A stretch of 47,159 nt of DNA from Candidatus Enterousia sp. Lineage in GTDB: Bacteria > Pseudomonadota > Alphaproteobacteria > Rs-D84. Of the stretch, positions 1-47,159 are shown one piece after another. The stretch covers positions 1 through 47,159 of the forward strand of contig JAZSAG010000062.1 in the NCBI GenBank assembly GCA_045601765.1, written 5' to 3'. The position numbers were made by a program, and so were the translations under genes. Each line of letters starts with the position of its first letter. Within the stretch, counting starts at the first letter, position 1. Under the pieces are notes generated by a model that searched no databases, was not told where the DNA came from, and was given only the letters and a program-made list of their open reading frames with translations.

Positions 1-66
1 ATGGCTACGATCCGACTTTATATTACAGTACTATACGTAACCACAACAAACAAAAGGAGAAAATAA

Positions 67-624
67 ATGAAAAATTTAACAAAAAAAATCATAACTTTTG
101 CATCTGTATTGGGTGCGGTTGTTTTGCTGGCTGGGTGTGCAACAAACTGTCCAGATAAAAAGCATCATCATATGAAAAAACATACTTATCAGGCACAACC
201 TGTAGAGTTAATAGAATCTGATACAATTGTTGTTTATCAGACGCATACAGATGCAGATGTAAATCATGTTTATGCGAAAATGTACACGCACAGCAGCCAT
301 GGTGGTCAATCAAAAATGGGACATATCAAATTCCGTGAAACAGACAATGGTTTGAAAATGGAAGTTGATTTGAAAGATTTAAGACCAGGTGTTCCATATG
401 ACGTTCGTTTGTATCAATGCGGAACATGTTATAATGATGCAAAATGTTGCAATAACGCGCATTTGATGAATGTTAAATTACCAATGTTGCAGGCAGGTGA
501 AAGCCGTCATTTAAAACAGACTTATATGATTCAGGGCCTGAATGCGGCACAAATCAACGGTGCTAATATCTATCTGGAACGTGATGGTGGATATAAGGCA
601 GGTTGGGGCAAATTAGAAAAATAA
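67..624 (+). CDS. Lipoprotein with a Cu/Zn superoxide dismutase-like fold, metal ligands apparently lost
   Basis: Lipobox LLAG|C and SD AAGGAG upstream. 'GHIKFRETDNGLKMEVDLKDLRPG' resembles the N-terminal strands of SodC, but there is no GFHIH motif. Confidence 0.55.
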   Translation: MKNLTKKIITFASVLGAVVLLAGCATNCPDKKHHHMKKHTYQAQPVELIESDTIVVYQTHTDADVNHVYAKMYTHSSHGGQSKMGHIKFRETDNGLKMEVDLKDLRPGVPYDVRLYQCGTCYNDAKCCNNAHLMNVKLPMLQAGESRHLKQTYMIQGLNAAQINGANIYLERDGGYKAGWGKLEK

Positions 625-643
625 TATTGTCTGACTAAAATGC

Positions 644-674
644 AAAAAAACACCCGAATTTGGGTGTTTTTTTT
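644..674. terminator. Bidirectional intrinsic terminator
   Basis: AAAAAAACACCC-GAATTT-GGGTGTTTTTTTT hairpin just after the stop at 624. Confidence 0.8.
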
Positions 675-726
675 ATTATGTTTTTTACTTTAAGAAAATA
701 TTCTTATGTGCTAAGATTTTGCCGTG

Positions 727-2277
727 ATGAAGGTTCTAAGGAGTTTTTGCTTTGCAGCAATGTTTATAAGCAGTGCCTGTTGTGCGTTTGGCGCAGATAT
801 TATTGCGTCTGATGTAAATGGTGGTGTTGCATTTTTTAGGAATGATAAGATTGTTTTAGATGGTGTGATCGTTAATCCAAATAATTTATTTATAGAAAAT
901 TTAATAACTGTTGAAAATCATGGAAATATTCAGACGAATATTAATATAACAGATGGGGCAAAATTGTATCTTAGAAATACAGGAAATGTCGATTCTGTGT
1001 TTAGTTTGGGCAGTGGGGCGACGTTATATCATAAAATTACAAACCAAGATGAATTAAAATGGATTGATTTTGGGGTAAATTATACAGCCTATATAGACAG
1101 TACAGATATGTTGTCTTTGACGGATGTTGTCGCGGTTACAAACGATTCGGATAAGATATTTATACAAAATACAACAATGACTATTAATGGTATGCCAGAT
1201 AATACATCAAAGCATGTTGAACTGGGTGAAAATGTGACGTTTGTTTTGGATGGGTTTTCTGGGGTGTATGAAGGTGTGGTTTTAGAGTACGTAAGTGGTA
1301 CGTCCAATGTAGTGTTTGTGTATGGTAATGAAAATGAAATGTTTTCTGATTATGGGTATATAAAAAATAATAAATTATATGTCGGGCATGTGCGTGAAAC
1401 AGATTATGAGAAAATATTTAATAATGATTTAGGACGATTTTTAAATAAAGTTCGTATGGATAATAGTAGCGATTCGTTGTTCGTGCGGCTGGATAATGCG
1501 TTAAGTATGCATGAATTGAAAGATATTATGCAAGAATCAGTATTATTTAATCCAGATGTTTTATTTGCGCCATTACGTATAATGAATGATTTAAATTTTG
1601 CAGATATGGATAATACCCGTGGTAATGTCAGTGGGAATTTGTTTGGTTTTAATTCAGATAAATTCTATGCGTATGGGATTGGTGCAAAAATAGGGTTTGA
1701 TATATTAGAAAATCTTGATGGGTATGCATCTGTTCAATTGGGAACGATTGAATATTTAAGTGATATAGATGCATTTGGTGGGGAATTATATGGTCTTAAT
1801 ATAGGGGTCAGATACACAACAGAAAATAATATGTTTCTGCGTGGTGATTTTGGGTTGTTTAGTGTTGATACTGATATGAATGCGGTTTTTTATAATAATA
1901 AGAAAATTGAATATCCTTGTGCGGATTCTGGGTATTTGAATATTGATGTGGGACGCGTTTTGTCGTATGACGATAATATTACAATTTCCCCATTTGTTGG
2001 GTTGCGAATGGAAAATTATTCTGTGGGTAATTACAGTGAATCTGATACAGGTTTATATGCCGGGGCAGATATTGATTTTGATGTGGAATATTCTGGAATA
2101 AAATATGTATACGCATTACGTAGTGCATTTGATACAGATATGACGTATATGTTAAATGGTAAAATTGGTTTCTGGTCGGTCACAGATGCACTGGGTGGTG
2201 ATGTTTCTTTGTCATTGACTAATTCACAAGATGTGATGTCTTATAAAATATCTGTGAATACGCAAATTTCTTTTTAA
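727..2277 (+). CDS. Putative autotransporter-like outer-membrane protein
   Basis: Signal peptide (...ACCAFGA), Asn/Ile-rich beta passenger-like N-half, amphipathic aromatic strands in the C-half and terminal Phe (VNTQISF). Start is ATG 727 or GTG 724. Confidence 0.55.
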   Translation: MKVLRSFCFAAMFISSACCAFGADIIASDVNGGVAFFRNDKIVLDGVIVNPNNLFIENLITVENHGNIQTNINITDGAKLYLRNTGNVDSVFSLGSGATLYHKITNQDELKWIDFGVNYTAYIDSTDMLSLTDVVAVTNDSDKIFIQNTTMTINGMPDNTSKHVELGENVTFVLDGFSGVYEGVVLEYVSGTSNVVFVYGNENEMFSDYGYIKNNKLYVGHVRETDYEKIFNNDLGRFLNKVRMDNSSDSLFVRLDNALSMHELKDIMQESVLFNPDVLFAPLRIMNDLNFADMDNTRGNVSGNLFGFNSDKFYAYGIGAKIGFDILENLDGYASVQLGTIEYLSDIDAFGGELYGLNIGVRYTTENNMFLRGDFGLFSVDTDMNAVFYNNKKIEYPCADSGYLNIDVGRVLSYDDNITISPFVGLRMENYSVGNYSESDTGLYAGADIDFDVEYSGIKYVYALRSAFDTDMTYMLNGKIGFWSVTDALGGDVSLSLTNSQDVMSYKISVNTQISF

Positions 2278-3575
2278 ACAATTTTTCCGCGCAATGATGC
2301 CTTGTTTGCCGCCGTAATTTGAATCTGGGCCAAGGTTGGGGCAGGGGCATCATTTGGTATTTGTACAATACATTGCTGCATATATGGCGTGCGATAAATG
2401 TAATGTTTGCCGGTTTTGTCCGGACCTTCTAGCAGGCATTCCATTGTTTTATCAATGCAAGATTCATTAAAACTGCGTTGTAATTCGTTTAGTTTTTCGT
2501 CCAGTATGGCCAGGCGTTGCGCCTTGATGTTTTCTGGTATTTGGTCTGGCATTATTGCTGCCGCAGTATGTGGACGTGGTGAATACTTAAATGAATATGA
2601 ATTTATGTATTTTATTTCGTCTGCGATTTTCATAGTTTGTTCAAAATCATCGTCTGTTTCACCAGGAAAACCGACAATAAAATCAGAAGATATCTGAATG
2701 TCTGGGCGCGCAATACGCAGTTTGCGCACAATGTCTGTATATAATTCCAAACTGTATGGTCTGTTCATGCGTTGCAATACATTTTGTGAACCGCTTTGTA
2801 TCGGCATGTTTAAAAATGGTAATAATTTAGGCTCGGTGGCGAACATATCTATTAAGTCATCTGTCATTTCGGTCGGATAACTGGATGTAAAGCGTATGCG
2901 TTTTATGGTGTCTATTTTTGCTGTTTCGCGAATTAAATCAGACAGTCGATATGTTTTGCCCGATTCGTCAATATATTTATATCCGTTTACGTTTTGGCCC
3001 AAGAAACATATTTCAACCGCACCAGTCTGGGCGGCATGCAAAGTGTCGCGCATGACATCGTCAAAACTGCGGGACAGTTCACGACCCCGTGTGTATGGCA
3101 CAATACAGTATGTGCAAACGTGATTGCAGCCTTCTTGGATAGGAATGTATGTGACGGTTGGACTGGAAATCATCTGTGGCATTTCGTCAAATTTTTCCAG
3201 GCCACCTAAATCAATATTTAATAATCTGGCATCTGGGTTATCCAAAATTTGTGGCAGTTTATGATAACTTTGTGGACCCAATACAAAATTTAAATCAGGA
3301 ATTCTGCGAAACGCGGTTGCGCCAGCCTCGCGGGCAACACAGCCAACAATGCCAAACAGGGCAGATGGCTTTTTTGCACGTCTGATACGCCCAAGGGCGG
3401 AAAATACTTTATCTGTTGCCTTGGCACGTACGGCACATGTATTTAATATAATAATATCTGCATCATGTACGTTATCTGTTTGCGTCATGCCACGATGCTG
3501 TAACATCGCCGCAATACGCCAACTGTCGTATACGTTCATTTGACAACCAAAGGTTTGAATAAAGAATTTTTTCAT
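2274..3575 (-). CDS. miaB: tRNA-2-methylthio-N6-dimethylallyladenosine synthase MiaB
   Basis: TFGCQMNVYDS, NTCAVR, radical-SAM motif CNHVCTYC, DFIVGFPGET, FKYSPRPHT. Start taken at MKKFF (3575). Confidence 0.95.
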   Translation of the reverse strand: MKKFFIQTFGCQMNVYDSWRIAAMLQHRGMTQTDNVHDADIIILNTCAVRAKATDKVFSALGRIRRAKKPSALFGIVGCVAREAGATAFRRIPDLNFVLGPQSYHKLPQILDNPDARLLNIDLGGLEKFDEMPQMISSPTVTYIPIQEGCNHVCTYCIVPYTRGRELSRSFDDVMRDTLHAAQTGAVEICFLGQNVNGYKYIDESGKTYRLSDLIRETAKIDTIKRIRFTSSYPTEMTDDLIDMFATEPKLLPFLNMPIQSGSQNVLQRMNRPYSLELYTDIVRKLRIARPDIQISSDFIVGFPGETDDDFEQTMKIADEIKYINSYSFKYSPRPHTAAAIMPDQIPENIKAQRLAILDEKLNELQRSFNESCIDKTMECLLEGPDKTGKHYIYRTPYMQQCIVQIPNDAPAPTLAQIQITAANKASLRGKIV

Positions 3576-3579
3576 GGTG

Positions 3580-4008
3580 CTATTTATGTCTGGTGTTGTT
3601 ATACATTCTTTGAATGCGTTTTTGTTGTGTGCGATTAAATTGCTGAGCCATATTTTTTGTATGATATTTGCGTGCACGGCTTTCTTCCAAAGATATGTTG
3701 TTTTCAGGTAATATCAGGTTGCCTGGATTTTCAAGCATTTCAGGTATATTTTCTAATATCATTTCTTCATGTATATCGGCCTGAATTTCGTGTGATTTAG
3801 CAAGTAATTCGTTTGTTAATCCCGTTGAAGATACTGCAGTTTCAGATAATACAAGTATTTTTGGGTTTTCAAGTGTTTTCGGAATGTTTATTACGATGTT
3901 TTTTTCCTGAATACCGTTTTCAATCCGAAATTTTGTTATTTCAGCAAGTATTTCGTTTTTGTATTCTTCTAATAAAGCGTGTACTAAAGCACGTAAAACA
4001 ACACTCAT
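3580..4008 (-). CDS. Hypothetical protein, acidic core with basic C-terminal tail
   Basis: 142-aa ORF packed between a small ORF and miaB; ends ...RIQRMYNNTRHK. Confidence 0.6.
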   Translation of the reverse strand: MSVVLRALVHALLEEYKNEILAEITKFRIENGIQEKNIVINIPKTLENPKILVLSETAVSSTGLTNELLAKSHEIQADIHEEMILENIPEMLENPGNLILPENNISLEESRARKYHTKNMAQQFNRTQQKRIQRMYNNTRHK

Positions 4009-4012
4009 TTTT

Positions 4013-4186
4013 TTACTTTTGTCTGATTCTGGTGTTTTGTAATTGTTTTATATATCTTTTGTTCATTACTTTTTGTTTGTTTGTGTTTGGACGACCTGTG
4101 TGTACGGGTGGGTTCGGAATCTCAACTACACCGTATTCAACGCCTGTGATATGATTGTTGCCTGTGATTGTTAAAACTTTTGTCAT
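4013..4186 (-). CDS. Small hypothetical protein (57 aa), absent from the ORF track
   Basis: Read manually: MTKVLTITGNNHITGVEYGVVEIPNPPVHTGRPNTNKQKVMNKRYIKQLQNTRIRQK*. SD AAAGGA lies just after the gatB stop and the ORF fills the gap exactly. Confidence 0.6.
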   Translation of the reverse strand: MTKVLTITGNNHITGVEYGVVEIPNPPVHTGRPNTNKQKVMNKRYIKQLQNTRIRQK

Positions 4187-4201
4187 TGTTTAATCCTTTT
4201 G

Positions 4202-5722
4202 TTATGCTAATTTTTTACGTAATATTTCATTTACAACGGCTGGGTTCGCAGTGCCACCTGTTTTCTTCATTACATTACCGACAAAGAATCCAAGTAAACC
4301 GACTTTGCCAGATTTATATTGTTCAACCTGGGGTTGGTTTGCGGCGATAACTTCATCAACAATCGATTCGATTGCGCCGGTGTCTGTCATCTGTTTCATG
4401 CCGAATTTGTCTGCAATACTACGCGGTGTGCCCGATTCGCCATCCAACATTTTGATAAAGATTTCTTTGGCCTGTTTTCCGTTAATTGTGTTTTCAGATA
4501 ACATATCAACCAGTTCTGCTAAATCAGATGGTGTGATAATGCGCATGCCGTCAATAATGCCGGATTTTTCGTTCTTTTCATCCCAATTTTCTGGGTGCGC
4601 GAACAGTTCTGATATCATCCAGTTTGCAACGGCCTTGGCACGTTTGGCATCGCCACACACCGCAGAATCATACCAATGTGAAATGTCAACCGTTTCCGTC
4701 AGGCGGTTCGCGTCATATTCAGACAGCCCGAAATCATGCGTATAGCGCGCGCGCGTCGCAGATGGTAATTCTGGCATAGTGCGACGAATATGTTCAATTT
4801 GTTCGTCTGTTATTTCAATAGGCAACAAATCTGGGTCTGGGAAATAACGATAGTCCAGTGCGTCTTCTTTGCTGCGCATTACAGATGTTGTGCCGTCGTC
4901 TTGGTGAAAACGCATTGTGTCTTGGCTGATTGTGCCACCGTTTTCATATATTTCAATTTGGCGACGGGCCTCGTATTCAATGGCTGTTTTGATAAATTTA
5001 AATGAAACCATGTTTTTTGTTTCTGTACGTGTGCGGAATTCTTTTGAACCAACTGGGCGAACAGATACGTTTACGTCCGCACGCATGGAACCTTCTTCCA
5101 TGTTTGCGCGTGATACGCCCAATGCACGTGCGATTTCACGAATCGCGCGCAGATATCTTTCGGCCTCGTCTGGGGATGAAATATAAGAATTGTTTTCAGG
5201 ATTTTTTGTGTCCAGGAAAGTAACGATTTCCAACAGCATTACCCCCGTACGGTTAAAGTCTACGAATGATTTTGTTGGATGTATGTCGTGTTTGTTTTTT
5301 GCCGCGTCTTGTTCCATGTGGGCGCGTTCAATAAATATCTTTTTAGGGTTGCCGTCATCGCCCATGATTTCTACCCAACCACGTCCAACCACAGGTGGTT
5401 GATCTGCGGGTTGTGAAATCTGATAGCCTTGGGGCAGGTCAGGGTAAAAGTATTGTTTACGCGCAAAACAACTGCGGTGGGATATTTCGGCATTCAGGCC
5501 CAAACCCATTTTAATTGCCTGTTCAACACAATATTTATTTAATACTGGTAACATCCCAGGCATTGCGACATCAATCATTGAAACCTGGGTGTTGGGGGCA
5601 ACGGTTGGATTATAGTCCGCGGATGCACCACTGAACAATTTTGATTTAGACAGTACCTCTATGTGTGTTTCCAGCCCAATTACGACTTCCCATTCGCCTG
5701 TTTTGCCTTTTATTGTAAACAT
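4202..5722 (-). CDS. gatB: Asp/Glu-tRNA amidotransferase subunit B
   Basis: VIGLETHIE, YFYPDLPQGYQISQ, MEEGSMRADVNVS, MRSKEDALDYRYFPDPDL, GFFVGNVMK. Confidence 0.97.
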   Translation of the reverse strand: MFTIKGKTGEWEVVIGLETHIEVLSKSKLFSGASADYNPTVAPNTQVSMIDVAMPGMLPVLNKYCVEQAIKMGLGLNAEISHRSCFARKQYFYPDLPQGYQISQPADQPPVVGRGWVEIMGDDGNPKKIFIERAHMEQDAAKNKHDIHPTKSFVDFNRTGVMLLEIVTFLDTKNPENNSYISSPDEAERYLRAIREIARALGVSRANMEEGSMRADVNVSVRPVGSKEFRTRTETKNMVSFKFIKTAIEYEARRQIEIYENGGTISQDTMRFHQDDGTTSVMRSKEDALDYRYFPDPDLLPIEITDEQIEHIRRTMPELPSATRARYTHDFGLSEYDANRLTETVDISHWYDSAVCGDAKRAKAVANWMISELFAHPENWDEKNEKSGIIDGMRIITPSDLAELVDMLSENTINGKQAKEIFIKMLDGESGTPRSIADKFGMKQMTDTGAIESIVDEVIAANQPQVEQYKSGKVGLLGFFVGNVMKKTGGTANPAVVNEILRKKLA

Positions 5723-5736
5723 TTTGTCTTTTTCCC

Positions 5737-5765
5737 TTGCTTTTTTGGTTTTAGTGTCTTATTAT
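5737..5765 (+). promoter_or_regulatory. Sigma70-like promoter for tRNA-Phe
   Basis: TTGCTT-N17-TATTAT ending 12 nt upstream of the tRNA. Confidence 0.5.
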
Positions 5766-5777
5766 TCTTTCCGCGTT

Positions 5778-5853
5778 GGCTAGGTAGCTCAGTTGGTAGA
5801 GCAAGGGACTGAAAATCCCTGTGTCGGCGGTTCGATTCCGTCCCTAGCCACCA
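5778..5853 (+). tRNA. tRNA-Phe(GAA)
   Basis: 76 nt; acceptor stem GGCTAGG/CCTAGCC plus ACCA; D-arm TAGCTCAGTTGGTAGAGC; anticodon loop CTGAAAA; T-loop GGTTCGATTCC. Confidence 0.97.
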
Positions 5854-5863
5854 TCTCCTTTCT

Positions 5864-5890
5864 AAATGCGACCGTATTGGTCGTTTTTTT
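5864..5890 (+). terminator. Intrinsic terminator after tRNA-Phe
   Basis: CGACC-GTATT-GGTCG followed by T7. Confidence 0.7.
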
Positions 5891-5924
5891 ATTAGACAAG
5901 AAGATGTGCGTTAAATTCATATCT

Positions 5925-7391
5925 TTATTTCCCCATAATTGTTGTTGGGCGGTTGTTAATGTGTGCCGCTGTTTCAATGTGCTTGGCCAATTGCAGAACA
6001 CGCATATCGTCAAAACGACGGCCGACAACCTGTATCCCCAGTGGCAGACCATTTTGTGCCACACCACATGGTACACTGCACGCAGGTACACCCGCCAGAT
6101 TCATTGCAACCGTGAATAAATCCAGGGCGTAATATTCCAATGGTGTTAAATCTGAATTTAATGTCATCGCAGTGCCAGCACTGGATGGGCATACGATTAA
6201 ATCACATTGTTCAAATGCCGCGTTAAAACTGTCTGAAATCATACGACGAACGCGGGCGGCCTGCATGAAATATACATCGTATGATTCACTGGATAATACC
6301 GCGGTCCCAATAATCATACGGCGTTGAACCTCGTCACCAAAGCCGGCGGCACGTGTCTTTTTAAATGTGTCATAGATATCTTTGCCTTCGATGCGCAGAC
6401 CATAACGCATGCCGTCATACCGCGCCAGGTTTGATGATGCCTCGGCCGGGGCAATGATGTAATATGCCGCCAATGCATCCAAGATATTTGGAATTGATAC
6501 TTCTATAATTTCGGCGCCCATAGATTTTAAATCAGCAATACGGGCATCAAATAATTTTTTCATGTCTGGCGAAATTTCAACATTTGCAAATTCTTTGATG
6601 ATGCCAACACGTAACTTTTTACCATCGCCCAAGACGGGTGTCAGTGGCGCGGTACAGGTAAAGTTATTTTGTGCACTGGTTGAATCTTTGGGGTCGTGTC
6701 CCGCCATCACAGATAACATTAACGCAGTGTCATCAACAGTGCGTGCAATTGGACCGGGGGTGTCCAAACTGGATGCAAATGCGATACAGCCCCAACGTGA
6801 ACACAGACCGTATGTAGGCTTCATGCCAACCATGCCGGTGATTGCAGATGGAAAGCGAATAGATCCGCCCGTGTCGGTCCCTGTGGCCGCAATGGCAAGC
6901 CCTCCTGCGACCGCAGATGTAGAACCACCAGATGAACCGCCGGCAGTTAAATTTTTATCCATTTGCCATGGATTAACCGGGGCACCAAAGAAACTGGTCT
7001 TGCTGAATGTGCCCATCGCAAATTCGTCCAGATTTGCCTTGCCCAGTAATACTGTACCTGCATCAATTAAATTTTGTGAAACAGTTGATTCATATTCTGG
7101 AACAAAGTTTTCCAACATGCGTGATGCCGCCGTCGTACGAATGCCACGTGTTGCAAATAAATCTTTCATTGCAATTGGCATGCCGTCCAGAGGCAGGACA
7201 TCGCCCGCCGCACGTCGCGCATCAGATGCCGCCGCATCAGACAATGCACGTTCAGGTGTTGTGGTGATATAGCAATTTAAATCAGCACCATATTTTTCAA
7301 TGCGGTCCAGATATGCACGTGTTAATTCAACGGCACTTATTTCCCCGCTGTTTAATTTTTCTAAGGCTTCTGTTAGTGTCAGGTTAATCAT
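5925..7391 (-). CDS. gatA: Asp/Glu-tRNA amidotransferase subunit A
   Basis: Amidase signature GGSSGGS...GTDTGGSIRFP, GKANLDEFAMG, ASSNLARYDGMRYG, GFGDEVQRR. Confidence 0.97.
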   Translation of the reverse strand: MINLTLTEALEKLNSGEISAVELTRAYLDRIEKYGADLNCYITTTPERALSDAAASDARRAAGDVLPLDGMPIAMKDLFATRGIRTTAASRMLENFVPEYESTVSQNLIDAGTVLLGKANLDEFAMGTFSKTSFFGAPVNPWQMDKNLTAGGSSGGSTSAVAGGLAIAATGTDTGGSIRFPSAITGMVGMKPTYGLCSRWGCIAFASSLDTPGPIARTVDDTALMLSVMAGHDPKDSTSAQNNFTCTAPLTPVLGDGKKLRVGIIKEFANVEISPDMKKLFDARIADLKSMGAEIIEVSIPNILDALAAYYIIAPAEASSNLARYDGMRYGLRIEGKDIYDTFKKTRAAGFGDEVQRRMIIGTAVLSSESYDVYFMQAARVRRMISDSFNAAFEQCDLIVCPSSAGTAMTLNSDLTPLEYYALDLFTVAMNLAGVPACSVPCGVAQNGLPLGIQVVGRRFDDMRVLQLAKHIETAAHINNRPTTIMGK

Positions 7392-7801
7392 TTTTGCTTT
7401 CCGTAATGTTGTGGGAACAATATTGCACCCAATGTTTGCTTAATAAAATTGTCTTGGCATTTTCCCGCCCGCAGGTTACGTGCACAACAGTTGACCTTGG
7501 CAATGTCCGAAGGAATACATTTTGCGCATTGGGGCATACTGTCCGGATAAAACATGCCAGATATATTTAACCAACTGAAATGTTCGTTGTTATATGGACC
7601 AAAATGTGTCCATTCTTCGAATTCAATACTGGCAGATTTAATACATGCATTTGGTGCAGGTTTGTTTGAATGAAATTTACTTATAATTTGATGTGCCTGT
7701 TCAGTCGTTACAAAACCCAATTGATATGTGTGTGACATAAAACTGTCATATTGGTCTGGAACCGTGAATTTTACAGGAACTTTTTTCGGTTTTTTTTGCA
7801 T
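7388..7801 (-). CDS. Cys-rich hypothetical protein inserted between gatC and gatA
   Basis: 137-aa ORF overlapping the gatA start (ATGA-type coupling); CAKC, CC and GKC; ends ...HYGKQK. Confidence 0.65.
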   Translation of the reverse strand: MQKKPKKVPVKFTVPDQYDSFMSHTYQLGFVTTEQAHQIISKFHSNKPAPNACIKSASIEFEEWTHFGPYNNEHFSWLNISGMFYPDSMPQCAKCIPSDIAKVNCCARNLRAGKCQDNFIKQTLGAILFPQHYGKQK

Positions 7802-7803
7802 GT

Positions 7804-8100
7804 TTATTCACCGTCCATAATTTTTGGTACCGCAAAATATCCACGTGAAGTGCCCGCGTCATCGGGTGTGTTTGCCAATACTAAATCACGAATGTTACCG
7901 TCTGTGACAACGTCATCACGTTGGGGTAATTTGTGCTCTGCTGGGTTTAATAGTGGTTCAACCCCGGTTGTATCAATTTGTTGTAATTTGTCCAGCCATT
8001 CTATTACAGAATCAATATTCATCTGTTCCAGTTTTTCGTCTGAAATTTCTATTTTGATTAAGTCAGCGAATTTTTGTAATTGTTGCTTGCTAAATGCCAT
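7804..8100 (-). CDS. gatC: Asp/Glu-tRNA amidotransferase subunit C
   Basis: IDTTGVEPL, RDDVVTDG, GYFAVPKI; located upstream of gatA. Confidence 0.92.
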   Translation of the reverse strand: MAFSKQQLQKFADLIKIEISDEKLEQMNIDSVIEWLDKLQQIDTTGVEPLLNPAEHKLPQRDDVVTDGNIRDLVLANTPDDAGTSRGYFAVPKIMDGE

Positions 8101-8136
8101 TTTCAATCCTATATTAAAAACAAAAGGAATTATACA

Positions 8137-8586
8137 ATGATTTTACCAGATTTCAAGGCTTTTCCACGTCAGGGACGTTTGTTGGGAATTGATTGGGGAC
8201 AAAGACGTATCGGGGTGGCCGTGTCTGATGAAAAGCGCAATTTTGTTTTTGTGCGGTCGGCAATTGTGTTGCAACGTGGGGCGACTAACCATGCAAATTT
8301 AGTCGCGGCAATCGCAAAAAATGAGGCTGTGACGGGAATTATTGTGGGACTGCCGGTGTTTAATGATGGTACAGACAGTGATACAACAAAAATGGTGCGT
8401 GGATTTATAAACGAATTAGCAGAAATAACAGAATTGCCAATTTGTGTACTGGAAGAAAATTTGACGTCTGTGACGGCCCAGGAAAATATGGGGCGTGTAC
8501 GTGTGCATGATTTAAAAGAAAAATTAGATTCTGAATCTGCACGTGTTATTTTGGAAAATGCAATTGCAATGATAAACCGGGCCTAA
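8137..8586 (+). CDS. ruvX: Holliday junction resolvase-like / pre-16S rRNA nuclease RuvX (YqgF)
   Basis: LLGIDWGQRRIGVAVSD, IIVGLP, EENLTS, LDSESARVILE; divergent from gatC as in many alphaproteobacteria. ATG 8137 follows SD AAAGGA. Confidence 0.9.
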   Translation: MILPDFKAFPRQGRLLGIDWGQRRIGVAVSDEKRNFVFVRSAIVLQRGATNHANLVAAIAKNEAVTGIIVGLPVFNDGTDSDTTKMVRGFINELAEITELPICVLEENLTSVTAQENMGRVRVHDLKEKLDSESARVILENAIAMINRA

Positions 8587-8619
8587 GGTAAAAAGCCCGG
8601 TTTTATTGCGTATAGCGGT

Positions 8620-9663
8620 TTATTCTTCTTCTTTTTTGTCGGGTATTTTACCGTCCGCAGATAGTAACACTGCGATTGGGCGTGTTGAATCAAATTGTGC
8701 GCAGATAACAAATATGCCCACCAACATTGGAACACTGAAAAACATGCCGGCAACGCCCCATAACATCCCCCAGAATACCAGGTTTATTAAAATGGCAAGT
8801 GTAGACAGGTTTAATGTCTTGCCCGTGAATTTTGGTTCAAGTATATTGCCAAATATAATTTGTAATGCAATTAGTCCAACCGCTGTTAATATCGGTTGCT
8901 GTAATGATGGGGCGGTGACCAATGTGTATAAAATTGGCAATGAGCATGCAACAATTGCACCAATCGTTGGAATGTAACTGGTTATAAATACTATAAATGC
9001 CCAAACGCCTGCAAATTCAACACCAATTAATTGCAACCAGATAAATGATAATACGCCGGTTATGCCAGATATTGTTGTTTTAACAAAAAGATATCTTTTC
9101 ATGTTGTAATCTATGCTGTCCAAGATATAACGTGATTTTTTTGATTGACGTTTGCTGGGGAACAGGGCAGAGAATTTCTGATTAAATGTACTTTGTTCTA
9201 TGAACATAAATATCATGTACACAAACACCATACCCATAGATGTGGCAATGGTTGCAACAGATGCACCGATGTTTGATGCAATGTCTGCAATGTTTGGTAA
9301 AATATTTGCGTCAAATTTTATTCCCACAGAATTGGATAGGTATGCACCAAATTCAACCAGTTTGGTTTGCAACGCCGGCAGTTTTGTAAGCAGTTCTGAA
9401 AACATGGGCTTGATTTGTGTTACAAATAAATATCCAATCCCAAGTACTGTGATCAGTGTTGCGATATGCGCGATAAAGTTAAATGTTTTGTGCCAGAATT
9501 TATGTTCTGGTGTCGGGGTTTTGTATGGTAAAACCTTGCGGTAATAGTCAGATATGGCGTTCATTAAATACCATAAAAATGTCGCAATTAGCAATGGTAT
9601 TAAAATTGAGCGTCCCACCCATAATAAAAATATAAGTGCGATAAATGTTATTATTCCGTTCAT
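8620..9663 (-). CDS. AI-2E (UPF0118/TqsA) family transporter
   Basis: Multi-TM protein with SYIPTIG, NILEPKFTGKTLNLS, FWGMLWGVAGMFFSVP. Confidence 0.9.
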   Translation of the reverse strand: MNGIITFIALIFLLWVGRSILIPLLIATFLWYLMNAISDYYRKVLPYKTPTPEHKFWHKTFNFIAHIATLITVLGIGYLFVTQIKPMFSELLTKLPALQTKLVEFGAYLSNSVGIKFDANILPNIADIASNIGASVATIATSMGMVFVYMIFMFIEQSTFNQKFSALFPSKRQSKKSRYILDSIDYNMKRYLFVKTTISGITGVLSFIWLQLIGVEFAGVWAFIVFITSYIPTIGAIVACSLPILYTLVTAPSLQQPILTAVGLIALQIIFGNILEPKFTGKTLNLSTLAILINLVFWGMLWGVAGMFFSVPMLVGIFVICAQFDSTRPIAVLLSADGKIPDKKEEE

Positions 9664-9667
9664 GTGC

Positions 9668-10591
9668 TTAGTCCTGGGTTATTTGTATTGGTGTGTTTGT
9701 ATCGTTAATGTTTATTGTTATTGTTTCTGGTGATGTTGGCGCGAATAAATTCAGTGCCAGTGTAATTAATATGATTGCGATGTTTGCAATTACAGAATAG
9801 GTTGCGTATTTACCAGGCATGCCTTGTGCAAAATTTTTGTGCCCGATTTGCATAACCCATATTCCATAAATTAGTGCAAATATAAATGTCAATAATACTG
9901 GTGTAAAACCAAAGAATAATACAGACAGTAATGTTATAAATATGAAAACAGATATTGTGTTTATATTATTTGCCAATGTCCAATTTATGAATTTGTTGTA
10001 ATGTTTGCTGCCTGATGTGATGGTCGTTTTCTTTTCGTTTGTGTTTAACAAGAACCCGGGTAGCCACAGTGATGTAAAACCAAATGGAATGCTGAAAATT
10101 ATTTTCCATGTCGGGACGTTGAAATGCTGTATACGGCGGATTTTGGCGTATAGATTGGCAAAGTATATGCCGCCTGCATATAATGTAAACAGACTGAACA
10201 ATATCATCGCAAAGATAAATGTTGTGATAGATGTGGCCTCAAGTGTCATTAATTTAAACATGATAGTTTGTGAATTAAACACAATGATATAAAGTGTTAA
10301 ATAAAAGCACAGTGATGTTATCAGTGTTTGGGCAATGTGTAATGACACAAATGATTGCCGGTCCATATTGGTAACAGGTAATCTTTTAATCATAAATATT
10401 ATGCTGTAAATAAATGCGCCGACAATTAAAATAAAAAATATATTTTGTGCCAGGTTGGGCGAAAATAATCCGTCCAAAACAAATGTGTGTATTGTTGTCA
10501 TTAAAAATATCAGGCCAAAAGATAAAAAACTGAACTTTAATGGCGCCCATAACAGCCAGTTTGATAGTTTGTTTGTTTTATTTGCAGTCAT
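9668..10591 (-). CDS. Hypothetical multi-pass membrane protein (DUF805-like segment)
   Basis: About 8 hydrophobic segments; 'AKIRRIQHFNVPTWKIIF' resembles the DUF805 RRLHD..GW motif. Confidence 0.6.
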   Translation of the reverse strand: MTANKTNKLSNWLLWAPLKFSFLSFGLIFLMTTIHTFVLDGLFSPNLAQNIFFILIVGAFIYSIIFMIKRLPVTNMDRQSFVSLHIAQTLITSLCFYLTLYIIVFNSQTIMFKLMTLEATSITTFIFAMILFSLFTLYAGGIYFANLYAKIRRIQHFNVPTWKIIFSIPFGFTSLWLPGFLLNTNEKKTTITSGSKHYNKFINWTLANNINTISVFIFITLLSVLFFGFTPVLLTFIFALIYGIWVMQIGHKNFAQGMPGKYATYSVIANIAIILITLALNLFAPTSPETITININDTNTPIQITQD

Positions 10592-10623
10592 AAATATTTC
10601 CCCCCATGTGTTAAATACAAGTT

Positions 10624-11301
10624 TTATTTTATCATATTTTTTCCGTTTGATAAAGTTATTGTGTTTGTCGGTTTAATCATGTCTGAAAATGCCTGTTGAT
10701 GACTGATGTATACAAAGGTTGTGTTTGGCATTTCAGATATAATGTTTGCAATCATTTGCTGTGTATGAATGTCTGCGCCAGAATCGGGTTCATCTAATAT
10801 TGCCAGTTTGGGTTTTGTCATCATAAGACGTAATAGCATTATTTTTTTACGTTCACCCCCAGAAAAACCAACGTTTACACTGCGGTTTAACCATTCGCGT
10901 GGGATGTTTAATTGCTCTCTGGCGCGTTCCAGTTCTTCAAGAAATTCACCCATTGATAAATCTTGGCCTGATTGAAAATGTTTGTGGGCGGCGCAGGAAT
11001 GTTTTAACAGGCTGATTATTGTAAGGCCTGGGATTTCGGGAACATGTTGTGCGCCCAGAAAGATACCCATCAGCGCGCGTGTTGTTGCGTTTTCGTTTGT
11101 AATGTCGTGGCCGTCAAATAATATCTGGCCTGATGTAATCGTATATTTTTGGTCGCCGGCAATTGTGTTCGCAAGTGTTGATTTCCCACAGCCATTATGG
11201 CCGGATATCAATACGCGTTCGCCAGGTGCGATTTCCATGTTTATATTGTCTAGTAATAATTTATCATTCAAAGATACAGATAAGTTTTTTATTTTCAGCA
11301 T
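10624..11301 (-). CDS. sufC: Fe-S assembly ATPase SufC
   Basis: Walker A GHNGCGKST, PEIPG, RSVNVGFSGGERKK, LDEPDSG; adjacent to sufB. Confidence 0.9.
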   Translation of the reverse strand: MLKIKNLSVSLNDKLLLDNINMEIAPGERVLISGHNGCGKSTLANTIAGDQKYTITSGQILFDGHDITNENATTRALMGIFLGAQHVPEIPGLTIISLLKHSCAAHKHFQSGQDLSMGEFLEELERAREQLNIPREWLNRSVNVGFSGGERKKIMLLRLMMTKPKLAILDEPDSGADIHTQQMIANIISEMPNTTFVYISHQQAFSDMIKPTNTITLSNGKNMIK

Positions 11302-11305
11302 TGGT

Positions 11306-12634
11306 TTATTCCTTTGATAATGCCATTTGTATCAGTTGTTTTGATTCAACCAAGAATTCCATTGGCAGGCGCGATAGAACAGGTGTTGCGGTTGCGCCAA
11401 TTATTAATGCTATTGCAGAGTCTGTTTCAATGCCAGACATGTTCAAATAATTTAGTGCGTCGGCATCAATTGCACCGGTGGTTGCCTCGTGCGATTGGTG
11501 ATTATTGGTGCCGTTGTGTATTATACGGGGCAGGGTGTTTGCGGTGGCGTTTGTGCCGATTATTCGGCTGTCACATTTTGATGCGTTTGTGCAATTGTTG
11601 CCGGCAAAAGATACCAGACTGCGAAATGTTTGATTTGATGCGTCTGTGGCAACACCGTATGACACGATATTTGATGTGGTGTTGTCGCCAATGTGTATCA
11701 TTTTTGTGCCGGTGTCTGCCATTTGGCCACCGCGTGTAATGGACAGTGAATAAAAGTCGCTATACGCATTGTTTCCGGACAAAATTGTTGATGGATATTT
11801 CCAGGTCAGGGCGGAACCAACCTCTAGTTGTGTCCATAATAATTTTGCATTATTTTCACATCGACCACGTTTGGTGACAAAGTTTAATATGCCGCCTTGG
11901 TTTTTTGTGCCGTCAAAGTCACCGGCATACCAATTTTGCACAGTTGCATATTTTACAGTGGCGTTATCCAATACAATAATTTCAACAACCCCACTGTGTA
12001 ATTGATGGTGGGGGCGTCTGGGGGCGCTGCAACCTTCCATGTATGTTAATTCTGCGCCCGTATCTGCGATTATCAATGTGCGTTCAAATTGCCCAATTTT
12101 TGCAGTTTCAATTCTGAAATAACTGGCCAAGTCAATGGGGCATTTCGTGTTTGGGGGAATATACACAAATGTGCCATCAGAAAATACGGCCGCATTTAAT
12201 GCCGCAAAAAAGTTATCTGTGTTGGGGACAACGGACCCCAGATATTTTTTTACCAGTTCTGGGTGTTTTTGAACGGCGTCTGAAAATGGCAGAAATATAA
12301 TGCCCAATTTTTCCAGTTCGTTTGTATAAGACGTGTGGACAGAGCGACTGTCTATGACCGTGTCAGTTGCCATCCCCATCAGGGCTTTTTTCTCGTTTTC
12401 GGGCAGTCCCATTTTATCATAAATTTTGCCCAGGTCTGAATTATCAATTGGTTCTGGTTCGTTGTAATAGTTTAAATCGTCATAATTTATGGGGGTATAG
12501 TCTATTTCTGCCCAGTGGGGTTCGGACATTTGTTGCCATTTTTTGTATGCGTCCAGACGCCACTGTAATAACCATGCGGGTTCATTACGCGCGGCAGATA
12601 TTTCACGAATAAGATCTGTTGATAATTTCGCCAT
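11306..12634 (-). CDS. sufB: Fe-S assembly scaffold SufB
   Basis: DNFFAALNAAVFSDG, GQFERTLI, YMEGCSAP, TVQNWY, NFVTKRG, TWKYPS, ADTGTKM, SHEATTG. Confidence 0.93.
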   Translation of the reverse strand: MAKLSTDLIREISAARNEPAWLLQWRLDAYKKWQQMSEPHWAEIDYTPINYDDLNYYNEPEPIDNSDLGKIYDKMGLPENEKKALMGMATDTVIDSRSVHTSYTNELEKLGIIFLPFSDAVQKHPELVKKYLGSVVPNTDNFFAALNAAVFSDGTFVYIPPNTKCPIDLASYFRIETAKIGQFERTLIIADTGAELTYMEGCSAPRRPHHQLHSGVVEIIVLDNATVKYATVQNWYAGDFDGTKNQGGILNFVTKRGRCENNAKLLWTQLEVGSALTWKYPSTILSGNNAYSDFYSLSITRGGQMADTGTKMIHIGDNTTSNIVSYGVATDASNQTFRSLVSFAGNNCTNASKCDSRIIGTNATANTLPRIIHNGTNNHQSHEATTGAIDADALNYLNMSGIETDSAIALIIGATATPVLSRLPMEFLVESKQLIQMALSKE

Positions 12635-12643
12635 ATTTTATTT

Positions 12644-13183
12644 TTAACTTTGTGCCGCCAATTGTTTGGCCTGGGTAAAGAAAGTTAATGATTGCCCCAG
12701 CAGGCCGTCTGTAAAGGTTGATGATAACAATGTATCGTTTTCAGTGTTTGCCAGATATTGTAAAAAACTTTCTGCGCGACGTATATAGTTGTCAACACTG
12801 CGGGCGATTTCAGAATTTAATTTGATGTTGCGGCGCAGTTTTTCAAGTGTAAAAGGATTTTTTGAATATTCGTCCATGACACCACCCAGGGCGCGCCACA
12901 GTGGGTGTTCAGGTGTGTTGCGTGGCATTACGTCAATAGATGCCATGATGGGAATCAGGTTTTGCAACAGGTCTTGATAAATCATTTCGGCGTTTTCGGT
13001 CACGGCATTGGTCGCAGATTTATTTTTTAGCACAGATTGTATTTTTATAATCAGGCTGTTTTGATAGTCCAAAATTTTATTTATGTTTTTTATATGGCTG
13101 TTTGTTTTTTGTATATATACAGCAACAATGATAAAAACCAGTACCATCAGGCCTGTTGTGCCCAGTAAAACAACGTTTTCCAT
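12644..13183 (-). CDS. Hypothetical membrane-anchored protein
   Basis: N-terminal TM helix followed by a helical soluble domain; SD AAAGGA; first gene of the suf unit. Confidence 0.7.
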   Translation of the reverse strand: MENVVLLGTTGLMVLVFIIVAVYIQKTNSHIKNINKILDYQNSLIIKIQSVLKNKSATNAVTENAEMIYQDLLQNLIPIMASIDVMPRNTPEHPLWRALGGVMDEYSKNPFTLEKLRRNIKLNSEIARSVDNYIRRAESFLQYLANTENDTLLSSTFTDGLLGQSLTFFTQAKQLAAQS

Positions 13184-13285
13184 AATTTATCCTTTTATTT
13201 CCATGACAGTATAACATCTTTTTGCGATTCGCGCGATCTTAGATTTCGGTTAAAATTTTTTATTGATTTTTGTGTTTTTTAAGTC

Positions 13286-13314
13286 TTGCACAGATTCGGT
13301 CAAATTGTTATAAT
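13286..13314 (+). promoter_or_regulatory. Sigma70-like promoter for the pilus operon
   Basis: TTGCAC-N17-TATAAT with TG just upstream of the -10, about 42 nt before the ATG at 13357. Confidence 0.6.
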
Positions 13315-13356
13315 ATACATTAAATAAGTAAATACACAGGGAAAGGAAGTCTTATA

Positions 13357-14238
13357 ATGTTCCGCAAAATATTGATTTGTGCTATGTTTGCAACTGCGGC
13401 GGGCTATTGCTTTGCTGCAGATATGTTACCTCAGGTCGTCACGTCAGAGGTGTTTTATCAACGGGTTGGTGATTTTGATGATGCAGGGTATCAGTATTCA
13501 AATGGTGTTGCCCAGCCGTATGTTCCTGCGTGGCCATTGGCGGGATCTGATGCAGACGTTGTTATTGGTTGTGCAACAGGTGCATGTTCCCAGACAAAAC
13601 AACAGGATAATATTCGTGTTGTGTCTAAGATTGGGTCTGATTTGGTCATAGAAAATGACTTTGATGTCAGTAATTTTGGTGAATTTGCTGGTTGGTCTGG
13701 TGGTGCAAATATGCTGCATGGTACACAAATACCTGCGGGGTTTGATGACGAATGTAATTCTTCTGCGGAAATGCCGTTGTTGCATCGCGAAGTGTTAGAG
13801 GATGATGGTGCAAATGTTTTGGCCGTGTCACGCAGTGGTCGCAAGACATGTGGCAAATATGCAGATTCTTATGATGCGTTTGCTGTAAAAATGGGAATGA
13901 ACGCCGAACAAGAAGAAACAATTGTTACCGAAGAAGAAATCGAGGTTGCTGTTGAATCAGAGGCGCCGGCGCCTGTAATGGATCAGGTTCGTTCTTGGGT
14001 TGTTGCAAATGGTCAGACATTACGTGAAGTGTTACAATCTTGGTGCGACAAAGAGGGTTGGGACCTGGTTTGGGCAACGTCACGTGAATACCCGATTGAG
14101 GCCAGTGCCGTGTTCAAGGGACGCTTTGTTGATGTGGCGTCTGCGTTGGTGCGTAATTTTGGACGCGCAACACCAATCCCATATGCCAAGTTTTACAAGG
14201 GAAACAGGGTGCTAGTTGTTTCAACCAGTGAAGAATAA
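13357..14238 (+). CDS. TcpQ/PilL-domain protein (type IVb pilus accessory)
   Basis: Signal peptide; C-terminal 'WVVANGQTLREVLQSWCDKEGWDLVW...YPIEASAVFKGRF..A...L...FYKGNRVLVV' is typical of the TcpQ domain; directly upstream of a secretin. Confidence 0.8.
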   Translation: MFRKILICAMFATAAGYCFAADMLPQVVTSEVFYQRVGDFDDAGYQYSNGVAQPYVPAWPLAGSDADVVIGCATGACSQTKQQDNIRVVSKIGSDLVIENDFDVSNFGEFAGWSGGANMLHGTQIPAGFDDECNSSAEMPLLHREVLEDDGANVLAVSRSGRKTCGKYADSYDAFAVKMGMNAEQEETIVTEEEIEVAVESEAPAPVMDQVRSWVVANGQTLREVLQSWCDKEGWDLVWATSREYPIEASAVFKGRFVDVASALVRNFGRATPIPYAKFYKGNRVLVVSTSEE

Positions 14239-14272
14239 TTTTTTACAGCCATATCTATAGGAGAATGTAAAT

Positions 14273-15901
14273 ATGTTAAAATCAATGAAAACTTTTGTTC
14301 TGTGTACTTTGGTTGTTGGGACTTTGATGGGATGTGCCAAAGAACAATCGGCCAAGGTTGCCGCATCGGTGGACCAAGATTTTATTAATGCATATGATGC
14401 ATTTGAAATGGCTAAAAATCCACGGGCCAAGGTTGCCAGTGGTGATACTGTTTCTATGTCCGAGGGGGTTTGGCTGGGAAATAAATCTGTGGTTTTAGAA
14501 CACCGGAATAATTTACCCGGAAAATTTGAGACAGATACAGGTGTTACTATATTATTAAATGAACCTGTTTCTTTGCAGGTTTTGGCAAATGATATTTATT
14601 CTGCAACAGGTATTCCTGTGAAAATAGACAGTCAAATTGCCCAGGATAAATTAAGAAAAACTGTAAATGTTGCCTATACTGGTAAATTGTCTGGATTGTT
14701 GTCCCAGGTCGCAACAGATTTAGACCTGCTGTGGTATTATGACAAAAATTCAATTGTGTTTTATGAAACAGAGACAAGAACGTTTACTTTGTTCGCCCTG
14801 GGGACCGAGGTTGCATACCAGACAGCCGTATCAACAGACGATTCTAATGAGGTGTCTTTGCAATCAACATTAAAAGAATGGGACGAAGTAGAAAGTGCAA
14901 TTGCGTCCATTATCGGCAAAAGTGATAATGCAGATTTCACAGTGTCACGCAGTTTAGGTACAATTACTGTGACGGCATCACCATCTGTGTTGGCGCGTGT
15001 GGGTGAATATATTGAACGTCAGAATAAACGTCTGTCGCAATTAATCACAATTGATGTCAAGGTATTACAGGTTACGATTTCTAATGATTCGGCATTTGGT
15101 TTGAATTTGGCGGCGGCTATTAATTCAACGTCTGGGTTAAATATCGTTGCAAACCCAAAGAATAACCTTGCATCGACCGAGGCCAGTTCAATGAATATCG
15201 CGGTATTATCAAATGCGGTGTCTGCATTGACGGGTGCAACACATCTTGAAGGTACAACAACCGTAGAAGGTGCATATACCCAAGATCAGATTATGAATGG
15301 CTCTTTGTCTGGGGCCGCGGGCAGTGCCGCATTGATTGAATCTTTGGCCAAGCAGGGCAAGGTGTCTTTGGTGACAAACGTTGGTGTTACAACACGCAGT
15401 AATCGTGTTGCCCCGGTCAGCAATACACGTACAACCGGATATATTAAACGTTTTGAATCACGTAACTTTACAACTGTTGAATCCAGCACCGTTGACCAAG
15501 ACGATTTGGAAACAGGATTTACAATGCAGTTGTTGCCAAATGTTCTGGAAAATGGCAAGATTTTATTGCTGTTCCGTATGTCGGTGCGTGAATTGTTACG
15601 TATGTCAACCCAGACAATCGGCGAAGTAACCCTGCAATTGCCCGAGGTTGAAGAACGCAGTTTCATGCAAGAAGTTATTATGGAATCTGGGCAAATGCTG
15701 GTTGTGTCTGGGTTTGAAAAGCAGACCAACGAAGATACGCGTTATGGTTTGGGTGATCCTGACTTTATGGCGCTGTCTGGATCGCGCGAATCGTCCGCCA
15801 CGCGTGAGGTTTTGGTTGTTATCTTGACCCCACAGGTTTTGGTCAGCCCAATGGATACCGAGAGAGCGATTCAGCAGAATTGGGGCGCCCCCCTAAACTA
15901 A
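14273..15901 (+). CDS. Type IVb pilus secretin lipoprotein (PilN/BfpB/TcpC-like)
   Basis: Lipobox LMG|C; YTGKLSGLL, GTITVTASPSVLARVGEYI..QNKRL, DVKVLQV, ETGFTMQLLP, LQLPEV, SGQMLVVSGFE, VVILTP. Confidence 0.85.
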   Translation: MLKSMKTFVLCTLVVGTLMGCAKEQSAKVAASVDQDFINAYDAFEMAKNPRAKVASGDTVSMSEGVWLGNKSVVLEHRNNLPGKFETDTGVTILLNEPVSLQVLANDIYSATGIPVKIDSQIAQDKLRKTVNVAYTGKLSGLLSQVATDLDLLWYYDKNSIVFYETETRTFTLFALGTEVAYQTAVSTDDSNEVSLQSTLKEWDEVESAIASIIGKSDNADFTVSRSLGTITVTASPSVLARVGEYIERQNKRLSQLITIDVKVLQVTISNDSAFGLNLAAAINSTSGLNIVANPKNNLASTEASSMNIAVLSNAVSALTGATHLEGTTTVEGAYTQDQIMNGSLSGAAGSAALIESLAKQGKVSLVTNVGVTTRSNRVAPVSNTRTTGYIKRFESRNFTTVESSTVDQDDLETGFTMQLLPNVLENGKILLLFRMSVRELLRMSTQTIGEVTLQLPEVEERSFMQEVIMESGQMLVVSGFEKQTNEDTRYGLGDPDFMALSGSRESSATREVLVVILTPQVLVSPMDTERAIQQNWGAPLN

Positions 15902-16259
15902 AATTAAATCTAATGGCATATCTACGCACAAACCCGACATCTCATGTAACGTCATGTACACTACGATGTCGGGTTTGTGCGTATCTATACCATTATCTTT
16001 AATTTTCCTGCTAATATTGCACGTTGCCGGCACTGCGCGTATCTAAATCATTCTAATTTATTTTTATTTATCGGATAATAATTCATCTAAAATCAAAACG
16101 GGAATCTCATGTAGCGTTTGTACACTACGATTCCCGTTTTGCTTTTATCTAAATCATTCTAATTTATTTTTTATGATGAAGTCTCTGTACGCTACGATGT
16201 CGGGTTTGTGCGTAAATATACCATTATCTTTAATTTTTTGCTAATATTGCACGTTGCCG
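15900..16259. repeat. Cluster of palindromic elements (RPE/ERIC-like): two complete and two half copies
   Basis: Full hairpins at 15900-16006 (stem ACGCACAAACCCGACATC) and ~16075-16170 (stem CAAAACGGGAATC), both with core CTCATGTA(A/G)C..TGTACACTACG. Right-arm fragments at 16021-16065 and 16186-16238. Confidence 0.85.
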
Positions 16260-16321
16260 CTTGCAATGACAAAGGAAAAAATCATCCTTCCTTTACTAAC
16301 CACTAGCTACACTTGCTCATT

Positions 16322-16350
16322 AAAAAAAAGTCCCCGATTGGGGAACTTTT
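16322..16350 (-). terminator. Intrinsic terminator after rpsT
   Basis: A8-GTCCCC-GATT-GGGGAAC; the A-run is the U-tract on the minus strand. Confidence 0.7.
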
Positions 16351-16370
16351 AATTAGAATTTTAAACGCAA

Positions 16371-16631
16371 TTATGCCATTTTTGAAACTTTCTTGGCCAA
16401 GCGTGAAATTTTACGCGCAGCGCGTTTCTTGGGCATGATTTTGCCAGCAGATTTCATAATCTTGCTTTCTGCATTGCGGGCCGCAACAGTTGCAGCAGCC
16501 TTGTCGCCAGATTCAATAGCAACAATCGCCTTTTTAGTCGCTGTTTTAACAACACTGCGACGTGATGTGTTTATTGCGTTCTTTTTGGCCGAAACCAAAA
16601 TTCTTTTTTCAGATGACTTATGATTTGCCAC
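16371..16631 (-). CDS. rpsT: 30S ribosomal protein S20
   Basis: MANHKSSEKR...N.SRRS.VKT..KK...AARKISRLAK; GTG start with SD AAGGA. Confidence 0.95.
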   Translation of the reverse strand: MANHKSSEKRILVSAKKNAINTSRRSVVKTATKKAIVAIESGDKAAATVAARNAESKIMKSAGKIMPKKRAARKISRLAKKVSKMA

Positions 16632-16704
16632 TTTATTTTCCTTTTATTTTCTAAATGTTTCTGGTATTTTATAAAAAACAAACATAAAATCAAGGAAAAA
16701 TAAT

Positions 16705-17292
16705 ATGTTTTATATTTTTGTAATACTTTTATCTTATTTATTGGGGTCTGTTCCAATGGGGTTGTTATTGACACGCATGGCGGGCAAGGGTGATTTGCGC
16801 CAGGTTGGCAGTGGTAATATCGGCGCAACAAATGTTATGCGCGTCGGTGGTTTACGTATGGCGGGACTTACATGGATATTAGATATGGCCAAGGCAATCG
16901 CTGCTGTATTTATTGGTAAATATGTCGCAGGTGATGCGTTTGGCGCATGGTGCGGGTTCGTGGCAATTGTTGGGCATTGTTATCCAATATGGTTAAAGTT
17001 TAAGGGAGGCAAGGGGATTTCTTGTTTGTTTGGGGTATTGTTGGCGGTCAGCCCAATGTCTTTTGTGGTTTGTGGAATTGAATGGTTGTTGGTCGCATTG
17101 ACCAGTGGCATTTCTTCGCTGGGGGCGACAATTGTTTTTTGTCTGATACCATTTTTGGGATTCGCAATCAGTGCCCAGGTTGGTGTGGCGTTCTTGGCAA
17201 TCGGTTTATTGTGCCTGTGGCGGCATCGCGGAAATGTCGGCAGATTAATTTCAGGCAGTGAATCAAAAATAGAATGGAAATGGAAAAAGTAA
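16705..17292 (+). CDS. plsY: Glycerol-3-phosphate acyltransferase PlsY
   Basis: YLLGSVP, GSGNIGATNV, GHCYPIWLKFKGGKG, RHRGNVGRL. Confidence 0.95.
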   Translation: MFYIFVILLSYLLGSVPMGLLLTRMAGKGDLRQVGSGNIGATNVMRVGGLRMAGLTWILDMAKAIAAVFIGKYVAGDAFGAWCGFVAIVGHCYPIWLKFKGGKGISCLFGVLLAVSPMSFVVCGIEWLLVALTSGISSLGATIVFCLIPFLGFAISAQVGVAFLAIGLLCLWRHRGNVGRLISGSESKIEWKWKK

Positions 17293-17388
17293 GTTTTATA
17301 TGGGGCGCGTGCCCCTTTTTTATTTGTGCTTTATTTTTATGTCTTTTTGTGGTATAATAAAACAGAGATATATAAAAAGGAAAGAGGT

Positions 17389-18225
17389 ATGAAAAAGTTT
17401 TTCCCATTCGTGGCAATTTGTTTGATGACAACTTCTGTGATGGCGGCACCAAACCCAACGGGGCGCGGACGTGCGTCAATGGCGGGACAGATGATGGCGT
17501 CTCAGCGCGCAACAATGTCAACTAATCAGATATCGGCAATGGCTACATTGAACGGTAAGTCTACGACCGGAAATGCGTTGGCAACAACGCCACAGGTTAT
17601 GCAACCAGAAGTGCAAAAAGATATGCGCGAAAAAGAAAAAAATGCCTGTGTCGGTAATAATATTGGTATGGGAAATACTTTTGTTTGGGCATCCAGATTC
17701 AGTAATTTGAATAATTACAGTTCTATGATAGAAGATATAGAAGAACCGGCCAATAATACTTGTTTCGTAAAAGTTGGATTGAAATCTAATGATACACGCG
17801 TCAGTGTTGATGACGTCCCGGCCAAGTATTTTGAAATGGGACAGACTATTACCTGTGGGGCTTGGGCAAACGAAGAAACAATGCGCCAAAGAATCCTGGA
17901 TGCGAAAAAGGGTGCGCGAATCGGCGGTACAATTGCTGCAAGTGTTGGTGGGGCCGCATTGGGTGTCGGTGCAATGGAATTGTTCGGAAACAAGTTAATC
18001 GGCGGCAAGGTCGAAGGACAATATGATGAATCTTTGTCCGAAGAACAACTGTTGCGTTCGCAGATTGCGGTGCTGAAAAAAGATGATGCGGCCGGGTATA
18101 ACGAATTTATCAGACAATTGAAAATCGTCAAAGATGGTTGCATGGGCACGTTCAAAAATTCAACAGATACAGAAGTTGAAGCGGTGTGCAATAAATACGA
18201 ATCGCTGTTTGATTTGGCAGGCTAG
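17389..18225 (+). CDS. Secreted hypothetical protein with glycine-zipper hydrophobic segment
   Basis: Signal peptide MKKFFPF...VMA, several Cys, GGTIAASVGGAALGVGA segment; SD GAGG before ATG 17389. Confidence 0.75.
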   Translation: MKKFFPFVAICLMTTSVMAAPNPTGRGRASMAGQMMASQRATMSTNQISAMATLNGKSTTGNALATTPQVMQPEVQKDMREKEKNACVGNNIGMGNTFVWASRFSNLNNYSSMIEDIEEPANNTCFVKVGLKSNDTRVSVDDVPAKYFEMGQTITCGAWANEETMRQRILDAKKGARIGGTIAASVGGAALGVGAMELFGNKLIGGKVEGQYDESLSEEQLLRSQIAVLKKDDAAGYNEFIRQLKIVKDGCMGTFKNSTDTEVEAVCNKYESLFDLAG

Positions 18226-18232
18226 CTTTTTG

Positions 18233-18258
18233 AAAAATCCGCGGTTGCGGATTTTTTT
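18233..18258. terminator. Intrinsic terminator
   Basis: AAAAATCCGC-GGTT-GCGGATTTTTTT. Confidence 0.75.
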
Positions 18259-18294
18259 ATTGGTTTTTTATCTGAATTTTGTCATATATAAAAT

Positions 18295-19317
18295 ATGTCT
18301 GATTTATTTGAAAAATTGTTGATTCTGCGTTCGCCCAGGGTAGGGCCTGTTAAATATACAGAACTGATTAGTAAATTTGGTTCTGCTGATGAGGTGTTAA
18401 GGTATTTGAATATAACGCAAGATTTCAAAGACGCCGTGTTGCGTGAAATGGATTTGGCACGTAAATTAAATATACATTATATATCTGATGAAGATGCCAG
18501 GTACCCGCAAAATTTAAAGGGTCTGCCAAACCGGCCGCCTGTTATAACGGTGCGTGGGAATCTGGATGTTTTAAGTCGATCAATGGTTGGTATGGTGGGG
18601 ACGCGTCATGCCACGGCCGCAGGGCAGAAATTGGTCGCAGACATAGCCCAGGCATTCGCGAATCATGGGCATGTTGTTGTGTCTGGTATGGCAATTGGGA
18701 CCGATTCGGCGGCGCATCGTGGCGCATTGCGGGCCGCAGGCAATGCGCAAACAATTGCTGTGCTGGCGGGTGGGGCAGATTATATTTGGCCAATTGAAAA
18801 CGAATCGTTGTATTACCAGATTTTGGAACGTGGCGCCGTAATCAGTGAAATGCCGGTCGGGTTTGAACCCAGGGCTGCGAACTTTGTGCAGCGCAATCGT
18901 TGGATTGCGGGGTTGTCAGAAAAATTGATATTAGGCGAGGCGGATATGAAGTCTGGTTCTATGACAACAGCCCGATTCGCAATTGATTATGGACGTGATG
19001 TGTGGGCAATCCCATCGCATCCGCTGGATGCGCGGGCGCTGGGACCGAATTCTTTGATTCGGTCGGGAAATGCAAAATTGTGTATGGGGGCACAAGATTT
19101 CTTTGCCGATAGTCAAAAAGAAAAAAATAATAAAAAAATTATTGATAAAAATGATTCGGAAAACATGCTTGTGGATAATTTGGGGAATATTCCTGTTTCA
19201 GAATCTGTATTGGCAGAAATTGTCAAAAAATCGATTTCGGAAATTAAAAGCGAATTGGTTGTCCTTGAATTGCAAGGTTTGGTGCGAAAAGTTGACGGCG
19301 GATATGTAAAATCATAA
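18295..19317 (+). CDS. dprA: DNA-processing protein DprA
   Basis: VGMVGTR, VVSGMAIGTDSAAHRGAL, TIAVLAGG, NFVQRNRWIAGLS, SGSMTTA and C-terminal LELQGLV winged helix. Confidence 0.95.
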   Translation: MSDLFEKLLILRSPRVGPVKYTELISKFGSADEVLRYLNITQDFKDAVLREMDLARKLNIHYISDEDARYPQNLKGLPNRPPVITVRGNLDVLSRSMVGMVGTRHATAAGQKLVADIAQAFANHGHVVVSGMAIGTDSAAHRGALRAAGNAQTIAVLAGGADYIWPIENESLYYQILERGAVISEMPVGFEPRAANFVQRNRWIAGLSEKLILGEADMKSGSMTTARFAIDYGRDVWAIPSHPLDARALGPNSLIRSGNAKLCMGAQDFFADSQKEKNNKKIIDKNDSENMLVDNLGNIPVSESVLAEIVKKSISEIKSELVVLELQGLVRKVDGGYVKS

Positions 19318-19326
19318 ACAAAAAAA

Positions 19327-19358
19327 TGTATATACAGTGTATATACAGTGTATATACA
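19327..19358. repeat. Three palindromic TGTATATACA boxes at 11-bp period
   Basis: TGTATATACA at 19327, 19338 and 19349, separated by single G. Confidence 0.9.
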
Positions 19359-19539
19359 AACCGTGAAAAACTGCCGAAAAATCCGAATCGTTGTCAAAAA
19401 GGAAATGTTTAAAAATTGTTTAATATTTGGTTGTAAACCGAAATATATCTTATAAATTATCTGACGTATCCAAAACAGATTGAGAAACAAAAATAATCAA
19501 TCAAAACCGGGGCCGGGTTACCAAAAAAATGATAACGTT

Positions 19540-19731
19540 GGTCTGTGAAAATGGGTGCGGGCTTTTGTGGGTGACTAATTCATAAGGGTCTGTGTTCATA
19601 AAATGGGTGCGGGCTTTTGTGGGTGACTAATTCATAAAGGTCTGTGTTCATAAGATGGATGCGGGCTTTTGTGGGTGAATAATTCATAAAGGTCTGTGTT
19701 CATAAGATGGGTGCGAAAACTTTGTGGGTGG
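19540..19731. repeat. Tandem array of ~3.7 copies of a 52-bp unit upstream of dnaA
   Basis: Unit GGTCTGTGTTCATAA(A/G)ATGGGTGCGGGCTTTTGTGGGTGA(C/A)TAATTCATAAA starts at 19540 (5-bp shorter copy), 19587, 19639 and 19691. Confidence 0.92.
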
Positions 19732-19959
19732 TTCTTAGGTTTGTGTATGGGGTCGGGAAAGGCGACATCATAAAACAAAAATAAGAATTGATGTTCATAA
19801 GGGTTTCGGTCGCCGCAGAGAGGGATGAAAAAGTAGGGCAAATAAAAGGGCTGTGATTCCAAGGCAAACATGGAAAAATGGCATTTTAGGCGGGTGGCTT
19901 TTGTAACCTTTGTGCGATTGGCAGGAAACTCTTTCAAGGGAAGGAAAGGAGAAAACGAC

Positions 19960-21237
19960 ATGCAGACAGTGGCAAAAATACAGATGACCGATTTGGAAAA
20001 TATCAAGGGGGCCATTGCCGCAAAAATTGATTCTGCAAGTTTTACTTCTTGGATTGCGCCACTGAATTTCGAAATTGTTGATAATACATTGGTATTGGGT
20101 GCACAAAATCAATTCTCGGCTGATTTTATTGGCAGTGTACATGGCGGTGTTTTGGCAGAAGTGGCCGCTGGGTTTGGATTGGGGGTACGTATTGCTGTGC
20201 GTGGTGCAAATGCGCATGTGGCACAAAATATTGCAAATGATAACCAGGCACAAGTTTATGCGCCGGCCCCAGAAAAAAAGCAATCTGTCGCATTTGATTC
20301 TTTTGTTGTGACAGACGAAAATTTATTTGTGGTATCGGCATGTAAAAAAATAGCGGCGGGTTTGGTTTCTTTTTCACCGCTGTTTATTTATGGTGCGTCT
20401 GGCTGTGGCAAGACATTGTTAACAGATTGCATTGCAGGCGCGGCAGATGGCAATGTTGTAAAAATGACAGGTGCACAATTTGTTTCTGAATTTACACGCA
20501 GTTTAAAAGATCATAATATTTTCGCGTTCAAAGATTTTTGTCGTAATTGTGATACATTTATTCTGGATGATGTTCAGGCGTTGTCTGGCAAAAAGGCATC
20601 AACCGAAGAATTTATGCAACTGATTATTGATTTGCGGGTTGCGGGTAAAAATATTGTTTTAACAGCAAATGCCGCCCCAAACAATTTGACAGGTTTTGAC
20701 AGATGTGCGCAATCTTTGTTGGCGTCTGGTTTGGTCGCAGATGTTGCCGCGCCAAATATGCATGTGAAATCTGTGATGTTGGCGCGTGCCGGTGTGGCAA
20801 GTGATGTTGCATCTGTAATTGCGGGGCGTATTGCAAGCAACGGTCATTTGGTTGCAGGTGTTGCCACAAAAATTCAGGCGTACAAGGAACTGATGGGTGT
20901 GGCGGTGGATATGAATGTTGCGCAACGTTTGTTGGCAGACACATTACAGAAATCGAAAACACCGGCAACAATGGTTCGTGAAATGTGCGAAAAATTGGGT
21001 GTGTCGTATGATGCGGTATGTGGTGCGGGACGCAGTCGTTCATTGGTTTTGGCACGTCAGATTATGATGGTTGTGTTAAAAAATGCGACGGCACTGTCTT
21101 TGAATGAAATTGGTAATTATGTTGGTGGCCGTGATCATGCGACAGTGTTATATGCAATTAAACAAATTGAAAAACAGCAAGGTTCTGATTTGGTATTGTC
21201 TGCCCAGATTCAACAGTTAATAAATGAATGTAAATAA
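19960..21237 (+). CDS. dnaA: Chromosomal replication initiator DnaA (divergent AAA+ domain)
   Basis: Domain I FTSWIAPL, FDSFVV..EN, PLFIYGASGCGKT, FILDDVQ, domain IV RSRSLVLARQIMM...SLNEIGNYVGGRDHATVLYA; SD AAGGAG before ATG 19960. Confidence 0.9.
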   Translation: MQTVAKIQMTDLENIKGAIAAKIDSASFTSWIAPLNFEIVDNTLVLGAQNQFSADFIGSVHGGVLAEVAAGFGLGVRIAVRGANAHVAQNIANDNQAQVYAPAPEKKQSVAFDSFVVTDENLFVVSACKKIAAGLVSFSPLFIYGASGCGKTLLTDCIAGAADGNVVKMTGAQFVSEFTRSLKDHNIFAFKDFCRNCDTFILDDVQALSGKKASTEEFMQLIIDLRVAGKNIVLTANAAPNNLTGFDRCAQSLLASGLVADVAAPNMHVKSVMLARAGVASDVASVIAGRIASNGHLVAGVATKIQAYKELMGVAVDMNVAQRLLADTLQKSKTPATMVREMCEKLGVSYDAVCGAGRSRSLVLARQIMMVVLKNATALSLNEIGNYVGGRDHATVLYAIKQIEKQQGSDLVLSAQIQQLINECK

Positions 21238-21328
21238 AAATCGCCCGTTTGGGCTTTTTTTGTACTTGGAAGATATGTGAATTTATGATAAAATTATATC
21301 AATAAATCTAAAATATAGGATGGAGATT

Positions 21329-22876
21329 ATGAAAAAGTTTTTATTTGCATCTATTTTGTTGTCGGTGTTTTGTTGTACAAATGTTCATGCTGCGTCTACA
21401 GACGATATAATGAATGCGTGTTATGCGACCCGTAAGTGTGGTGCCAAAGGTCATATTCAGACAATGACTGTGATTCCGTTTACCGCTGGTGGTGCCGTGG
21501 CAGGTGCTGTTGGAGGAATGGGGTTAGGGACACTTGTTCCTTGGGCTGCGGGACCTGGTGTTGGTTTTGTTCTTGGTGGTGCTGCTGGTGGTTATGGTGG
21601 TTACTTGGTTGGTAATCAATTGGGTGGTTATCTGGCAAAGTCATATAATGCAAATGAATATCTTTATTTTGATGATGATACATGTTTGGAATGTGATACT
21701 TATCAAATGGGCGAACATTATGAGTGCCCAAATGGCACGATTGCTTCGAATGGTTCTTATTTTTATAGATGTCGTACAGAAACATTTGGCGATTCATGGG
21801 AAGAATATAGACCTTTGCCATGTAGAAACAGTCCAATTCAAGACACGTCGGTAAAGGGTGCAATGTATGAAATCAAAGCGACAGTAGATAAGAGAGTAAA
21901 TACCGGTGTTTATGTATATAGTGGTGATATGTGCTTGTATATCACTTGTGGTGATGGTGTGCTTGATAAAAAGACAAATAGTTGTGTACCAAAAGATAAT
22001 GGCGGTGATGATAAAAAGTCTGAATGTGCTGAGTATATATCTGATTTTAATTTGTTTCAGCAATGTTCGTTCTGTAACAGAGAAAAGGAAAGCGGTGCGT
22101 TTTGGGATTCTAAATCTAAGATTTGTCGTTGTATAGGCGAAGTAAATAAAGACAAAGAATGGAATGCGGAACAGGGCAAGTGCGTTGCAAAAGTAAATGA
22201 TAATGACCTGCAGAAATGTTTGAATTCGCGTACAACCGCCGAAGGTCGTGCATGTTGCTATCTGCCAGAAAGCGTCGCAAAGTTTGAAAATGGTAAATGT
22301 GTGTGCGCTGGGGGCAAGGCATTTAGAATAGATATGAATGGCCGTGGTATTTGTACAGGTGGAAATAATGGCGAAGGCCAAGATATTATTCCGCCAGCAA
22401 CATGTATGTCGTTGGTCGACAGTTTGATGACAAAGGTTACAACAGAATGCGCGTCTGTGTTGGCTAATGTTACTGTGTTGTCGGATATGTGTACAAATGG
22501 ACAGTTGACATGGTCGTATTGGAATCAACAAAGTCTGGACATAAATATTAAATGTGAAGATGATAAGGCCAGACGTGGTCAAGAAGAAGTCAATAAGCAA
22601 GCAAAGCAAAAACTGATTGCCGCAGGTGAAAAGTTGGATAGCATTATTGCTGGGTTTGAAAAAAGCAGATGGAAAAATGCCGAAGGTGAATTTAATACCG
22701 CACGTTTGGCATCCGATTCGATTGCCGGTGTTGTTCTGGGGACAACAGGTGGATTGGTCACCAGCAGTGTTATGAAAAAGAAACAAGTTGAACAAGGTTT
22801 TGAAGATCTGCAATGCGTCGTCGGTGGCCAGACAGTTGCCGGTTGGGGTGACGAGTTTGTGGTCGGTATCCAATAA
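21329..22876 (+). CDS. Secreted cysteine-rich protein with glycine-zipper segments
   Basis: Signal peptide; long GxxxG region (AGGAVAGAVGG...GGAAGGYGG); many Cys in short C-x-C-type repeats; second hydrophobic segment AGVVLGTTGGLV near the C-terminus. Confidence 0.75.
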   Translation: MKKFLFASILLSVFCCTNVHAASTDDIMNACYATRKCGAKGHIQTMTVIPFTAGGAVAGAVGGMGLGTLVPWAAGPGVGFVLGGAAGGYGGYLVGNQLGGYLAKSYNANEYLYFDDDTCLECDTYQMGEHYECPNGTIASNGSYFYRCRTETFGDSWEEYRPLPCRNSPIQDTSVKGAMYEIKATVDKRVNTGVYVYSGDMCLYITCGDGVLDKKTNSCVPKDNGGDDKKSECAEYISDFNLFQQCSFCNREKESGAFWDSKSKICRCIGEVNKDKEWNAEQGKCVAKVNDNDLQKCLNSRTTAEGRACCYLPESVAKFENGKCVCAGGKAFRIDMNGRGICTGGNNGEGQDIIPPATCMSLVDSLMTKVTTECASVLANVTVLSDMCTNGQLTWSYWNQQSLDINIKCEDDKARRGQEEVNKQAKQKLIAAGEKLDSIIAGFEKSRWKNAEGEFNTARLASDSIAGVVLGTTGGLVTSSVMKKKQVEQGFEDLQCVVGGQTVAGWGDEFVVGIQ

Positions 22877-22879
22877 AAG

Positions 22880-22905
22880 AATCGCCCAAATGGGCGATTT
22901 TTTTT
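22880..22905. terminator. Bidirectional terminator between convergent genes
   Basis: AATCGCCC-AAAT-GGGCGATT followed by a T-run. Confidence 0.8.
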
Positions 22906-22930
22906 AGGCGTATGTTTTTGTAACAATATT

Positions 22931-24910
22931 TTATACGAACAGGTCTTTGACGAATTGGGCATGTTCGGTTATGAATTTAAATCTAAATTCTGGTTTTTTG
23001 CCCATCAGTTCAGATACAATTGTACGCGTCTTTTCCGTGTCTTCGGCACCTTCGTCTGTGCGTGGTGGTAATTCAACACGGATTAGGCGACGGGTCTTGG
23101 GGGACATAGTTGTTTCTTTTAACTGATTCGGCATCATTTCACCCAAACCCTTGAAGCGTGAAATCTCGACTTTCTTGTTTTTGTATTTCCCGTTTTTTAA
23201 AGATTCCAGTTCTTCGTCTGTGTCAACGTAAATCGATTCGGTTCCACACGTTAATTTATACAATGGTGGACATGACAAATACAGGTGACCACCATAAATC
23301 AACTGGGGCATGTATTGATAGAAAAACGCCATCAGCAATGATGCAATATGGCTGCCGTCAACGTCGGCATCGGTCATGACAATGATTTTTTCATAACGCA
23401 ATTTATCTTCGTTCCAATCTTTGGCGGTCCCGGCGCCGATAATATCAATCAAGTCATTTAATTCTTTGTTGGCACCGAATCGTTCATCGGAATTAGATAT
23501 AACATTTAAAACCTTGCCACGCAGGGGCATAATTGCCTGGGTTGCGCGGTCACGTGCCTGTTTGGCGGTGCCGCCCGCCGATTCGCCCTCTACAATAAAT
23601 AATTCGGTTCCTGCAATGCCATGCTTGGAACAATCGGCCAATTTTGCAGGCATGCGAACGCGCTTGGTTGGGGTTTTGCGGGCAATCTCTTTGACCTGTT
23701 TGGTTTTTATACGGGCATTGGCCAGGTTTACAACAAATTCCAACAATGCGTTTGCGGTTTTCGGGTCAGATGCCAAAAACATTTCCCATGGATCACGCAG
23801 GGCGTTTTCTGTATAGCGGGCAATTTCAGGGTTAGACAGTTTTTCTTTGGTTTGACCCAAAAATTGAGGTGTTTTATAAAATACAGATACAATCGCCGCA
23901 ACAGAATCAAATACGTCTTCGCCAATAATGGTTGTGGCGGCTTTGTTGTTTACCTTTTCGCCGTATGCCTTAATCCCCTTGGTGATTGCAGATTTAAATC
24001 CTGTTTCATGGGTGCCACCGTCAATGGTTGCGATTGTATTACAATATGATGCGAAAAAGCCGTCATCAGATGCCGCACCGTTTTCATCAGTTAAAAATGT
24101 CAGTGCCCATTCAACACGGCCACTGTCATCTGGGAAATCAACAGCGCCACTGAAAATACGTGGTAAAATACGTGGTTTAGAATCGGTCTTTTCGGCCAAA
24201 AAGTCCGCAACACCATTGGGGTAAAAGAATGTCGTAGTGGCCGGGATATTCATATCTTCGGTCAATAATTCTGGGTTGCAAGACCAATCTATTTTTACAC
24301 CACGTGATAAAAATGCCTTGGCACGGGCCATGCGATATATCTTGACAGGCTTAAACGTTGCGTTTGCACCAAATATTTCATCATCAATGGTAAAGCGAAT
24401 CTTGGTTCCGTGTTTGGTTGTTGGGTCACCACGCTGCATCGAACTGGTCGGCAGACCGCGTGAAAATGTCTGGCGCCAATTATAGCCATCGCGGGAAATG
24501 TTTACAATCATTTCACTGGACAAAGCATTTACAACCGCAGAACCAACACCATGCAGACCACCACTGGTTTTATACACATTATTATTAAACTTACCACCAG
24601 AGTGCAGGGTTGTTAATATAACCTCAAGCGCGGATTTCCCAGGATATTTTGGGTGTTCATCCACAGGAATACCACGGCCGTCGTCGGTAATCTCGATAGT
24701 TTTAGAATCAATTAAATTTACAGTTATCTTTTTCGCAAAACCGGCCACAGCCTCGTCAATAGAGTTGTCCATAATTTCAACCGGTAAATGATGCCAGGCC
24801 TTTTCGTCTGTGCCACCAATGTACATCCCAGGACGCAGGCGAACGGGTTCCAAACCTTCAAGAACCTGGATGTCTGATGCGTCGTATGTTTTTATATTCT
24901 TTTCTGTCAT
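22931..24910 (-). CDS. parE: DNA topoisomerase IV subunit B
   Basis: LEGLEPVRLRPGMYIG, DNSIDEA, SGGLHGVG, VEGESAGGTAKQAR, PLRGKVLN, MTDADVDG, RFKGLGEM; 659 aa without the GyrB insertion. Confidence 0.9.
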   Translation of the reverse strand: MTEKNIKTYDASDIQVLEGLEPVRLRPGMYIGGTDEKAWHHLPVEIMDNSIDEAVAGFAKKITVNLIDSKTIEITDDGRGIPVDEHPKYPGKSALEVILTTLHSGGKFNNNVYKTSGGLHGVGSAVVNALSSEMIVNISRDGYNWRQTFSRGLPTSSMQRGDPTTKHGTKIRFTIDDEIFGANATFKPVKIYRMARAKAFLSRGVKIDWSCNPELLTEDMNIPATTTFFYPNGVADFLAEKTDSKPRILPRIFSGAVDFPDDSGRVEWALTFLTDENGAASDDGFFASYCNTIATIDGGTHETGFKSAITKGIKAYGEKVNNKAATTIIGEDVFDSVAAIVSVFYKTPQFLGQTKEKLSNPEIARYTENALRDPWEMFLASDPKTANALLEFVVNLANARIKTKQVKEIARKTPTKRVRMPAKLADCSKHGIAGTELFIVEGESAGGTAKQARDRATQAIMPLRGKVLNVISNSDERFGANKELNDLIDIIGAGTAKDWNEDKLRYEKIIVMTDADVDGSHIASLLMAFFYQYMPQLIYGGHLYLSCPPLYKLTCGTESIYVDTDEELESLKNGKYKNKKVEISRFKGLGEMMPNQLKETTMSPKTRRLIRVELPPRTDEGAEDTEKTRTIVSELMGKKPEFRFKFITEHAQFVKDLFV

Positions 24911-25046
24911 AGCATTTAATTATTAGAACATTTTTAAATTTTTCGCAAGCCCAAAGAATTTAAGCATATTTAATATTGTGGACTTGAATTTTTGATGTGA
25001 TATCTTATATATGTCATAACTGAATATAATTATATGGAAAAATAAA

Positions 25047-26180
25047 ATGAATAAAAATCCTTATGAAGTGCTGGGGGTGGCACGTGATGCCAGTGATGCC
25101 GATATTAAAAAGGCTTATCATAAACTGGTTATGAAATACCACCCAGATAGAAATCCAGATAACAAAGATGCCGAAGAAAAATTTAAGGAAGTTAATAATG
25201 CGTTCGATATCTTAAAAGATCCACAAAAACGTGCCGCATATGACAGGTTTGGTGACGCCGCATTCGCAGGCGGAAATGCATCTGGCGCAGGGTTTGGCGG
25301 CGGCAATCCATTTGGTAATGGCGCATTTCACTTTAATATGGGCGGTGGTGCAGGTATGGAGGATATCCTGCGCGAGGCTATGCGTGGGTTTGGTTTTGGT
25401 GGTGATTTTGGTGCGGGCGCGCAACGTGGCGCACCACAGCGTGGTGGACGCGACCTGTTGGACGAGGTTGTTATTGATTTAAAAGATGCTTTCTTTGGCA
25501 AAACACATACTGTTAAATTTTCCAGTAATGTAGAATGCGCAAAATGTCATGGGCATGGTACCGCAGACGGCAAACCGGCGCCCGTGTGTGACAGATGTGG
25601 GGGCAGTGGGTTTATCCAAACACGCCAGGGCTTTTTCGCAATGGAAAGCCCGTGCCCAGAATGTAACGGTTTGGGACGCAAAATCAGTAAAAAGTGCAGC
25701 GAATGTGATGGCAGTGGTGTTCAAAATAAACAACGTACATTGGAAGTAAAAATTCCGGCAGGTGTCGAAGATGGTGCCAGATTACGCCTGGCAGGTCAGG
25801 GCGAGGCCGGCATTAACGGTGCGCCGGCGGGGGATTTCTATTTAGATATTCGTGTGCGCCCAGATAAAAGATTTGAACGCAATGGCAATGATTTAATTAT
25901 GCATATGGATGTGCCGTTTACTACGTTGGCATTGGGCGGTGAAATAGAAATTGATACAATTGACGATAAAAAGTTAGCTGTCAAGGTGCCGTCTGGGACC
26001 CAGGTTGGTGAAAAGTTGCGCGTGCGTGGACATGGTATGCCGTCTTTGCGACGCAGTGGCGCGTTCGGTGATTTATATATAGATGTTGGTGTGCATATCC
26101 CAACAAAGTTATCTGACAAGCAAAAAAAGATTTTAAACGAATTTGCAAATACAAAATCTGATAAAAAAAGTTGGTTCTGA
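25047..26180 (+). CDS. dnaJ: Chaperone DnaJ
   Basis: J-domain with HPD, G/F-rich region and four CxxCxGxG motifs. Confidence 0.97.
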
Positions 26181-26190
26181 TGCAAAAAAT

Positions 26191-26215
26191 AAAAAACCGC
26201 CAAATGGCGGTTTTT
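26191..26215. terminator. Bidirectional terminator dnaJ/pgsA
   Basis: AAAAAACCGCC-AAAT-GGCGGTTTTT. Confidence 0.85.
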
Positions 26216-26236
26216 ATGCGTATAGACGTTTTTTTG

Positions 26237-26836
26237 TTATTTTATTTTCTTTAATTTTTCAATGAATGTTTGTGTGTATTCTGTGGCAGACCAAATGGAC
26301 GCAACCAGTGATGCCCAGATACCAACAATGCCGATATGTGGCAGGCTGTATATTGCAAATATCAACAGGCGACTGGATGAATCAGCGGATATCAGTGTGC
26401 TGATTGCAAACAATAACAAGAATGCCGCAATAGATATCATTTGAAATGTCGTTTTTATTTTTCCCATTGAAAAGCGTGCTTTGGGAACAGGCATTTCTAT
26501 TTTTTGTGTGCCCAAGAATTCACGCAGACCACTGATATACAGTTCACGCGATATCATCAATATTACAGGTATTGTGATAAACCATACGGGCATCATAATG
26601 GTCAACATAATCAATGTGTTAACGACCAATAATTTGTCGCCAATGTGGTCCATTACACCGCCAAGTTTTGTGCATACATCATATTTGCGTGCCAGGTATC
26701 CATCAAAAAAGTCAGACAGGGCCGCCAATGTATACAATATAAATGATGTCCAGTACCAGCCCATTATTAATGTTGGGATTATGGCAAAGGCCGCAAAAAT
26801 GCGAAACGCAGATAAAAAGTTTACAAAAAATTTCAT
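26237..26836 (-). CDS. pgsA: CDP-diacylglycerol--glycerol-3-phosphate 3-phosphatidyltransferase
   Basis: DFFDGYLAR...GGVMDHIGDK CDP-alcohol motif, RELYISGLRE, GKIKTTFQM; downstream of uvrC. Confidence 0.9.
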   Translation of the reverse strand: MKFFVNFLSAFRIFAAFAIIPTLIMGWYWTSFILYTLAALSDFFDGYLARKYDVCTKLGGVMDHIGDKLLVVNTLIMLTIMMPVWFITIPVILMISRELYISGLREFLGTQKIEMPVPKARFSMGKIKTTFQMISIAAFLLLFAISTLISADSSSRLLIFAIYSLPHIGIVGIWASLVASIWSATEYTQTFIEKLKKIK

Positions 26837-26883
26837 GTTATTTCTCCCTTGGTTATAAATCATGAATAATTCAATTATATCAT

Positions 26884-28302
26884 TTATTGATGAAAATGCG
26901 CATATATTTTTTTTGCCGCCGCATTACCCAGGCCGGGGACGTGTGTTAAGGCAGATAAATCTGCGTCTATAATCGCGTGCACAGAACCAAAGTGTTGTAA
27001 TAATGCGCGCTTTCTGGTTGGTCCGATGCCTTCTATTTCATCAAGTACGGATGCCGTCATTTGCTTTGCGCGTACGGATCGATGATACGTGATAACAAAT
27101 CTGTGTGCTTCGTCACGAACGCGACGCAACATCAAGAATAAAGGGCTGTCTTTTGGCAGGTCTGTTGATATGCGACCGTCTGGTAATATAAAGTGTTCGT
27201 CACCGTCACGGACCTCGCCCTTGGTGACACCCATGACAGGTATGTCGCCTGATGCGCGTTTTGCAATGTTCCATTGGGCGATGCCGCCGTCAACAATTAT
27301 TAAATCCAGTTTTGGACCGTGTTCGATTGCGCGTTGTACAAATTCAGACATCATGGCAATGTCATTTCCCGCACGTGTTTTGTCGTGCAGTTTAAAATGT
27401 CTGTATCCTGATTTTTCAAATCCATTATGACCAAATGTTATCATTGCGCCAACAGGACTTTTTCCAAATATATGTGAATTATCAAATACACCGGCTAAAT
27501 TGATTTTTATGTTTAACCATTGTTCTAAATCGGACACGTTTTTTGCCCAATCTAAATCTGATGTATACGCACGTTTTGTGCGTATACCGCGATTTGCAGT
27601 GTGTGTTAATGCGGATATTTTGTCGCGAATAATTGCGGCAGATTCAAAGTCTGTTTGCTGGGCAAAATGTTGCATTTGTTTTGTTAAATCTGAAATGATT
27701 GGTTCGCTGTCGCCGGTTAGAATTTTTCGCGCTGTACGCACGTTTTCTGCGTATTTTTGTTTGTTTGGATAACAACATGGTGCACTGCAACGGCCGATTT
27801 GGTGCAATAAACATGGACGTGATCTGTTGCGCATTTGTGTGTTTGTGCATGTACGCAATTGGCAAACTTTTTGTATTGTTTTTATTGTTTCGTTTAATGC
27901 AGATACAGATGGATAAGGGCCGTAAACGTCACGGCGTTGCGATATTTTTCCGCGAAATTTTAATAAACGTGGATATTCGTCATTGGTTAATGCCAACATA
28001 GGATACATCTTGCCGTCTGTCAGCATGATGTTATATTTTGGTTTTTGGGTTTTTATCAGTTCTTGTTCGCGAATAAGCGCGTCCGATTCGGTTGGAACAG
28101 TTTCCCATTCAATGTGTGAAACCAAAGACCGCATAACCTGTTTGTGTAATTCTAGTTTTGATATATCTTGGTATTGTCTAAGGCGGTTAGAAATGTTTTT
28201 TGCCTTGCCAACGTATAACAGGGTACCGGTCGCATCATACATTTTGTATATGCCAGGGGCGGCAGGTGCATTTTCAATTAAATCAGAAAATTGAATATTC
28301 AT
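26884..28302 (-). CDS. uvrC: Excinuclease ABC subunit C (compact, 472 aa)
   Basis: GIY-YIG (PGIYKM...YVGKAKN), RPCLLHQIGRCSAPC, FDNSH, DLIIVDGG, RDEAHRF, HhH motifs GIGPTR and GLG. Confidence 0.93.
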   Translation of the reverse strand: MNIQFSDLIENAPAAPGIYKMYDATGTLLYVGKAKNISNRLRQYQDISKLELHKQVMRSLVSHIEWETVPTESDALIREQELIKTQKPKYNIMLTDGKMYPMLALTNDEYPRLLKFRGKISQRRDVYGPYPSVSALNETIKTIQKVCQLRTCTNTQMRNRSRPCLLHQIGRCSAPCCYPNKQKYAENVRTARKILTGDSEPIISDLTKQMQHFAQQTDFESAAIIRDKISALTHTANRGIRTKRAYTSDLDWAKNVSDLEQWLNIKINLAGVFDNSHIFGKSPVGAMITFGHNGFEKSGYRHFKLHDKTRAGNDIAMMSEFVQRAIEHGPKLDLIIVDGGIAQWNIAKRASGDIPVMGVTKGEVRDGDEHFILPDGRISTDLPKDSPLFLMLRRVRDEAHRFVITYHRSVRAKQMTASVLDEIEGIGPTRKRALLQHFGSVHAIIDADLSALTHVPGLGNAAAKKIYAHFHQ

Positions 28303-28352
28303 GTCTTTTATGATAGAATATTAATTGTTAAATAGCAAACAGAGGTTAAAAT

Positions 28353-28817
28353 ATGAGACAAGAATCTGGACGTTCAATGATTGAAATGTTGGGTGTGTTG
28401 GCAATTATGGGGGTTATTACGGTTGGGGCAATTGGTATGATTTCAACCGCAATGCGTACACAAAAACTGACAACTGTGAATGACGAAGTTGTTCAAATGG
28501 TGACCATGGTCCGCACAATACATGGTGAATATGATGACTTTTCTGCAATGAACGGGTCAACAATATTTGGTGCAATTGGCATGTCAGATACAAATCCGTA
28601 TGGCGGAAAATATATGTTGTCTGTTGATCCATCAAATGCGCATCAATTCATAGTGACAATCGATGGGTTGGCAAAAAATGAATGCGAGGCATTATTGACC
28701 AAGGCATGGTCCGATTCGGTTGAATACAGATTGTCCGGTGGAAAAAACGGTGGCGCCACAGGCAGTTGTAATGGTGGCAGTGCAACTAACTATGTTCAGA
28801 TAACGTACGGCGAATAA
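28353..28817 (+). CDS. Type IV pilin (PilS-like)
   Basis: Class III signal MRQESG|RSMIEMLGVLAIMGVITVGAI with Glu at +5; NPYGG; two Cys in the C-terminal half. Confidence 0.85.
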   Translation: MRQESGRSMIEMLGVLAIMGVITVGAIGMISTAMRTQKLTTVNDEVVQMVTMVRTIHGEYDDFSAMNGSTIFGAIGMSDTNPYGGKYMLSVDPSNAHQFIVTIDGLAKNECEALLTKAWSDSVEYRLSGGKNGGATGSCNGGSATNYVQITYGE

Positions 28818-28835
28818 GACCCAAATAATAGTGGG

Positions 28836-29816
28836 GTGGTAACGGTGGCAGAATTTATCACTATTTCCCAGGTCGAAGATGGTGTTCGGTTGTTGCGATG
28901 GTTTGTGCGACAATTTCCGTCTATGCCGCAAAAAGATTTCTATAAATTGTGTCGTGGTGGGCAAATTCGTGTAAATTCAAAACGTGTGCGGGGTACGGAA
29001 ATACTGCGTACGGGTGATGTCGTTCGTGTGCCGCCAACCGTTGCAAGTTATAGTCAGGTTCGCAGTAAAAAAACAGAAAATGGCGAACGGTTTTCTTTGT
29101 CTGATTTAGAAGAACTTAGAAAATGTATTATTCATAATGACGATGATATTGTTGTGTTTAACAAGCCTGCTGGATTGGCGGTGCAGGGTGGAACAGGTAT
29201 CAGAAAGTCTGTGGATAAAATGGCCAGTGCATTGTTCCCGTATGATAAAATATCACTGGTACATCGTTTGGATAAAGAAACAAGCGGGGTTTTAGTCGTC
29301 GCAAAAAATCAACGTGCTGCACAAAAATTAGCTGAGGCATTTCAAAGCAAAACAGCGCATAAGGAATATTTGGCATTGTTAAATGGTGATGTGTTTCCAA
29401 AATCTGGGGTAATTGATAATTATATGGTTAAGGGCCAGGTGTTTGACGAACCGCAACGTATCAATAATGGTACAGGACAGCGTCCACAACGCGCAATTAC
29501 AGAATACAAGGTTTTGTCACAGGCGTCTGGGTGTGTGTCTTGGGTGCAATTTTCACCGAAAACCGGGCGTACACATCAATTACGGTTGCATAGTGCGTTG
29601 TCTTTGAACGCGCCAATTGTTGGTGATGATTTGTACGGACGGGATAAAAAAATAGATGATTTATTAATGTCTATGTTGGAAACAAAAAATTTGTTCTTGT
29701 TTGCGTATAAAATAACTTTTCAGCATCCGTCATCAGGTCGTGTTATGACGTTGCGTGCGACGGTACCTGATTTTATGTTGCCGGTGATGAAATTGTTGGA
29801 ATTTAATTTGCCATGA
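28836..29816 (+). CDS. rluC: RluA-family pseudouridine synthase (RluC-like)
   Basis: S4 domain (GQIRVN.KR...GDVVRVPP), NKPAGLAVQGG, HRLDKETSG, TGRTHQLR, IVGDDLYG. Confidence 0.85.
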   Translation: MVTVAEFITISQVEDGVRLLRWFVRQFPSMPQKDFYKLCRGGQIRVNSKRVRGTEILRTGDVVRVPPTVASYSQVRSKKTENGERFSLSDLEELRKCIIHNDDDIVVFNKPAGLAVQGGTGIRKSVDKMASALFPYDKISLVHRLDKETSGVLVVAKNQRAAQKLAEAFQSKTAHKEYLALLNGDVFPKSGVIDNYMVKGQVFDEPQRINNGTGQRPQRAITEYKVLSQASGCVSWVQFSPKTGRTHQLRLHSALSLNAPIVGDDLYGRDKKIDDLLMSMLETKNLFLFAYKITFQHPSSGRVMTLRATVPDFMLPVMKLLEFNLP

Positions 29817-31876
29817 GAACAGCAGGAAGTGTGTTTTTTACCGCAATTAGAATGTTCACAATTATTTTTGTGGTGCTGGTTATGGCGCTGGTTGTGGCAC
29901 TTAGCCAGGTAAATCTTGACAGTTTGCGCAGTGGTATTGTTACCGTGTTGCAAGATGCAACGGGTTTGCCGGTGCAAATAAATGGCGCGGTGTCTTGGAA
30001 ATTGTCTTTGCAACCGCAGATAGAGTTAAATAGTGTATGTGTTGAAAATGCATCTTGGGCAAAAAGTAAATGTGCGTACAGTGCAGATAAAATAGATGTT
30101 AGGTTAAATTTAGTTTCTTTGTTTCGTAATAAACCGACAATTCATAATATCAAACTGTATAATGTGAAAATAGATATAGAAGAAAATAAACAGGGTGAAT
30201 ATTCGGCACCGAAATTTCAGGCGTTTGAAACGACAGATGTCGCAGTCGGTCAGAATGAAAAATATCCGTTCAAAGATATGGGATTTGGTGGCGTTGAAAT
30301 AAAAAACCTGGATGCAAAGATTTTGAAAAAAAGGTATCAGTTGGCGGGATTTAATATTCGTATGAATGAAAAAAAAGATACCCGCGAATATTCTGGGTGG
30401 CTTAAAATTAATAAAGACGTATTGCCATTTATTATTTCTATGTCGGAATATAACCCAGAACGTAAAATTTATCCGTTGCAAATGGCGATATCAACAGGGG
30501 GGGATGCGTTAATCGCAAATGTTGCATTGGAAGGAACCAGCAGATTACCCATAGATTTTATTATCAAAGGCGATTTGCCAGATATGACAATGATTGGTGA
30601 TTTTTATGATGTGGATTTGTCGCAGATAAAAAATATCAGTGTAAATATTGCAGGTGGATTTGATAGAAAAAAGCTGATTTTACGTAAATCTGATATTGTA
30701 ATTCGTAATACGAAAATTGGATTTTCTGGTGATTATGATTGGGCAAAAGAAAAAGATGTTATCAATTTAAATGTTTCTTCCAAGAAATTGAATTTACAAG
30801 ATGTGTTCCCGAATTTATATGGACGCTATATCATAATTAAAAATCGTAAGTTGAATGTATTTAAAGATATTCCGTTGTTCGGTAAGGCGTTTGTTGATAA
30901 AACAATAAATTTAAATCTGAATTTGGACAGATTTATAATGTATCGTGATTTAGATATACAAAATATGCATTTGCAATTAAAGGCGCAAAACAATCATGTG
31001 CGAATCGATTCGGATTTGTCTTTTGCCAAGGGTGATATAGATTTTGCCATAGATGCCGATGTGGATAAAGATGGACATATCTGGTCAACGGTGGCTTTTG
31101 CCGGGCAAAATGTACAGGTGGGAAATATTTTGCAAGAAGTGCATATAAATGACTTTTTATCAGAAATGCCTGTGAATATTGATGTTTTTGTCCAGGCAAA
31201 TGGTAAGAATCTGTCCGATATTATGGCTACGGTATCGGGGCCTGTTCAGGTGTATGCCGTGGGGGCGGGGTATGCGCATTCAGCGTTGGTGTCTTATGTT
31301 TATGGTGCGGATTTTTTAACTTCGCTTAGACATAGTATTGAAGATCTGTTTAGTTCCGAGAAAAAACATAATCAGATAAAGGTGTCGTGTATGGCACTGA
31401 ATGCTAAATTGCGTAATGGTGTGTTTGATTCGCAAAATGGATTCGCAATTGAAACAAATGCGATAAATATCAGATTGGCCGGTAATTTAAATCTGGGTGA
31501 AGAAGAAATGAATTTATCTTTGACCACGGTTCCTGTGCGTGGGTTGAAATTATCTTTGACGGGAAATGTTGTTAATTCTGTCGCATTAAAGGGAGATTTG
31601 GCACAGCCTGATATAAATATAAGTGGTGCATCTGTTGCGGGCAAGGTTGCATCTGCAACAGGATTGGGGTTGTTGTTGGCGCCACTGACGGGGGGGATTA
31701 GTTTGGTCGCCGGGGCGGGAATAGGATTGGTCGCGGGGGATTTGTTAGAAAACTGGCTGGCAGATGATAAGCCCTGTAAGACCGCGATGGAAGAAGGGGC
31801 GCCGGTTTATGATGATGACCCAGAATGGTTTAGTGTGCCTGTTGCTGATTTGATTCAGGGTATGTTGGCAAGATAG
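29813..31876 (+). CDS. AsmA family protein
   Basis: N-terminal TM followed by 'LQDATGLPVQING.VSWKLSLQPQIEL'; beta-rich body; C-terminal 'GNLNL..E.MNLSL...LKGDLAQPDI' with Gly-rich amphipathic helices. Confidence 0.8.
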   Translation: MRTAGSVFFTAIRMFTIIFVVLVMALVVALSQVNLDSLRSGIVTVLQDATGLPVQINGAVSWKLSLQPQIELNSVCVENASWAKSKCAYSADKIDVRLNLVSLFRNKPTIHNIKLYNVKIDIEENKQGEYSAPKFQAFETTDVAVGQNEKYPFKDMGFGGVEIKNLDAKILKKRYQLAGFNIRMNEKKDTREYSGWLKINKDVLPFIISMSEYNPERKIYPLQMAISTGGDALIANVALEGTSRLPIDFIIKGDLPDMTMIGDFYDVDLSQIKNISVNIAGGFDRKKLILRKSDIVIRNTKIGFSGDYDWAKEKDVINLNVSSKKLNLQDVFPNLYGRYIIIKNRKLNVFKDIPLFGKAFVDKTINLNLNLDRFIMYRDLDIQNMHLQLKAQNNHVRIDSDLSFAKGDIDFAIDADVDKDGHIWSTVAFAGQNVQVGNILQEVHINDFLSEMPVNIDVFVQANGKNLSDIMATVSGPVQVYAVGAGYAHSALVSYVYGADFLTSLRHSIEDLFSSEKKHNQIKVSCMALNAKLRNGVFDSQNGFAIETNAINIRLAGNLNLGEEEMNLSLTTVPVRGLKLSLTGNVVNSVALKGDLAQPDINISGASVAGKVASATGLGLLLAPLTGGISLVAGAGIGLVAGDLLENWLADDKPCKTAMEEGAPVYDDDPEWFSVPVADLIQGMLAR

Positions 31877-32008
31877 TTTTTCTGTAATTTTTTATCTTTT
31901 TGTGTTTTTGGGCGCTTTTGGTCTTGCACCGAATCGGTGTTTTTTGGTAAAGTTGTTGCAAAGAGTGTAGGAAAACACACGTAAAATAAAAGGAAACAGG
32001 AGCATATA

Positions 32009-33127
32009 ATGGAATTTTCAGTATTTCGTCAGGTTTTGATACGTGCGCTGGGGCATATGCAGTCCATTGTTGAAAAACGTGCAACACTGCCGATATTGAT
32101 GAATGTTAAAATAGAAGCAGCAGATGATTTGATTTTGTCTGCAACAAATGTTGATTTGGAATTGGTTGAACATGTGGCGGCCGATATTACACTGGGGGGT
32201 AAGATTACGGTCCCTGTACAGATGTTGTATGACATTGTTCGTAAATTGCCAGATGACGCAGAGATATCTTTTAAACAATCTGGTGATCAATTGGTTGTGT
32301 CCAGTGGCCGCGCGGTATTTCGTTTGCCAACATTGCCTGCGGAAAATTTCCCGGCAATGGCGGGCAGCAATTTGACAACTAAATTTCAAATGACAACTGG
32401 TGATTTGGCGCACTTGATCAATCAGACAAAGTTTGCAATACCAACTGATGATGTGCGATATCATTTGGGGGGAATTTATTTCCATATATCTGATGATGCA
32501 GATGTAAAAAAATTGACAGCCGTGGCAACAGATGCACAACGTATGGCGTTGTGTGCAATGCCTGCGCCGGCGGGTAGTAGCGAAATGCCGGCGGTTATTT
32601 TGCCAAGACGTGTCATCGGCGAATTGTCTAAGTTGTTAGAAGATGCAAACGTAGACGATGTTATGGTTGAATTGTCTGATACCAAGGCACGTTTTACGGT
32701 TGGGGCGGCGACTTTGACCAGCAAATTGGTTGATGCGCAATATCCAAATTATCGCGTCGTTATTCCAAAGGGTAATGACAAGATTGCGGTTCTGGATAGA
32801 AAGCAGTTTATCAATGCGGTTGATTTGGTATCTGTGGCCAGTGTTGATAAAACAAAATCTGTACAATTGACATTCAGTATGAACAAGTTGGTAATCAATG
32901 CGTCCAGTCCAGATGCCGGTACCGCAACCCAGGAATTAGATATTGAATACAATGATGATGCGTCATTTACAGTTGTGTTTAATGTAAAGTTCTTGTTGGA
33001 TGTTGCCGGCCAGGTTGAAGGCGATAAGTTCCAAATGGAAATGCAAGACCCATTGGCGCCAACAAAAATAAATTCAACGGATCAAAATACAGATGCGCTG
33101 TATGTACTGATGCCGATGAGAATGTAG
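32009..33127 (+). CDS. dnaN: DNA polymerase III beta clamp
   Basis: LPILMNVKI, ATNVDLE, RYHLGGIY, VATDAQRMA, SKLVDAQYPNY, YVLMPMR. Confidence 0.96.
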   Translation: MEFSVFRQVLIRALGHMQSIVEKRATLPILMNVKIEAADDLILSATNVDLELVEHVAADITLGGKITVPVQMLYDIVRKLPDDAEISFKQSGDQLVVSSGRAVFRLPTLPAENFPAMAGSNLTTKFQMTTGDLAHLINQTKFAIPTDDVRYHLGGIYFHISDDADVKKLTAVATDAQRMALCAMPAPAGSSEMPAVILPRRVIGELSKLLEDANVDDVMVELSDTKARFTVGAATLTSKLVDAQYPNYRVVIPKGNDKIAVLDRKQFINAVDLVSVASVDKTKSVQLTFSMNKLVINASSPDAGTATQELDIEYNDDASFTVVFNVKFLLDVAGQVEGDKFQMEMQDPLAPTKINSTDQNTDALYVLMPMRM

Positions 33128-33132
33128 GAGAG

Positions 33133-33160
33133 AAAAAAATCCGCCAACGGCGGATTTTTT
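33133..33160. terminator. Intrinsic terminator after dnaN
   Basis: AAAAAAATCCGCC-AAC-GGCGGATTTTTT. Confidence 0.85.
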
Positions 33161-33225
33161 AAGGCCGTGTTGCAAATCTTGTTTTTTGTGATACGATTGT
33201 TTGTCGATAATAAATAGGAGTAATT

Positions 33226-33768
33226 ATGACATTAAATGAAATCACACCAGGGGCAAATCCGCCAAAACAAATGAATGCTATTATAGAAGTGCCCGAAGGC
33301 GGTTATGTAAAGTATGAAATTAATAAAGAAACAGGACTGTTAAAGGCAGACAGAATTTTACATACACCAATGGCATATCCGGCGAACTATGGTTATTTTC
33401 CGGGAACGTTGGGCGATGATGGTGATCCGTTGGATTGTGTAGTCGTTTGTAATGCGCCGTTGCGTCCAGGTATTTTGATCGAGGTCAGACCAATCGGGGC
33501 ACTGGTTATGGAAGACCAGGCCGGTGGCGATGAAAAAATTATCTGTGTGCCATTGGACAAGGTTGATCCTTTTTATACAGATACAGAATTTATTGAACAA
33601 CTGCCAAAAATTTTGCGGTCCAAAATAAAATATTTCTTTCAGCATTACAAAGATTTACAACCGCATGCATGGTCCAAGGTCGTTGGATGGGCAGATAGAC
33701 AGACGGCGGATAAACTGATTATGGACAGTATTGATCGGTATTGGACGCATAAACGCCAGTCGCAATAA
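33226..33768 (+). CDS. ppa: Inorganic pyrophosphatase (family I)
   Basis: VKYE, YPANYG, DGDPLD, MEDQAGGDEK, FFQHYKDL. Confidence 0.96.
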   Translation: MTLNEITPGANPPKQMNAIIEVPEGGYVKYEINKETGLLKADRILHTPMAYPANYGYFPGTLGDDGDPLDCVVVCNAPLRPGILIEVRPIGALVMEDQAGGDEKIICVPLDKVDPFYTDTEFIEQLPKILRSKIKYFFQHYKDLQPHAWSKVVGWADRQTADKLIMDSIDRYWTHKRQSQ

Positions 33769-33831
33769 AAACTTGCGTTGCGAATTATAATTCTTATAAT
33801 CCAAACAGTTAATTAACAAGAGGTATTTATT

Positions 33832-34401
33832 ATGGCATCTTATATTGCAAATGATATGCGTGTTGGTTGGGTGATTTCCCACAACGGTAAACGTTATTCT
33901 GTGACATCAATTACCAAGGTGAAACCGGGCAAGGGTGGCGCGTTTGTTCAGGCCGACTTGCGTGATATTGATTCTGGCAACAAAGGTGGTGACCGTTGGC
34001 GCGCAGAGGATAAGGTTGAAAAATTGATGGTCGAAGATATTGATTGTCAATATCTGTATGCAGACGGCACAGATGCGTTCTTTATGAATTTGTCTGATTA
34101 TGAACAGTTCACAATGCCGGTGGATTCTTTGGGTGAAATGATGAAATTCTTGGTGCCTGAAATGACGGTCAAGGCAAACTTTGTAGAAGGTCAACCGGTA
34201 TCTATTACTTTGCCAAAAACAGTTATTGCGACTGTTGAAGAAACAGAACCTGCATTAAAAGGTCAAACTGTTTCCAGCAGCGGTGGTAAACCGGCCATCT
34301 TGGATAATGGCGTTCGTGTTCAAGTCCCGCTGTTTATTGAACAAGGTGAAAGGATTGTGGTTAATACTGAGACCTTGGAATACGTAGAACGTGCAAAATA
34401 A
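33832..34401 (+). CDS. efp: Elongation factor P
   Basis: VKPGKGGAFVQ, YLYADG, KPAILDNG..VQVPLFI..GE.I.VNT....YVER. Confidence 0.96.
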   Translation: MASYIANDMRVGWVISHNGKRYSVTSITKVKPGKGGAFVQADLRDIDSGNKGGDRWRAEDKVEKLMVEDIDCQYLYADGTDAFFMNLSDYEQFTMPVDSLGEMMKFLVPEMTVKANFVEGQPVSITLPKTVIATVEETEPALKGQTVSSSGGKPAILDNGVRVQVPLFIEQGERIVVNTETLEYVERAK

Positions 34402-34605
34402 ATTATAATAATTCATCTACACGCGGTGCCGGCAACTTATGTAACACTTGTACACTACGTTGCCGGCACTGCGTGTATCTAAATCATTCTAATTTATTTT
34501 TATTTATCGGATAATAATTCATCTAAAATTAAAACGGGAATCTTATGTAGCGTTTGTACACTACGTTGTCGGCACTGCGCGTATCTAAATCATTCTAGTT
34601 TATTT
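34395..34605. repeat. Second cluster of the same palindromic element family
   Basis: Full hairpin at 34395-34500 (stem CACGCGGTGCCGGCAAC), then a chimeric copy at ~34511-34605. 34457-34565 is nearly identical to 16021-16129. Confidence 0.88.
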
Positions 34606-34609
34606 AAGT

Positions 34610-35551
34610 TTAAATTGTATTTTCTGAACCCATGATATTTCTGATTTCGTCAATGCATATTTGGGTCATAGATTGGCGGGCGTTGGTTAAAAATTCACGT
34701 GGGTTAAAATTTGATGGATTGTCATGCAATGATTTGCGGGTTGCGGCGGTAAAGGCCAGACGCAGGTCACTGTCTACGTTTATTTTACATACGTTCATTT
34801 TTGTTGCACGGCGCAGTTGTGTTTCAGATATGCCCAATGCGCCAGTTATTTTTCCGCCAAATTCATTTATTGTGGTCAGTAATTTTTGCGGTATGTTTGA
34901 TGCACCGTGCAATACCAATGGAAATTTTGGCAGGCGAAGTGCAATGTCGGCCAGGATATCAAAACGCAAATCTTCGCTTTCGCGTTTTCTTTTGTATGCG
35001 CCATGGCTGGTCCCGATGGCGATGGCCAGCGAATCGATATTTGTTGCAGCAATAAATTTTTCTACGTCATCTGGGTTTGTATAATTAACTGTGCCAAATG
35101 TATTTTCATCTTCTATGCCGCCCAGTGTCCCCAGTTCTGATTCGACAGATACGTTGTGTTTGTGTGCAAAATCAACAACCTGCTTGGTTATATCAATGTT
35201 TTCTGTGAATGGTTTTGCGCTGGCGTCAATCATGACGGATGAAAAGCCTAATTCAATCGCGTTCTTGCATGCGTCAATACTGGCCCCATGGTCCAGGTGC
35301 AGGGCGATATTATCGTCTGGGGTCAGGTGTGCGCCCTGAATCATGCCTATTAGCATTTCTGGTGACATATATTTCATTGCAGATTCTGATACGGCCAAGA
35401 TAACCGGACTGTGTGTAATGCGGGCGGCGTCCAAGATTGCCGTCAATGTTTCCATATTATAGAAATTAAATGCGGGTACCGCATAGTTACCGGCCAGGGC
35501 GTCTGAAAACATTTGTGTGGTATTTACTAAACCAAGTTCTGTGTATTTCAT
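34610..35551 (-). CDS. fba: Class II fructose-bisphosphate aldolase
   Basis: AVPAFN, LHLDHG, GFSSVMIDAS, ESELG, LAIAIGTSHGAYK, LVLHGAS, KINVDSDLR. Confidence 0.95.
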   Translation of the reverse strand: MKYTELGLVNTTQMFSDALAGNYAVPAFNFYNMETLTAILDAARITHSPVILAVSESAMKYMSPEMLIGMIQGAHLTPDDNIALHLDHGASIDACKNAIELGFSSVMIDASAKPFTENIDITKQVVDFAHKHNVSVESELGTLGGIEDENTFGTVNYTNPDDVEKFIAATNIDSLAIAIGTSHGAYKRKRESEDLRFDILADIALRLPKFPLVLHGASNIPQKLLTTINEFGGKITGALGISETQLRRATKMNVCKINVDSDLRLAFTAATRKSLHDNPSNFNPREFLTNARQSMTQICIDEIRNIMGSENTI

Positions 35552-35696
35552 TGATAAATCCTTTTATTGATGAATTATAGCATATTTTGTTGGAAATATT
35601 GATTTTTTATTCTAAAAACTTGACAAGTGATATTGTTGTGCAACAATTGCCATGTAAGCGGGAGCGGGATAGAGCCTTTACACACAGGGGTGTACA

Positions 35697-36026
35697 ATGA
35701 AAAAAACTTTGTTTGCATTGATTGCGTTTGCTTTGACTGTTGGTTGTTCTTCGTATGAATACTATCGTGGTGATGTGCGTTATGTCCAAGATGGAACAGA
35801 TTGCGTGTTTACATCTGTTGAACAGGGTGATCATTATTCTGATGAAATTCGTACATTGGATATAGATAAAGAAATTGTGTATCGTCACACAAAATGTCGT
35901 GATTTATATCACCGTGATAATATCGGACAAAAGCCACGCACAGAACGCCATGTCTTGAAACCGGTTGACAAGAAAGATTGCGGTTGCAAGAAAAATGCTA
36001 AAAAGACATATGTTTTTGTGAAATAA
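35697..36026 (+). CDS. Hypothetical lipoprotein
   Basis: Lipobox TVG|C; 109 aa; followed by a terminator. Confidence 0.75.
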   Translation: MKKTLFALIAFALTVGCSSYEYYRGDVRYVQDGTDCVFTSVEQGDHYSDEIRTLDIDKEIVYRHTKCRDLYHRDNIGQKPRTERHVLKPVDKKDCGCKKNAKKTYVFVK

Positions 36027-36053
36027 AAAAATGTCCCAAATGGGACATTTTTT
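36025..36053. terminator. Intrinsic terminator
   Basis: AAAAAAATGTCCC-AAAT-GGGACATTTTTT. Confidence 0.85.
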
Positions 36054-36118
36054 ATTTGTAATATTATTGAAATAGTTTGTTTTTTATGATAAAATCATAG
36101 AAAAGAAAGGGGTTTGAT

Positions 36119-36472
36119 ATGAAAAAAATTATGAACAAGGTAAATTTCGCAATTGTTGGAATTATGGCGTCTGTTGCACCGGCAATGGCCGCGAACGAAG
36201 GTTTGTGCGCACTGGTTGCACAGTTGGGCGGATTGCTGAAAACATTGCGTACGTTGGCATTTATTGGTGCCGGATTCTTGATTGCACAATGGGCATGGGA
36301 ATTTATTGCAAAACCAGGTGATGTTAAGTTAGAAAAGTTCAAAGAAAAAGGTGTTGGTATGCTGGTCGGTTTTATACTGTTGTTCAGTGTTGGCGCGGTA
36401 TTAACCTTTTTCATGAATGCGGCTGGGCCTGGTGGTTCATTCCAGTGTGCGGCACAGTTTGCAGCATGGTAA
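36119..36472 (+). CDS. Small secreted two-TM protein, TrbC/VirB2-pilin-like
   Basis: Signal peptide ending APAMA|A, two hydrophobic helices joined by a basic loop (KLEKFKEK), Cys near each end; monocistronic. Confidence 0.55.
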   Translation: MKKIMNKVNFAIVGIMASVAPAMAANEGLCALVAQLGGLLKTLRTLAFIGAGFLIAQWAWEFIAKPGDVKLEKFKEKGVGMLVGFILLFSVGAVLTFFMNAAGPGGSFQCAAQFAAW

Positions 36473-36485
36473 AAATAAAGAATTT

Positions 36486-36515
36486 AAAAATGCGGCCATT
36501 TGGTCGCATTTTTTT
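36486..36515. terminator. Bidirectional terminator
   Basis: AAAAATGCGGCC-ATTT-GGTCGCATTTTTTT between convergent genes. Confidence 0.8.
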
Positions 36516-36531
36516 GTTTATCTGAATTAAT

Positions 36532-37497
36532 TTATCTGATTGTTTGGGCGGCATATTGTTTTACAAATTGCTTTTCAATTTTGTTTAGTTGGCTGGCGAC
36601 CTTTTGTACCTGGGTTGATAAAATGTCTTGTTCTGGGGCGATGCCTGTCTTGTGTATCATGCGGCCGCGTTCAATTGATAATTCTTGGATTAATAAATTT
36701 CGTAATGTCTGTGCCGTTTTGATTGGGTGGTGTCTGTATGTGTCTAATGTTCGGCGCAGTGCACAAAAACGTGCCTTTAGGGTGTGTTTGCCCATGTAAT
36801 CTAACAGGGTGTCATCTTGGCTGATGTATTCCGGGTTCAGGGCCTTGACATCTGCGTGTGTCATGCCGCCAAATAGATGTGGGTTGGTTTGGTTATAGAA
36901 ATCACGAAAGTTTGCGCCTGTGCCCTTGATTGCGCCGGATAATTGATTTTCTAGTTCGGATACCTTGGGGCGCAGGTAAATGCGGTAATATTCTGTTGAG
37001 TATTGTTGCAGTTCTTCAAATGTTATATTTTCTTTAAGCAGTGGTGATATAAAATATGCGCGTGCAAATGTTGAACGGTCTTTGGCAAAGCACCAACATG
37101 CATATCTGGATAACATTGTGTCGTATGCGTTATGTAACAATGTGTCAGATATGTCTGGGTTATGCGAGTGTAATTTATATGCGCGTTTTGTTCTGTCTAT
37201 GTGTTGGGTATAAAATTGACTGGCCTGTGATTTTGGAAAATATTTTTCATAGGACGAATCAATGTTGTATGGCAAAATTAGTCTGTCGTATGCATGAAAT
37301 TGCATGCTGGGTGTAATCGGGAACAGTAATTCGCCCAAAATATTATGCAGGTCGGAATAATACCAATAGTCAGATTTAGGTGTTTGTGGATCGATGGGTG
37401 GCATCTGAAACAGTTCAAGTTGAAAGTCGGGAGGGGATGTTGTTTGGCGTTTTTTATTCAGTTCATGAAATGCGTCGTATTTTGTGTCAACTGTCAT
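36532..37497 (-). CDS. DinD-like (DNA damage-inducible protein D) protein
   Basis: LSRYACW, R.YLR.KVSELENQLSG, HLFGGMT, LLDYMG and GIAPE...VQKV...L.K.EK follow the order of DinD motifs; SD AAAGGGGA. Confidence 0.65.
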   Translation of the reverse strand: MTVDTKYDAFHELNKKRQTTSPPDFQLELFQMPPIDPQTPKSDYWYYSDLHNILGELLFPITPSMQFHAYDRLILPYNIDSSYEKYFPKSQASQFYTQHIDRTKRAYKLHSHNPDISDTLLHNAYDTMLSRYACWCFAKDRSTFARAYFISPLLKENITFEELQQYSTEYYRIYLRPKVSELENQLSGAIKGTGANFRDFYNQTNPHLFGGMTHADVKALNPEYISQDDTLLDYMGKHTLKARFCALRRTLDTYRHHPIKTAQTLRNLLIQELSIERGRMIHKTGIAPEQDILSTQVQKVASQLNKIEKQFVKQYAAQTIR

Positions 37498-37518
37498 TTT
37501 AATCCCCTTTGGTTTGTG

Positions 37519-37743
37519 TTATTTTGTTTCTTCGACATTCGCCAGCGAGAATAATACAGACGATATTAGTGATTGATATGGGACGTGTTGTGATTCCGCC
37601 AGTTCTTTGATTTTATCCAGAACAGGGCGGGGAATGCGCATATTTATTACGCAGTCCGATTTATTAAATGCCTTGTACGCAGCGTATTCGCGCAACAAGG
37701 ATTCAATGTTCATTACAAATAATTGTTGCATCACGTTTGGCAT
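37519..37743 (-). CDS. CopG/BrnA-like ribbon-helix-helix protein
   Basis: INMRIPRPVLDKIKELAESQHVPYQSLISSVL matches the RHH antitoxin pattern I.IR....L..IK..A...G.PYQ.LI; SD GGAG 7 nt before ATG 37743. Confidence 0.75.
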   Translation of the reverse strand: MPNVMQQLFVMNIESLLREYAAYKAFNKSDCVINMRIPRPVLDKIKELAESQHVPYQSLISSVLFSLANVEETK

Positions 37744-37749
37744 ATGCAA

Positions 37750-37833
37750 ACTCCTATACTTTATGCAATACCACAGTCATTACAAAGCACTATACCATTG
37801 TATTTACATTTGTCAATACAAATATATTTACGT
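37750..37833 (-). promoter_or_regulatory. Promoter with phased 12-bp operator-like array
   Basis: Minus strand TTGACA (37816-37811)-N16-TATAGT (37794-37789); TAC recurs every 12 bp from 37757 to 37829. Confidence 0.65.
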
Positions 37834-37933
37834 ATGTGATGGCGGTTATGTTGACGTTGGTGTGGGCGGTTGTGTTGCTTGCTTTTTTGAAATATTGAAT
37901 ATAGAATTACCCAGGTAATGGAAGGATTCATAT

Positions 37934-39253
37934 ATGATTAAAAAAATTTTTACAGTGTTGATAATGTGTGTGATGTTTATAACAACAGTCCATGCAGAGT
38001 TAAAGGTGGATATTGTCGCAGGTGCGGCAGATCCTATTTCAATTGCGGTATTAAAATTTGAAGCAGAAGATGGGGCAAATAACAAAGATGCAGCCCTGAT
38101 ACGCGAAGTGGTCGAACGTGATTTAAAAAGTTCAGGGTTGTTTAGAATTGTAAATCATAACGCGTTCCCAGAATATGTTAAATTGTTTGATGTGCCAAAT
38201 TTTACATCTTGGCAGGCAATAAAAACCCAGATTTTGGTTCAGGCGAAATTGTCGCCCGCACCAGATGACAGTTATAAATTAGAATTCTTTGTATGGGATA
38301 TTGATGGCAAGGAACAAATCGAGGCCCAGGCACTGGTGGCGTCTCGTAAATCTGTGCGCAGGTTGGCGCATATTATGGCCGATGCAATATATGAACGCTT
38401 GACCGGTGAATTAGGATATTTTGATACCCAGATTGTATTTATTGCAGAAACAGGACCTGTGAAAAAACGTGTAAAACGTATGGCGATTATGGACCAAGAT
38501 GGATATGGTATGCGATTCTTATCAGATGAAGATACGTTTGTAATGTCACCACATTTTTCACCTAATATGCAAACAATAGTGTTTTTGTCTTACTATAATG
38601 ATGACCCGATGGTGTGGACGCTGGATTTAGATACCGGTGAACAGCGCAGACTGGGGCAATTTGGCGGAATGAGTTTTGCACCGCGATTTTCCCCGGATGG
38701 TTCGCGTGTGGCATTGTCTTTGGTTAAAAATGGTATTACGCACCTGTATGAATATGACATTGAATCTAAGAAATTACGTCAGTTGACGTTTGGAAATTCT
38801 ATTAACACCAGTCCGTCTTATTCCCCGGATGGTAAAAAGTTGGCTTTTAATTCAGACAGAACAGGGCGCCAGCAAATTCATGTTATGGATCTGGAATCAG
38901 GACGTGAAGAGCGTATAACGTATGGTGTGGGTAAATACGCAACGCCTGCGTGGTCGCCTGATGGACAGTTTATCGCATTTACCAAGATGGCAAATGATAC
39001 ATTTTATATCGGTATTATGAATCCAAAGGGTAAAAATGAAAAAATACTGGCGGGCGGTTGGTTTATGGAGGCCCCATCATGGGCGCCGGGATCGCGCAGA
39101 TTGGTTTATTATGAAACAGAACCAGATGATGATGGGTTGGAACGCGTCAGTCATATTCGCAGCATAGATATTACCGGACAAAACGTTTATGATATTGAAT
39201 TGCCTGATGATATAAATGGTGTAGAACCAACCTGGTCACCCAGATTGCCGTAA
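37934..39253 (+). CDS. tolB: Tol-Pal beta-propeller protein TolB
   Basis: DLKSSGLF, AHIMADAIYERLTGELGYFDTQIVF, AIMDQDG, repeated P.F/W/YSPDG propeller motifs. Confidence 0.95.
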   Translation: MIKKIFTVLIMCVMFITTVHAELKVDIVAGAADPISIAVLKFEAEDGANNKDAALIREVVERDLKSSGLFRIVNHNAFPEYVKLFDVPNFTSWQAIKTQILVQAKLSPAPDDSYKLEFFVWDIDGKEQIEAQALVASRKSVRRLAHIMADAIYERLTGELGYFDTQIVFIAETGPVKKRVKRMAIMDQDGYGMRFLSDEDTFVMSPHFSPNMQTIVFLSYYNDDPMVWTLDLDTGEQRRLGQFGGMSFAPRFSPDGSRVALSLVKNGITHLYEYDIESKKLRQLTFGNSINTSPSYSPDGKKLAFNSDRTGRQQIHVMDLESGREERITYGVGKYATPAWSPDGQFIAFTKMANDTFYIGIMNPKGKNEKILAGGWFMEAPSWAPGSRRLVYYETEPDDDGLERVSHIRSIDITGQNVYDIELPDDINGVEPTWSPRLP

Positions 39254-39263
39254 TGGGGGGATT

Positions 39264-39704
39264 ATGGCCTGTGCGGATAAATGGTTTTATCGGTTAAGAC
39301 TGTGTTTGTTTGCCATAACAATGGCTTTTGTATCTGAACCGGTGGTTGCGGTGCCGGCGGTGGTTGATTATGTGATTGATGGGGATACATTTGCAGCCGC
39401 TGTTAATATAGCAGATGATATTTCAATAACTGTGCGCGTACGTATATTAAACATAGATACGCCAGAAATACATGGTAAATGCGAATCGGAAATCAACAAG
39501 GCACATCTGGCCAAAGATACGTTATCAAATATTTTGCCACAGGGTACCAAGGTTGAATTGGATTCTGTTAAAGATGATAAATATTTAGGTCGTATTGATG
39601 CAAATGTGGTGTTAAAAGATGGCAGAAATGTTGGCAATATTATGATAAATCGTGGTCTGGCCCGTTCGTATAATGGTGGCAGACGACATGGTTGGTGTAA
39701 ATAA
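39264..39704 (+). CDS. Thermonuclease (SNase-like) family secreted nuclease
   Basis: VIDGDT, VRILNIDTPE, DDKYLGRIDA, MINRGLARSY, terminal WC; N-terminal signal/TM. Confidence 0.9.
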   Translation: MACADKWFYRLRLCLFAITMAFVSEPVVAVPAVVDYVIDGDTFAAAVNIADDISITVRVRILNIDTPEIHGKCESEINKAHLAKDTLSNILPQGTKVELDSVKDDKYLGRIDANVVLKDGRNVGNIMINRGLARSYNGGRRHGWCK

Positions 39705-39728
39705 AAATCCCCAAATGGGGATTTTTTT
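39703..39728. terminator. Bidirectional terminator
   Basis: AAAAATCCCC-AAAT-GGGGATTTTTTT between convergent genes. Confidence 0.85.
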
Positions 39729-40434
39729 ATGCACTGTGCCGGTTAATGGCTTCGCTGATTTCGTCCAGTGATGCATTACATGGTAACAGTGGTTCAAACC
39801 AGACGTTTGCCATCCCAGAATGCATGCGACCTTTTTTGGGCCAATACAGGCCCGCGTCTGTGCCAACCGGCATAATTGGTAATTTCAGTGTGTGGGCTAA
39901 TAATAACAAACCGCGTTTAAGTGGAATTTTTTGTCCGGGTTTCGCACGGGTGCCTTCGGGGAATATTACCAATGTATAGCCGTCCAGGACGCGTTGTTCA
40001 ACAGTGTCGGCCAGTTTTTTCATATTTGTTTTACCGCGGCCGCGATTTACGCCGACCATGCCTGCACGGGCAAATGCCCAGCCGTAAATTGGAATCCACA
40101 ATAATTCACGTTTCATTATAAAGAATGTTTTGGGCATAACCTTGGATATAACTGCGATTTCCAATATGGACATGTGTTTAGATGCAATAATTGCCTTGCC
40201 GTCAAGGCGTTGGTTGCTGTCCGGCATGACAGGAATACCGTTTTCTTCGGTTGCAGGATAATGGACTGTGTATTTTATCCCAGTTATCCAACGGGCAAGT
40301 AATAAAACACCGGCGGCATCTGCAAAAACAAATTTACGTGACAATTTTTTTGAAACCAAACCTATTAATAACACTGGGGTCCATAATGTGAAATATGTGC
40401 CAAGTGTAATTTTAAATATTATTGTTCTTATCAT
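39727..40434 (-). CDS. plsC: 1-acyl-sn-glycerol-3-phosphate acyltransferase
   Basis: ASKHMSILE (H-x4-E variant), KRELLWIPIYGW, IFPEGTR, GLYWP; start taken at MIRTIIF. Confidence 0.88.
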   Translation of the reverse strand: MIRTIIFKITLGTYFTLWTPVLLIGLVSKKLSRKFVFADAAGVLLLARWITGIKYTVHYPATEENGIPVMPDSNQRLDGKAIIASKHMSILEIAVISKVMPKTFFIMKRELLWIPIYGWAFARAGMVGVNRGRGKTNMKKLADTVEQRVLDGYTLVIFPEGTRAKPGQKIPLKRGLLLLAHTLKLPIMPVGTDAGLYWPKKGRMHSGMANVWFEPLLPCNASLDEISEAINRHSA

Positions 40435-40448
40435 AGTTTTTCCTTTGT

Positions 40449-40970
40449 TTAACTTTCTTTGATACCAATCATAGTCACCAAGTATTTTACATATTCTGTG
40501 ACCCATCTTTCAAGTCTTTTTCCAGGTGACATGCCAATCAATGTCGCAGGACATGATATAACATCTGTGTTCGGAATTTCAGACTTAATCAGATATTTTG
40601 CGCGTTGCATGTGGTCTTCGGTTGTGATTATAACGATTCGTGACAGATTGTTTTGCTGGGTTATTTTTTTTATTGCCAATGCGTTCTGGTATGTTGATTT
40701 TGATTTAGATTCAATTATCGCGTCGTGCGCCAGGTTCATGTCATATTGTGATGCGCCTGCACCAATTATGTACAGGTCTGTATCTGGGTATTCTTGCATC
40801 TTTTTTATTGCGAATGGTATTCGGCGCTGGTCCCCGGTTAGTACAAATATACTGTCGTTTTGTTGTATTTCACCGCATTGTCTGGGCGAGGTGGCTTTGA
40901 AAAACATGCCGCCAATTATAAAGCAACTGAATACAACAAATGATGGGGTTAAAAGTAAACGTCTTTTCAT
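40449..40970 (-). CDS. YdcF/DUF218 family protein
   Basis: IFVLTGD.RRI, SKSTYQNA, ITTEDHMQRA, EYVKY; conserved ftsX-ydcF-plsC context. Confidence 0.85.
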   Translation of the reverse strand: MKRRLLLTPSFVVFSCFIIGGMFFKATSPRQCGEIQQNDSIFVLTGDQRRIPFAIKKMQEYPDTDLYIIGAGASQYDMNLAHDAIIESKSKSTYQNALAIKKITQQNNLSRIVIITTEDHMQRAKYLIKSEIPNTDVISCPATLIGMSPGKRLERWVTEYVKYLVTMIGIKES

Positions 40971-40971
40971 A

Positions 40972-41811
40972 TCAGTTGGCTTTTAATATATTAAATGTCG
41001 TGCGACGGGTTATGTAAATTGCAAAAAACATAATCGTAACAGGTAATAATAACAGTAATATCCAACCAAAACCAGAAATGCCTAATGTTGCCATCAGGCC
41101 AACGCGGGCACTGTGCGCAGCAGAAATTATCAATAACAATACAGGTATGGCCGAAATAAACCCAATACCGGTTGCAAGCAGACTGATTTTTCCAACAATT
41201 ATTTGCATTTGATGTGCAACAAATTTATCAGATGCGCCAACCTGGTTCAATATTTCCAATTCGCGCCTGTGCAACAGTGCAGTATTGCGCGCAATGTATG
41301 ATATACATGCGCCAATCGTGCCCAATATTAGTAATAGTACAAACGAAGATATTGCAATCATTTTAAGGCCTGATGATATTGATGGGTTTAACGCGTCAGA
41401 GTGTGGTAAAAACCGGGCGTTTGCAGATATTTGTTCGCCAATATTGTGCATGTCATCTGGGGTTTTAAATTTTACCTCCCATACCTGGGGCAGGTAATTT
41501 TTTAATATTTCGCCACCTGATGATATCCATGGGGCCATTAAATCTTGCATTTGTTCGGTTGAGATTTCGGTAATTTCTGTGATTTTTTCAGAATTGTCGT
41601 CCAGGATTTTTTTGACATCTGACGATTTTTTTGTGTCTGTTACCTGGACGGTTGCGAACAGTTCCCATTGGCTGTTCCAACGCATGACGCCTGTACCAAT
41701 GGCCAATGCAATCCCCAACCCCAGAATTGATAAAAATGACAACAGGGCTAAAATTGCCGTCATAAAGACAGATTGTTCATGTACCAGTGAAAATACTGTA
41801 TTTTTTTTCAT
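40972..41811 (-). CDS. ftsX: Cell division permease FtsX
   Basis: Four TM helices, HRRELEILNQVGASDKFVAHQ; coupled to ftsE. Confidence 0.85.
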   Translation of the reverse strand: MKKNTVFSLVHEQSVFMTAILALLSFLSILGLGIALAIGTGVMRWNSQWELFATVQVTDTKKSSDVKKILDDNSEKITEITEISTEQMQDLMAPWISSGGEILKNYLPQVWEVKFKTPDDMHNIGEQISANARFLPHSDALNPSISSGLKMIAISSFVLLLILGTIGACISYIARNTALLHRRELEILNQVGASDKFVAHQMQIIVGKISLLATGIGFISAIPVLLLIISAAHSARVGLMATLGISGFGWILLLLLPVTIMFFAIYITRRTTFNILKAN

Positions 41812-42605
41812 TACTTGTTCCCAATGTCATCAAATTGCTTTGACAGTTCTGTGAAATAGTTTTGTGGTTTTGGACCGCGCCATGTTTTTTTTGCGTCCGA
41901 TTCGTTTTTGGGGTCGGAATGTTTTGATTTAGTGATAAAATTTACCCGATGATTTTCAACGCGAATAACAGGGAATTTATATGTATCCATCAGTTTTTGA
42001 TTGTGTGTGGCCAGTATTATTGTTGTGCCAAACATTTTGTTCATTTGGATAAATAATTCCATCAATCTGGATGCGTTTTCATCGTCCAAATTTCCCGTTG
42101 GTTCGTCGGCCAGCAATATAGACGGTTGAACAATAATCGCGCGTGCCACAGATACACGTTGCTGTTGCCCCCCTGATAAAGACTTTGGATTTGCGTCGGC
42201 ATATTTGCCCAGACCAACCCAGTCTAGAACCTTGGTCACCAGTTTTTTTATTTTTTTCTCGTCCGTGCCGCGCACGCGCAGGGGCAGGGCAACATTATCA
42301 AAAACACTAAGGTGTGACAGCAATGAGTATTCTTGGAAAACAATGGCCATCTTTTGTCGAATTTTTGTTATTTCATCGCGGGTCATGTCATTTGTGACGT
42401 GCCCAAATAATTTTATTTGGCCACGTGACGGCCTGTGTAGTTGATATATTAATCGTAACAAGGTCGTTTTGCCCGCACCAGATGCCCCAGACAGAAAGTA
42501 AAAACCCCCATTGCCAATATTGAATGATACGTCTGTCAATATTTCTGGGGTGCCGTCATATCGGGCGGCGACATTCGCAAAAGAGATTGTTGTCTTTTCT
42601 TCCAT
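41811..42605 (-). CDS. ftsE: Cell division ATPase FtsE
   Basis: GASGAGKTT, VFQEY.LL.HLSVFDNVALPL, LSGGQQQRV, LADEPTGNLD, ATH. Confidence 0.9.
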   Translation of the reverse strand: MEEKTTISFANVAARYDGTPEILTDVSFNIGNGGFYFLSGASGAGKTTLLRLIYQLHRPSRGQIKLFGHVTNDMTRDEITKIRQKMAIVFQEYSLLSHLSVFDNVALPLRVRGTDEKKIKKLVTKVLDWVGLGKYADANPKSLSGGQQQRVSVARAIIVQPSILLADEPTGNLDDENASRLMELFIQMNKMFGTTIILATHNQKLMDTYKFPVIRVENHRVNFITKSKHSDPKNESDAKKTWRGPKPQNYFTELSKQFDDIGNK

Positions 42606-42736
42606 GTTGGGCAATATAATAAAATTTTAAAGCACGGTCAAATAAAAATAAAAATTGTATAAAATTGTTGTTTTAGTATTTGGAATAAAGTCAAAAATAT
42701 GGTATGATATGTTCAATATTTAGTGGAGGCATATTT

Positions 42737-43600
42737 ATGAAAAAAGTATTTGGTTTGATGTTTGGATTGGTTGCTGTTATGGGTCATGCGATGGCTGCGG
42801 ATGGGACTGATACGTCAAATGTACGCGGCAGTATGTACAGAAATACAACCGATAACATTACTGTTGTTAATAATTTTAAGTTTTCAGGACGCGCACCGCG
42901 TGTGATTTATCCGCAACCTGTGCAAGAGCCTGTGAAACAAGATGTGCAGCCTGAAAAACAACAGGCGTATCAACCTGTTATGTACAGGGGAATGCCGCAT
43001 GTTTGTGGGGCGTGGTACGTTGGTGGGCGCGTAAATCTTAGTATGTTGTCATGGGAAAATGAATACACAACAACGTGGCCGTACATAGATTCAAATTTTG
43101 ATCATGACAAGTATTCTTTTGAACCTGTGTATGGTGGTTCTTTTGCGTTTGGTTATGCGTTTGATACGTCGTGGCGTCTGGAATTAGAGGCCGGTTTAAT
43201 GGGCCGCTTTGAAGATAATGACGAAGGTTTGAATTTTACATTGACTGTGCCGTACGTGATTGCCAATGCATATAATGATTTTTATAATGGGATGTACGTT
43301 GGTGTTGGTTTGGGGTTGGCTGTGCCAAAAACAGAACTGGACGGTGCGCATACAGGTTTGACGTTCGAAGGCGGGCACAGAACAAAACGCCAGGGTTCTT
43401 TGATGGGGGCCGCGATGATTGGTTATGCGTATGATTTGGATTCGCATTTGACATTAGATGTGCGTTATCGTCTGGCGGCGTTTAATGGGACCAGACATGA
43501 AACAGTTATTGATGACGGCACAGACAGGTATGATTTCAGAAATAAAATTGGTTTAATATTGGATAATTCTGTATCGGTTGGATTGCGTTACAGATTCTAA
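42737..43600 (+). CDS. Outer-membrane beta-barrel protein (OmpA/opacity/Msp4-like)
   Basis: Signal peptide; WYVGG, FGYAF..WRLELE, ANAYNDF, YVGVGLG, IGYAYD...LDVRYR; terminal VGLRYRF. Confidence 0.85.
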   Translation: MKKVFGLMFGLVAVMGHAMAADGTDTSNVRGSMYRNTTDNITVVNNFKFSGRAPRVIYPQPVQEPVKQDVQPEKQQAYQPVMYRGMPHVCGAWYVGGRVNLSMLSWENEYTTTWPYIDSNFDHDKYSFEPVYGGSFAFGYAFDTSWRLELEAGLMGRFEDNDEGLNFTLTVPYVIANAYNDFYNGMYVGVGLGLAVPKTELDGAHTGLTFEGGHRTKRQGSLMGAAMIGYAYDLDSHLTLDVRYRLAAFNGTRHETVIDDGTDRYDFRNKIGLILDNSVSVGLRYRF

Positions 43601-43680
43601 GAAGATAAATAATGGCGTTGTTGGGTGGTTGATTTAAAACCCAAAACGTGATAACATATAAGTCAAGTACAGAGAGAGAA

Positions 43681-44811
43681 ATGAAAACAGAAAACAAGAT
43701 ATCAACATTTGCAATTATGTTTGCGCTGTGCGCGGGTGTGACGATGCCTGCATCTGCGGCACCGTCTGTGCGTTCGCTGGGGGGCAGTGGCACTTATTCC
43801 AGTGCGGCCAATGCGGCCCAGGGCGTTGCGCCCAGTGCACCCAGTGCGTCTGCCACCAATAATTCTGGTGGAAATTTGCGCGGTGGTGCAATGCGTGTTG
43901 ATTCGGGCGGAACGATTGGCAGTGTTCGTGCGTCTTCGTCACGTGCGGCGTCTGCGCCACGTTTGTCAATTGGTAAATATCTGACAACGTCTCAAACTGT
44001 TTCTGGGGGTGGGTCTGGTGTTCGTCCGCTACAACAAAGTGGGGGTGATGTATCTGATTCGGATCTAGAAGATATTCGCCAGGATATTACAAACATATAT
44101 AATGAAATTGAAAATATTCAAAACGAATTCAACAGTTATATAGATAAAGAATATACATTTGATTATGATTCTGATACCGGTATGTTGACGGTCAAAGAAG
44201 GGGACGAGACTGTATTAGAAGCGGCAATGGTTACGTTTGCTGATTTACAGGACCTGGAAGACAGATTAAATGCGCTGATTGAACGTCATGTCAATGAAAT
44301 ATATGCGGAAATTGATACTAAACAGGATAAATTAACCCCGGGTACAGGTATTACAATTGATGAAAATAATGTTATTTCATCAACGTCCACGGTTACAAAT
44401 ATCAAAATCGAGGCATTGGAAAACGCGATTGATTCAAAACAGGACGCATTGACGCCGGGGACTGCGATTTCAATAAGTGACGATAATACAATTTCTGTTA
44501 ATGTTGGCAATGGGTTGGCGGTTGATACGGCGACCAATACATTGAATGTAACATTTGACGAGGGTGTAACATACAGTGCCGGTACCGGTATTACCATTGG
44601 GCAAGAGGCGGCCAACACAATTGCAATTGCGTTGACCGGCGGAAATGGTATCAAGGTTAATGGCGCGACGATATCTATGGATACACCAAATGATTCGGGT
44701 AACTATTTTTATAATGTTGGTACCGGTGGTGTTGGCACGTGGAGTCCGTTCGAGGTTGTTGATGCGTCTGCATTAACCGAAACTGTATCTGATGGAACGG
44801 TTGCACAATAA
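43681..44811 (+). CDS. Secreted fibre-like protein 1 (coiled coil plus tail-fibre-like repeats)
   Basis: Signal peptide ...PASA|A; Ser/Ala/Gly linker; heptad coiled coils; repeats KQDKLTPGTGITIDENNVIS and KQDALTPGTAISISDDNTIS, GNGLAVD, YSAGTGITI, GGNGIKVNG. Confidence 0.7.
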   Translation: MKTENKISTFAIMFALCAGVTMPASAAPSVRSLGGSGTYSSAANAAQGVAPSAPSASATNNSGGNLRGGAMRVDSGGTIGSVRASSSRAASAPRLSIGKYLTTSQTVSGGGSGVRPLQQSGGDVSDSDLEDIRQDITNIYNEIENIQNEFNSYIDKEYTFDYDSDTGMLTVKEGDETVLEAAMVTFADLQDLEDRLNALIERHVNEIYAEIDTKQDKLTPGTGITIDENNVISSTSTVTNIKIEALENAIDSKQDALTPGTAISISDDNTISVNVGNGLAVDTATNTLNVTFDEGVTYSAGTGITIGQEAANTIAIALTGGNGIKVNGATISMDTPNDSGNYFYNVGTGGVGTWSPFEVVDASALTETVSDGTVAQ

Positions 44812-44836
44812 TTAAAATGTGGATGTTGGTAATAAT

Positions 44837-45601
44837 ATGACGACTAAAAGTGTTTTTTTATCAGGATTATGTTTTGCACTGGTTGTTGGTGATGTTGTGC
44901 CGGCGGGTGCGGTGCCGACTGTTGTTCCCGATGCCCCGGTTAAAACGGTGATTCAATTGACGTCACGTGATTATGTTGACGGTTTGGTTGCGCCGGTAAA
45001 AAAGATGGTTGATGATCATGATACACTGTTGGGTCATGTTATAATGACAACGACCGTGGATACGGTGACGGGCGCGGTAAACGAATTAAACGATACCAAA
45101 TTAAATATTTCAGGACACGAAGCGGCCCAAATTGTTGTTACGAATGAACTGGGTGCGATTACAACTGCGACGGCTGTTTCCATGGGCCAGGTTAATGGTT
45201 TGACCACAGAATTAAATTCCAAGCAAATTAAATTAACCGAACAAAATTTAAAGGGCAGTGGCAGTGTTGATATCGCATTTGATGAAAATGGTGTTATTAC
45301 TGTTACCGGTGGCGAAGGCATTTCGTACACTGCGGGCGATGCGTATGTATCGGTTAATAATGCCACAGAACAGATTTCTGTGAATGCCGATAAACAAATA
45401 CGCCAGGGAACAGGTCTGGCGACATCCACGGCGGTGGTTGCATATGCATTGCCAAAACCGGTTGATTGCCAGGAATTTACATGTGTATTGTCGGTTGACG
45501 GCAGTGGCGAACCATATTGGATGAAATTAGAACGGTTTTATAATGATGAATCGGATACGGTTTCCGGGGATGATGTGGCACCAACAGATACAACACTGTA
45601 A
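44837..45601 (+). CDS. Secreted fibre-like protein 2
   Basis: Signal-like N-terminus; TSRDYVD, TTTVDTVTGAVNEL, QVNGLTTELNSKQ, YTAGD; C-terminal CQEFTCVLS...YW. Confidence 0.7.
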   Translation: MTTKSVFLSGLCFALVVGDVVPAGAVPTVVPDAPVKTVIQLTSRDYVDGLVAPVKKMVDDHDTLLGHVIMTTTVDTVTGAVNELNDTKLNISGHEAAQIVVTNELGAITTATAVSMGQVNGLTTELNSKQIKLTEQNLKGSGSVDIAFDENGVITVTGGEGISYTAGDAYVSVNNATEQISVNADKQIRQGTGLATSTAVVAYALPKPVDCQEFTCVLSVDGSGEPYWMKLERFYNDESDTVSGDDVAPTDTTL

Positions 45602-45649
45602 TGGTTAATAAATAGGTGTGAAAAAGTTAGGAATAATTGAAAAAAACAC

Positions 45650-45678
45650 TTGTCACGATTTGCAAAAAATGATATCAT
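45650..45678 (+). promoter_or_regulatory. Sigma70-like promoter for the 45808 gene
   Basis: TTGTCA-N17-TATCAT, about 130 nt upstream of the ATG. Confidence 0.5.
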
Positions 45679-45807
45679 TATTACGAATTGAAAATTAATT
45701 TAATGAACAACAACGTATATGGCAGATAGGCGGACCAAGGAAAATAAAGAAATAAACAAAACAAACAAAAAACAAACAACAAGAAAGTTGAAGAAGGGAG
45801 TATATAA

Positions 45808-46740
45808 ATGAAAAAATTAACAGCCGGTATATTGGCATCATTAATTGGTTTGGTATCTGCAAATTCTGCCGACGCAGCCGTCGCATCAAAAGCATACGTT
45901 GATGGTGCGGTTGAATCTTTGGACGTGGCAGCTACTGAGGGTGCTTCTGCCAGACATTTTATTAACAGTGTATCTGAAACAGACGGTAAAATTTCTGCAC
46001 AATATAAAGATTTGCAAGAAGCTATCGTTGGTGGTGGTTCTGTTGAAGTTAGGGTTGTCGAAAGTGGCGACAATGCAGGAAAGTTGGAAGTTTATGGTAC
46101 AGAACATTATGATGAAGGGTTAGGTATTAATATTTCCGATGATAATAAGATTAGTACAGATATCGTGTCGGGGTCTGAGAATGTTAGTGTTACGCCAAGT
46201 GCTGATGGTACACAAGTAGTCATTTCTGTTTCTGAACAAGATATTGCTTCGTATGACTTTGGTGATACAACAACTGTAAATTTGGAAAAAGAAGAGGTTG
46301 ATGGTGGTTTCAAAATTACTGCAACAGGTTTGTATACTGGTGGTAATGGTGTAAATGTTGATGGTAATGTTATTACTACAGATGCTACTGGTACAGGTTC
46401 TGTTACAGTTGACTATAATGAACAAGGGCAGATGGTTATCAATGGCACGGATACAACATATGAAGGTATTCATGATGTAAATATTACAGACGTGAATCAA
46501 GATGGTGTGTTCGAAGTTGGCACAGATTATTATGAAGCAAAGAACACTGATGGCAAGACTGCTACTGAAGGTTGGTATTCTTTGACACGTAAGTGTTCAA
46601 ATGTTGCAGCAGATGGCAGTTTGACAGATACGTCTGTATGTGAATATCAGTGGGAATTGATTGATCGTTCTTATGCTGAGGGTGATTCAGATGTTCCACA
46701 TGATAATGAAGCCGGTAATACACCAGCAACAGGTGCATAA
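45808..46740 (+). CDS. Secreted fibre-like protein 3 (candidate major subunit)
   Basis: Signal peptide ...SADA|A; VASKAYVDG, FINSVSETDGKIS, GLGINISDDNKIST, YTGGNGVNVDGNVIT; C-terminal KC...VCEYQWELI; SD AAGGGAG; T-ending codons typical of highly expressed genes. Confidence 0.75.
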   Translation: MKKLTAGILASLIGLVSANSADAAVASKAYVDGAVESLDVAATEGASARHFINSVSETDGKISAQYKDLQEAIVGGGSVEVRVVESGDNAGKLEVYGTEHYDEGLGINISDDNKISTDIVSGSENVSVTPSADGTQVVISVSEQDIASYDFGDTTTVNLEKEEVDGGFKITATGLYTGGNGVNVDGNVITTDATGTGSVTVDYNEQGQMVINGTDTTYEGIHDVNITDVNQDGVFEVGTDYYEAKNTDGKTATEGWYSLTRKCSNVAADGSLTDTSVCEYQWELIDRSYAEGDSDVPHDNEAGNTPATGA

Positions 46741-46759
46741 TCATTGGTTAGTATAAAAT

Positions 46760-46793
46760 AAAAAAACATGGGGGTTTTCCCCATGTTTTTTTT
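46760..46793. terminator. Intrinsic terminator
   Basis: AAAAAAACATGGGG-GTTTT-CCCCATGTTTTTTTT. Confidence 0.85.
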
Positions 46794-46870
46794 GTTGCCA
46801 TCATCTTTGTCATTGCAAGCGGACGCGCGGCAATCCAGTCTGTTATTCATCCTTAATTTCTTTCGTTCGT

Positions 46871-46966
46871 ATCCCCCGCGTCGGGGGATTTTTTGTGGGC
46901 AAGTGTAAGTTGTTAGTTGTTAGTGGTTAGTGGGAAGTGGTGGTGGGATGATTTTTCTTTTGTCAT
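46871..46966 (-). repeat. Composite intergenic module (REP end, heptamer repeats, hairpin) homologous to 16265-16346
   Basis: The reverse complement reads ATGACAAAAGAAAAATCATCC...ACTAACCACTAACAACTAACAAC.TACACTTGCCCA.AAAAAATCCCCCGA...GGGGGA and aligns with 16266-16345. Confidence 0.7.
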
Positions 46967-47087
46967 CCTGGGGCTTGTTCGGGCCCCGCAAAAATGAAAT
47001 TTTTCCTCTGTCATCCTGGGGCTTGTTTGGGCCCCGCAAAAATGAAATTTTTCCTCTGTCATCCTGGGGCTTGACCCCATGACCCAG
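46961..47087. repeat. 48-bp tandem repeat (about 2.6 copies) of REP-like GTCATCCTGGGGCTTG units
   Basis: Units start at 46961, 47009 and 47057; the last reads TGTCATCCTGGGGCTTGACCCCATGACCCAG, similar to alphaproteobacterial GTCAT-type REP palindromes. Confidence 0.85.
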
Positions 47088-47159
47088 GTTTGGCCTTATT
47101 ATCACTTGCACCCAACGTGGTATTTTGTTCGGTTCGTAATATGAAAACTTAAAACCTTG

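Follow-up and report, generated by a model that had tools for sequence, protein, structure and literature searches.

A single DnaA with replaced arginine-finger and sensor II residues in the Candidatus Enterousia family of Alphaproteobacteria

The arginine finger and sensor II are regarded as almost universal in the ATP switch of the initiator DnaA, and hydrolysis of the ATP bound by DnaA is triggered by a partner, Hda or HdaA, acting with the beta clamp (RIDA). Some insect endosymbionts, which have reduced genomes and a relaxed control of initiation, have lost dnaA altogether. In E. coli R285 is described as recognising ATP on the neighbouring protomer, while intrinsic ATPase, RIDA and DDAH require R334 and the formation of initiation complexes does not (as stated in PMC5742627). 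The E204Q mutant of E. coli has a reduced ATPase activity (PMC5319796), and mutants of R334 and E204, i.e. of residues used in ATPase and RIDA, are reported to retain the formation of initiation complexes (PMC5742627, PMC5319796); these mutants over-initiate. The origin oriC-allADP is activated in vivo by DnaA(R285A) (PMC6158602; PMC6727663): according to these reports the mutant protein binds ATP without an arginine finger and fires an origin composed of ATP-independent sites, while correct timing is lost (Grimwade et al. 2018, PMC6158602; PMC6727663). The mechanical need for ATP-DnaA filaments in origin opening is presented there as an open dispute (PMC6727663, PMC6158602).

The DNA analysed here, called the window, is a stretch of 47,159 nucleotides (assembly GCA_045601765.1, contig JAZSAG010000062.1) from a Candidatus Enterousia-like bacterium, a gut alphaproteobacterium of the order Rs-D84 with a tiny genome; the window's own genome assembly is only 77% complete. 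The window carries dnaN and a dnaA open reading frame running from stop to stop (19870-21237, + strand). The dnaA start at 19960 follows a ribosome-binding site, AAGGAGAAAAC, conserved in the genus, and the product is 425 aa long. The features are listed below (coordinates in the window, strand, description).

19327..19457, +, genus-conserved non-coding block upstream of dnaA
19548..19715, +, tandem array, 52 bp x 3.2, each unit with TGTGGGTGA
19960..21237, +, dnaA CDS (425 aa and stop), sole DnaA homologue of the genome
19960..20199, +, DnaA domain I, aa 1-80 (Pfam DnaA_N; AF2 pLDDT ~95; residue tallies)
20275..20949, +, DnaA domain III, AAA+ module, aa 106-330 (Pfam Bac_DnaA; Foldseek; dN/dS 0.17)
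20392..20415, +, Walker A GASGCGKT, intact; K151 = E. coli K178
20473..20475, +, A172 = E. coli E204, ATPase-linked acidic residue, lost
20560..20577, +, Walker B ILDDVQ, intact; D203 = E. coli D235
20668..20670, +, sensor I, N237 = E. coli D269
20692..20733, +, box VII GFDRCAQSLLASGL; R248 = D280, C249 = R281, L253 = R285 (arginine finger lost)
20845..20847, +, sensor II, H296 = E. coli R334
20962..21234, +, DnaA domain IV, aa 335-425 (Pfam Bac_DnaA_C; dN/dS 0.14)

The four-domain architecture of DnaA is present: DnaA_N, Bac_DnaA and Bac_DnaA_C are all found above their Pfam cut-offs (PF11638, PF00308 and PF08299 at 27.9, 99.9 and 69.1 bits respectively), in agreement with an earlier note on this DNA, made from the sequence by eye, which had described an intact ORF retaining domains I and IV. 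The AF2 model (mean pLDDT 92.2) has a confident DnaA fold; DnaA structures occupy ranks 1-11 in Foldseek, and domain III matches the DnaA domains III of 8bv3 and 2z4r with TM of 0.84-0.85 and rmsd of 2.0-2.2. In domain I the equivalent of F46 is kept (36/36) but those of W6 and E21 are not. In domain IV the DnaA-box contacts R399, R407, Q408, D433, H434 and T436 are kept, R399, R407, H434 and T436 each in the 35 rows covering them (35/35), while T435 is replaced by A throughout the order. Against the TIGR00362 equivalog the protein scores 260 bits, below the cut-off of 343.9, which is reached by none of 101 genus genomes (best 280.8) and exceeded by 10 control bacteria. A DnaA score below the cut-off is not special in itself, because other proteins here also fall short of theirs: a ParE/GyrB-like protein scores 689 vs 723 and CcrM 504 vs 830. 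Thus the canonical DnaAs of E. coli, B. subtilis and A. aeolicus share with this one their domains, fold, Walker A and B motifs, R227, L290, K243 and domain IV contacts, and as with them the family has a sole initiator homologue together with DnaB and DciA; they differ from the family, in which E204, D269, R285 and R334 are replaced, the H252-N255 segment is changed, the score lies below the cut-off and no HdaA was found.

To place the individual residues, the window DnaA was aligned to B. subtilis DnaA 8btg with HMMER and to E. coli K-12 DnaA with MAFFT, and the motifs align without indels. The earlier note had claimed that Walker A and Walker B are intact and that D269, R285 and R334 are replaced, and both alignments uphold it. 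In sensor I the E. coli LTSDRY becomes LTANAA (D269 to N237); in box VII GVEDRLKSRFGWGL becomes GFDRCAQSLLASGL (D280 to R248, R281 to C249, R285 to L253), R248 being a gained basic residue; in sensor II SNVRELEG becomes SNGHLVAG (R334 to H296). The positions of the arginine finger and of sensor II are thus occupied by L253 and H296, neither of them Arg. This list of lost residues holds but was incomplete, as E204 (A172) is lost too. Two of its items are also narrower or wider than they seemed: C at 281 is present in the window and in its two closest relatives only, not family-wide, and N at 269, although seen in the window, is shared by the whole order and is not specific to the family.

The family (f1, i.e. 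Candidatus Enterousia and its sister genera in Rs-D84) is represented by 59 DnaAs, 57 of them distinct. K178 is present in the 58 sequences covering it (58/58) and D235 in 59/59. Position 285 is hydrophobic in all 59 (L45, V11, I2, M1) and G333 and H334 are likewise found in 59/59, so that the substitutions at 285 and 334 are fixed across the clade, as the earlier note had wished to know. The E204 position holds A, S, G or T in 58/59. The D269 position is N in 49/59 family DnaAs and in 23/26 DnaAs of Rs-D84 outside the family; this order-wide change is therefore older than the others.

For a wider comparison we took the best 150 of 18,331 DnaA matches, of which 140 (300-899 aa) were aligned and 10, fragments or giants, were dropped. 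Among these 140 representatives of the best 150, R334 is present in 133, the 7 exceptions all belonging to the family clade, R285 in 129 and D269 in 126. Outside the clade this amounts to 133/133 for R334 and 129/133 for R285, and within this set of best matches the near-invariance that had been attributed to both arginines in bacteria is confirmed. In the 133 non-clade representatives (best 150 of 18,331) 69 columns are at least 80% conserved; the clade keeps 38 of them and loses 19. Kept columns include G172, G175, G177, K178, D235, R227, K243, L290 and G338, as well as R399, R407, Q408, D433, H434 and T436 in domain IV; lost ones include E204, D269, R285, R334, E337 and H252-N255. The loss of conserved columns in the clade is selective, and the lost arginines of the family are more than chance.

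The family is a single clade in the DnaA tree (support 100), on a long stem of 1.69 changes/site, among the other DnaAs of Rs-D84. Elsewhere in the order R285 was lost independently, to E (g7/g10), C (g5), F (g4) and I (G064), and R334 to K, M, G or A, all of these losses occurring in HdaA-negative genomes. The other families of Rs-D84 thus share losses at 285 and 334, but a fixed hydrophobic residue at 285 together with H334 and R280 is found only in f1.

HdaA was found in none of the 91 genomes of the family (NF006571, E<=1e-9; E. coli and Caulobacter controls positive). At the same threshold NF006571 matches 13 of 121 genomes of the order, 12/19 in f3 and 1/3 in f6; the sister family f3 therefore keeps HdaA. 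With an f3 HdaA as protein query nothing significant was obtained in 5 genus genomes, and a profile made from 8 f3 HdaAs reached a best E of 0.51 against every ORF of a closed genus genome and of the window's genome. The remaining TIGR03420 matches are RarA, RuvB and an unassigned ATPase. Of the RIDA system (DnaA, Hda/HdaA and beta clamp) dnaN is thus present in the window, while HdaA was not found in the family. R285 and R334 are kept in 11/11 evaluable HdaA-positive genomes and the inferred R334 losses all fall in HdaA-negative genomes (5/5); 8 evaluated genomes with R334 retained are without HdaA as well, and the independent HdaA-R334 contrasts number 4 only. Within one order, loss of the sensor II Arg is then seen only without HdaA, which offers a comparative handle on RIDA as a constraint on DnaA.

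We favour, with a little better than even confidence, the reading that this is the working and sole chromosomal DnaA, whose hydrolysis and arginine-finger switch would have been dismantled after RIDA was lost. The earlier note had proposed an initiator no longer coupled to the ATP switch as one of two possibilities, and this part of it, although drawn from sequence, is the best supported because the residues are lost, fixed and constrained and neither a second dnaA nor an hdaA was found. A contrary reading is that this dnaA is a paralogue or a copy in decay and that the genome has its canonical dnaA at another place. The TIGR00362 score below the cut-off and the incompleteness of the window's own genome could suggest this, but we hold it to be very improbable. 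The frame is intact in 59/59 family sequences. Closest pairs of dnaA have dN/dS of 0.09-0.26, well below 1, with a median of 0.19 over the 312 of 325 pairs that gave finite values, and over 32 pairs domain III has 0.17 and domain IV 0.14: purifying selection acts on the entire protein, on domains I and III as well. The window's own genome has one DnaA match, the only other (14.8 bits) lying inside ruvB. Among 101 genus genomes 99 have a TIGR00362 match and 98 exactly one, none above the cut-off, and the single-match genomes include one 100%-complete and one single-contig genome; two matches occur in one genome only, which has 6% contamination and carries the second copy at a contig end. A second dnaA, a paralogue and decay were rejected on the single copy and the purifying selection.

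The loss of the arginines at 285 and 334 stands, but the earlier note did not weigh R280 as a substitute for R285. The arginine finger could have moved to R280, where the box VII helix begins, R281 helping where present, with His334 acting as sensor II, and ATP filaments and intrinsic hydrolysis would then persist without Hda. Position 280 indeed shows a charge reversal: of the 129 R285-keeping representatives (from the best 150 of 18,331) 103 have an acidic residue there and 2 a basic one, whereas 56 of the 59 family DnaAs have R, 2 H and 1 K, and K280 is found in the independent R285-loss lineages g5 and g7/g10. This gain of a basic residue looks compensatory for the loss of R285, judging from the sequences. 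The G333-H334 pair is invariant despite synonymous change of the H334 codon (CAT 30, CAC 6 in 36 family rows), the AID residues R227 and L290 are kept as is K243, and selection is as strong on domain III as on domain IV. Against a moved finger, R281 shares its helix face with R285 and yet is free to vary among the family DnaAs (R39, H12, C3, S2, K1, G1, N1), and position 280 is predicted to lie off the helical face of 285 because the two are five residues apart (helix 248-254 of the AF2 model). Moreover one genome, G025, has K280 and R285 together, so a basic 280 can precede the loss of R285, and E204 and E337 are lost too. Taken with these points we consider a rewired switch unlikely, though it is a serious contender. 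Still less probable is the second possibility of the earlier note, replication initiated another way, DnaA being mainly a transcription factor or helicase recruiter and the chromosome being opened via R-loops or a plasmid-type Rep. The determinants of canonical unwinding are altered (R285 and the H252-N255 segment), neither genome scanned has a cluster of canonical DnaA boxes, and one closed relative, G075, carries a Rep-like ORF with five GTACAACA iterons at 214.3-214.8 kb, close to its GC-skew turning zone. But this Rep-like gene, which has an excisionase-like gene as its neighbour, resembles a mobile element; matches to it are lacking in the window's genome and in all of 61 genus genomes (0/61), a set that is without G075 and hence without a positive control, and no genus-wide Rep was seen. 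RNase HI is present in 5/5 genomes, so that the loss of rnhA, which the earlier note had proposed to look for, is not observed. DnaB (507-518 bits, cut-off 385) and DciA are each present in 5/5 genomes, the DnaB-binding F46 equivalent is kept, and purifying selection acts on all of DnaA, domains I and III included.

With a working DnaA deprived of its switch, as we favour, the protein would still bind ATP, probably less tightly without D269, and would bind origin DNA and recruit DnaB with DciA. The contact of R285 with the gamma-phosphate would no longer gate assembly and hydrolysis would no longer switch DnaA off. Nucleotide-dependent head-to-tail assembly may nevertheless persist, because R227, K243 and L290 are still present at the interface, and the invariant His334 could still contact the gamma-phosphate. 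On the favoured reading the family DnaA would be the natural counterpart of E. coli DnaA(R285A), which can fire an origin with sites blind to ATP/ADP. A stricter version, in which the family DnaA can neither read the ATP of its neighbour through an arginine finger nor be switched off by hydrolysis, is tentative and in our estimate falls short of even; the family would then have a natural, long-lived form of the DnaA(R285A)/oriC-allADP pair. DnaA(R285A) and oriC-allADP are however an engineered mutant and origin, whereas the state of the family is natural, fixed and accompanied by the loss of sensor II, E204 and HdaA. The family differs likewise from the over-initiating R334 and E204Q mutants of E. 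coli, since its change goes together with a lack of Hda and the bacteria evidently tolerate it, and since the replacement at 334 is a conserved His, not Ala. Unlike in the insect endosymbionts without dnaA, in the family dnaA is retained and constrained, and only the switch residues and Hda are gone.

The bacteria of this family probably time DNA replication differently, because the arginines that sense and burn ATP are replaced and the helper that triggers hydrolysis was not found. Timing would be set by the amount of DnaA made; hints in this direction come from the leader and promoter block of dnaA, which is conserved and carries a GANTC site, and from GcrA and a CcrM-like methylase, both of which are kept. 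If the stricter version above is true, DnaA-dependent initiation can do without the DnaA-ATP filament and the ATP/ADP cycle, and control of DnaA synthesis can take over timing entirely. A clade whose sole, constrained DnaA lacks R285, R334 and E204, and which lacks Hda, would be a natural test case for the filament dispute. A full-text literature search gave no description of a natural DnaA of this kind, and in the searched text of one paper on these genomes (PMC12306168) the words 'DnaA' and 'replication' are absent.

The arrays upstream of dnaA had been proposed as part of the initiation system, which is not borne out. The 52-bp array is an expansion of the window's lineage and not a feature of the genus; the motif TGTGGGTGR clusters only in the window's own array, with no cluster in G075. 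GC skew shows no sign change at dnaA in the window. On the closed contig of G075 (958,618 bp) the cumulative skew has its minimum at ~174 kb, in a mixed zone of 120-210 kb, and its maximum at ~690 kb; dnaA, at ~347.5-348.8 kb, lies ~170 kb from the minimum. The spacer upstream of dnaA has no match to TTATCCACA at <=1 mismatch at 33 loci (31 with the full 800 bp), the 4 matches present in the 800-bp upstream stretches all being >500 bp away from dnaA, within the dprA CDS or next to it. The window's genome contains 378 TTATCCACA-like boxes vs ~301 expected, with at most 3 per 600-bp stretch, and clusters of such boxes were found neither there nor in G075. The upstream arrays were rejected as oriC on their lineage specificity, the lack of a skew sign change and the lack of TTATCCACA boxes in the spacer; they are probably not oriC.

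The dnaA leader has no Rfam match, the sole hit being a plant microRNA model at E 0.82, and RNAalifold on 33 dnaA leaders gave no consensus fold. A promoter and terminator scan returned 0 sites by its own criteria. In the genus-conserved block at 19327..19457, TGTATATACA recurs every 11 bp (3 copies here); the block also contains CGAATCGTTGTCAAAAA, which includes the GANTC site, and a promoter-like element, TTGTAA-N17-TATAAA, and is probably dnaA control DNA.

The window DnaA is encoded by a single intact frame, as the earlier note on this DNA had stated:

19960-21237, forward strand: dnaA, 425 aa, within a frame open from 19870 to 21237

The start at 19960 is preceded by a ribosome-binding site common to all relatives. 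All three DnaA Pfam domains are present; F46 of domain I (E. coli numbering) and the DNA-reading residues R399, R407, Q408, D433, H434 and T436 of domain IV are kept, bearing out the claim that both domains are retained, and so are the domain III interface residues R227, K243 and L290. The AlphaFold2 model, built from a 75-sequence alignment, has a mean pLDDT of 92.2, with disorder confined to the domain II linker (residues 84-96). When it was compared with the PDB by Foldseek, matches 1 to 11 were all DnaA structures, its domain III aligning with those of B. subtilis and T. maritima at a TM of 0.84-0.85 and an rmsd of 2.0-2.2 Å. The gene is a DnaA orthologue by descent. The end-to-end match to TIGR00362 (DnaA equivalog) reaches 260 bits, below the cut-off of 343.9; judged by this score and by its motifs, the protein is non-canonical.

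The motifs were placed by HMMER on B. subtilis DnaA (8btg) and by MAFFT with E. coli K-12 DnaA, and neither alignment has a gap in any of them. Both confirm what had been read from the sequence alone: neither Walker A (GASGCGKT) nor Walker B (ILDDVQ) is altered, and the window protein has N237 for sensor I D269, L253 for the arginine finger R285, C249 for R281 and H296 for sensor II R334. Box VII, which carries two of these changes, reads GFDRCAQSLLASGL and has in addition R248 for D280. The earlier note did not mention a further replacement, E204 to A172; the E. coli E204Q mutant is described as having lowered ATPase activity (PMC5319796).

With phmmer, 18,331 hits were obtained among 1.84 billion cluster representatives, and of the best 150 we aligned the 140 of 300-899 aa. 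In these 140, R334 is found in 133 (all 7 exceptions are His and belong to this clade), R285 in 129, D269 in 126, and E or D at position 204 in 130. In the 133 non-clade rows, 69 columns reach at least 80% conservation; of these the clade keeps 38, i.e. the P-loop, D235, interface and DNA-reading residues, and loses 19. Residues for hydrolysis and for sensing ATP are at the core of the lost set (E204, D269, R285, R334, E337), which also includes H252-N255, the segment mutated (H252Y) in dnaA46.

Enterousia is placed in the order Rs-D84, whose members are all described as having reduced genomes (PMC12306168). We aligned 62 DnaAs of this order, then 59 (57 distinct) of family f1, which holds Candidatus Enterousia and its sister genera. 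Loss of R285 and R334 is fixed in the family: G333 and H334 occur in 59/59, and position 285 is always L (45), V (11), I (2) or M (1). The His334 codons, counted in 36 rows, are CAT (30) and CAC (6), while the residue never changes. Position 280 is R in 56, H in 2 and K in 1. Position 281 is variable (R39, H12, C3, S2, K1, G1, N1); its Cys is a real variant, since the two closest relatives of the window DnaA (85-86% identity) carry it too. In a tree built without the key columns family f1 forms one clade with a support of 100 and a very long stem (1.69 changes per site).

Between the closest pairs dN/dS is 0.09-0.26, below 1. Over 312 finite pairs of 325, many of them near saturation, the median comes to 0.19; for 32 pairs with dS at most 1.1, domains I, III and IV give 0.27, 0.17 and 0.14, respectively. 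No second or canonical dnaA was found: the window's own genome has one DnaA match, and 99 of 101 genus genomes match TIGR00362, 98 exactly once and none over the cut-off, which all ten matching control bacteria exceed. Two matches occur in one genome only; it has 6% contamination, and a contig end truncates the second copy. The window gene is thus the working dnaA of its genome.

HdaA, the partner that triggers ATP hydrolysis by DnaA (RIDA), was searched for in 121 genomes of the order with the alphaproteobacterial model NF006571 (E<=1e-9), for which E. coli and Caulobacter controls are positive. It matches in 13 genomes (12/19 in family f3, 1/3 in f6) and in none of families f1 (0/91), f2 (0/4), f4 (0/1) and f5 (0/2). 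Three further checks agree with the absence of hdaA from family f1. An f3 HdaA (225 aa; 154 bits on NF006571) used as query gave no significant match in five genus genomes. A profile of eight f3 HdaAs, run against every ORF of 70 aa or longer in the window's genome and one closed genome of the genus, had a best E of 0.51. The TIGR03420 matches in the genus are to DnaA itself, RarA, RuvB and an unassigned ATPase.

R285 and R334 are both kept in every HdaA-positive genome whose DnaA could be evaluated (11 genomes; left out were G061, with no dnaA assembled, and G062, with an N-terminal piece only). In the 37 HdaA-negative rows R334 is lost in 29 and kept in 8. The tree requires at least five losses of R334 and at least four changes at position 285, all in HdaA-negative genomes. 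With only four independent contrasts, this confinement describes a pattern; it does not amount to a test.

It is shown that the protein keeps its nucleotide pocket and its DNA reading and has lost the residues for hydrolysis and sensing, that HdaA is lost as well, and that the gene is constrained. The most likely reading of these residues keeps the earlier proposal of an initiator uncoupled from the ATP switch: a DnaA that would be neither gated by the contact of R285 with the gamma-phosphate nor inactivated by hydrolysis, and would still initiate with DnaB and DciA. It would bind ATP, probably with faster exchange without D269, occupy its own origin sites and recruit DnaB with DciA; in E. coli DnaA, sensor 1 is described as helping to make the binding of ATP and ADP very tight (PMC5742627). 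E. coli offers precedent: R334 is reported to be dispensable for initiation-complex formation (PMC5742627), and DnaA(R285A) to fire oriC-allADP, a synthetic origin without ATP/ADP-discriminating sites, in vivo at the cost of correct timing (PMC6158602; PMC6727663). The main alternative, less likely but with several observations in its favour, is a switch that was rewired and still works, through co-substitution at position 280 and the invariant His334. Among the 129 R285-keeping DnaAs from the best 150 of 18,331 hits position 280 is acidic in 103 and basic in 2; it is Arg in nearly all of family f1, and two other Rs-D84 lineages in which R285 was lost have Lys there. The invariance of His334 in family f1 and the strong constraint on domain III are also in its favour.

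DnaB (507-518 bits, cut-off 385), DciA, GcrA, a CcrM-like methylase and RNase HI are present in 5/5 genomes, so that rnhA is not lost; dnaN lies 11 kb downstream of dnaA, within the window. On NF050803 the methylase of the window's genome scores 504 bits over its full length, below the strict cut-off of 830. With an uncoupled initiator, replication timing would, speculatively, rest on DnaA supply, which fits GcrA, the methylase, and the conserved promoter block with its GANTC site upstream of dnaA. Two features lie there:

19327-19457: genus-conserved non-coding block between dprA and dnaA, from comparison of relatives' loci
19548-19715: tandem array of 52 bp x 3.2, each unit with TGTGGGTGA; a fourth, degenerate copy at 19723

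The block carries palindromic TGTATATACA repeats with an 11-bp period (3 copies in the window, 1-3 in relatives, at least one in 30/33 loci examined), a 10-mer absent from the rest of the assembled window genome. It also carries CGAATCGTTGTCAAAAA with a GANTC (CcrM-type) site, whose core 9-mers occur in 32/33 loci, and a promoter-like TTGTAA-N17-TATAAA element. The closest relatives have one or two copies of the 52-bp unit, never as an array, and most others have none. The array is the sole cluster of TGTGGGTGR in the window's genome; none is clustered in G075, a closed relative of the genus.

GC skew is positive on both sides of dnaA in the window, and in the closed G075 contig (958,618 bp) the cumulative skew minimum lies at ~174 kb vs ~348 kb for dnaA. 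The upstream region is therefore, in our reading, control DNA of dnaA rather than an origin. The link once drawn between these arrays and a non-canonical initiation system is not supported, as the array is lineage-limited and the skew does not change sign at dnaA. Neither genome scanned (the window's and G075) has canonical DnaA-box clusters, and the origin was not found. At the edge of the skew turning zone of G075, a locus (G075:C1:214000-214900) combines five GTACAACA iterons with two ORFs, one excisionase-like and the other Rep-like, of 162 aa and with a winged helix. The locus resembles a mobile replicon that has integrated, and it was found neither in the window's genome nor in 61 other genus genomes.

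Other genes deserve mention. The gene directly downstream of dnaA (21320-22873) codes for a Cys-rich protein of 518 aa that has a hydrophobic leader at its N-terminus and no NCBIfam match. The Lon homologue (G000:C37:4809-6446, and also in genomes G041, G042, G075 and G102) is an ORF of ~590-610 aa covering positions 2-570 only of the 795-position model, the protease domain being apparently missing from the ORF in 5/5 genomes. The UvrC homologue (window 26887-28302) has only 472 aa and aligns with the 574-position uvrC model in two disjoint parts, so that it may lack a segment. The type IIA topoisomerase B subunit (window 22934-24910) scores about equally as ParE (688.8 bits) and GyrB (689 bits), below both cut-offs.

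Follow-up and report, generated by a model that had tools for sequence, protein, structure and literature searches.

Phage tail fibres fold in the cytoplasm, some trimeric autotransporter adhesins have unusually conserved signal peptides, and in the Campylobacter fetus Sap S-layer and the Bacillus BclA exosporium fibres a short conserved N-terminus anchors variable, abundant paralogs to a basal layer. Candidatus Enterousia are Alphaproteobacteria of the gut whose genomes measure about 1 Mb. Among cellular fibres, the MAT (mosaic adhesive trimer) fibres of Bdellovibrio bacteriovorus are summarised as phage-like, trimeric surface fibres with Sec signals (PMC10769870), and Enterousia is outlined as lacking flagella, having a reduced genome and probably depending on partners (PMC12306168).

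We analysed a 47,159-nt stretch of Enterousia DNA (the window) in which a barrel gene is followed, co-directionally on the plus strand, by genes for three proteins, A, B and C (Table 1). An earlier note had singled out these four co-oriented genes, a barrel and three signal-peptide proteins, and the ORFs were confirmed at the positions it gave. We think it fairly likely that the cluster represents, in one species, a cell-envelope fibre locus specific to the Candidatus Enterousia lineage. With similar conviction, we favour Sec-exported phage-like fibres as its products, which would likely serve to bind partner cells or material of the host.

Table 1. Coordinates of the features of the fibre locus in the window.
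Feature	Position	Strand	Basis
Outer-membrane beta-barrel protein	42737-43600	+	Pfam, AF2 model, Foldseek, adjacency to A
Protein A, 376 aa from ATG	43681-44811	+	59 homologs, alignments
Conserved N-terminal region of mature A	43759-44013	+	columns invariant across 33 sequences
Shaft repeats and C-terminal end of A, KQDKLTPGTGITIDENNVIS-type modules	44278-44808	+	130 matches, PHROG/Pfam scans
Protein B, 254 aa	44837-45601	+	8 homologs
Promoter-like site before C (TTGTCA, 17 nt, TATCAT, TG ahead)	45650-45678	+	consensus scan
Shine-Dalgarno GAAGGGAG of C	45793-45800	+	sequence; 7 nt before ATG
Protein C, 310 aa, F2 class (begins MKKLTAGI)	45808-46740	+	53 homologs, trimer model, codon adaptation
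Signal peptide and mature N-terminal motif of C	45808-45903	+	pairwise identity in homologs
Variable shaft block of C	46118-46527	+	run X2 contig of 5809 nt
C-terminal beta-hairpin domain of C	46558-46683	+	residues 251-292; AF2 monomer, alignment
Two-way hairpin terminator after C	46760-46792	.	14-pair stem between A and T runs

In relatives, the gene order is ftsEX, barrel, A, one to six fibre genes and lepA. Both barrel and A are present in 51 of 65 related loci collected; in all 51 the two genes adjoin, with a gap of <=250 nt. A divergent ftsE lies upstream in 49 of these 51 loci, and lepA downstream in 37 of the 65. A profile of the motif region of A is found in 139/151 genomes of the genus, in 6/20 from other genera of the family and in none of 29 from other families of the order. 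In the four distinct genomes searched, the fibre N-terminus has strong matches (E <= 1e-8) at this locus only. Elsewhere in the window, genes for a TcpQ-like protein and a secretin occupy 13357-15901, the latter close to dprA, and the genome encodes T2SSE-type ATPases.

Read from the sequence, A, B and C open with an n-region containing K/R, followed by a hydrophobic core and an A-x-A-type site, and all three are predicted to have Sec signal peptides. As first proposed, a canonical lipobox and a YadA C-terminal anchor are absent from the three proteins; the whole genome likewise lacks such an anchor, and none of the three matches a Pfam, NCBIfam or PHROG family above noise, autotransporter and YadA-anchor families included. 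In A, whose longest ORF starts at GTG 43648 and whose homologs begin at ATG 43681, the signal peptide is followed by a motif-bearing low-complexity region, a coiled coil, shaft repeats and a small C-terminal Trp segment. B can be read from 44819 or from ATG 44837, where its homologs begin; it runs from a signal peptide through LTSRDYVD (residues 41-48, 44957-44980; 16 residues past the predicted cleavage site) and a G-S-G-S-V type turn to a C-terminal end that combines two Cys and a Trp segment with an acidic tail. The shared motifs described earlier were located in the translations, namely YVD (TSRDYVD in B, ASKAYVD in C, absent from A), the KQDKL and KQDAL junctions of A and KQIKL of B, and repeated G-x-G-[IV]-x-[IV] turns. 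The claim of a common C-terminal Trp domain holds in part. Trp segments followed by acidic tails are present, B and C each having a Cys pair as well, but an HMM of the C-terminal domain of C, which matches fibre proteins of other species, misses A and B of the window at E <= 10. Hence, a domain common to all three is a resemblance by eye rather than a demonstrated homology.

Trimer modelling, which the earlier note had called for, yields C as a homotrimer with in-register contacts along its whole length (residues 24 to 285). The model scored 0.78, the best of three controls 0.00. This score mark was reached by 20/30 same-chain pair structures and 1/23 single-chain structures in the calibration, from which the C run differed in using a custom alignment and three copies. 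Contact agreement between runs was at least 68% and partner pLDDT at least 74, and residues 189, 199, 211, 215 and 259 make same-residue contacts on the axis. The pass may be owed partly to likeness with solved structures because trimeric fibres are common among these. The AF2 monomer of whole C is poor (pLDDT 58.7), and its most confident part is the C-terminal domain (pLDDT 93; strands 256-264 and 277-285), which has a Cys pair and an invariant Trp and is followed by the acidic tail. Residues L259, Y280, W282, E283, R287 and Y289 are invariant in this domain, which lies within the modelled trimer interface and is a possible trimerisation nucleus. It is better conserved than the shaft (mean pairwise identity 50% vs 33%), suggesting a role in folding or second attachment rather than a receptor-binding tip, since variation should peak at an adhesive tip at the distal end.

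C is probably the major, abundant fibre. Of the features ascribed to the last gene, the strong Shine-Dalgarno sequence, codon bias and terminator were located, and a consensus scan gave a promoter-like site. The -10 region of the predicted promoter is kept in the two nearest species, and an A-rich leader precedes the Shine-Dalgarno sequence, with a GAAAGAAAGGAA-like form kept in 7 species. The codon adaptation of C is 0.649, the 97.6th percentile of 492 ORFs, and its codon usage is of ribosomal type. Of the proposed one major and two minor subunits, C would be the major one, as it looks like the abundant component by its expression signals and codon adaptation. The protein begins with a signal peptide (residues 1-23, predicted cleavage between ADA and A) and AVASKAYVD (residues 24-32). 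Residues 1-27 have a mean pairwise identity of 99% among 31 homologs, compared with the low value of the shaft; codons of this end differ synonymously between species, hence selection is acting on the peptide. DNA homology of C with the nearest species ends at 45904, and identity to that species is 83-95% in the neighbours, 77% in the barrel and in B, 65% in A and 43% in C. The run X2 contig matches 40862-46118 at 98.5% identity (81 differing letters) and resumes its match at 46527; in that strain 228 other letters replace 408 nt of the shaft block. C is hypervariable, and alleles are replaced within it.

These features would also suit a variable surface coat or major antigen. Fixed by the conserved N-terminus, C and its paralogs would cover the cell densely in a fibrillar or S-layer-like manner, and their variation would help to evade host immunity, phages or predators. 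The strong expression signals and high codon adaptation of C, the extreme variation between and within species with conserved ends, and an anchoring end common to several paralogs are all consistent with such a coat; S-layer gene families, for instance Sap of Campylobacter fetus, likewise have paralogs with a common anchoring end. However, the contacts along the chain and the axial residues of the trimer model suggest a fibre rather than a lattice subunit, and the relatives of the shaft are receptor-binding fibres of phages. We regard a coat as rather unlikely; coat and adhesin roles do not exclude each other.

The barrel protein passes Pfam OMP_b-brl (33.2 bits vs cut-off 28.7) and consists of a signal peptide, a Pro/Gln-rich part without order (residues 20 to 90, approximately) and a barrel modelled with eight strands (92-286) that ends in ...RYRF. 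Its AF2 model (pLDDT 76.7, barrel blocks mostly >90) has eight long strands, with the OmpA TM domain, OprG/OmpW, Ail, NspA and OmpX as best Foldseek matches. A modelled OmpA/OmpW-like barrel of eight strands would be too narrow for a polypeptide and thus cannot be the channel of the fibres, so that their display through it, one of the routes proposed earlier, is not supported; it could anchor them. In the mature N-terminal region of A, which is Arg-rich and disordered, three short invariant motifs (SVRxLGGxGTY, RGGxxRV and TRxAxxPRLSIGKYL) are set in Ser/Thr/Ala/Gly-rich sequence; this region is the candidate anchoring part.

Sec signals, a locus with no recognised outer-membrane export device and a barrel of only eight strands might also indicate struts within the envelope, periplasmic fibres tethering the outer membrane (via the barrel) to peptidoglycan or inner membrane like a long Lpp, for which the conservation of C at both ends and the Arg-rich region of A could be adduced. 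The wide length range across species (204 to 1064 aa for A, about 120 to 770 aa for fibre ORFs) is a poor fit with a fixed periplasmic width, and hypervariability with within-species block replacement is unusual for periplasmic structural proteins, which makes struts improbable.

A count of paralogs, suggested with the original proposal, covered 181 unique sequences of the related loci; in 167 of them A-x-I-A-S-K-x-Y-V-D directly follows the signal peptide, more than chance would give (median precursor position of the Tyr, 29). This conserved motif and the strict linkage with the barrel and A suggest attachment and argue against fibres that are secreted into the medium, for example via the secretin system of the window, to act remotely as binding or blocking proteins. 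Release would draw on the TcpQ-like and secretin genes and the T2SSE-type ATPases and accord with A, B and C having no recognisable membrane anchor, but the secretin is 27 kb away near dprA and may serve DNA uptake instead; we consider it quite improbable.

A search of 1.84 billion representatives with residues 200-376 of A gave 130 hits at E <= 0.001. In the 45 hits scanned, 20 have a PHROG match (14 of them to tail, head-fibre or connector families), Pfam Adeno_shaft is above cut-off twice, and Peptidase_S74, Peptidase_G2, BppU_N and Phage_head_fibr occur once each. One member of the A family passes Av_adeno_fibre (28.6 bits vs cut-off 22.7); the A of the window itself falls short of the adenovirus-shaft models, and tblastn of A and C against phage records gave no direct match. 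By these profile matches, homology links the shaft modules to those of phage tail fibres, in agreement with the earlier note. It had also observed that viral fibres normally lack the signal peptides seen here, and a signal-peptide-like start occurs in only 2 of 126 distant relatives of the A shaft, a YVD start in none of these 126. Despite this homology, a remnant prophage or gene-transfer-agent tail-fibre locus with no cellular role is extremely improbable, being contradicted by the constant chromosomal place and order (51/51 loci with barrel and A, a single place from ftsEX to lepA), the genus-wide presence, the signal peptides, intact frames, the adapted codon usage of C and, as already remarked, the lack of phage genes nearby (the 35 window ORFs match no phage family, and an HK97 capsid gene was found in none of 4 genomes).

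For the favoured Sec-exported fibres, we infer cleavage, folding site, anchoring partner, surface exposure, outer-membrane route and adhesion as follows. Sec would export each chain unfolded, signal peptidase I would cut it, and outside the cytoplasm three chains would assemble side by side into a parallel fibre, probably nucleated by the C-terminal hairpin domain and probably stabilised by disulfides. The N-terminal motif would fix the fibre to a conserved envelope partner, with A and the barrel as candidates, leaving the fast-changing shaft exposed. A might be the base protein, with its Arg-rich disordered N-terminus bearing three motifs, its coiled coil and its fibre shaft, and B and C further fibre proteins, in which a Sec signal peptide conserved within its class comes first, then a mosaic shaft, and last a small hairpin domain at the C-terminus. 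Recombination within the conserved ends would exchange shaft blocks between strains, and C would be the abundant fibre. The fibres are good candidates for the attachment of a small, probably cell-dependent gut bacterium to its partners.

Compared with Sap and BclA, the conserved N-terminal end and several paralogs are an analogy only; those systems use other export routes and have no sequence relation to the Enterousia fibres. Trimeric autotransporter adhesins (type Vc, YadA family) are, like the proposed fibres, Sec-exported, trimeric and fibrous with coiled-coil segments, but their C-terminal YadA anchor is missing here, the conserved end is the N-terminus, and YadA_head is matched, below threshold, by 1 of 106 paralogs. 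With phage and adenovirus shafts (Adeno_shaft, Av_adeno_fibre, PHROG tail-fibre) the fibres share homologous KQDKLT-G-x-G-I-x-I-x-x-N-x-I-S modules and a trimer (modelled for C), whereas the phage proteins lack signal peptides and the Enterousia genes are chromosomal, syntenic across the genus and have their own N-terminal motif.

PDB sequence searches (E <= 10) gave no Bdellovibrio entry by molecule name or displayed alignments, in which source organisms are unlisted. As far as the MAT fibres are portrayed in PMC10769870, both systems are cellular rather than phage proteins with a signal peptide and phage-tail-fibre-like trimeric shafts (here modelled for C), a conserved cell-proximal N-terminal end, a variable mosaic remainder and many paralogs per genome, in an organism that needs to recognise other cells. 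The signal peptide is followed by a beta-rich domain of ~130 aa in MAT fibres and by a motif of ~10 residues leading into a helix in Enterousia. Furthermore, the Enterousia fibres are much shorter (about 230-770 vs ~1000 aa) and have no S74 domain in the 106 paralogs scanned, and their genes share a single locus with those of a barrel and a base protein. To place them outside the known schemes was therefore an overstatement, since MAT fibres, as described there, already combine Sec signals with phage-like trimeric surface fibres; the Enterousia fibres are a variant of Sec-exported phage-like fibres with a different anchoring end.

The four co-oriented genes near the right end of the window had been read, in an earlier note, as an outer-membrane barrel followed by three fibre proteins, here called A, B and C, and four plus-strand ORFs were indeed found. 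Judged by eye from the sequence, A, B and C each appear to start with a signal peptide that has n-, h- and c-regions and an A-x-A site. The vocabulary described for them is fully present in the translations (TSRDYVD, ASKAYVD, the junctions KQDKL, KQDAL and KQIKL, and G-x-G-[IV]-x-[IV] turns), as are C-terminal Trp segments with acidic tails and, in B and C, Cys pairs. Searches of A, B and C against Pfam, NCBIfam and PHROGs gave nothing above noise. C also seems to have expression signals of its own, as had been claimed: besides the promoter-like site and the terminator, an A-rich leader and a strong Shine-Dalgarno sequence precede it, and its codon adaptation (reference set tuf, fusA, rpsL and rpsG of the same genome) is 0.649, the 97.6th percentile of the 492 ORFs of at least 250 aa in its genome. 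On the same scale, the percentiles are 51 for the barrel, 46 for A and 37 for B. Elsewhere the window has housekeeping genes (gatAB, dnaA, gyrB, dnaJ, uvrC, dnaN, efp, tolB, plsC and ftsEX), besides a TcpQ-like gene and a secretin gene.

Features of the barrel and fibre locus in the window
Feature	Position (nt)	Strand	Basis
Barrel protein	42737-43600	+	ORF, Pfam OMP_b-brl
A	43681 (ATG)-44811 (end)	+	ORF
B	44837 (ATG)-45601 (end)	+	ORF
C	45808-46740	+	ORF
Promoter-like site upstream of C	45650-45678		
Hairpin terminator (14-pair) downstream of C	46760-46792		

The fibre reading stands for the most part, on the grounds of homology, a trimer model and genomic context. Residues 200-376 of A, searched against 1.84 billion representatives, matched 130 proteins at E <= 0.001, 10 of them at E <= 1e-10, and many matches contain up to 10 matched stretches of the module KQDKLT-G-x-G-I-x-I-D-x-N-x-I-S. 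By these matches and the families found among them, the A shaft is homologous to phage tail-fibre and adenovirus-shaft repeats, in agreement with the viral-fibre likeness claimed for the modules. Among the best 45 of 126 matches, which were scanned for families, 20 match a PHROG family at E <= 1e-5, which for 14 of the 20 is a tail fibre, tail, head fibre or connector family; in the same 45, Pfam Adeno_shaft was matched twice (35.8 and 54.2 bits, cut-off 30) and Phage_head_fibr, Peptidase_S74, Peptidase_G2, BppU_N, Collagen and C1q once each. P0081, a relative of A from the same family, passes Av_adeno_fibre. The phage relatives had been expected to lack signal peptides, and a signal-like start occurs in just 2 of the 126 distant matches and the YVD start in none. 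Within the window's own A, B and C, neither Adeno_shaft nor a phage-fibre family was matched at E <= 1. Sequence searches of the PDB gave no match at E <= 10 for the C profile, and for A and its profile just coiled-coil noise and adenovirus fibre chains at E 0.6-1; among 50,697 phage records, neither A nor C had a tblastn match. The fibre paralogs, i.e., the signal-peptide proteins between A and lepA in related loci, were scanned with Pfam for 106 of 155 unique Enterousia sequences of at least 200 aa, and 98 of the 106 had no match at E <= 0.001. Among the eight that did, the families include Fibritin_C (35.8 bits, over its cut-off) as well as Phage_head_fibr and YadA_head, both under their cut-offs.

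C is also predicted to form a homotrimer, as the fibre reading had anticipated. Modeling of three copies together with the alignment, done for C only, gave a score of 0.78 vs 0.00 for the best control. In a calibration that, unlike the three-copy C model, used two copies and different alignments, 20 of 30 proteins with solved structures of one-chain pairs scored this high, against 1 of 23 with solved single-chain structures. At least 68% of contacts are shared between runs, the partner pLDDT is at least 74, and about 1000 contacts extend from residue 24 to 285, with the same residue of different copies in contact at positions 189, 199, 211, 215 and 259. A parallel fibre with three-fold symmetry and its chains in register would produce this pattern. 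The pass may partly reflect likeness to known fibres because trimeric fibres are well represented among solved structures. The AF2 monomer of C has a pLDDT of 58.7, a low value that is expected for such a protein, and is confident in the C-terminal hairpin alone; following the signal peptide, a 9-residue motif precedes a helix that runs to residue 40. A structure search with this poor monomer model matched only the N-terminal helix (Z <= 4.1), and the best ESM Atlas score for C (0.79) is under the usable level. The C-terminal hairpin may resemble the small C-terminal trimerisation domain of T4 fibritin.

The genomic context is highly regular. A scan with the C alignment returned 65 loci from about as many MAGs, 53 of which have the A gene and 51 the barrel, and in all 51 loci with both genes A follows the barrel within 250 nt. 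A divergent ftsE lies upstream in 49 of these 51, the other two being interrupted by contig ends, and the 12 loci without A are all truncated upstream. The downstream neighbour is lepA in 37 of the 65 loci. The interval from A to lepA holds one to six more genes for signal-peptide proteins in recurring classes, named here by their starts: MKVKNIAFSGF with one to three genes, MKKLTAGI, the class of C, with one, and MKKILTxSLVAMMAV often with one. Since the nearest species (L029) has the same set of barrel, A, B and C, the window's gene set may be complete, though the contig stops 420 nt after C. The intergenic stretch 46800-47159 is a dispersed repeat whose units measure about 55 nt. It has 126 short blastn matches over more than 20 contigs of the genome, a depth in public contigs of 93-196 vs 5-13 in the flanks, and variable joints; it probably caused the contig to end there. 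In the same genome (G000), another contig ends with lepA and the small gene found just before it in related loci (C61:11670-13883), which is probably where this locus continues beyond an assembly gap.

A profile of the N-terminal region of A had matches in 139 of 151 genomes of the genus; beyond it, 6 of 20 genomes from the family's other genera and 0 of 29 from the order's other families had one. With the fibre N-terminus profile, all strong matches (E <= 1e-8) in four genomes fall within this one locus. Homologs thus occupy a fixed chromosomal locus and are not found mainly in prophage or GTA tail modules, the distribution that the earlier note had named as contrary to its reading. That the cluster is prophage-borne is ruled out by this fixed position, by the lack of an HK97 capsid gene in the four genomes searched and by the lack of any phage family in the 35 window ORFs scanned, the last as had been noted. 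In the own genome, phmmer found no paralogs of A or C. B has two weak matches there, C44:15448-15723 (E 0.0013) and C38:1481-1879 (E 0.0033). Both are short, B-like ORFs in which LTSR(G/D)YVD comes after a signal peptide, and they may be additional small members or fragments outside the locus. Two loci with an Enterousia fibre gene (L059 and L069) come from bins labelled Bacteroides fragilis and Clostridia, probably binning errors of the public records. In the nearest species, C is followed by a Cys-rich signal-peptide protein of 1073 aa (L029:11880-15101), whose ortholog in the own genome is on another contig (G000 C35:22547-25891). Another candidate surface family comprises three paralogs, Cys-rich, secreted and about 460-480 aa long (G000 C21:2644-4029, C24:8036-9481 and C47:17967-19397); they end in a GYTFTGW-type repeat, which resembles the Listeria-Bacteroides repeat.

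The fibre proteins combine conserved ends with a variable middle. Between A and lepA or the contig end there are 326 ORFs, 200 of which (181 unique) pass a crude filter for signal peptide and motif. The proposed YVD start, as [IVL]-A-S-[KTQ]-x-Y-V-D, is found in 167 of these 181. Within the motif, Ser or Thr is present in 100%, Val in 94% and Asp in 78%, and the Tyr has a median precursor position of 29, a few residues past the A-x-A site. The C-terminal Trp domain ascribed to all three proteins is a likeness judged by eye: an HMM from C finds 36 ORFs of related loci (E <= 10) but misses the window's A and B. For C, 31 of 53 homologs were aligned, excluding four partial matches and 18 matching the N-terminus only. 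Mean pairwise identity in this alignment is 99% for residues 1-27, 43% for 28-70, 33% for the shaft (71-250, with many indels) and 50% for the C-terminal hairpin domain (251-292). The signal-peptide codons of C differ between species at synonymous sites, so the signal peptide is under selection as a peptide. The signal peptides of A (43681-43758) and of every fibre class are conserved far beyond the needs of export, and that of A has a nearly invariant Cys in its hydrophobic core. A lipoprotein reading of A is ruled out since V-L-C, the context of this residue (Cys17), does not make a lipobox. The N-terminal part of mature A holds three invariant short motifs (SVRxLGGxGTY, RGGxxRV and TRxAxxPRLSIGKYL) amid low-complexity sequence, followed by a coiled coil and a shaft of very variable length, and the family ranges from 204 to 1064 aa.

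Relative to the nearest species, tolB, plsC, DUF218, ftsX and ftsE are 83-95% identical, the barrel and B 77%, A 65% and C 43%. DNA homology to this species is unbroken over 39347-45904 and ends directly after the motif of C. A 5809-nt contig from the public run X2, evidently of the same species as the window, has 81 differing letters over 40862-46118; 228 other letters then replace 46118-46527 before matching resumes, a block replacement within C. A joint from 43483 to 45806 in run X1, with 28 letters on one side, was left out of the analysis, as were stretches that single runs did not cover with contigs. A metagenome scan with the C alignment gave 23 loci, none with an identical signal peptide and hence no same-species comparison. 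The conserved ends and variable middle would make handy strain-typing markers for metagenomes.

The barrel protein matches Pfam OMP_b-brl over residues 92-287 (33.2 bits, cut-off 28.7), and a PDB sequence search with its profile gave nothing. Its AF2 model (pLDDT 76.7 overall, mostly above 90 in the barrel blocks) has eight long predicted strands in residues 92-286, and the best Foldseek matches are 8-stranded barrels, namely the OmpA transmembrane domain, OprG/OmpW, Ail, NspA and OmpX (TM-score 0.6-0.7 on target). The earlier note had suggested display of the fibres through this barrel. Because an eight-stranded barrel offers no space for a polypeptide, the predicted OmpA/OmpW-like fold would be too narrow and a role as fibre translocation pore is ruled out on the model. 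The strict linkage with A suggests that the barrel belongs to an anchoring base. Other candidates that might take the fibres across the outer membrane are the genome's single Omp85/BamA gene, its TolC-like genes, T2SSE ATPases and a secretin. The gene for the latter (14273-15901), the sole one found, follows a TcpQ-like gene (pair at 13357-15901) near dprA (18295-19317), and the pair may be part of a DNA-uptake or type II/IV-like system.

We infer surface display and adhesion of the fibres. A tentative extension, less likely than not, is a socket-and-fibre platform, not yet described. In it, A and the 8-stranded barrel would form a base into which trimeric fibres of phage descent are plugged by the first ten residues of the mature protein (A-x-I-A-S-K-x-Y-V-D), and recombination within the conserved ends would exchange shafts among strains. 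Candidatus Enterousia belongs to the order Rs-D84 of the Alphaproteobacteria and comprises uncultured bacteria that lack flagella and many pathways and have genomes of about 1 Mb; they are widespread in human, ruminant and bird guts, are thought to live off other cells and are proposed to take metabolites from them (PMC12306168). If the platform exists, a genome-reduced, partner-dependent gut bacterium would gain an exchangeable set of host-recognition fibres, a cellular counterpart of the phage baseplate with its interchangeable receptor-binding proteins. The locus, built from phage receptor-binding parts and with A, B and C outside every curated family, is the most conserved yet fastest-evolving envelope feature of the genus seen here. 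It offers a concrete candidate, open to testing, for how a partner or host is recognised. No description of it was found in open-access papers and preprints.

The claim that the proteins stand outside the known adhesin schemes stood for two of these. A chaperone-usher system is ruled out by the lack of any usher or chaperone family in the locus genes and their neighbours. A trimeric autotransporter (type Vc) is ruled out as well: the C-terminal YadA anchor, whose absence had been noted, was not matched by Pfam in A, B or C, and PF03895 occurs nowhere in the own genome and in one of four genomes searched, away from the locus. The claim did not hold for the mosaic adhesive trimer (MAT) fibres of Bdellovibrio bacteriovorus, already known as a close system. 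These are phage-like intertwined trimers on the predator's surface, with a signal peptide, an invariable cell-proximal N-terminal domain of about 130 aa and variable tips, and 13 of 21 carry an S74 chaperone-protease domain (PMC10769870). A, B and C resemble them in their putative signal peptides, and C in its predicted intertwined homotrimer. Unlike MAT fibres, the Enterousia paralogs lack the conserved beta-rich post-signal domain of about 130 aa and share about 10 residues there; Peptidase_S74 was not matched in A, B, C or the 106 paralogs, with one distant phage-like relative having it; and the fibres are much shorter and have their own barrel and base protein in one locus. The short N-terminal motif and protein A point to a candidate anchoring mechanism. 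If displayed at the surface, the Enterousia fibres would be, after MAT, a second, independent case in which bacteria have turned phage fibres into surface organelles exported by Sec. The MAT superfamily is the closest described system, and the Enterousia family shares its logic but not its defining N-terminal domain.
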